Source: Piromyces finnis finn
Taxonomy: Eukaryota; Fungi; Neocallimastigomycota
Reading direction: 5' to 3'
NCBI GenBank assembly: GCA_002104945.1
Contig: MCFH01000034.1
Coordinates: 62,001 to 126,000 of the forward strand
Length of the DNA stretch: 64,000 bases
The first letter of the stretch is position 1, and every line of letters starts with the position of its first letter. The notes under the pieces are model-generated. The model saw only the letters and a list, made by a program, of their open reading frames with translations. It did no database searches and was not told where the DNA came from. The position numbers were made by a program, and so were the translations under genes. This document shows, piece by piece, positions 1-64,000 of the stretch.

Positions 1-1395
1 TAAAGAAATATAAAACCAATTATATTTCTTATTTATCATTTTAATAATAATTTTATTATTCTAAAGTATAATGTGATTCAATCTTTTTCAAAAACATAGT
101 AAATAGTAATATATTTATGACTTTTTTGACTTTTCAATTTTCTTGAATTTTTTTTTTTTTTATAAAAATTGTTATCAATTTTATTCAATATAGCTGATAT
201 GCCATAAATTTTCGTTTATAGCTTATTCTATTTTTTCCTATCAACCCGATTATTTTACTTCTTATAAAGAGTATTTTGATATGCCTATAACTATAAGAAG
301 TAAACTTTATTAAGAAGATAATAATGGGTATATTTTTCTCATAAAAATCTTTTGAGCCACATATATTTTTGAGAAAACTATTATTAGATACCTTTATTAC
401 TATTTATTAACTTTGGAATTCCATTTAATAAGTTGACTTGTCCTTTTTATTGAATAAGAATAGAAGACAGATAGGTCATATTATTAGTTGTGTAAAAGAT
501 TAATAAAATTGTGTAATTCAATCAAACGAGTAAGCTGTATTTATATCATATCATTTTCTTTCAATAAATAAATTAATAATATTTAAAGATATATTACTAT
601 ATATAATTAAAATACATTGTTATACTAACAATTAGATAATGCTCATACATAGAAATGATAAATAAATATTTAAATATATTAAATTATGAAAATAAGTTTT
701 TTCAATATATATGATAAAAAAAAATTGTTTTTTTACTTATAAATGAAATATTATTTTCTAAATAATTAAATGAATAAGGTACTAAAATAGTAGATGTAGA
801 TATTTAATGCATATTATTAAAAAACAAATAACAAAATAAATTTTGAAGCAAATTAAATATATAAAAAATTTAAAAAAATTTTAAATTTTAAAAAAAAAAG
901 AAATTATTTACAATAACATCTAACATCTTTACTACTGTTTGAATATTTAAAACTTTCTATTCTTTAATTGTATAATTAAAAATTCTATAGCTTCCTTTTT
1001 TAACTTTTAATTATAAATTAAATTATATTGTAATTTCTTAGAGTAGAAATAATATGAATTATATGAGTTATTTAATTTTAATTTTATATTATACATTAAT
1101 TCTACATTTTATATACATTATATTAAAGAATTATTACATTTATTTTTATATTTTATTTTAATTACTTATTTTATTTTATTTTTTATTATTATTATATAGT
1201 ATCACAAAAATATAATATTTTAATAATAAAATTTTAATCAATCTAATTTCAATTCTTTTTTTTTTTTTTTATTTTTAACTTATACACATCTCTATACATA
1301 CATACATACATATATACATATACACCCAATAACACACATAAAATATATTAATCAATATTTTAAATATTTCAATTATTATTTAATTTATTTTTAAA

Positions 1396-4300
1396 ATGGA
1401 TGCTTCAGAAATTGATGATGAAATTAAAAAATTACAAAAAGAAAGAAAAACAGCGAAAGCATCATTAGTTGGTTCTGTTAGTTATGATACAGATTTATAT
1501 GAATCAGAAGATAAATATGCAGGTTATGTTACAGAATTAAAAGATGAAGATGAAGAAGAATCAGAAATAGCAAGACCAAAATTAAGGTCATTTACAGCAC
1601 CAACAGAGATATTAAAAGAAATTCAAGATAGAGATGATGATGTAGATCCAATGGCAGACATGCGTCCTTCAAGAAAGATTGCTGATAGAGAAGATGAATA
1701 TCATGCTAGAAGATTCAATAGAATTATATCCCCAGAACGTGTTGATGCATTTTCAGAAAATAATAATACAGATAATGCTCGTAGTTATTCAGATGTTATG
1801 AAAGAAGCAGAACTTGAAAGGGAGCAACAAAGAATTATGAAATCAATTGCAGAAAAAAAAAAGAAGGCAGAGACATCAGGGACGACTATAAGTGCAGAAA
1901 TTCCACAACCAGAAGTAGTAAAAAAACCAGCAAAGAAGAGAAGATGGGATATGACAAGTACAGATGAATCAATAAAAACTGAAAAAAAATCAGAGTGGGA
2001 TGAAGAAGTTCGTCCTTCATCAAAACCAAAAAGTCGTTGGGATGAAACTCCGAAACCAGAAGAAACCCCCAGAAAGAGAAGTCGTTGGGATGATACTGGA
2101 AGTACACCGGTATCCACTTCAAGTGCATGGGATGCTACTCCAAAGATATCATCTGCAATTGCCGAAACTCCAAAACGTAGAAGTCGTTGGGATGAAACCC
2201 CTGTTAATGTTAGTGGTTCACAATTTGCAGCAACTCCTGTTGGCAACATGGGTTTAGTTACTCCAACACCAAATCAATTAGCTCAACCAATGACTCCAAT
2301 GACTCCGGAAGCTATGAATGCTATGAGATGGGAAAAAGAAATTGACTATAGGAATCGTCCACTTTCAGATGAAGAATTAGATAGTATGCTTCCTACTACT
2401 GGTTATAAAATTTTAGAACCTCCAGCGAATTATGCTCCAATTCGTACTCCTGCTAGAAAACTAACTGCTACCCCAACTCCAATGGGTGCTGGTGGTTTTA
2501 TGATGATGGAAGAAAATAGTCAAATGTATGATATTCCACCGGAAATTCCAGGTGTTGGAAACCTTTCTTTCTTTAAACCAGAAGATATGCAACATTTTGG
2601 AAAATTATTAGATGTTAAAGATGATAATTCTTTATCAGTTGATGAATTAAAGGAAAGAAAGATCATGAGATTATTACTTAAAATTAAAAACGGTACACCA
2701 CCAATGAGAAAGGCTGCACTCCGTCAAATTACAGACAAGGCTAGAGATTTTGGTGCTGGTCCACTTTTCAACCTTATTTTACCATTATTAATGTCACCAA
2801 CTTTGGAAGATCAAGAACGTCACTTATTAGTCAAGGTTATTGATAGAATTCTTTATAAATTGGATGATTTAGTAAGACCATATGTTCATAAAATTCTTGT
2901 CGTTATTGAACCATTACTTATTGATGAAGATTATTATGCTCGTGTAGAAGGTCGTGAAATTATTAGTAATTTAAGTAAGGCAGCAGGTCTTGCTACTATG
3001 ATTTCTACAATGCGTCCAGATATTGATCATGTAGATGAATATGTACGTAATACAACTGCTCGTGCTTTTTCTGTTGTAGCTTCTGCTTTAGGTATTCCAG
3101 TATTATTGCCATTTTTAAAGGCTGTATGTCGTAGTAAGAAATCATGGCAAGCTTGTCATACTGGTATTAAGATTGTTCAACAAATTGCTATTCTTATGGG
3201 TTGTGCAGTCTTACCACACTTAAAGAATCTGGTTGATGCTATTGCTCATGGTTTAGAAGATGAACAACAAAAAGTTAGAACCATTACCGCATTAGCTTTA
3301 GCTGCTTTAGCAGAAGCTGCTGCTCCATATGGTATTGAATCATTTGATGGCATTTTAAAGCCTCTTTGGAAGGGTATTGAAAAGCATCGTGGAAAAGGTT
3401 TGGCTGCATTTTTAAAGGCATGTGGTTTTATTATTCCACTTATGGATGCTGAAGCTGCTAACTATTATACAAATCATTTAATGGATACATTAATTAGAGA
3501 ATTCCAATCCCCAGATGAAGAAATGAAAAAAATTGTTCTTAAAGTAGTTAAACAATGTGCAGCTACTGATGGTGTTACACCAGAATATATTAAAACTAGA
3601 ATTTTACCAGATTTCTTCAAACATTTCTGGGTACGTCGTATGGCATTAGATAGACGTAATTATAAACAATTAGTAGAAACTACTGTTGAATTAGCTAATA
3701 AGGTTGGTGTTTCTGAAATCTTATTAAGAATTGTTGAAGATTTAAAGGATGAATCTGAACCATATCGTAAGATGGTAATGGAAACTATTGATAAAATTGT
3801 AAGTATGCTTGGTTCATCTGATATTGATGATCGTTTAGAAGAAGTTTTAATTGATGGTATTTTGTATGCATTCCAAGAACAAACTATTGAAGACATTGTT
3901 ATGTTGAATGGTTTTGGTACTGTAGTTAATTCATTAGGTTTAAGAGTACAACCATATTTACCTCAAATTTGTTCAACTATTCTCTGGCGTTTAAATAATA
4001 AATCAGCAAAAGTTAGACAACAAGCTGCTGATTTAATATCGAGAATAGCAATTGTAATGAAGACATGTGGTGAAGAAAAGTTAATGGGTCATCTTGGTGT
4101 TGTTCTTTATGAATATTTAGGTGAAGAATATCCAGAAGTATTGGGTTCAATTTTAGGTGCATTAAAGGCTATTGTTAATGTTGTAGGTATGAGCAGTATG
4201 ACACCACCAATTAAGGATTTATTACCAAGATTAACACCAATTTTAAAGAATAGACATGAAAAAGTACAAGAAAATTGTATTGATTTGGTAGGTCGTATTG

Positions 4301-5323
4301 CAGATCGTGGTGCTGAGTATGTTAGTCCACGTGAATGGATGCGTATTTGTTTTGAATTGATTGATCTTCTAAAAACACATAAGAAGGGTATTAGAAGAGC
4401 TGCAGTAAATACATTTGGTTATATTGCTAAAGCCATTGGTCCACAAGATGTATTGGCTACATTATTAAACAATTTAAAGGTTCAAGAACGTCAAAATCGT
4501 GTTTGTACTACAGTTGCTATTGCTATTGTTGCTGAAACTTGTTCACCATTTACTGTTCTTCCTGCTTTAATGAATGAATATCGTGTTCCAGAGTTAAATG
4601 TTCAAAATGGTGTATTGAAATCGTTAAGTTTCTTATTTGAATATATTGGTGAAATGGGAAAAGATTATATTTATGCTATTACTCCATTGTTAGAGGATGC
4701 TTTAATGGATCGTGATCTTGTACATAGACAAACTGCTTGTTCCACAGTTAAGCGTAAGAATTTAATTATAATTAATATAAAACTAATTATTTATAAATAA
4801 TGAAAATATATAATGAAATTATATAATAATATTTAATATCAATATATAATTAATTAAATAGATGCTGCCCTTGGTGTATATGGTTTAGGATGTGAAGATG
4901 CATTAATCCACTTATTAAATTATATTTGGCCAAATATCTTTGAAGTAAATAAAATAGAATAGTTTTTATAATTATTATTTATCAATCTTCAATTTATTAA
5001 CTGTAATACTCATGGCTATAATTTTTGTCTATTTTTACTTAATTTATAAAAATAAATGGAATATATTTTAGCAATCTCCACATGTAATTAATGCTGTAAT
5101 GGAAGCTATAGAAGGTTTAAGAATCGGTTTAGGTCCAGCAAAAATTTTACAATATGTTCTTCAAGGTTTATTCCATCCTGCTCGTAAAGTCAGAGAAATT
5201 TATTGGAAAATATTTAATAATTTGTATATTGGTTCCCAAGATAATCTTATACCATATTATCCAAGAATAGAAGATGATGAACGTAACCATTACCATAGAT
5301 ATGATTTAGATTTGGTAATATAG
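1396..5323 (+). CDS. SF3B1: U2/U12 snRNP splicing factor 3B subunit 1 (SF3b155/Hsh155); exons 1396-4753, 4862-4944, 5072-5323
   Basis: N-terminal RWD(E)TP repeats are followed by HEAT repeats with hallmark SF3B1 sequence ([44 protein letters not shown]). Two GT-AG introns (4754-4861, 4945-5071) join the ORFs in frame as [46 protein letters not shown]. Confidence 0.98.
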
Positions 5324-6042
5324 AGATGATCAAAATCTTTTTCAAAAAGAAGATTATTTTATTCTACTTTTATATAATTTTTTTTAAAAAAGAAAAATAA
5401 TCTTTAAATATTTTAGATAAGAAAATTTATTTTAATATAATTGATTTTTTATTCCATCGAATAACTTCTATATAACTGATAATCATGACTTTCATTATTT
5501 GTTTATTTTTATTTTTATTTTATTTTTTTATTTTATTTTTTTTTTTTTTTTTTGATTATTTTAATAATATATACATATTTATATATAAAATAAAATAAAA
5601 TAAAATTTATTTTATTTATTTATTTATTTTATTTCTTTTTTTGTTTTCAGTTAATTATTTATTTAAAAAATTTTAACAATATTTGCAAATAAAAAACAAC
5701 ATATATAAAAAACAAAGACTTTTTATTTATTTTTAGTTTAACATATTTGAAATTTTCATTAAAATTTTTAATGTAAATGATTATATAAACATTTTATTTA
5801 TTATTATTTTTATTTTGTACTAAGACAAAAAAAGTACAGATAAAAGAAAAAAGTACAAAAATATTGCATATTGCATGAAAATAATGAAATAATGATATTG
5901 ATATATAATGTAACTTAACTAAACTAAACTATATATATATTATTTTCTTTTTAAATAAGTTATTAATAATATTTATAAATTATAATTTTTTTCTTTTATT
6001 TATTTGAACAAAACATTGTACCAATTATTTACTTAAATTATA

Positions 6043-13277
<7,235 letters not shown>

Positions 13278-13426
13278 TTTTGTTTAATTTATAACAACAA
13301 AGAATATAATAATAAGCTAAATAATTTGAAAATATTTAATATTATAGTAATAACAAATTAGAAAATTAATTTAATTGTAAATGGAATTAAATTTGAAATT
13401 TTAATTCAAAAATTTTAATTTTTATT

Positions 13427-13457
<31 letters not shown>

Positions 13458-14700
13458 TTTTAATAAATATTTATTATTAACATATATAATTTTATTCATT
13501 TATTATTAATAATTTATAACATAACTTTATGAGAAGTGTTTTAAATTCTTTTAATTATATTATTTCTATGTATATATTAATACCTTAATACTACTAAACA
13601 AATAAATATTAAAATTGCAAAAAATATTTTATAATTCCATAATATTTAATATGTTATTAATATTTTATTAATAAATAACTCTAGCCTCTATTGTTGCGTT
13701 TGCTATTTATTTTAAAAAAAATAAAGAAAATGTAATTTTCTTTTATTTAATATATAAATTTTATTAAAATGAAATTTAATTTCTTTTTAATAGAATTATA
13801 TGTATTTCAATTCTTTTCTTTATTTTTTGCTTTTTTTACTTTGTAATATATTAAATATATATTATTTATAATTAATCTATTATTTTTTTTTATAAAATTT
13901 TAAAAATTATTGAGTTGAATTTTTTTTTTTGAAAAATTTACTTTATTTAAATAAGAAAAAAAAATTTTAAAAGAAGCTCTAAATATATTATAATATAATA
14001 ATAATATATGAATTAATTAAATGTAATATTGATACATTTTAAAAAATAATGTATTATCCATAATATACGTACTAACTATATATACATTTTATCTTGTTAA
14101 TTTTTATTATAAATCTTTAAATAAATTTATAATAAAATATAATTAAAGCAGTTTAATAAATGATATAAGTTGATTTATATGTATAAATTAGTAATACTAA
14201 TTTTAAAACTTTTTATCTTTATATAATTCATACTTTAGTTAAAAGTTAAAAAAAGTATACTCAATTATATGATTATATATTATTTTTCAAAATGTTTAAT
14301 ATTCTGATATTAATTAATCTTTTTGGAGAAACAAGTTAAATTAATTTTTAATATATATTAAATCAAATAAATTATTACATTAATTTAATTACAATATACT
14401 TTTATAAATATTTTCATTTTATTTGATAATAAATAAAAAGATTAATAAAAACTATTTTTTTAAAAATATTATTATTGAAATAAAATAAAAAAGAATAAAA
14501 TTAAAAATAAAATAAATATAATAGTTTGAATGTGAATGTCTACATCTTTAATTTTCAATAAATAAATTTTTAAAGTTTTACAAAAGAAAACAATATAATT
14601 AAAATAAAAATACTATAAAATTAATTATTAATATATAAATTCCAAATCCGAAATTTTAAAAAATACAAATATTAAATTACTTATAATCAATTAAAAAAAA

Positions 14701-14975
14701 ATGAAAAAGGATAATTTATTTATTTTTGTACTACTGTCAATATTTTTCATATTTAAAGTGAATGCTTGGGAAGAAAAAGACTTTGAAATATTTGATGCAC
14801 ATGATGCAATTATTAAATTAAAAGGTCCAGAGGCCACTTTTTATAATGTTTTAGAAGTTGAACCAAATGTATCTTTAGATGCTTTAAACAAAGCTTATAG
14901 AAAGATTTCATTAAAATTACATCCAGGTATTTGAACTTTAAATCAATTATTAATTATGGAATATAATTTATGCTC

Positions 14976-15015
<40 letters not shown>

Positions 15016-15264
15016 TAATAATTATTATTACTTAATCATTATTTATTATAATAAAATGTTATTGTAATTTTAAATTTTATTACAGACAAAACAACTGATA
15101 AGAAAGATAGAGAATTATTTACCCAAATTAATATTATTATTGAAATATTAAGAGATTCAAATTCACGTAAAAGATATGATTACTTTTTAAAAGTTGGTGT
15201 TCCAAAATGGAGAGGAACTGGGTAATTATCTTTTTTTAATTTATAAAGTAGTATTATACAATTT

Positions 15265-15310
<46 letters not shown>

Positions 15311-16373
15311 TGAAAATGATAACGATTTTAAAAATTTATTGAAATATATGAAAAATTAATATAATTAAATGATTTATTTCAAATTATAAAAAAAAAATAG
15401 ATATTACTACAGTAGATATAAACCATCTATTAGATTTGCAGGTATTGCAATCATTGTTGGTATATGTGTTATGCAAATTCTTTTATCATGGACCAATTAC
15501 TATACTAAATTATATCGTATCAATAGTGCAAAAAAAGAATTAGATATTTTAACTTTCCAAGAAGTTAGAAAAATCTTAAGAAAAGAAAATGTTGAAGTTA
15601 CCAAAGAAATGTTTAAAAATTCAACTCCTTCTGAAATTCTAATTAATAACAGTCAGTACTATGTATTTGAAGAAGTTAAAAAGCCTTCTATTACTGATAT
15701 TATTGTTATTAAACTTCCATTAACAATTATTAGCTCTATTATTCATTTTCCTCAAACTATCGAAACAATTAAACAAGCATTTAGAGAATATAAAGAATTA
15801 ATAGAAAGAGAAAGAATGCTAGATAGAGAACGTGAAAATGAAAATATTGATAATCAAGATGAAAATAATGAAGATGAAACAAATTCTAATGATGATGTCG
15901 AAATTTCAGAAAACAAACCTAAAAGAAGAAAACCAAAGAGAAGAGTTTTGACTGAAGAACAAAAACAAAAAATAATAGAACAAAAAAATTTAAATAGACA
16001 AAGAATGGAAGCAGAACAAGAAAGAAGAAGAAAAATAAGAGAAGCTGCTTCATCCGCCGCTACAGATCCATTCTCTGGTAATACTAATATATTTTTACCA
16101 TCACCATTACCAAAGAAAAAAAAAAATGAAGATGATGAAGAAATTACTGAAACAGAAGAGGAAGTAGAAGAAATTGAAGAAGAAAATAAAATAAAAACTG
16201 GACCATGGGATAGTGAAGAATATGCTGTATTAGTTCGCTTAACTAAAAAATTCCCAGCTGGTACACCTGGCAGATGGGTCAGAATCGGTATGGAAATGCA
16301 TCGCGAAGTAGATGATGTTGCCTACAATGCTAATTTATTAAAAAATGATCCAAAATTAGCTCTTGTTAATTAA
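14701..16373 (+). CDS. ER membrane DnaJ co-chaperone (Erj5/DNAJC1-like): signal peptide, J domain, TM helix, charged tail, C-terminal SANT/Myb domain; exons 14701-14926, 15086-15221, 15401-16373
   Basis: Signal peptide then WEEKDFEIFD. The HPD motif is reconstituted across intron 1 (LKLHP-G|AC-K = HPDK). GVPKWRGTGYYYSRYKP is followed by a hydrophobic helix. The C-terminus contains GPWDSEEYAVLVRLTKKFPAGTPGRWVRIG. Confidence 0.88.
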
Positions 16374-16657
16374 ATATTTTGATAATATTGAAAATATAAT
16401 ATCTAATTAATTTATTTATATATTTATATTTAAATATATAAATATTATTCTAATTAAAAAAAATAATTAATATCTATATTGATATAATAATATATGAATA
16501 AAATATTATCTAATAAAGAATTAAATTTTTATAATACAGATCTATTTATTTGTCGATATATAATTTTAAATATTAATAATAATAATGATAATTAATTAAA
16601 TAAAAAAATAAAAAAATAGAAATAAAGAATAAGAAAGGGAAATTTAAAATAAATACA

Positions 16658-16688
<31 letters not shown>

Positions 16689-16806
16689 AATTGTTATTTG
16701 ATATATGTGTATTGTTTTTATTTTATATATATTATATATATTTATACATATTTATTTATAATAATTTTGATATTATTTAGTTATTATTATAAGATAAAAA
16801 ATAAAT

Positions 16807-18913
16807 TTATAAGCCACCTTGGTCAATAAAAGTATTCATATCAATTCTTGATAAAGTTAAATAGATATAATAACCCTTTAAACTATCATTAGTAAGCTCA
16901 GAGGTTCTAACAATACTTAAACAATTTGGTATACTTGGCTTCGATTCCTTATAAATCCAAACTACATCACTTTCTTTTTCATCAACATCAGAGGTAAAAC
17001 GAATATTTGAACGATCAACATCAAGATCATCAACTAATAAATCAGATTGTTTTCCAAATAAAATTGCTGGAACACTAATTAATGGTAATTCAGTAGTTTC
17101 TTTACTATTAATCCATTGTAATAAGTTTTGAAGTTGAATTGAAAGATTAACAATACTGGTATGAATTTTCTTAGAGAGATAATAAAGTTGTGATAATAAT
17201 GTAATATATGTTAATGGTGTTACAGCATAAACATTCATATTACCAAATACATTATCAATATTCTCAACATATTCTCTTAAATTACTACATTTAAAAACTC
17301 TATTAGAAAAAGCTAATCTCCTTGGAAGAACAGATATTTTCTTTAATAAGTATTTTAATTGTTATTTATTAATATAGATGCATTTATATAATTTATATAT
17401 ATATATGAATATACTTTTTATGAAAAATAAAAACTTACCTTCCAGATATGAGCAATGAGTACATCTTTAGCTGATATCCAATCAATATTTGTTGAATCAA
17501 CTGGACTAATATTATCGGATGTTGGGGATTGAATTGGTGTTTGTTTTTCATTAGCAAATTTAGCATCAGCAATAACTTGATTTCTTAATTCTTCTAATTG
17601 CTTATCTGAAATAAAGAAATGCTTTGTTTGGAATCCACCACCAGTAATCCATTCATAGAACATCTCAAATGCTAATTTAAACCATTTAATAGATTTAATT
17701 TTATTGAAAGCTAATGGTTGATATGTAGATGGTAAATTATCATCATGTGAAACGTTAACTGATTGAGAAATCCAATCATAGTTAAAAACGGTCTTCTTTT
17801 GAATTTCTTCACCACGGTAAAGGACAGACCAATCTTCAATAAACTTAGCTATAGAGGTAATATCAGCAATAATGGAAGGATAACGAACACCAATACAAGT
17901 TTTGTTATCATTGAAATGAGTAATTCTTATTTGAAGAATTGGTAAACTCAAACTAACATATTGCTTCATAGTATAGTTTTGACCATATAAATTTGAATAA
18001 TCTGGTGATAAAATATTTTCTTTTGTATCTGGTAAAATATCAATCATATTACCATCATATTTAACAATTGAGAAAAATACCCCCTTGTTATTTAAATATA
18101 TTTCATATAAACCAGTCTATCAGGCATTATAATAAATATATAAGTTTTAAAGGTATAAAAAATATTGGTAATGAAATTAGAGAAACTTTTATAATATATA
18201 TGCATATATATATATAATACCTTTTTATTATTTGTTAATCTTCCAGATAAAATGTTGTAAGTATTTAATAAGATTTCTAAAGTTTTTCTTAATTTAGCAT
18301 TATCTAAATCACCATTAATGAAAAAGAGGTTTGAGCTGAAATCTTTAGTTTGAGAAATCTATTTTATTATCGGTTATCATTATTAATTTTGGATTTTAAA
18401 AAATATTATTATTGAATATTGTTAATAAAATAATTAAAAATATTTATAATTATTATCATTTTTAAATGTTTTGTTCAAATAACCAACTATATAAATATTT
18501 TGATTTTTATATTTCATATTTCATATTATAATTATTAAAATAAAATAAAATATAAATTTTATTACTTGATTAATAGCTGGTAAAGTAATGGTTTTAAATT
18601 CAGTAGCTTCTTCAATTTCCTCTGTACTTCCATTTGCAACAATAATTTCACTGTCTTCTAAGGAAACATTAATAACTCTAGTTAAAGATGCTGTAGTTTC
18701 AATGTCATTAATTATCTTTTCTGAATCGCTAGCTTTATTCTTTTTTAAATGAATAGCTTTAGCAGCTTTTTTTGACATTTGAACAGTACTTTTCTTTGTT
18801 TTACTCCACATTTTTTCAGCATTATAATCATTTCTTGATGCGATAGCTACACCAGCAACAACACTGGTTCCAACTGCAGTTATTATACAAATTTGTTTGA
18901 AACCGAAACCCAT
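16807..18913 (-). CDS. BAHD/CoA-dependent acyltransferase (Transferase-family) homologue with N-terminal hydrophobic anchor; 4 exons joining track ORFs 18521-18913, 17418-18047 and 16807-17238
   Basis: In-frame GT-AG junctions (18565/18359, 17438/17341) give LRKTLEILLNTYNILSGRL, YEIYLNNKGVFF, LQIRITHFND..CIGVRYPSIIAD..SIAKFIEDWS, KDVLIAHIWK and NLREYV..NVFGN. These segments occur in the order expected for the BAHD fold. Confidence 0.72.
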
Positions 18914-20570
18914 TTTATTTTTATTTTTATTTATTTTTTATTTTATTTTATTTTTTTTTTTTTTTTTTTTACTCTTTTTTCCAATTAATTATAAATTTAT
19001 TTATTATTATTATTTAATATATTTTTATCTTAATTGAAAATTTGTTTTAAGAAAATTAATAATTAATTACTTTTCAATTCGATAAAACAAAGCAAGAAAT
19101 GAATAAAAAAAAAAAAAAAAAGAAAAAGAAAAAAGAAAAAAGAAGGGAAAAAAAAAAAAGAAAAGAAAAATCAGATAATTATTTGTATATAATTAATATA
19201 TATTGCTTTATTTTCAATTCATTAATAAAAAAAAATAATGAAAGGAAGGTATACAGTATTTTATGAAAAAAAAAAAAAAAAAAAGAAAAAGAAATGAAAT
19301 AGCTTTTTTCTATTTTTATTTTACTTTTTTTTTTTTTTTATTTTTCTTTTTTTATTTTTATTTTTATTTTATTATATTTTATTTTATTTTTACTTTTATT
19401 TTTATTTTTTTTTCTCTCTCTCTTTATTTTAGAACTATTTTGTCTCTAAATAAATTTTTTATTCTCTTAAACTTTTTATATCTATTATATAAAATAAAAA
19501 GTTCTTAAGAAAACAAAGAATTTTTAAATTATTAAAGGTTTCAAAATAAAGAAGAAAGTAAATTAAATAGAAAAAAAAATAGTATACAAAATTTCTATAT
19601 TTTATTCAACCAATAGGAATCAATAAAATTTTATTAAATTATGGATTAATATACAAACATATTAATACAAATGTAATAATTGAGCTTGTAAACCTCCCAC
19701 AATATTACCTCTATAAATTTTAAAACTTCCTAATAATAGAAAGGAAAAAAAAAAAAAAAAAAAAAAAAAACATGAGTTTTAAATTGAAAAACTGTCAAAT
19801 TTAAATTTTAACTATTAATTTTTTGTATATTAATTTCCCCTTTATTATTATTATTATTTTTTTTTTTTTTAATATTTTTACTTTTATTAAATCTAGTAGT
19901 TTAAAAAAGATTTTTAATAAATATTTTATTTTAATTTTAACGATTTTATATAATTGAAATTTGTAATAGTTTTTTTTTTTTTAATGTATATTTAAAAATT
20001 AGATTATTGTTCTTTTTCTTTTTTATTAGAAAAAAGGTTTTATTTTTTGGAATTATATATCTCAATTTTTTTTTTAAAAAAAATAAAAAAAAAAAAAAAG
20101 GATAAATAAAAAAATGATTTAATTTATTTAATATATAAAAAAAAATATGAACATAGATAATAATAGTAATGAAATGCTGTTTTACTAAATATATGTATAA
20201 AAATTTTCTATATATTAATTGATTTATAAATTATTAATATATATTTTATTATATTTTAATCATAAATTGTTATTACTTTTATCATGATAACGCTATACGC
20301 CCCATTTATAATATGTAATTTTTTTTTTTTGATGATGATTATTCTGTTTTTAAAGGTTCTTACATTACATTACTGATCATTAACTATTCTTAATTTTTTT
20401 CTATAGTATATTATTGGTATGGCATTATTTATATTATTTATATAAAACAATTTTGTTATATTTTATATATATAAAAAAAGGAAAAAAAAAATTTGGATTA
20501 CTGGGATGGTCTTATTTTTTACCTTTTCTTTTGCTATAATAAATATATTATTAGGTTTGCATTAAATTAT

Positions 20571-22160
20571 TTAGTGACGTAAAATAACACGCTTAATAAT
20601 ATCTCTAACAGTTGGACCTTGTAAACTAGCCTTTAAGGTATTACCGAAAGTTTGGCGAATAGTTTCTGGGGCTTGGTTGTAAGTTCTACGGACCATTGGA
20701 CCGGTAATCTTCTTAATAGTGTATCTTGGAGAAACGTGAAGAGAATCACGAGTAACCTTGTTTGGAACATCCTTGTTTGGATGGAACTTTAAGGCATGAG
20801 CCTTCTTGTTAGCAACAGTTTCTCTTAAGTATTCAACTGGGGAAGCAATTAAAATAGCAGTTAAAGAACCAGTAGTACCAGCAATGGCTGGAATGTACCA
20901 TGGAACAATTGGGTTTTCTGGATGATCTTTTTCCCACTTTTTCTTTAAAGCCTTAAGGTAAACTTCATCCATAGTATAATACCACATAAGGGTTGGAGCA
21001 GCAATGTTGTAATTAGTGATGTAACCCTTGTATAAACTACCAATACCATTAGCTTTAGCCATTTGGAATAAAGCCTTACCGATACATGGAGTCTTAACCT
21101 TAACACCGTTCTTAGCAGCAATAGCTAATTGTTCAGCTCTCCAATTGTAAGCCTTAGTTAATGGATAAATAACACCAGTTTGAGTGGCAACAGCACAAGC
21201 AGCAGCAAGTAAAGATTGACAAACTGGATGTAAATCTGGTAAATAAGTCTTAGTACCAGCCTTATATAAACCATAACTAGCAACAAGAATACCAGAACCG
21301 TTAACCTTGTATTTAATTAAGTAAGACCAGTCCTTAACAAATTGCTTGTAATTAAAGACAGTTTTTAAAGCACCATTAGCACCTGGAACTTTAAGGAAAT
21401 GCTTTTGTGGTAAACCTTCGAATGGGTAGAATCCAATTTCTATTATTACAAAAAAAATAATTATTATTAATCTTTATACAATATTTTTATTCAAAATGCT
21501 AAGTAAAAATTATTGTTATCTATTTATATATTCTTAATAAATTATTTAATAACTTATTGTCATCTATTTTTAAATGTTTTATATTTTTATAATATTTTAG
21601 TACTAAAATATATATATTTATTAAACTATTTTTTTATTATCTATATTATATAATTTTGTCTTTTCCTTTAGATTTTTATTTACATTTTTTTTTAATTTAA
21701 TTATTGCGTTATGTCTATAATAAATTAAATAAGCATATAATATAGCCTAATATATTAAAATAATTAATTCTCAATTATTTATTATTATGAATAATTTATG
21801 TATATATTGATTCTTTTTAAATATATCCTTAATAAATATCATCCTTTTATTAAATCTTATTTATAAATATTAAAATAACAATGAATTTTCCGGAAAAAAA
21901 TATATATATATTTTTACTCAGAATAAAATTTTATGATTATTATGTGGGGAATAAATTTTAATAACATATAAATGTAAATAATGTTTTAATTTATTCTTAC
22001 CAGCAAAGAAAGCACCACCAGCACCAACAACATAACTAGTTAACCAACTCTTTGGAGTAACTTGACCGTTAAATAAACTTGGACCCTTCTTTTGTTCAGC
22101 ATTAAGGTCATTACTGAATTTGGCCATAGCGGCCATAGTAAGAGCTCTTGGCATAGCCAT
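20571..22160 (-). CDS. Divergent mitochondrial carrier family (SLC25-like) protein, 342 aa; exons 22001-22160 and 20571-21439
   Basis: A 561-nt GT-AG intron gives a 1029-nt ORF. Three odd helices end in Pro motifs (GFYPFEGL, VIYPLTKA, IASPVEYLR). A GIGSLYKGY motif and QSLLAAACA / AIAGTTGSL helix starts are present. Confidence 0.78.
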
Positions 22161-24350
22161 TTTTATATATTATTTTATCTAATTTCATTATTATTGAATA
22201 TTTTTATTTATTTTAATAATTAATATTCACAAATATAATAAAATATTTTATATAAATATAAGGATATAGGTATATTATTATATTATTATAATATATCAAT
22301 AATAACATTAATAAAGTTAATATTATAAATCAATATTATTCATTTATTTTTAATTAAAAATTTATTTTCAATAAATATTTTTCCTAACATCTTATCTAAT
22401 AATCTTTTTATTTAATCGATATATAATATGTTTTTCTCTCTCTTTTTTTTTTTTTTTTTTTTCTATCCTGTCTCTCTTTCTTTATAATTTATTATTATTA
22501 CCTTTTATTTAATAAAAAAAAATTTTGTCTTAGTGTTTTTTTTTTTTATTAAAATTGGTGAATAAAAAAAAAATCGCAAAAAAAAAAATTTTTATATTCT
22601 TAATATTTTTTTTTTCTTTTTGCTATTTACAATAAATGATAATCAAAAAATTAATTAATCAATTATAATAATATATTATTACAACATATTATTATATTAT
22701 TAATTCATTTTATTAAATGTATGAAAATAATCACACATTATCTAGATATTATTGGATATATTTCTTAGGATACATTACATTTTGTAATTATATTTCTTTT
22801 TTAGTAAGTTAAATATAATGTATGTAATATAATAAATTTATTTAAAAAAAATAAATTGATAAACAACATAAAAAAAAATAAATATAAATGTAAATTTTCT
22901 CAATTCAAAAAAAAAAAAAAGGTTAAAAATGCATATTTAATTTAGTAATTAAATCAAAAAAGAAAAAATTAAACTTTGAAGTATTTCAAAATATTTATGT
23001 ATATTCAACTATTCAACTTGATAATAAAATAATATTTATTAATAGTGTTTAGATTAAAAAAAAAAAAAATTAAAAATATAAATATGATTCGCTAAAAATT
23101 TAATATATTAATTCATTATTTTTGATTGATAGAAATAATATAAATTATTATTTATAAATTGAATAAATACGATGGTTGTCATGTGATATAATAATATGGA
23201 AAATAGATTTATGCTTAAAGATTATATAAAAAAATTTTATGAATCAAATAATACTTCTACAGTAAGCAAAGCTCTTTAATATCTAAATAATAATTTCATA
23301 TATTCAATGCATTTTATATATTTTAATCTGCAAAATATATGACTATTGATATTTTATATTTTTAATATAAAATATTTTGTATATAAAAATAATTATTAAA
23401 AAGATAATAATTTTAATTATCATTAGAATAAAATACATTTCCAAAATTTTATATAAAATTGAAATTTTTTACTTCTTTACTTTTATAAAATATAAAAAAA
23501 ATATATAGCATAATAAAATAAGAAATTTTATAAACTATTTAAAATAATTTTAATTACTGTTGCTTTTAGCAATTTCCATATTTAATATAATTAAATATAT
23601 ACGATAATAAAATATAAAAACTATATATTATAAAATAAAAAAGTGTTTAATAATTTTACTGCTTTTATTTATTAATGACTCTTTTCCATAGTCATTTTTC
23701 TTTCGCTATTGGTATATATTAATAAAAATCAATACAAATATATAAAAATTATATGTATAATAGAAAAATAAAAAAAAAGAAAAAGAAAAGAAAAAAAACT
23801 TATAATTATAAAATTAAATTTAAAAAGTTTAAATTATAAATTATTTTTAAATACAAAAATATAATTGTTTAAAAATAACTAAATATTATTTTCGCTCTTT
23901 ATCCGTATGTTATTATTTAGAGTTGTGAAGAATTTTTATAACCGATTAGATAATAAAAATACAAGCATTACTTTAATAAAATTTAATAATTTTGGTTGTT
24001 TTATTTTCTATATTATTATGTTGTTATTTTTGTGTGTGTATTTGAATGAATATGTTTTTTCTTATATCTTTTTTTTGTTTTATTTCTTATTTTTTTATTT
24101 ATTTACTTTTTTTTACTATTTTGATGCTTTTATTTTGTTATTTTTTTTTTAATTATATTTTATTCTTTTTTCTAAAAATTTTTTAGTAGTTTTTGTCATA
24201 TTTTTGTTATACTTTTCCTTATTATTGAAATATAATTTTGAATTTATTGTGACATGATTTGATTTTTATTTAATTGATAAAGAAATATTATATTTACATT
24301 TTTTATTTTCCAGATATTTAATAATAAATAGATATTTCAAAAAATGCAAA

Positions 24351-27300
24351 TTATGATATATCCATATTATCATTTGGCATTTGTTGTCTTCCCTGAGAAG
24401 GATTAAGAAGATAGGAAATAGAATTTTGTTTATTATTATAACTATCATAGTCTATTTTTTCATTTGAGTTATCATACACAAAATTTTTTCCATGGTTTTT
24501 TGGAACTGTATAACTCTTCGTTGGATCTACTTGTTGATTTTCTTCCATCATATATTTATTTAAAGGATATGTATTATTTCTATTGATAATTTCTTCTTCA
24601 TTATTTGAACTTCTTATAGTGTATGATCTATCATCAATATTTCTTAAAGTAAAATCACTTTTGTTTGATAAAATTGATGGATTTGAATGAATACTTTCAT
24701 TCTTGATACTTCTTGATGGTGCTGAATAACTATTAGAATACATACTACTTGGCTCAGAAGAAAGAGATGGTGTATTTCTTTCAATATTTCCATTAATTTG
24801 ATTGTTATCAACAACATTATTTGGGGATAAGAAATTTTGGTTTGTCGATTCAGTTATTGGATTATTGATAATTTCAGAATCCATTTCTAATGAATTTGGA
24901 GAATTAAGATAACTAATATTACTGCCTCTTGAAAGACGATGAATTTTCTTAACATTTTGTGCAGAAATTGGACGTGGTGGACGATTAACTTCATTAGTTA
25001 TATTCATATTAGTAATGGTATTATCAGAAATCATGCTACTGCGATTATTTTGTCCTGAAGAATACTTATTAACAGGTGAATTAGTATAACTTACACTACT
25101 GCGTTTATTAGGATCCATGATGCCCAGAGAACTTGATCTTCGACTATGGTTTGAATGCTCATGAGTAGAGGGTTGCGTATGACTTTGAGATTGAGGTTGA
25201 GTATTAAGTGGATTGTTTAACGAATGTGTTCTTTGATTATTATTTGGTGGATGATAAGATGTACTAATATCTCTTGAAGAATTATTATTGAAATTACTGT
25301 TACTTAATCTATTATTTAAGGATTGGTTTCTTGGGGATTCTATGCGACTATTTCCATTCTTATTATAAGAATGATGAGAATGTGTATTTGATGATACACT
25401 TTGAGTTATATTTGGTTGAATATTCGATGACATATTCATATTTCCTGAACTATAACTTCCACTTTTATTAATAGAATCATGTAAAGAACTATTTCCTGTA
25501 TTTTGAGTAAAGGTACTACTATGTGTTGATTCTGAAGAAGTACATCTTCTTTTATTATAAAGAGATCCATCCTCATCAAATGATTCATTATTTAAGCTTT
25601 GTATATCTGATAGATAATCAATTTCTCGATTATCATTTACTATAATTATTTATATTTATAAGTATAATTTAAAAATGATTAGAAATTTATTTATTATTAA
25701 GCTTAAATTTTTCTATTGATTTTTAAAAAAAATTACTTAAAAGAAAAAAAAATTAAATAAAAATAAAAATATAATAGTAGAAATAATAATATAAAAATTA
25801 CATTTTTCCTTCTTTTCCCTTTTATATAATAATTATTAAAAATCAAAAACTATAAAAATTTCAAAATTATATTAATTCTATATTATCTATCAATAATTTC
25901 TTTGTTTAATATATTTCCTCTTTCTATCTTGATATCTTCCATTATCCTCCACTTATATAGTATATTATTGCATTTTTGAATTTTAAGAATAAAAAAAATC
26001 AAAATCATAAATAATCATTAAAAAGATAATATCAATATATATAATTATATATTTGACAAATCATTCAAATAGATTTCATCAAAATATATAGAAAAAGCAT
26101 TATAAATCTTTTTCCACAATAACAAAAAAAAAAAGATTTTTATAAAAATAGAAAAAAATATTTTTTAATATATTAAAATTTCACTTTAAATATGTTATAC
26201 TAACCTTTAAGATTTTCTAATATGCTAACTAAATTATAATAAATTTTTCCGTTATTAGCCTTCATATTATTATACTTTATATCTATATCTGTATTTAATT
26301 TTTGTAAGCTATCGATTTGATTTTGTAATTTAGAATTAATAATATGAAGTTCATTATTTTCAATTCTCATTCTATCCATAAGTTGTCTCATGTTATTATA
26401 TTCTCTTTGAAGTTGGCTATGTGATATTTTTAATTCGTTTAATTCGATTTGAAGACTTTGAATATCTTCATCATTCTTATTTTTCTTTTTGCTTATATAT
26501 TTTAAAAGTTCTGGTTTATTTTCAATAAAATTTTCATTCTGGAACTTAAAAGATTGATCATCAATTTTTTTGTATGAAAAACCATAACTAACATTATAAA
26601 AAAGGAAGCAATAACATTTATTAAATAATTTTTCAATTACTAGTCATTTATTAATAATAACATTTTCATCTATTTAATTAAAAATACTTTTAACTTACGT
26701 ATTTAATTGTCTCGTGAAACTATTAAACTTATTGTGTTTAAAATCTATATTTCATTTAATGAATTAATATTGAGTTATCCCGCCTTAAAATTTAATAATA
26801 TTTTATTTTATAAATTATATTAATAATACTAACACATAGGAAGAGCTCTCCCTGAAAATTCATTAATATTTTTAATAACAACTGATACTTTATCTTCATG
26901 CCATGATATTAAATCTGAAATTTCTGGATTATTTAACATTTCTCTAAAAAAGTAAATGCATCACATATCATTAATACATATGTAATTATATAAATAATAA
27001 GTTTGTTTATTCATACTTACATTAATTTTCCTATAAAATTCTATTTGGATTTTATAAAATATTAATATTAATAATAATCAATAATAATAATTATTAAATT
27101 ATATTTTTTTTTAATTTTTTTTTTTTTGACTCATTTTTATATGAATTTTTTATATATTAATAAATTATGATATTTACTTGTTTTTGAAAGTCTTGATATT
27201 TTATCGAAGAATCATGACTACTTATACTAATAACATTATACATTATAAAATAATTTATATATTATAAATTAATTTCATTAATAAAAAGAGAAAAGTAAAA

Positions 27301-27907
27301 AGATTTTTAATTTAAAAGCTATGCTTTTTAAAACAAACCTTGCGGAATCCTATTATTTTAAAAATATAAGATAATGCATCAATATTTATTTGATTTTATA
27401 AAATATAAAAGTTTTTTGTTATTTTAATTAAAAAAAACATAATAAATAATATTATTACAAAATAAACATTTGTTTTAAAAGTATACATTTTTATATTTCA
27501 ATATTGAATATACATATTTATACTTTTTAATCTTATATAGTTACCTTTTTTAATACACCATTTTGTGAATAATCAATAAATTTTGTATTTAAATTATTTG
27601 ACATTGCCATATCACTTATAGTCATCGGATTATTCATGCTCATATTATTATTCATATTATTATTCATATTAATATTATTATTCATACTATTCATTGAATT
27701 CATCTCTTTAATATTTCCATTCATATTATTTATGCTATTTGACACACTAGAAGAATCACTATTATAATTACTTATGCTATTTGTATTACTACATAATTCA
27801 TTATTATTCATCATATTATTTTGTCCTGAACTTGTCCCGTAATCAAGAGAATTTCTATTTTTGTATTCTTGTTCGTTATTATATGATTTTGAAGAAATAT
27901 ACTGCAT
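24351..27907 (-). CDS. HSF-type DNA-binding-domain transcription factor with coiled coil and Ser/Asn-rich tail; about 8 exons including 11-nt and 20-nt microexons
   Basis: The spliced DBD reads QNFIGKLIEMLNNPEISDLISW...[28 protein letters not shown]...FQNENF. A heptad region (LQIELNELKISHSQLQREYNNMRQLMDRMR) follows, and a phase-1 intron 25640-26204 joins in frame to ORF 24351-25439. Confidence 0.88.
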
Positions 27908-29791
27908 TTTTTTTTTAAAAAAAAAAAAGGATTGTTTTTATAACCAAGATAGAAATTAGATTTTTTTTTTTTTTTTTTTTTTTTAATATTAAAAAGAGAA
28001 AAAAATAAGAATATGCTTTGGTTGATTAGTTTTAAATTAGAATAGCAGTAATTTTTTATTTCTTTATATTAATAACTCTATACTGTATTTGTTTATTTTT
28101 ATAATTCGTCTTAATATCAATATTTCTTATATATTTTTATAAATATTCTTTTTTTCTTTATAAAAAAAAAATATATAATAAAATAAAAACAAAAAAAATA
28201 AAAATATATAAATATATTAATAGTAGATATATTAATAATAATTTAATTAAATAATATATTAATTTTAAATAATATATAACTATATAATATAATATTTATA
28301 TTAGAATTATGTTTATCAATTTATTATTATGAGATAATAATTTATCATTAATATAAATATTATACTGATACTTCACTTTTTTAAAATTTTTAACTATTAT
28401 CCTTTGTTGGTGTTTAAAATTTTAAACTATTAACCAAAATTGGTGATGATTATTTTATTTAAATAAAAGTCATGTTTATATTTAAAATAGTTTAAATATT
28501 GAGTAAAATTGTTTTTTAAATTATATTACTATTTTAAATTAAAATAGTTTAAATATTTTATAAAACAATCTTTATATAATAAAAGAGAAGAACTTTTTTT
28601 TGTTAAATTTAAATTTAATTATTTTTAAATTAAGTTGAAGCTTCTTATATTAAATAAAATTTACTATAATTCCAAGAAATCTAAATATAATTATATCATA
28701 AAACTAGAAAAAAAAAATTTTAAGAAATTTGGCTACAAATATATTAAAATTTGTTTAAGAAACTTCTTAATAAATTAAATAAAAATTGAATAAATATTTT
28801 AAGTTATTTTAAAAAAGAAAAAAAAATGTCAGGAAATAATTATTAATTCAATATAAAAAAAATGTTCCATAACAATAATAAAATAAATAAAAAAAATTAA
28901 GATAATAAAAAAAATAATTAAGGTATTTTGAAAATATTTGACAAAATAATTTTCAATTTAAATAATATATATAATTAGTGGTATAAAACACTAATTTTTA
29001 TTTAAAGTTCATAATCATCACAGATAAAACTGTCTGTATAAAGGGATTATCTGTTTCTAAAAGACATAAACTTCTTTTGGGAAAGAAATTATCAGAATTA
29101 TCAAAATGATTATTAAATTTATTTATTTGGAAATTAAAAAAAATAAAACAATAAGAATTCCTTAAAAATAGGAGAAAAAATTTAAATAATAAATTTCATA
29201 GGACAAAAAATTTATAAATAATTAATTTTTAATTTGATATTTGATAAGAAAAAAAATTTAATTGAAATTTATAATAAACTTTCTTTTCATTTATTAAATA
29301 ATTCAAATCACTATAAAATCTTCTTTCTAATATATAAAAATATACTCCATTTAAATTAATATATTGTAAATAAAAAAATATTATTTGTATTGTTGTCATT
29401 ATATTAATATATATTTCTATTTATTTAATATACAGCATATATTAATATACATATATTTTAATAAACTTTCATTTTTTAATATAATATATATAATTAATAC
29501 ATAACTTCAATATAAGCATTATTCCATCATTTATTATGAATATATTATAATAAATGACTAATTTAAAATAAAATATTTTTTATTAATAAATATAATATGT
29601 AGAAATAATTGTTTTGTTATACTGTACACATATTTTAATTTATTTCAATGTATTATTTTATATTATAAATATATTATATTAATTTAAAGCCAATTATATT
29701 AATTATATTAATAGTATTGTCATATATTAACAAAAAAAAGATTTCTTTCTCTTATTCATTACAAATTTTTCAAAAATTGACAGAATTGAAA

Positions 29792-30018
<227 letters not shown>

Positions 30019-33000
30019 ATTATTATGTTTATTATTATGTTTATTATTATTTAAAATATAATTAAACTATTTGTTTTCATAAAAAAGATTGTATCTATAT
30101 TTTGTATTTTTAATTACTATTTCTATATTATATGATTATAAATATTAAGAAATATAATGTTCTTTAATATATCTATGACAAAGAATATTTTTCTAATTAT
30201 TAATATCAAAAGGAAATTATCAGCTAAAAATAGCCAAGTATAAAGAATGGTAAACAAACTTTTTTATAATTACATATGTCAATATGTATTGTTGTTTAAA
30301 AAAAAAGCCTTATTTATTTTTAGGAAACAAATAATAAATAGTAATTAATGCATTCCTAAATTTAATAATTATGTGCATATTAAATTTGTTTTAAAAACAT
30401 AAAAATTATCTAAAGAAATCTTTAAATATACTATTAAAGGAAATATTACTATCAATAATATTAATATTATACTATTCTGAAGATTTAAAATGTTGTGTTA
30501 ATTATAAAAAAAATGATTTTTAAATAATATTATAATAAAATATTGAAAGTATCAACAATTATAATTATGATGAATTAATAAAAAAAAAAAAAAGGAAATT
30601 ATTTAATGATATAATATTATAAGAAATTATAAAAAAAAAAAAAACAACGTTTTTCCTATAACAAACAGAAATTCTAATGGTATTTTTTAATATATCAGTA
30701 AACAGAATTCTTTTCTATATTATAAATTAATAATAAAAAAGATGAATAATTAAATATAACTATATATAGGAAATCAATGGTTATTGGGTAAGAAATTATT
30801 TGCATTTAATTTATAACGTTGTACGTTATTGTAAATGTAAATAATTGTATTTCCCATTTATTACATATTTTGAATAAATATTTTATTATAAATTATTATG
30901 AACGATTTGATAATTTACCTTTAAATAATTTTAAATATGAGAAAAAATCATACGTTTTTTTTTTTTTTATTTTAAAAATTAATAAAAAAAATGCTAACTA
31001 CCATTTTTATTGTGTCATTTTTAAATACTTATGTCTACATTTATTGAGATATTGTTTATTTTGTTCTATATTTAATAAATATATTTAATAAATATAATGA
31101 ATGTAGTATGAACAGTATATAAAAAAAATACATATTTAATACCAATTATACAAATACACTTATTTATTTATCATATATAATATCAATTAAAAAAATAAAG
31201 TTTATTTTCCAAAATTACTAAAATGAATATAATAAAAACAATGCTTTTATTCTACCATTAAACTAACAAATTTAGGTTAATATTCTTTTTGTTACAGTTT
31301 ATATGGATAAAAAAATTTTTTCCATTATTATTCCATATATTATAATTCATACTTATTTACATATTTATATATTATATTAATTATCATTTAATATATTATT
31401 AATATAATAAACAAAGAAAAAGGATAAATAATAATTTATTACCTTTTAACCTTAAATTTTTTTTAAATCTTAACTATTACTAAAAATAATTTGAATAAGT
31501 TTTAATTAATAATAAAATCATCTATATATTTTAATATATGAAAATAATTCTTTTATTGGAAATCTTTAATTTCAGTTATATTACTTTTGAAATTCTTTAA
31601 TTTATAAATTTTAAATAATAATATATTGGTTAATTTATTGGTTAATATATGATAATCTTGGAAATTTTTCTGTCAAACAGTTCATCCAATAACTATTTAC
31701 AAAAAATAATAAATAAAAATAAAACAATCGAAAATATTATTGGTCAGAATAATAAATAAACTATTAAAGAATTATATATGTAAACAATATTAAAGTAATG
31801 TAATGTATGATACATGAATGGAAAATTATTATAGTAAAAGAATACCAGAAAAAAAAATATAAATTTCTTTTAGTAAAAACCTTTTTTTGTAAATATTTCA
31901 TTGTTTTTTTATTAATAGAAAATATATATAAATTCACATCATAATTCGAAAAAATATTTTCTTTAAATTTATATTCAAATTTATAAACTATTTTAAATTA
32001 TCATTTTATTTTAGACTACCAATTATATTGCCTCATTTTAATGTATAATTAAGTTATCATTTCTTTTAAAAATAATAATAATAAACAAACTTTTAAACTT
32101 TGTTTTCTTACATTATTAACTTTTTTAAGAAAAAGAAGTAAAAAACCTACATTTTATATATTCAATATAAAAATGCTTCTTTAGTTTCTTTTCTCTTTAA
32201 TTGTCAATATAAATTGATATAAATATATAAACAGAAATTAAAGATATTGAATTATCATTAAAATTTTTTAAAAAAACTTTAAATTATTAATATATTTAAT
32301 TAAGTTTTAAATTTATCCTATTATTTATACCACTATCAATTAACCAAAATAATTAAAAAAAAAAAAAAACTTTTTTGTATTTAATTTTAAAGTATGACTA
32401 ATAAATATAAAAAAAAAGATATAATAAAATATACCTTTTTTTTATTATTTGTATTTTATTTTTCTGTTGAACTATGCTAAAATATATAAGTTAATGTAAT
32501 GACATTTATTTAAATTAAGAAATTATAAAATATCTTATTATTATAGCTTAACATAATAATTATAATGAAATAATTTTAATTTTTAGAATTTTATCTAAAA
32601 AAAAATATTACAATTATATATATATATATTTTTTTTTTAATAATTTCATTTATCTGCTTTTATTTTGTTATTATAAAGTCATTAATAATTTAATCAATTC
32701 TTTATGCAAAAGTAATAAATTTAATTATTAAAAGAAAATATGATATATATATAAATATAAATTAGTTTATATATAGTGTTATACATTTTTATATTTAATA
32801 TATTAATTTCTGTAGAAAATAACTATATAAAACACCTAATATGTACATTGCAAAAAAATATTGTATTATTTATTATACTATATTTTTATTATAAAAATGT
32901 ATATAAAATTATAGTTTACCTTAAAAATTAAGATTTATAACCCTTTTTTGGCTACATTTTCACCAAATTTTTTAATTTTTAATATATTATTTTATTTATA

Positions 33001-34610
33001 TTATTCATACAGTATTTCAATTAATTAAAAAGTGTATCATATTTTATTTTATTTATCAAATAAATTTACAAAAAGCAAAATAAAAATAAAACATTAATAA
33101 AATATATATAGTATTATAAATGAATAACATTTTTTTACTTTAATAATAAAAAAATATAAAACATATATGTATCACTATATAAAGTAATGAATAATGCAAT
33201 AATTATTTTTTATCTTTGAAGAATATTATATAATAATAAGGAAAAACTTTTTTTTTTACAATACTTATTAATAGAAAAAAAATGACTCACTGTTTTTTAG
33301 TACATAAAATAAAGTAAAACCTTAAATTTTGTATTGATATTAGAGTTTAATTAAGATGACAATGCATATATATTACTAAAAATTGCATTTTAATTATAAA
33401 TATTATAAAATATACTTATTTCTTATTTCTTATTCTTTCCTACTTACATTAATAATAGAGATTTTTTGCTTAATGGAATATAATAAAGAATATATATATA
33501 TATTGAGAATTGTATTTCTATAATAAATTAAATTTTTAAGTTTAAATTTTCTTATTTAAATTATACCTTAATTATTTTATTTATAAATCGTATATTATGT
33601 TGAAGGTCTTTTTTAATATTTCTTTTCCTTATATTCTTATTATTCTGTAATCATTACTTATATTATTGAAGATTTATATTCTAAAAATTAAAAAATTATA
33701 ATTATTCTAATTTATTTTAAGATATAAACTCTGAATTAAAATTTAATATTATTACTACTTATATAATGTAAAAAATTTTTATAATTAGCAATTATTAATC
33801 TTTATATATATTTCTTTATAAATACTAAAGTATTACTATTAATTACTATTAATAATGATAAATTGACATTTCATTACGAGATGAATTCAAATCTTTTTTT
33901 TTTATTTTAAAATCAATTTTTGAAATTTCATTCCAATTCTAAAAGTGAAATTTAATGATATAGAATATTAATTAATAAAGTTTAAAAAAAATTACCTTTT
34001 TGAATTAAAAATGCATTGATAATAAAGATCCAGCAAAAAAAAAATTTTAATTATACGTTTTTTATTTATATTATTACCACAATTTTATTATTTACTAAAT
34101 ATAAAATAATCATAAAGATGCCTAAAAAAATAAAAAAAAAAAAAAAGAAAATAAAATGAAAAATATTTATTTTTATATTTAATAGCTTTTTAAAAAAAGA
34201 TAGAACATTTATACTTATTATAAAATATTTCATTCATTTATTATTAAATAAAGTTTGATATTAATTAAAAATAAAATTTGTGAAACCATAGAGAGAATTT
34301 CTATATTTAATATATATATTAAATCTTCAAAATCAATATAAAATTTGACCTTTTAATAATAGCGTTTTGCAATATATTATCTATATAATACAATATATCA
34401 TTGAGTTAATTCATAAAAATATTAGAGAATGAAAATTCTTTTTAATATATTAATTAATTTATTCCCAATATATTAAAAAATTGAATAATCTTTTACTATA
34501 TATAATTAAACATCTTTATTAAATCTAATTTATATTTATTATGAAGGATTTTTTAAGAAATGATTAAATAATATGATTAGGATTTTTTTATATTTAGTAC
34601 TTTTTTTAAT

Positions 34611-34768
<158 letters not shown>

Positions 34769-35443
34769 TCCAATTATTATTATTTAAACACTGAAAAAAA
34801 AAATAATAATACTATGATAATATTATAATACTTTAATTTCTTTTTCCTTTTTTTATTATTTAAGGTTTTGAATTAAATGATTTCTTTTTTAAGTTATTTA
34901 ATATATTAATGTATTAAATTAAACAGGAGTTACAAAAAAAAAAAAAAAAAAAAACAGAATTTTAGTTGTTCTTTATAATAATCATATAATTATAATAATA
35001 ATAATTTTTCTATTTGGGAAAATAAACAAGAAGTAATAAGTTGATTTTTCTTGAATTTTATAGTATTTTGTATATTAGAGGATTAACACTTTTATAGGAT
35101 AAATGAGTTAAAATTTAATTTATATTATCAAGCAATACAGTTTTTACCTATTAATACATTAATTAGAATTAACCTATTATAGTTTTTTGCATAATCACTA
35201 TAAAAAAAGTTAAAAAGGAAAAAAATTGAAATAAGAATTAATTTCTAAATATATAATGATTATTATATATATAAATAAAAATATAACTAAAATATGAAGA
35301 AAGAAAGATAATAAACCTAATTCTTGTTTATTTTTTTTTATTTCATTTTTCTTTTAAAAAAATATATATATTTTAAGATTATTTTAAATTTTACATTTAA
35401 TAAATATTCCTTTTATTTATTTTTCCATATATTGATGAACTTT

Positions 35444-35525
35444 ATTGAATTTAAATTATGTAAAACTCTAAAAAGTTTACAATAAAAAAGTTAGTTTTTA
35501 GAGTTTCACACAATTTCAATTCAAT
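35444..35525. repeat. Inverted repeat with 31-bp arms (28/31 match) and a 20-nt spacer
   Basis: 35444-35474 ATTGAATTTAAATTATGTAAAACTCTAAAAA versus the reverse complement of 35495-35525, ATTGAATTGAAATTGTGTGAAACTCTAAAAA. Confidence 0.8.
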
Positions 35526-38513
35526 CTTTTTAGTTAATCCGTTATTGTAGTTATTTTAATAATATCTTTTTAAAATCTTTTTAAACTTTTTATATGAATT
35601 TTATTTATAATTGATAATTTTATAGGATCATTAATATTACTACATGAAAACTAATAATATAAAAAAAGTTTATTAACTGAAATTTATATTTGACCAAATT
35701 TCTAATATAAAATATAATAAGTAAATATATATTAATCCTTAATAAACATGATAAATTATTTCTAAAAACATGAAAAGAATAAAAAAAAAAAATTAAAATA
35801 AAATATTTAAATAAAAATTGTATAAATTTGAGAAAATGAATATATTATATATTTAACCCATAATAAAATAAAAATTATATATGATCGCTAAAGATTTAAC
35901 CATCATGCATAATTCATATAATTTATCATTTTTTTATTTATTTTTAAATATTTATTTTATATAGTTTATCCATAAGCTATTGAATGTAAAAATATAGTAA
36001 AGAAGTTCTTAAATAAAATGAATTCTTTTTCTTTATTAAAATTTCTTATAATGATAAAACATATAAATTATTTCTAATTTATTTGTTTTAAAAAAAAGTA
36101 TATTTGTTATTTATTAAAAATATTATACTAAAATTTTTTAGATAATTTATAATTAAATATCTAAAAATTTTAATTAAAAAAAAAATTAATAATACAGATA
36201 TTTAAAATTTAAATTAAAGGAAAAAGAAAAAAAATAAAGTATATTAAAACTAGTATAAATATATTTTATTACAAACTCTTCAGTCATTGAAAAGTTAACT
36301 ATATAAATTGAAATGAACTATATTTATTTATTTTAATAATCGGAGATGTCGATAATTCATATAAAAAAATTCCCACAAAATAATGAATATTATTACAACA
36401 TATCATTTTATATCTTTAAAAGTATAGTAGGTTATTGTATATATATCAATATATCAATTCATAGCTCATATATTTTTATTGTACTGGAATTTTCATATTA
36501 AAAAAAATTATAATTTTCTTCAAATAATATATTTTTTGAAAAATAAAAAAACATAAAAAGTTATAAATAAAATAAATATATAATATATTGACATACTTTT
36601 TTTCTTATTTCCCTTTTCATACTTTATTATTTGTAAAACCTTAATATTATAAAAAATTTTCATTTTACAAAATAAAAAATAAAAAATTACTATTTTATTA
36701 TTAGAATTTATATATTAAAATTTCTTTTCTTTCTCTTTTGTATTTATTGCCAATGGTCATTATTGAAACATAATCAAATGAATTAAAACAATTTAGTTTA
36801 GTTGTTATTGTGATTGCTTTAAAAATATTAAATTTTTGAAAATTAATAAATAATAAAAATTTATAGAAATATTGTAATATAAATTGTAGGAAAATTATAT
36901 AAATAATTAAATATAAATTTATAATAAAAAAAAATATAAAGGTCTTAATATATTAAAGAGAGAATATATCAAAAATTAATATATATATTTTTTCTTTATA
37001 AACTAAGGTATATAAAGTGAATTAAAATGTATAAATATTTATTAACAATATCTATATTTTATGATTAATATTGACATTAAATAATATTTTTTTGATATAA
37101 AAAAATGTTTTAATTATTATGTATTATTGAATATTTTTATATTTTAAAATCAATTTTTAAAAATCATTATATATTATTTATTAGCATATTAATAATTTCA
37201 ATGAAATAAAAATCCATTTTAAACCAATAACGGCCTATTTTATAAAAAAAAATTAACTAATTAAAAATGTTTTAAATTTTTTTTTTGTAAAATGAGTTTA
37301 AATACATAATCATATTAAATAGCATTTATAATTTCGAAACATTAATAAAACTATTTAAAACACACCACCAAAATATTTTATCATTTTTTATTTTGGAAAT
37401 AATAAAAAATATATATATATTATCCCACTTTTTTCATTATGTAACCTAAGGTTTATTATTTAATATTTTGACAAAAATTAATTTCCATTCTTTAAAACTA
37501 AAAATTGATATTCCCCATAAACTATCCAGTATTTTCTCTGGAACGCTATTAAAAATATTAAAATTTAACATATTTTAAGTCTTATTATATTTCTTATGTA
37601 TATGTATATCTTATATTTATAAACCTCCTTATTTTTGAAAATTCATAATTAGTGACGGCGTAAAGGGAAAAAATAATTAGAATAAATTACATCATAAAAT
37701 AATTATATTAATTTTTTGGTTAATTAATATATTTAATACTATTATATTTCTATTAACTATAATTAGAAATGATCTTCATTTCTATTATATAGAATTACAA
37801 ATAAAAACATCAAAAGTGAAACTTTATTTATATTCTTTTAATTAAAAAAAGAAAAATGGAAATTAAAAAAGATTGTATAATTAAATTTTAACGGCAAATA
37901 TTTTTTCTAACACAAATAAATAGAGATATATATAATTAAATTTTATTCTAATGTTACACCTATCAATTTTGATGTTCAATCATTTATTCAAATTTTATCT
38001 CTTCGAAAGTTAATTTATTAATAATTTTATATTTAACCCATTGAGTTTATTATTATTAATGTTATATAGTTAAATATTTTAATTTTATTGGAAAGATGAT
38101 ATGAATTAATTATTAAATAAATTAATTTTATTTATATATATTTTGTAAAAAATTTTATTTTTATATTTATAAAATAAATATAAATACTTTTAAAAATATC
38201 CAACAATTAATAAATTTATAAAATATTTGTAATATATTTTTAACATAAAAACATTATAAAGGAATAACTAGTATTTATTTATTTAAATTTTTTAAAAATA
38301 ATAAATATAGTTATTATATATATATTTTATTTAAAAAAATAATAATAAACTAATTTTCTTTTTGTAAATAGATATTTTATTGTATATATTTTTAACTAAA
38401 GAAATAATAGATAAATATTAATATTTGAAAAATTCACATAACATTATTAGTAGTTATTATAAAGTTCATTTATACAAATCCTAATCTTTCAAAAAGATAT
38501 TAAGGAGAATAAA

Positions 38514-40688
38514 ATGAAAACAACTCTTTTTACGTCTATTATTTTATATACTATTTTCTTTATTAACACCACTTTTGGAGCCGGTGAGGCTTCATTTGGT
38601 GGTGTAACTGCAAGTAAACCAATTAAACCTGTTACTAATAAAAATCCATTAATTACCCACAGATACAGTGCTGATCCAGGTGTTATGGTTTACAAGGATA
38701 GAGTTTATGTCTATTCTTCAAATGATGGTGATGTTGCTAATAAGAACGTAGGCGAAAACAAGTACGATCAAATTAACACTATTAATTGTATGTCATCTTC
38801 TGATTTAGTTAACTGGATGGATCACGGACCAATCGCTGCTGCTGGTGGTGGTGGTGCTGCTAAATGGGCCAAGAACTCATGGGCTCCATCAGCTGCTTGG
38901 AAAACCATTAACGGTAAGGATAAGTTCTTCCTTTACTTTGCTAACAGTGGTAGTGGTATTGGTGTTTTAACTAGTGATTCTCCAACTGGTCCATTTACTG
39001 ATCCACTTGGTAGAGCTCTTATTACACCACAAACTCCAAATTGTGCTAGTATCACATGGCTTTTTGATCCAGCCGCTTTTGTTGATGCTGACGGTACTGG
39101 TTATCTTTACTTTGGTGGTGGTGTTCCACAAGGTCAAAGTGCTAATCCAAAAACTGTTCGTGTTGTTAAGTTAGGTAATGATATGACTAGTCTTGCTGGT
39201 GAACCACAAACTATTGATGCCCCATGGGTATTTGAAGATTCTGGTATTCATAAGATGGGAAACACTTACTTCTATTCTTACTGTACTAATTGGGATAATG
39301 GACCATATGGTAATGCTAGAATTGCATACATGACTAGTAACAGTCCAATGGGACCATTCAGTTACAAAGGTACATGTTTCAACAATCCAGGAGATTTCTT
39401 CCAAACTACTGGTAATAATCACCACACTATTATTGAATTTAAAAACAAATATTATATTTTCTATCACACTGAATGGCTTAACAAGCAAGTTTTCGGTAGT
39501 CAAAAGGGTTATCGTACTACTCATGTTGATGAAATGCCAGTTAACGGTAATTCATTAGGTAATGCTAAAGGTACTCTTACTGGTGTTACTCAAATACAAG
39601 ATGTTGATGGTTCAGCTCTTAATTATGCCGCTTGTTTCGCTTGGCAAAGTGGTATTAGTGTTAAGGGACAAGCTGCAGTTACCACTGTTAATTATTCTCG
39701 TGGTGGTTGGACTGGTGTTTCCAATGTTGCTTTAGGTAATGCTCAATCTATTACTCTTAAGGCTTCTTCAGCTTCTGGTGCTACTATTAAGATTTGTACT
39801 GGTAGTGAAAATGGTCAAGCTATTGGTTATGTTGATATTCCAGCTGGTGGTTCTTTACAAAATGTTACTGGTAAAATTAGTGGTGCTTCAGGTACTAAAA
39901 ATCTTTTCTTTGTTTCCTCTGGTGATGCTTCAATTGAATCATGGCAATTAGGTGGTGGTTCAGGTGCTCCAGCTGCTAATAACACACCAGTTGAAACTGG
40001 TCCAGCTACTGAAACAGCTCCAATTGAAAATACTCCAATTCAAAACAATGGAGAAAGTTTTGGTAATACAGCTCCAAATGCCCCAATTACTGATAATAGT
40101 AACTCAGCTCCAGCTGCCGGTAATGATAATACATGGGGAGGATTTGGTGGTGGTGCTCCAGCTCCAGCTCCAGCCGGAGGTGACAACCCATGGGGAGGAT
40201 TCGGTGGATTCGGTGGTGGTGCTCCAGCTCCAGCCGGAGGTGACAATCCATGGGGAGGATTCGGTGGATTCGGTGGTGGTGCTCCAGCTCCAGCTCCAGC
40301 CGGAGGTGACAACCCATGGGGAGGATTCGGTGGATTCGGTGGTGGTGCTCCAGCTCCAGCTCCAGCCGGTGGTGACAACCCATGGGGAGGATTCGGTGGA
40401 TTCGGTGGTGGTGCTCCAGCTCCAGCTCCAGCCGGTGGTGACAATCCATGGGGAGGATTCGGTGGATTCGGTGGTGGTGCTCCAGCTCCAGCTCCAGCCG
40501 GTGGTGACAACCCATGGGGAGGATTTGGTGGTGCTCCAGCAAATGCAGCTGCTGAACCAGCTCCTTCTCAAGGAAGTAACTGTGCTGGTATGTGGGCTCA
40601 ATGTGGAGGTAACGGTTTCAGTGGTCCAACATGTTGTCAATCTGGTACTTGTGTATTTATTAATGAATGGTTCTCTATGTGTAAATAG
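38514..40688 (+). CDS. Secreted GH43 (XynD-like arabinoxylan arabinofuranohydrolase) + CBM6-like module + W/G/F/P-rich repeat linker + C-terminal CBM1; intronless
   Basis: Signal peptide; catalytic motifs YSADP, LFDPA and VFEDS; CBM6-like beta-sandwich ending IESWQL; C-terminal CAGMWAQCGGNGFSGPTCCQSGTCVFINEWFSMCK matches the CBM1 pattern. Confidence 0.93.
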   Translation: MKTTLFTSIILYTIFFINTTFGAGEASFGGVTASKPIKPVTNKNPLITHRYSADPGVMVYKDRVYVYSSNDGDVANKNVGENKYDQINTINCMSSSDLVNWMDHGPIAAAGGGGAAKWAKNSWAPSAAWKTINGKDKFFLYFANSGSGIGVLTSDSPTGPFTDPLGRALITPQTPNCASITWLFDPAAFVDADGTGYLYFGGGVPQGQSANPKTVRVVKLGNDMTSLAGEPQTIDAPWVFEDSGIHKMGNTYFYSYCTNWDNGPYGNARIAYMTSNSPMGPFSYKGTCFNNPGDFFQTTGNNHHTIIEFKNKYYIFYHTEWLNKQVFGSQKGYRTTHVDEMPVNGNSLGNAKGTLTGVTQIQDVDGSALNYAACFAWQSGISVKGQAAVTTVNYSRGGWTGVSNVALGNAQSITLKASSASGATIKICTGSENGQAIGYVDIPAGGSLQNVTGKISGASGTKNLFFVSSGDASIESWQLGGGSGAPAANNTPVETGPATETAPIENTPIQNNGESFGNTAPNAPITDNSNSAPAAGNDNTWGGFGGGAPAPAPAGGDNPWGGFGGFGGGAPAPAGGDNPWGGFGGFGGGAPAPAPAGGDNPWGGFGGFGGGAPAPAPAGGDNPWGGFGGFGGGAPAPAPAGGDNPWGGFGGFGGGAPAPAPAGGDNPWGGFGGAPANAAAEPAPSQGSNCAGMWAQCGGNGFSGPTCCQSGTCVFINEWFSMCK
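40124..40539 (+). repeat. Coding minisatellite: 7 units of ~60-66 bp encoding GGDNPWGGFGGFGGGAPAPAPA
   Basis: Near-identical tandem units are visible in both DNA and protein. Confidence 0.95.
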
Positions 40689-41196
40689 AGTGCTTAAAAG
40701 GGAAGTTTCATTACTATTAGATAATATATTAGAGGAAAAAATAAAAACATATAGAATAACATATTTTTATATATTTATAAAATGAGATTATACCTATAAA
40801 ATAACTATATATTTAATTTAATAATATTTAATAATTGTAATTAATTTTTATATTTTTTAATAAAAGAGACAATAAAATTTTAAAAATATGTGTTAATTAT
40901 TATTATAAATTATTATAAATTATTATAAAAGAGAATGTAAAAATTATACCTAAATGATTCATTCCATCCTTTTTAATCTTTATATTTTTTCATGTGCATG
41001 CAACAAGGTCTTATTTCCCTTGGTTGCGATTTCAATAAATTATGGAAACCTCGTTAATTCATAAGTCACTAATTAGATGACGAAGTTTTCTCAGTCAGTA
41101 AATTCTTAAGAAATCCTAATATTCCTATTCCTTTCAAAAGGTTTGAAGCAACAGCCAAGAGCGTCAATGCTGAAGAAACAGTAAGACAGGCCAGGA

Positions 41197-41715
41197 CCCT
41201 CTTGGGAACGTGCCTTCATTTATTTAATAAATGTAGTTTCTCAAGGGGGTCTACTCATGCTCATGGTACTGAGAGAGTAGAAAGAATTAAATCCAAGTAT
41301 TGCGCAATGGATGCTTGGTGCCCTCTTAGGAACGTGCCTTCATTTATTTAATAATGGAGTTTATCAAGGGGGTCTACTCATGCTCATGGTACTGAGAGAG
41401 TAGAAAGAATTAAATCCAAGTATTGTGCAATGGATGCTTGGTTAGTCTTTAAGGGAAAATTATTAGGACTAAGCTCATGGTACTGAGCGATTAAAAAACA
41501 TTTATCCATCGAATTTAAGTATTTGATGGATAAGTTGAATGTTTGGTATTCAGGTAAGTTTGTATAGTATTTAATTAGAAGAGTAATACATTTTGTTGCT
41601 GTATTTTTTTCTTTTATTCATGTATTCATGTAGTACTACTCTTCTCTTGTAAGAATCCAATGTAGTCAACTTTAGCATTTGCATTGTATTTTTATATTCA
41701 TGTAGCTATTGTTGT
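41197..41715 (+). repeat. Structured repeat unit 'X': one ~123-bp partial copy (41197-41318) plus one ~395-bp copy (41321-41715)
   Basis: The tandem duplication is visible. 41321-41715 is the near-identical reverse complement of 45270-45663. Confidence 0.9.
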
Positions 41716-44700
41716 GTTATTAAGAACTTTAATAACTGGTTTGAGGGACAGATTCTTATCAAATGGAACACCAAGATAAGTATAGCAATCAGTAGTTGAA
41801 TGGGTTGTCCTGCTAAGTAAAATGTTGGATTTCTCTTGTTCTGATTTTCTATTGATTCAGGACGAATCACTATCGTTGAACATTTCTGAATACCAAATTC
41901 CATTTCATTATACAAAGCCCATTCATTAACTCTTTTTAGCATCTTTTTTAAGCATCCTCTTGTTGGAGCACAAATAACTATATCATCTGTAAAAAGTCCA
42001 CCACAGCATCGAGTGCCACCTAAACTGACTCCGAGATCTTCGCACTCTTTAAAAATATCATTAATAAAGAGATTAAAAAGAATAGGCGAAAGTGGGCAAC
42101 CTTGACGGACTCCTTTCTTCACATCAAAAGATTTCGAGAATTGTCCATCTAATTTGACATTAGCCTTAGATGTTAAATATAAATTTTTGATAAATTGTAA
42201 ACTCTTACCTCGGATTCCTAAACAATCTAATTTATGGAGAATATTACCGATTGGGACTGAATCGTATGCTTTCCTGAGATCTAAAAAGGCCAAATATGTC
42301 TCTTTATTATCTAATTGACGTCTACGGCATATTTCTTGGATTGAAATGAAAAGACTAATACTTTCTTCCTTTTTTCGAAAACCAAATTGTTCAGGTCTAA
42401 TGAAATTATTCTTTAGACCATATTCTGAGATTCTAGTAGTGACAATTTTGGAAATCAACTTAATACCATTATTGATAAGTGATATACCTCGATAGTTATC
42501 ACAATCTGTCAAATCTCCCTTCTTAGGAATAGAAACAATACTGGATTCATTCCATGAGTTGGGAAATCTCCATCCCAAATACGGTTGAATAATTTAAGAA
42601 TAAAATTTAAACCATGAGCATCATTATCTGAAGTGGTATTACCAGAAGAATTATTATCTGTAGCATTATTAGAATCATTACTTGATGGAATTAATGCTTT
42701 GTAAAATTCAATTGGAATACCATCCGGACCTGATGCTTTATAATTTGGAGTAGTGAGGATAGCTGACTTGACTTCATCAATACTAATATCTTGGTTGATA
42801 TCCCACTCATCAAGCATAGGAAGTGAAAAACGTTTATTCGTTGGTTCTTCATACCAATGCTCCAAATCAAGACTTACACCACTTGGATCTGATGCAAGCT
42901 TTTCGAAATGATCATGCCACACTTCTAGTTGTTCTTCCGTAGCAACAACTAATTCTCCATTTTTATTTTTAATTGGTTGAGCAATAAAGAAAGAATCTTT
43001 TCCTATTTTTGCAGTTTTCTTGATCCATTTCCAGGCCTTCTTAGGATTATGACTCTTCATATACTCACATCCTGTTTTAATCCAATGAAGATATTCTTGC
43101 TTCCTAAATTCATTACATCTTTTGTGGATGTAATCAATGAGCTTACGGTAGATTTTAATTCTTTTAATAAATTCATCTATATCATAAATTCTTTCTTTTT
43201 TAAATCTCTTATACAACTTCATTTTGATTTTTTGAAGATTAAAAATTTGTTGTGAAATATGAAATGAAGACTTTATAACATTATTTGCTGAGGTAATACT
43301 GAGCTCGTCTGCAATTGAAAAAGCAGTTGAAGTAAACTCTTTGGAAAGTTCATCTGTAGAAACATTAGGATCGTTGAATTTTGCTGAAAGTATTTGGAAT
43401 TTATTATGACTGAGAATAGATTCCTTTTCCTCAATACATTTTAATCTATTCCATTTCAGAATTTTCTTAGGAACATTAAAGTCATTAGAAAAATCTTCCA
43501 TAGGAATAATTTTACCATTAATAAGAAGTGGCTTATGGTCTGATACAGGATAAAAATTATTTATAAATGATCCTGAGTGAATAAGATCTTTCATCTTCAA
43601 ATTGATAAGAGCATGGTCAATGTCGGAAGATTGTTCACCTCGAGTCCAAGAGATAGTAGACCCTCTAAGCGGAAGAATCTCCCAATCTCCTAATCCATTA
43701 GTTGATAACCAGTTGGATAATTTTACTTTAGACATATTAAAATCACCAACAAGAATCGATGGATGGGATGAATGAGTTTGTAACCACAAGCGAACTTCTA
43801 ACTTTGCATGATCAACATAGATGTTGTGATGACTATGAGGCATATAAACATTTCCAATCGAGCATTTGAATCTATTCCAAAGACTAAAAGTATAAATAGA
43901 AATAATATACTTTCCAGAGAAGTTTTCAAGTGAGGCTTGACACGAATTGTGAAAACCTAAATATAAACCTCTCATTCCAGGAACTGATTCGTCAGCTTTC
44001 TTGAAAAAGTGTCTATAGTTTCGCAAAGTAACACGACAAGGATAATCTGTATTCGATCCAGAACCATTACCAGTTTCTTGGAAACATAAAAATAATGGTT
44101 TGAAAATAGCTGTGAAATAGCTAATACTATCTCTCTTTTCGTGATTCCACCCATTGGTGTTCCAACTAAGACAAAAAGAAAAGTTATCAGGCTTGTTGGA
44201 TGAGGAAGAATCGTTGCTATTATTATTATTATTAAAGTCATCGTTATTAATGGATGATGCATCAGAGGAATAAGTAGAACTATTACTAGATGGCTGTGAA
44301 ACTGAAGAACTATCAACTATTGAACTGTTATCAGAGTTGATAGAGCTATTAGAATTAATTGTTGAATGTTGAGATTGAAATTGTGTTTGCTGTAGATCTG
44401 GAATATTTTCATGATGGGAAACTTGTTGAAGATCTTGTTGAAGATCTAGTTGAAGATCGGATTGTTGATGAGATTGTTGAACTGATTGTTGAAGTGATTG
44501 TTGAATTGAAAGTTGATGTTTATTAGAAACTAAAATTTTACGTTTGAGTGTGGAAAAAGTGTATTTGTGATTCCTTCTACTACGAGCTGAAAAGGAAATT
44601 GAGGTAACTGAAAGTTTCTTCTTTAACATGTGTAAGATTTTAATACAATCTTTCGATGAACCATGAACCTTGACTAAGAAAAAGTGATCATTGAAAGTCT

Positions 44701-44890
44701 GAAAATATTTAACACTAATAACTGAATTAAATTTATCTTCTAGAATAACCTCGAGTTTTTCCCATAGCATATTTACTGACCATGATCGAATACCACGGAT
44801 AAAGAAGGAGCGAATATCATCTAAGGGGATACCATAAGACCGGGTACCACGTCTGATATAATTCTTATCTTTAATATAAAGGACTGACAT
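41706..44890 (-). pseudogene. Frameshifted single EN-RT ORF of the LINE
   Basis: A one-base frameshift near 42555-42565 separates ...RIWDGDF from FPNSWNESSIVSIPKKGD. A second shift near 41795 puts TDCYTYLGVPFDKNLSLKPVIKVLNN in another frame. The sequence is truncated at 41716. Confidence 0.88.
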
Positions 44891-45269
44891 GATAATTAAT
44901 TCTAATTAAAAAATATTGAATATAAAATAAATACTAATAAAAATTATAAATATAACGTATATGGAAAAAAATCTGTCTCTCTCTCTCTTCTTAAAAGTAC
45001 TGGATAGTACAAAAATTGTTACGATGCTTTGTTTAAAGTTTCTTTTTTTTTTTTTTTTTAATTCTAGTTGTTAACTTTTTTTAAAAATTCTAGTTTTGGT
45101 TTGTTGTTAGTAAATTCGATTCGCTTTTTGACACTAAACTTGTTTGACTTTACTTTTCATTAAATATTTAAATTGGTAAAAAATTTGAATCAAGAATGTC
45201 GACACCAGAAAGCTTGTGAATAGTATTTTTACATGATGTAGAGTGAATCAGTCTCTTACAAGAAACAAT

Positions 45270-45773
45270 ACAACAATAGCTACATAAATATAAAAATACA
45301 ATGCAAATGCTAAAGTTGACTACATTGGATTCTTACAAGAGAAGAGTAGTACTACAAGAATACATGAATAAAAGAAAAAATACAGCAACAAAATGTATTA
45401 CTCTTCTAATTAAATACTATACAAACTTACCTGAATATCAAACATTCAACTTATTCATCAAATACTTAAATTCGATGGATAAATGTTTTTTAATCGCTCA
45501 GTACCATGAGCTTAGTCCTAATAATTTTTCCTTAAAGACTAACCAAGCATCCATTGCGCAATACTTGGATTTAATTCTTCCTACTCTCTCAGTACCATGA
45601 GCATGAGTAGACCCCCTTGAGAAACTACATTTATTAAATAAATGAAGGCACGTTCCCAAGGGGCTACCAACAAGAATCGATGGATGGGATGAATGAGTTT
45701 GTAACCACAAGCAAACTTCTAACTTTGCATGATCAACATAGATGTTGTGATGACTATGAGGCATATAAACATT
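45270..45773 (-). repeat. Inverted copy of unit X (45270-45663) fused to a 108-bp duplicate of the LINE endonuclease segment (45666-45773 = 43745-43852)
   Basis: Direct sequence comparison; one mismatch in the 108-bp duplicate. Confidence 0.9.
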
Positions 45774-46039
45774 GAGTGTAGATATCTCTTAAAAGTTGGA
45801 TGAGAAAAAAAAAAATTTGCTTTTTTTTTTTTTTTTTTTTTTTAACGGCATCAAATATTTTAAACTTTATTATTAATTTAATTAAAATTATAATACATGT
45901 AATAAAAAAATTAAAAATAAAAATAAAAATAAAAAAAAATATGTTTAAATAAACACAAATGAATAAAAATTGGGTATAATGTATTCTAGTAATTTTAATT
46001 AAAGTAAGAAAGCCACTATCATACTAAAGTATAATAATT

Positions 46040-46320
46040 GTATTTGACTTCCAATGGGACACCGAGCCAAAGATCAAAATTTTATCATGGGACAAAATTA
46101 TGATCTCCATTGGTTGCGCTGGCCCTCCTGGCCTGTCTTACTGTTTCTTCAGCATTGACGCTCTTGGATGTTGCTTCAAACCTTTTGAACATTGACCATT
46201 GCTGGCCAATAGCAAAAGGCATGATTTTGGTTAGAAGTTCCGCGGTTACCGTCAAGAATGGTGTTCCTTCGTTAGTACCAGATTGAATCTGACGCTTACA
46301 AAGTTCTTTCCATTCCCTTG
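46040..46320 (-). mobile_element. Probable 3'-terminal LINE fragment (ORF C-terminus ...WKELCKRQIQSG...SMFKRFEATSKSVNAEETVRQARRASATNGDHNFVP*)
   Basis: GC-elevated island with an open frame ending in TGA. 46126-46189 is the reverse complement of 41133-41196 (1 mismatch in 64). Assignment to the LINE terminus is inference. Confidence 0.6.
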
Positions 46321-46840
46321 AATTGTTTTAACAACTTTTTGCTTAATTAAAAAAAAAAAAAAAAATTTGCTATTATTATTATTTGCTATTATTATAATTG
46401 TTATTATGACTATAAATATAAGTATTACTGGTGGTAGAAAAAATCCCCTCACAATTCTTACAATAGAGAAATCTAAATAACTATACACAATTTAATAAAA
46501 ATCATAAGCACTAGAGTGCTTAAATCCAAACCCTCCAAACCCTCCAAAACATGAATAATATTTTCAATTTTTTATATATATATATTTATTAAAAATTTCA
46601 AAGTCCATTTAATTATAATTCTATGTTAAAAAATTACATATTTATTTTTTTTAAAAAAATGATAGTTTCTTCATAAAAATTTTCAAAAAAAAAAAATTAT
46701 AATTATAATAATAAAATAAAATTTACAAATAATAAAAATAAATGTTCTTATTTTTAGGAATAATAAAAAAAATTAAAATTTTTAGACTTTAAAAAAATAT
46801 TTTATCTATAATTTCAAATATTTGTTTAATTCCTTTTTGT

Positions 46841-49231
46841 TTATGAACATAAGGAATCATTGATTACACACCAATTATTATTTTCTACACCCCAGTTAAC
46901 ACCGTTTTCTTTGGTGTATACGATACAAGAGGATTTACAGCATGGATAGCCTTCAACTGATTTACATTCTTTAAAACCAAAGTTAACAGCAATAGATTCA
47001 CAATTCTTTGGAATACCACACCATTGTCCATCAACAATACCCCATTCTCCATCATTATCGAAATAGTAAACTGGAGCACAAGAATCACAGCAAGAGTAAC
47101 CTAAAGCCTTTGCCCAACAGCTTGTAGAAGTGTTAGTAGTTGGTTTATTATTGTTGCTGCTTGCATTACTACTACCATCAACTGGTTCAAATACCCAGGT
47201 TTGGTTGGATTGACCACCAACAGTCCATTGACAAACATTAGTACCATCAGATGTTCCAAAGTTATAAACATCTAAAGCTTTTTTACCATTACTAACCTTT
47301 GTAGTAATAATGAATGAATTACCAGCTGGTTTAAGAGAGAACTTTTGGGCATCACCACTGTAACCAATATAAATAAGAATATTATTACCATCAGTATCTT
47401 TAGCATTAGCTACATCTAACATAAAGTTTCCAAGAGCACTAGTTAAAGTAATGTAACCATCACTTGTTTGTGTAACCTTCCATTTTTGTCCAGAAGCACC
47501 TGCAAAGGTTCCGATTTCGACATTAGTATTGGCTACACCATTATTACCCTTTACTTGAAGATATTTGTTAGATCCAGTATTCTTAATGTAATACCATCCA
47601 TCTACAACATTAGTTGTACTAGTATTAGTATTGACATTAGTATTAGTATTTGTATTAGTGTTAGTATTAGTGTTACTGTTGTTGTTTGATTGGGAGCTTG
47701 TTGGTCTAGTTACTGCAATAGTTGTTGTTGGAACATTTTGAGAAGAATTATTGTTATTGCTAGTTTGGCTTCCACTACCACCTCCTAATTGCCATGATTC
47801 AATACTTAAATCACCAGATGCAACAAAGAAAAGATTTTTAGTACCGGAAGCACCACTAATACTACCAGTAACATTTTGTAAAGAACCACCAGCTGGAATA
47901 TCAACATAACCAATAGCTTGACCATTTTCACTACCAGTACAAATCTTAACAGTAGCACCTGATTTAGATGAAGCCTTAAGAGTAATAGATTGAGCATTAC
48001 CTAAAGCAACATTGGAAACACCAGTCCAACCACCACGAGAATAATTAACAGTGGTAACTGCAGCTTGTCCCTTAACACTAATACCATATTGCCAAGCGAA
48101 ACTAGCAGCATAATTAAGAGCTGAACCATCAACATCATGTAATTGAGTAACACCAGCAAGAGTACCTTTAGCATTACCTAATGAATTACCGTTAACTGGC
48201 ATTTCATTAACATGAGTAGTACGATAACCCTTTTGACTACCGAAAACTTGCTTGTTAAGCCATTCAGTGTGATAGAAAATATAATATTTGTTTTTAAATT
48301 CAATAATAGTGTGGTGATTATTACCAGTAGTTTGGAAGAAATCTCCTGGATTGTTGAAACATGTACCTTTGTAACTGAATGGTCCCATTGGACTGTTACT
48401 AGTCATGTATGCAATTCTAGCATTACCATATGGTCCATTATCCCAATTAGTACAGTAAGAATAAACATAAGTGTTTCCCATCTTATGAATACCAGAATCT
48501 TCAAATACCCATGGGGCATCAATAGTTTGTGGAGTACCAGAAATACTAATCATATCATTACCTAACTTAACAACACGAACAGTTTTTGGATTAGCACTTT
48601 GACCTTGTGGAACACCACCACCAAAGTAAAGATAACCAGTACCGTCAGAATCAACAAATACAGCTGGATCAAAAAGCCATGTAATTCCAGAACAATTTGG
48701 AGTTTGGTGAGTAATAAGAGCTCTTCCAAGTGGATCAGTAAATGGACCAGTTGGAGAATCACTAGTTAAAACACCAAGACCACTACCACTGTTAGCAAAG
48801 TAAAGGAAGAACTTATCCTTACCGTTAATGGTTTTCCAAGCAGCTGATGGAGCCCATGAGTTCTTGGCCCATTTAGCAGCACCACCACCACCAGCAGCAG
48901 CGATTGGTCCGTGATCCATCCAGTTAACTAAATCAGAAGATGACATACAATTAATAGTGTTAATTTGATCGTACTTGTTTTCGCCTACGTTCTTATTAGC
49001 AACATCACCATCATTTGTAGCATAAACATAAACTCTATCCTTATAAACCATAACACCTGGATCAGCACTGTATCTGTGGGTAATTAATGGATTCTTGTTA
49101 GAAACAGGCTTAATTGGTTTACCTGCGTTTACACCATTGAATGAACTTGCACCTGCAGCATTTGCAAATCCATTAAATAAGGTTGCTGATAATAAGATTA
49201 TATATGAAAATAAAGTTGATTTCATTTTCAC
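46841..49231 (-). CDS. Cellulosomal GH43 (XynD-like) + CBM6-like + Asn/Thr linker + ricin-type beta-trefoil (CBM13-like) + two fungal non-catalytic dockerin domains; intronless
   Basis: Same catalytic core as 38514-40688. QxW-type repeats (SGQKWKV, DAQKFSL, SNQTWVF). Dockerins CWAKALGYSCC...WGIVDGQWCGI and GYPCC...WGVENNNWCVI. Confidence 0.93.
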   Translation of the reverse strand: MKMKSTLFSYIILLSATLFNGFANAAGASSFNGVNAGKPIKPVSNKNPLITHRYSADPGVMVYKDRVYVYATNDGDVANKNVGENKYDQINTINCMSSSDLVNWMDHGPIAAAGGGGAAKWAKNSWAPSAAWKTINGKDKFFLYFANSGSGLGVLTSDSPTGPFTDPLGRALITHQTPNCSGITWLFDPAVFVDSDGTGYLYFGGGVPQGQSANPKTVRVVKLGNDMISISGTPQTIDAPWVFEDSGIHKMGNTYVYSYCTNWDNGPYGNARIAYMTSNSPMGPFSYKGTCFNNPGDFFQTTGNNHHTIIEFKNKYYIFYHTEWLNKQVFGSQKGYRTTHVNEMPVNGNSLGNAKGTLAGVTQLHDVDGSALNYAASFAWQYGISVKGQAAVTTVNYSRGGWTGVSNVALGNAQSITLKASSKSGATVKICTGSENGQAIGYVDIPAGGSLQNVTGSISGASGTKNLFFVASGDLSIESWQLGGGSGSQTSNNNNSSQNVPTTTIAVTRPTSSQSNNNSNTNTNTNTNTNTNVNTNTSTTNVVDGWYYIKNTGSNKYLQVKGNNGVANTNVEIGTFAGASGQKWKVTQTSDGYITLTSALGNFMLDVANAKDTDGNNILIYIGYSGDAQKFSLKPAGNSFIITTKVSNGKKALDVYNFGTSDGTNVCQWTVGGQSNQTWVFEPVDGSSNASSNNNKPTTNTSTSCWAKALGYSCCDSCAPVYYFDNDGEWGIVDGQWCGIPKNCESIAVNFGFKECKSVEGYPCCKSSCIVYTKENGVNWGVENNNWCVINDSLCS

Positions 49232-50762
49232 TGCTATTATTATAAAATAATAATTATGCTATGTCGTAAATTTATTTTTAATTATTAACAGATTTAATTT
49301 CTTAATTCAGTTTCTTAATATTATATACAAATTATGAATTTAAATTGTTAATTATTATTAATTTTTCTTCTAAATCAATTTCAAAAAATAATTACCAATA
49401 TTAAACAAACGAAAAAATTTACAACTTGAAGAAAAAAATAATATACTTTTTAATTCTATTTATAATATTCATTGTGTATTAATGAATATATATATTGTAT
49501 ATATAATATAAATATAATGATATTTAATTGTATACCAATAAATATTTTTACACAATTGTAATTTTAATTGTTATATAAAGTAATTTATTATTAAATTTAA
49601 ATACATAATAATTGTAAATGAGGATTTCAAAATAAATTAATTCGAAAAGTTTGAATAATAGTATTTTAATATTACAAAGTTTGCAAATCTTTTCTTTCAA
49701 TGACAACAAAACTTTAATTATTATAAAATTTTGATTTGTTATTTCTCAAAATATATTATTATACATTTAAAGTATAATAACAATATATTATATAATTTAA
49801 AATTTTATTTATTTTTTTTTTCATATTTTGATAATTATTTATTTAATAAAAAAAATTAATTTACCGTTCATTTATATGATATTAATCTTATAATATAATA
49901 TTTTTATTAAACAATATAAAGAGTTTACTGTAATATACATATAATATATATTATAAAAATATTATTATTTATTAACTTTAATTAATATTATATCCTTTAT
50001 ATTTTTATTTAAGTATTTTAATTTATTAGCCAAATTCTATAATTTATTTAATAAAATATTTTAAATAATTGCTTTAAAAATAAAAAATATATTTTATTTC
50101 ATATACTATTTGAAAAGTAAATTTTAAAAGGAATAAATATATAATACTAAGAAAGCAAACACTTTTTTTTTTTCGTAGTTTCAGTATATATATTTTTTTT
50201 TTGACGAATTAATCTTAACTTTTTTAATATCTTTATTACATGGGAAAATATATTTAGGCATGTTTCATTAAAGTGACGATCAAAAAAACTTTGTACTCTC
50301 AAAACAAACAAAATAAAAATATTAAACTCTATAATAAATAATAAAGAAAATAAATTTAAAAATTTATTTCAATAATAAAAATAATATTTAAAATATTGAT
50401 TAGTTTTGTTTTTATAAATTCTCTGATTAACTCATAATAAATAATGTTTTAAACTATTTTTCTTTGCTCTTTTAATTTTTTTTTTTTTTAGAAAAAAAAA
50501 AAAGGAGAAAATTATCATTAAAATAGTTTAAAAATATTTAATATTAAAAAATTTTCCCATACTAGTCTTTTATAATGATACATTTTTAAAATAAAATATA
50601 TTATTAACTTTAATATTCTCATTATTTCATAATTTGAAGTAATAAAACAATAAAACAGTAATTAATTATAACTATAATTTATACACTAATGGTAACATTA
50701 TTTTTATAAAATTTTATTTCTTTGAATATATATCACCATTTAAACAATTATGGTAATAAACT

Positions 50763-51032
50763 TTTACCCATACTAACCAATTTATTTAATAAAATTAGTC
50801 ATTAAACAGTGAATAAAAAAAACTTTAAAAAATGTGTTTTTTTTTTTTTAATTTAATTAAAGATATATATTTGTTATAAAAAATATTTATTAATTTAGGT
50901 GGTCCTTTTTAATTCATTTATATATATTACTTCATATGAAAGATATATATTTAATATTATAAAGATTAATAAAAATTAAATTATTTACGTGGGTAAATCT
51001 TTGTTTTTTCACCCAATATCATACTGGGTAAA
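50763..51032. promoter_or_regulatory. Cluster of TGGGTAAA motifs upstream of the cellulosomal GH43 (candidate TF sites)
   Basis: Exact copies at 50763-50770 (-), 50990-50997 (+) and 51025-51032 (+), and a one-mismatch copy at 51008-51015 (-). Function is inferred only. Confidence 0.3.
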
Positions 51033-52027
51033 ATCACTATGATAATGATATGATTAAAAGCTTAATAGCTTTTAAATTTTTTTTTTTTTTTTTTTTTTTT
51101 TTTGCGGTTAAATACAAATATGGAAATATATAAAATTACACAAATATAATCATAAATAGCTTGTGCTATAAATTGTCGTATAAATTAATAATATCCTTTT
51201 ATATTTTATCTACTATAAAATAATTAAAATAAAAAAGAAATATAATAATAATTCATATTTATATTTGTGTATACAAAATATAAACCATTCAATAAATAAT
51301 TTATGTAATAGTTACATAATAAATAATAATTTAAATTTTATTCAATATTTTATATATATTATATAATATATATAATTTATATAGAAACTTTAACTTACTA
51401 AATATGATTTAGTATATTAGATACACTTATAATTCTCACTTTATTTGTTTTAATTAACAAAAAGATAAAATCTTATATAGTAGAAAAAAATACTTTTAAA
51501 ATAGAATAATAGAAAAAAATAAAGCTTAATAGTTAATCTATAATTAGAACTTAATAGTTCTTTAAAATACATAAATAAAAGATAAAAGATGATTAAAAAC
51601 AAATATATGAAATTATAAAAACAAACTGGATATTATCATGAGTATTCGTTTTTTCATTGAAGATAAAAAATAAAGCAGAATTGTGGAATTAATATTTATA
51701 TCATATTATTTTCTTCATGAATTAAAAAAAAAAAAGAATATAATAAAAATATGAAATTAAAATGAACAAATATTAATTTTTATTTATTTTATTCTTGTAT
51801 ATATAAATATTTTTTTAAAATATAAAGTGTATAAATGTTTTAAATAAATAAATATTATATTAAATATTATAAATATACATATATATTTATCATTTATGAA
51901 TTAATAAATTCTTTATTTTAATATTATTATTTCTATTATTATTTTTTTTAATTAACCTTTTAATATTTTTTTTTATTTGTTTATTTATTATTTCCCTATT
52001 CTTTTAATAGAAACAATTATTTATTTA

Positions 52028-55000
52028 TTATTTTTTGTTTTCAATTGGATATTTAGTAGCTAATTTCCACTGTGTTTTTGACTCTTCACATGTAATCATA
52101 TCAATTGAGACATGATTATTCTTTGATTTTTCTTTTGTATTAATGTTTAAACAAAGATCTATATTCGAAGATAAATCAAAAATTTTCAGTTTTTTATTTT
52201 CGTAGGTAATGATAGAAGAATGATTCTTTACATAAAATTTATCTAATGCAATTACTTCAATAAATTTTGTGATTACCAATTCATTTTGAGTATATATAAT
52301 GCTCAAATCATTAGATTTTTCATTAATATAATAACCTTGATTATTATCCGGAATTAGCCATTTTTGATACTTATTATTTGAATCACAAGGTTCTAACAAA
52401 GCTTTTTGATTAGTTTTATTTGTTGCTGTTAAACATAGGTTTAATTCTTCATTATAAATCCAAACAGATTTGGTATTAGTTATAATATATTTAAATATTG
52501 TATACGGTGTGTAATCATTTGGATCGAATATCTCTCCAAAATCATTGTAAAGAACTTCTTCAGATGGAGATTCCGTTTCAGATACAGTGATATAAATTGA
52601 ATCTTCTATAATTTCAGTAATAATTTCATAATCAGTTACTTCTGTTGTTTCGGACACATATATAGAATTTTCTATAATTTCAGTAATAGTGTCATAATCA
52701 ATTGATGGTGAATATAAAGTTTCATTTTCATTTATGTTTGATAAACTATTTGTTTCCTCTTCTTCATGAATATATACATTATCAATTTCAACTTGATTAG
52801 TAGTACTATTATTATTTTCACTTATATCTGTATAAATATCATTTTCATCATCACTTCCAGATCCTCCATAAATATCAATATTAGCTGTAACTTCTTCTTC
52901 ATCAGATTCTGATTCTTCATTAGAATCATTATTAATAGTAACTTCTTTCTCAATACCATTTTCATTATCAATGGATTTATCTTTTTCATAATATGAATAT
53001 TTATTACGCTTTTGTTTTATAATATCTTTTTCTTCAGCTGCATTGTTATTTATGGTAACACTATTATAACTATAACCAAAAAGTTTTTGTGCATCTCTTA
53101 TTCTCCAATGCTGATATTCGTCTTCATGATTACAATCATCCATCATAACACGGAGACCTTTACTTTCTGTTAATATAGTAATACCATAAGGATCAAAGTC
53201 GCTTAAAATTGGTTTTAAACATTTACCCGGGAATGCGTCACTTTGAATGAAATCACCATTAATACTAGTAGTAATATCTTTAAATAAAGAACCACTAGCA
53301 CATTCATAGGCAAAAGCGTAGCCATTTTCATCAAGATTAATACAAACATCATAATAATAATCTTCAATAAATTGTGTTTCTCCATGTGTTGATACATACC
53401 AAATAGAATCTTCATATATATCTCTATCAATAATATTATCTGAATTCATACAAACAGTTAAAATAACGTTGTTGGTTATATAATTGTTTGGGGCAAATTT
53501 GAGACATAAATCATTATAGTAGTTATATATTGAAGCGTACTTGTACTTTTTTTCATTTCCAGATATATTTATTCCTTTATTGGAAACCACATTACTTGGA
53601 GAACACTGGCCATATTCACTTTGACAATTAAATTCACATAATTTTCTTGTCTTACCACAGTAACCATCAACAGAACAGCAATCTCCATTAGAACATGACA
53701 TTTTTCCAGATGGAATACCACAACCCTTGTAATCGCCATCTGAAGAGTAAACCACATTCTTTCCAACGTTAACAAAATTATTTGGAATATCCATATCATT
53801 TAAATTTCCAATAATATTCTTTAATGAAAGATCAACAAGCATTTTTCTCATAATATCTTTATTAAAAGTTATTTCTGGATGTTCAGAAATCAACAATGCA
53901 GCAACACCCGCTACGATTGGAGCAGAAAAAGATGTACCATATTTTAATGAAAAATCTGAAAAGACTTTATCATCAGTAAAGCTACTAGGTAAACTAGCTA
54001 ATTGAGCAAAACCGGGTGCATAAATATCAATACAATTACCATAATTACTGAAAATTGGCATTTCATAAGCATTTATTCCACTTGTAAGTTCTTTTTCTTT
54101 AATATAGTTATTAATACTACCAACACTAATAGTATCAACATAACCAGCTGGATAATATTTGTCATTAACTAAACCATTAGAAGCATATCTAATTTCAGTA
54201 GAACAAGCATCAATACCATCATTTCCAGCAGATGTAAAAATCATGAAACCTTTTCTAGTTGCAATATTTATTATTTTATCTAATGCACCTATGTAAAAAT
54301 ATGAACCAGAAGAAATATTAATAACAGTTTTGTGTGGATTTTCAGCATGATCTATAATATACATTAAAGAACTAATGTAATCATATGCAGTTCCTGAAAT
54401 GGCAATAACATGAATATTAGCTTTTTTTGCAACACCATAAATAGAGCCAGCTGCAGCAGAAGCAACAGCTGTCCCATGATATTGCTTTTCTTTAGTTTTA
54501 TAACAATTTTTATTTCTTTTGTCATCTTTAGAATATTCATCAAAATCAAATTCATAAGCAAAACCGTCACATGTTACAGTACGTTCGGTAGTATCAAAGT
54601 CTATATGATCAATATAGATACCACTATCAATAATATAAATATCTACACCAGCTCCAGCAGAAGAAGGGTAATAATAATTTGTATCATATTTTCCAATAAG
54701 ATTAAAATCAACTTTTGATTGTGAAATAAGAGATAGATGTGTATAAGTATCTTCATCAACTGATACATCAGACCATTTTGTATCAACCTTAATATCCGTT
54801 ATATTATAATATTGGTCATTTTGATTATTTCTCTTTTCAGATTTTTTTGTTTTTTCTAACTGAACTTGGTTAAAATATGTATTTTCTAATACTGGAACTT
54901 CAGGAATTTCGATTTTAAAATTTTCAACAATTTCAACAACATTTGATAGATTTTTTATTATTTCATATAATTCTTGAGAAAGATATGCATAAATAATACT

Positions 55001-55570
55001 AACATCCAAAATAATATATGACTTCTTTAGAATTTTTGAAAAAGCTTTATTATTAATTATATCATCAGTTGAAATCGTACTACGTTTATGAATCATACTA
55101 TATACTTCATTGTTAACAATTCTATCTTTTTCATAAGTATTGATATTATCTAAAATAATTTCTGCTAATTCTCTTACTTGCTTATTAATAAATGATTTCT
55201 TTGGTTTTAATTGCTTTTCTAATTTTTCAATACTAATTCCATTATGATTACTATTATTTTTATTTTCTGTTGACAATTTACAGATGTTTGTGTCATTTGA
55301 ATTCAATTGTGAAATGCAATCATCACTTTCAATAATTTGCTCAAGTTCATTAAGGTCTGTTGAATTAAATCTTGGAGTTTCATCCTTTCTATTTAATCTT
55401 TCATTCTTTCTATCAAATTTAGAAGGTTGGATATTAAATGAATATTTATTTGAATCCTTGATTGATATTATGTAATATTTATTATTTGTATTATTTTCTT
55501 TTTTTTTTGCTTCAATAAAACTAATTAAAGCAATAAATAATATAAATAATATTGAATTTATTGAATGCAT
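52028..55570 (-). CDS. Secreted subtilisin-like S8 protease with prodomain, hevein-type chitin-binding domain (CBM18), ricin-like trefoils and acidic linker; intronless
   Basis: Signal peptide; catalytic triad motifs IYIIDSGI, YHGTAVAS and GTSFSAPIVAG; oxyanion motif SAGNDG; hevein pattern CSNGDCCSVDGYCG..CQSEYGQC; ricin-like LCL...C...QxW repeats. Confidence 0.92.
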   Translation of the reverse strand: MHSINSILFILFIALISFIEAKKKENNTNNKYYIISIKDSNKYSFNIQPSKFDRKNERLNRKDETPRFNSTDLNELEQIIESDDCISQLNSNDTNICKLSTENKNNSNHNGISIEKLEKQLKPKKSFINKQVRELAEIILDNINTYEKDRIVNNEVYSMIHKRSTISTDDIINNKAFSKILKKSYIILDVSIIYAYLSQELYEIIKNLSNVVEIVENFKIEIPEVPVLENTYFNQVQLEKTKKSEKRNNQNDQYYNITDIKVDTKWSDVSVDEDTYTHLSLISQSKVDFNLIGKYDTNYYYPSSAGAGVDIYIIDSGIYIDHIDFDTTERTVTCDGFAYEFDFDEYSKDDKRNKNCYKTKEKQYHGTAVASAAAGSIYGVAKKANIHVIAISGTAYDYISSLMYIIDHAENPHKTVINISSGSYFYIGALDKIINIATRKGFMIFTSAGNDGIDACSTEIRYASNGLVNDKYYPAGYVDTISVGSINNYIKEKELTSGINAYEMPIFSNYGNCIDIYAPGFAQLASLPSSFTDDKVFSDFSLKYGTSFSAPIVAGVAALLISEHPEITFNKDIMRKMLVDLSLKNIIGNLNDMDIPNNFVNVGKNVVYSSDGDYKGCGIPSGKMSCSNGDCCSVDGYCGKTRKLCEFNCQSEYGQCSPSNVVSNKGINISGNEKKYKYASIYNYYNDLCLKFAPNNYITNNVILTVCMNSDNIIDRDIYEDSIWYVSTHGETQFIEDYYYDVCINLDENGYAFAYECASGSLFKDITTSINGDFIQSDAFPGKCLKPILSDFDPYGITILTESKGLRVMMDDCNHEDEYQHWRIRDAQKLFGYSYNSVTINNNAAEEKDIIKQKRNKYSYYEKDKSIDNENGIEKEVTINNDSNEESESDEEEVTANIDIYGGSGSDDENDIYTDISENNNSTTNQVEIDNVYIHEEEETNSLSNINENETLYSPSIDYDTITEIIENSIYVSETTEVTDYEIITEIIEDSIYITVSETESPSEEVLYNDFGEIFDPNDYTPYTIFKYIITNTKSVWIYNEELNLCLTATNKTNQKALLEPCDSNNKYQKWLIPDNNQGYYINEKSNDLSIIYTQNELVITKFIEVIALDKFYVKNHSSIITYENKKLKIFDLSSNIDLCLNINTKEKSKNNHVSIDMITCEESKTQWKLATKYPIENKK

Positions 55571-55748
55571 TCTATTTTTATTTTATTTTATTTTATTTTT
55601 TAAATATACTTACTTCTATTAAAATTTATTTTTTAATTTTATATAGATTAATTTTAAATTTATTAATATTTCTTTTCTTTTTAACTTTTTATTATATTAT
55701 TATTATTTATAATTTCATGATTTTTACTTTAAATTAATATAAATCTAG

Positions 55749-55780
<32 letters not shown>

Positions 55781-55896
55781 AATAAATATCTTTTATTATT
55801 ATTTAGACCAGAATATAAATTAAAATTAAAATTAAATTATTTATTATTGATGTTATAATAAATACTGTGTACTAATAACCTTATTTATTATTATTT

Positions 55897-55900
<4 letters not shown>

Positions 55901-55942
<42 letters not shown>

Positions 55943-56473
55943 TTCCGAGTGCATTTCTCCCATCGATCAGAGTTAGCTCCAATGGTGGTTCTTAGAGAAA
56001 CGTTGGCTCATTCCTATTGCTAGGTGGTTGTGACCCTCCTGGTCTGTCATACTGTTTCTTCAGCTTCGACGCTCACTTAATCCATGTACATTAGATGCAT
56101 GTCGTTGTACGATATTTCACAACTACAATGCTAAGCCTCTTATAGTCAATTTGATCACGTGTCAACCGCCCCCTAATGTTTACACTTAAATTGATTAAGG
56201 AATATTATGTGTTTTTGGCATAGCCTAAGTCACCACTTATTAAGTTCTAATTTGGAATGTACCATGTACACTAGACCCTCTCAGGCCGGCTAGACGAGTG
56301 TTATTATCATAGTAGTAAATTAGAAAGTTCATTTATACTTACCTGAATATCATAACCCAACCCATGGCAAACCCAGTGGGAAAATCCACAGGCACTGACA
56401 TCTGCGGGGTCGAACCAGAAGCCTTATGTATGCTAAGGAAACGCCTTAACAACCAGGATAAAAACTGGAACGA
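55901..56473 (-). mobile_element. Candidate tRNA-derived SINE with poly(A) tail and 14-bp target-site duplication
   Basis: GC-rich non-coding island. Minus-strand A-box-like TGGTTGTTAAGG (56444-56455) and B-box GGTTCGACCCC (56406-56416). A 41-nt T-run at 55899-55939. ATTATTATTTTATT at 55887-55900 and 56474-56487. 37/41 identity to the LINE-related segment 46123-46163. Confidence 0.68.
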
Positions 56474-57124
56474 ATTATTATTTTATTAGTTTTATATATT
56501 GAAAGATCAATAATATAAAGTAGAATTGTTTATTATTTGAGAAAAATAAAATTAATAATTTATTATACCACTAAATAACGTTTTAAAGATTTATTGGTAT
56601 TGGAAAAGAATCAAGGATCAGTATCAAAAGTAACATTTTATATAATCATTATCTATTATCCGTTACCTTCTAAATTACATTCTATGAATATCAATATATA
56701 AATATACATTATAAAATTATTAATAAAGCAATTAAATAATATTCTTTATTAATAAAAGAATTTGTTTTTTTATTAACTAATGTTATACAAAAATTTACTA
56801 TAAAGATTCAATAAAACTTTAATTAATATAAAATTCTTTATTTTCTAATTTCGAATCAATTAAATTAAATATATTAAAATTTAAAAGATTCAAAATGTTT
56901 CACAAATTATAATTATTTTTTAAATTTTATTTTATATTTAAATTATTTATTGTATTTATTATTAAATAAAGTTTTGTAAAATATAAGTAAAAAAAACTAA
57001 AATCATAAATAATGGTCTAGTAATGAGATAAATAAAATATTACAGAAAATATAAAAAACAATGAGGATATTACAATTAACAGAAAATTACTTTTTTAAAA
57101 AAAAAAAGTTCTGTTTAATTTAAA

Positions 57125-63384
<6,260 letters not shown>

Positions 63385-64000
63385 TTTTATTAATTAATAT
63401 TGTCGAAGTCGAATTAAAGAAATCTGGCAAAGAATTTCAAATTAATATATAAAATTGTAATAATAATGATAATTTGTTGACTATTTTTATATTATGATAT
63501 AATGAATTTTAAAAGCAATATATTATTCAATTATTTTTGAATAATAATATTTAAAAGTTGGACAATTAAAATTAAAATTTCTTTTTCAAATTTTTATTAT
63601 TCTTATTTTTTTTTTTTTTTGATTTTAAAGCATCAATATAATAATAAAGAGTTTGTTATGAAATGTTTTCCTCTTTTTTTTTTTTACTATAATTACTTTC
63701 AGAATATTTAAATTATTTAATGTAAAAAAAAAAAAAAAAAAAAAAAAAGCTACAATTATCAAATTTTTTCTTTATATAAATTTCTTTATATACAAATTTA
63801 TATGAAAAAAAGGAATATAAAGAAAGTAGGAAAAATTTATTAAATATTCAGAAGTTTATTTTTTTAACAATTATAAATTATATAGATTTAATTAAGAATA
63901 ATATATTGTCCTATTCAATTTTTAATTAATTTCAAAAAAATAAAATATATACATAAAAATTTTAAATTATATTTTTTTTTTTGAGATTATTATTATAAAA

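Follow-up and report, generated by a model that had tools for sequence, protein, structure and literature searches.

Background

Carriers of the SLC25 superfamily work by alternating access, in which two salt-bridge gates open and close in a closed six-helix barrel, the salt bridges being formed between repeats. One described departure from this plan is MTCH2, which a cryo-EM study (2026 preprint) describes as having five transmembrane segments (TMs), TM6 and the salt bridges having been lost and the prolines of TM1, TM3 and TM5 kept, with a conserved, stabilising C-terminus beneath a lipid-exposed hydrophilic groove (PMC12934571). MTCH2 is reported to have become an outer-membrane insertase through the loss of the sixth carrier helix, its homologues have been found in Holozoa only, and fungi are said to use Mim1/Mim2 for outer-membrane insertion (PMC12934571). 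SLC25A46 keeps six predicted TMs and is unable to insert proteins (PMC12934571). Our literature searches turned up no paper that deals with SLC25 proteins of Neocallimastigomycota, none that describes an architecture of this kind in fungi, and nothing relevant on Mim1 in chytrids or Neocallimastigomycota.

The protein described here, ORX46600.1 of the gut fungus Piromyces finnis, has an existing GenBank entry that calls it hypothetical; what is new is its nature as a gate-less five-helix SLC25 derivative in fungi. With high confidence it can be regarded as a conserved, transcribed and highly derived member of the superfamily, in which helices 1–5 are kept, the matrix gates are gone and helix 6 has given way to a tail.

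Gene structure and expression

The window (the whole 64,000-nucleotide stretch of P. finnis DNA that was analysed, contig MCFH01000034.1, positions 62,001 to 126,000) is very AT-rich overall, with about 10–17% G+C in intergenic DNA and 30–40% in exons. Its genes in the neighbourhood of the locus include SF3B1 and a Mot1/BTAF1-type ATPase. Nucleotides 20571–22160 of the (-) strand hold a two-exon gene (Table 1) with the same span, 1590 nt, as the GenBank gene of ORX46600.1 (GCA_002104945.1). The 342 amino acid product is entered as "hypothetical protein BCR36DRAFT_585070" and carries the UniRef label 'Mitochondrial carrier'. The exon translations were searched singly, and P0017, which is ORX46600.1 itself (the exon-2 translation is identical to it at 288/288 residues), was used as the full-length form. 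Exon 1 codes for an extension at the N-terminus together with the greater part of helix 1. The codon at the exon junction, G+AA, is Glu, and the four orthologues, which are 343–346 amino acids long and 78–91% identical across gut-fungal genera, read GAFFAE[IV]GFYPFEGLP across it; this confirms the junction, as does the identity of exon 2 to P0017.

Table 1. Positions, within the window, of the gene of ORX46600.1 and of the parts of its product
Feature	Position	Strand	Remarks
Start ATG	22160	(-)	
Exon 1	22001..22160	(-)	160 nt; 53 codons and the first base of codon 54; donor G/GTAAGA
Intron	21440..22000	(-)	561 nt, phase 1, GTAAGA...AATAG, about 11–17% G+C
Exon 2	20571..21439	(-)	Residue 54 (last two bases) to 342, and TAA
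Motif 1, PFEGLP	21408..21425	(-)	Residues 59–64; Pro and Glu kept, Pro in place of the basic residue
Helix 2	21243..21350	(-)	Residues 84–119; amphipathic; invariant Asp and GLLVASY[EG] core, aligns to canonical helix 2
Motif 2, PLTKAY	21147..21164	(-)	Residues 146–151; Pro kept, neither acidic nor basic gate residue
Helix 4	20925..21023	(-)	Residues 193–225; LYKG motif just before; inside the Pfam-recognised part
Motif 3, PVEYLR	20823..20840	(-)	Residues 254–259; canonical form, invariant in the family
C-terminal tail	20574..20822	(-)	Residues 260–342; hydrophilic; occupies the place of matrix helix h56 and helix 6
Originally predicted 'sixth helix region', KITGPMVRRTYNQAPETIRQTF	20646..20711	(-)	Residues 297–318
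Stop TAA	20573–20571	(-)	

Codon usage was compared with that of nine neighbouring coding ORFs. Lysine is written AAG in 27 of 34 cases (79%) as against 145 of 484 (30%) in the neighbours (p=1.4e-8), tyrosine TAC in 13 of 20 (65%) as against 51 of 280 (18%; p=1.5e-5), and asparagine AAC in 9 of 17 (53%) as against 116 of 596 (19%; p=0.003), while 23 of 24 glycine codons are GGT. The strong bias claimed in the original prediction is thus borne out for AAG, TAC, AAC and GGT; it does not extend to TTC, for which the difference from the nine ORFs is not significant, or to CGT, which makes up merely 4 of the 11 Arg codons.

In three genomes the gene of the Neocallimastix orthologue, P0010, takes up 1.68 kb; in metatranscriptome assemblies its ORF runs uninterrupted for 1032 nt on contigs of transcript size (<2 kb), as seen in 39 data blocks from JGI samples. 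A second orthologue, P0003, is a contiguous spliced ORF in four runs, and the share of the locus words present in each of two runs from the source organism, 0.61, is close to that of the exons, 0.65. These contiguous ORFs on transcript-size contigs, together with the share of locus words, bear out both the transcription of the gene and its modelled splicing, and they show the mRNA to be frequent enough for assembly from gut samples. The gene is apparently well expressed, as judged from codon bias and the breadth of mRNA assembly.

Carrier ancestry and fold

That this is an atypical protein of the carrier family was confirmed by the HMM search that had been proposed as a check: Pfam Mito_carr (PF00153) matched at 27.1 bits, above the curated cut-off of 22.3, a weak match through repeat 2 only (exon-2 residues 71–166, which are protein residues 125–220). 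In the relative P0024 the same model scored 52 bits in three stretches. Using hhalign, the family aligned to six canonical carriers (probability 98.2, E 5e-14) over residues 90–268 only, that is helices 2–5. Against the PDB, a narrow profile built from just these four orthologues gave no match; a profile of the wider family matched the ADP/ATP carrier (1.2e-11) and also UCP2, UCP1 and Ggc1, by way of repeat 2 and helix 5.

AF2 modelling from the four orthologues was unusable (pLDDT 32), and a 15-row alignment yielded a usable core, with pLDDT values of 70–90 at residues 30–270. The top Foldseek matches of this model were UCP1 and AAC, with a probability of 1.0 and TM scores of just 0.33–0.42. 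VIA-align returned a carrier-like subunit of the Tetrahymena supercomplex (8bqs_DS, Z 10.7) and UCP1 (Z 8.5), and a structure search of the Atlas returned SLC25A39 (TM 0.51–0.54). Every top structural match is a carrier, at modest scores (TM 0.33–0.51, Z 8.5–10.7). Since sequence and structure searches alike lead to carriers, ORX46600.1 is carrier-derived, yet far from any canonical member. It had been stated in advance that confident grouping with a characterised canonical carrier would refute the prediction; no such grouping was found, the best canonical matches being of the SLC25A39/40 type at E values of 4e-6 to 4e-4, and ORX46600.1 does not fall confidently within the SLC25A39/40/Mtm1 subfamily.

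Gate motifs and family signature

The sequences originally given for the three matrix motifs, PFEGLP, PLTKAY and PVEYLR, are exact, and of these only PVEYLR fits Px[DE]xx[KR]. Motif 1 offers no base and motif 2 neither acid nor base, so that the Glu and Arg of motif 3 are left unpaired. The matrix network of helices 1, 3 and 5 is therefore not intact, and all three inter-repeat salt-bridge pairs are broken in 11/11 aligned members of the family, in line with what had been read from the single sequence. The kink prolines of the same three helices are kept in ORX46600.1. The cytoplasmic network, [FY][DE]xx[KR] in helices 2, 4 and 6, is also incomplete: helix 2 has YGLYK where the relatives have YE..[KR], and helix 4 has no fitting motif. 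Most of this network is lost, with a remnant seen in the non-gut relatives.

A signature of the family could be drawn up along the protein. Helix 1 has an invariant Gly and 'AE' five residues ahead of the motif-1 proline, followed by PxE and by an invariant His eight residues past that proline. Helix 2 starts with an invariant Asp and has [KR]xPxTGLLxASY at its centre; helix 3 has a Gln/Glu-Thr/Ser pair and a motif-2 proline that lacks charged partners; LYKG is followed by a conserved proline in helix 4; and helix 5 carries the invariant P[VLI]E[YMF][LV]R.

The C-terminal tail

Canonical carriers have six TMs in three tandem two-helix repeats. In ORX46600.1, helices 1–5 are present (helices 1, 3 and 5 have Kyte-Doolittle values of 1.1–1.5) and nothing hydrophobic follows motif 3, which, on the question of five or six helices raised at the outset, speaks for five; the AF2 model is confident for residues 30–270 only. 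The region of the sixth helix, which had been noted as hydrophilic, is so throughout the tail, whose maximum 19-residue Kyte-Doolittle mean is 0.41 as against 1.6–1.7 for helix 6 of the canonical carriers found by the same search. The 89 residues from motif 3 onwards (254–342) hold 18 K+R and 6 D+E, a net charge of +12. Across the family the hydropathy peak of the tail is 0.2–0.6 in seven of the nine members analysed, and its net charge is +12 to +22. The tails of P0027 and P0036 contain moderately hydrophobic, Arg-rich segments (hydropathy 1.0–1.2), which might yet enter the membrane.

The tail is amphipathic, with the highest helical hydrophobic moments of the protein in every member examined (muH 0.7–0.9). 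After helix 5 it is also the region with the strongest conservation: of its 61 distal residues, 80% do not vary among five orthologues from gut fungi, as against 50–64% for helices 1–3. Given this conservation and amphipathicity, the tail is a constrained functional element and not debris.

As to its origin, the tail may be a degenerate, polar helix 6. The other reading, in which helix 6 was deleted and the matrix helix h56 extended, is favoured by MAFFT, since in an alignment with canonical carriers the end of ORX46600.1 falls where helix 6 would begin. Internal repeat-to-repeat comparison by hhalign, applied to the same two readings, gave no significant match, and the AF2 model of the tail is unreliable (pLDDT <50 for residues 276–342).

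Relatives and distribution

Word searching recovered four close relatives only, and repeating it with an 8-row alignment added zero new members. An exhaustive profile search of 1.84 billion representatives gave 16 proteins at E<=1e-3, five of which have the whole unusual architecture: P0024 (317 amino acids, E 1.6e-38), P0026 (from a GC-rich contig), P0027 (a metagenome protein), P0028 (KAI9014124.1, Hyaloraphidium curvatum) and P0036 (KAI9340045.1, Zopfochytrium polystomum). On this evidence the family is a small one, found in zoosporic fungi of the Neocallimastigomycota, Monoblepharidomycota and Chytridiomycota.

H. curvatum and Z. polystomum are aerobic fungi with ordinary mitochondria. Because they share the architecture, the family predates the hydrogenosome, and the original placing of the protein as specific to that organelle does not hold.

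P0024 has relatives of its own, P0044 (25 member sequences) and P0045, and all of these are very AT-rich (GC3 0.13–0.22); P0024 also shares its run of origin with the orthologue P0003. Together these observations make it probable that gut fungi have two paralogues, of which the gene of ORX46600.1 is the codon-biased copy.

The remaining matches of the exhaustive search include eight canonical carriers, six of which read as SLC25A39/40/Mtm1 type. P0029, P0031, P0034 and P0035 are clear cases, the last scoring 0.95 against the SLC25A39 and SLC25A40 Atlas clusters, and P0030 and P0032 look Mtm1-like with long inserts. The 16 matches from the 1.84 billion representatives contain nothing that resembles MTCH, Ugo1 or SLC25A46, and the PDB sequence and structure searches returned no MTCH2 chain.

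Possible modes of action

With no matrix gate, a remnant cytoplasmic network and no sixth hydrophobic helix, strict exchange becomes very unlikely, and it is probable that ORX46600.1 is not a strict alternating-access exchanger. Taken as a whole, our best account, which we nevertheless hold at somewhat below even confidence, is that of a carrier derivative which evolved independently, does not exchange solutes and may work by way of a groove. As a mode of action, an independently evolved MTCH2-like groove with insertase- or scramblase-like activity is the leading candidate, put forward tentatively and by analogy. The five helices would form a hydrophilic cavity with a lateral opening towards the lipid, lined by the invariant helix-1 Glu, the helix-3 Gln/Glu, and the helix-2 Asp and Lys/Arg, and the conserved tail would lie next to the gap or below it. 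A groove of this kind would lower the energy barrier for polar groups, whether protein segments or lipid head groups, that cross the membrane of the organelle, which would be the hydrogenosome in Piromyces and the mitochondrion in aerobic chytrids. One argument for the groove is the retention of the protein in aerobic chytrids, where an ungated path in an energised inner membrane would presumably be harmful. Against it, fungi are stated to use Mim1/Mim2 (PMC12934571), so that a second insertase may be unnecessary; global TM scores to solved carriers are low (0.33–0.42), the model of the tail is unreliable, MTCH-like proteins are missing from the sequence matches, and the tails of P0027 and P0036 have their moderately hydrophobic segments. 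The fuller scenario, in which an SLC25A39/40-type carrier of zoosporic fungi, on loss of helix 6, became a convergent MTCH2-like insertase or scramblase of the outer membrane of the mitochondrion, or of the hydrogenosome in gut fungi, and was duplicated in gut fungi, one copy becoming highly expressed, is more speculative still and should be considered unlikely.

The same features can be accommodated by a protein of the inner membrane that acts as a uniporter or channel-like facilitator and not as a strict exchanger, a possibility to which we give rather modest weight. Its substrate may be thiol- or metal-related, by descent from an SLC25A39/40-type ancestor, and the basic tail would be an enlarged h56-like surface helix on the matrix face. 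The nearest canonical relatives are indeed of the SLC25A39/40 type and share the linker before helix 5, conserved polar residues lie in helices 1–3, where carriers bind substrates, and five helices in the canonical orientation would put the basic tail on the matrix side, as would fit the positive-inside bias of carriers. Gut fungi also possess TIM22 and TIM9/10 (PMC5168858). Such a barrel would, however, have no hydrophobic sixth helix to close it, and its matrix salt bridges survive in 0/11 members; moreover, the Cys-rich loop of SLC25A39/40 is absent from the helix 1–2 loop, and a permanently ungated path in the energised inner membrane of aerobic chytrids would presumably do harm. Doubtful as well is a non-transporting structural or tethering subunit, with the five-helix bundle serving as an anchor and the cationic amphipathic tail binding a partner, candidates for which are acidic lipids, a further complex, or the parts of the cytoskeleton by which the organelle is positioned in zoospores. 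Parallels for such a role exist in Ugo1/SLC25A46 and in the carrier-like subunits of Tetrahymena complex IV. The best structural match belongs to the Tetrahymena respiratory supercomplex (8bqs_DS, Z 10.7), the tail is both the most amphipathic region and the most conserved after helix 5, and the family is confined to zoosporic fungi. The gap in Z to UCP1 is small, however (10.7 vs 8.5) and in the range usual for helical bundles, no partner is known, and a plain anchor would not need the invariant charged residues within the membrane (helix-1 Glu, helix-3 Gln/Glu).

Two further readings carry little weight. Some SLC25 members are peroxisomal, and components for import into peroxisomes are expressed by gut fungi (PMC5168858), so that a carrier relative in a peroxisomal or other non-mitochondrial membrane might be imagined; the sequence shows no particular resemblance to peroxisomal carriers, its top canonical matches being of the SLC25A39/40 type, and we consider this improbable. 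The loss of the gates and of helix 6 could also suggest a decaying carrier gene that no longer has a function. The reading frame is intact, however, and the intron spliced; identity across gut-fungal genera is 78–91% and the distal tail 80% invariant; the architecture is preserved between fungal phyla; and the codon bias is strong and the mRNA widely assembled. Conservation and expression effectively exclude a pseudogene, and the probability left to this reading is very slight.

Significance

A small fungal family with MTCH2-like changes, apparently of separate origin, amounts to a natural replicate, and it poses the question of whether 'lose helix 6, lose gates, keep structured tail' describes a general path by which transporters turn into groove proteins. 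The sparse inventory of the anaerobic-fungal hydrogenosome also gains a further membrane protein, uncharacterised and apparently well expressed, its location there being putative. The role of this protein is not tied to anaerobiosis, since aerobic chytrids share it. Should it be a convergent insertase or scramblase, fungi would supply the first example beyond Holozoa and the mechanism would have arisen twice; if it is instead an odd inner-membrane transporter, the accepted minimal requirements for carrier function would be stretched.

Comparison with known systems

The closest canonical carriers by profile search, Atlas structure and linker are those of the glutathione carrier type (SLC25A39, SLC25A40 and yeast Mtm1). 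They have in common with the family the linker HP[DE]...[WY]IP..[AS]G ahead of helix 5, and the matches are weak (E 4e-6 to 4e-4 over about 90 residues). ORX46600.1 differs from SLC25A39/40 in lacking the Cys-rich helix 1–2 loop (its loop has no Cys), the gates and helix 6. Another member of the superfamily, one that probably resides in the same organelle of gut fungi (PMC5168858), is the hydrogenosomal ADP/ATP carrier of Neocallimastix; AAC is a canonical six-helix gated exchanger, which the family profile matches through repeat 2 only.

Comparison of ORX46600.1 with the gate-less SLC25 members, suggested in the original prediction, proved apt. Ugo1 and SLC25A46, outer-membrane factors of fusion and lipid transfer, are likewise gate-degenerate, non-transporting relatives, and the long N-terminal domain of Ugo1 is missing from ORX46600.1. 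The carrier-like subunits of Tetrahymena complex IV (8bqs_DS, 7w5z_M) show the carrier fold in the role of a structural subunit. Among them 8bqs_DS is the best structural match, with 232 residues aligned at 10% sequence identity; its lead over UCP1 is marginal, and the Tetrahymena lineage and context are unrelated to those of ORX46600.1.

The comparison is most apt for MTCH2, of the MTCH family (SLC25A50; outer-membrane insertase and scramblase), with its five TMs and its loss of TM6 and salt bridges (PMC12934571). It shares with the fungal family an SLC25 origin, and both, MTCH2 according to its published description, have five TMs, have lost TM6 and the salt bridges and have kept the prolines, with a conserved C-terminal segment in place of TM6. 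The two differ in host lineage, Holozoa as against fungi, and the tail of ORX46600.1 is far more basic. There is no detectable specific sequence relationship between them, and the likeness is architectural only. Since the same changes are seen with no detectable specific kinship to MTCH in sequence, the likeness, if real, would be convergent and not inherited.

A second clade within the five-helix family

The five-helix family of gate-less SLC25 derivatives to which the window protein (ORX46600.1) belongs contains a second, very AT-rich clade, made up of P0024 (locus L001), P0044 (locus L014) and P0045. These proteins, 317–320 amino acids in length, share about 29% identity with the window protein, retain the YE..K motif in helix 2, and are specified by genes with a GC3 of 0.13–0.22. 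The sequencing run that yielded P0024 also yielded an orthologue closely related to the window gene; therefore gut fungi probably possess two paralogues of this family.

Among the weak matches of the exhaustive profile search was a bacterial protein, P0037/P0042 (Dokdonella sp. MAG, 712–739 AA; E-value=8e-4). Its alignment consists of five short stretches, all against query residues 41–85, and probably reflects low-complexity or repeat sequence.

Genomic neighbourhood

Neighbouring features of the carrier gene (nucleotide positions in the window)
Feature	Position	Strand	Evidence
SF3B1	1384–4797	+	Long ORF; SF3b1 plus HEAT repeats
Near-pure A+T stretch	6046–7230	-	Two overlapping frames with 0% G+C
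Mot1/BTAF1-type SNF2 ATPase	7248–10967	-	Long ORF; DUF3535 plus SNF2
Putative BAHD-type acyltransferase	17421–18116	-	ORF match to Pfam 'Transferase family' (PF02458), E-value=1.9e-8

The closest recognisable gene downstream of the carrier gene is the PF02458 ORF. A short AT-rich stretch (22347–22382) lies about 190–220 nt upstream of the carrier-gene ATG. The near-pure A+T stretch reads as long runs of TAT/Tyr-like codons and probably represents a simple AT repeat, not a coding region.

The SF3B1 and Mot1/BTAF1-type ATPase ORFs, both of which are housekeeping genes, served as a contrast in the codon-bias test of the window gene. Each displays low codon bias, with AAG at 39% in the former and 15% in the latter.
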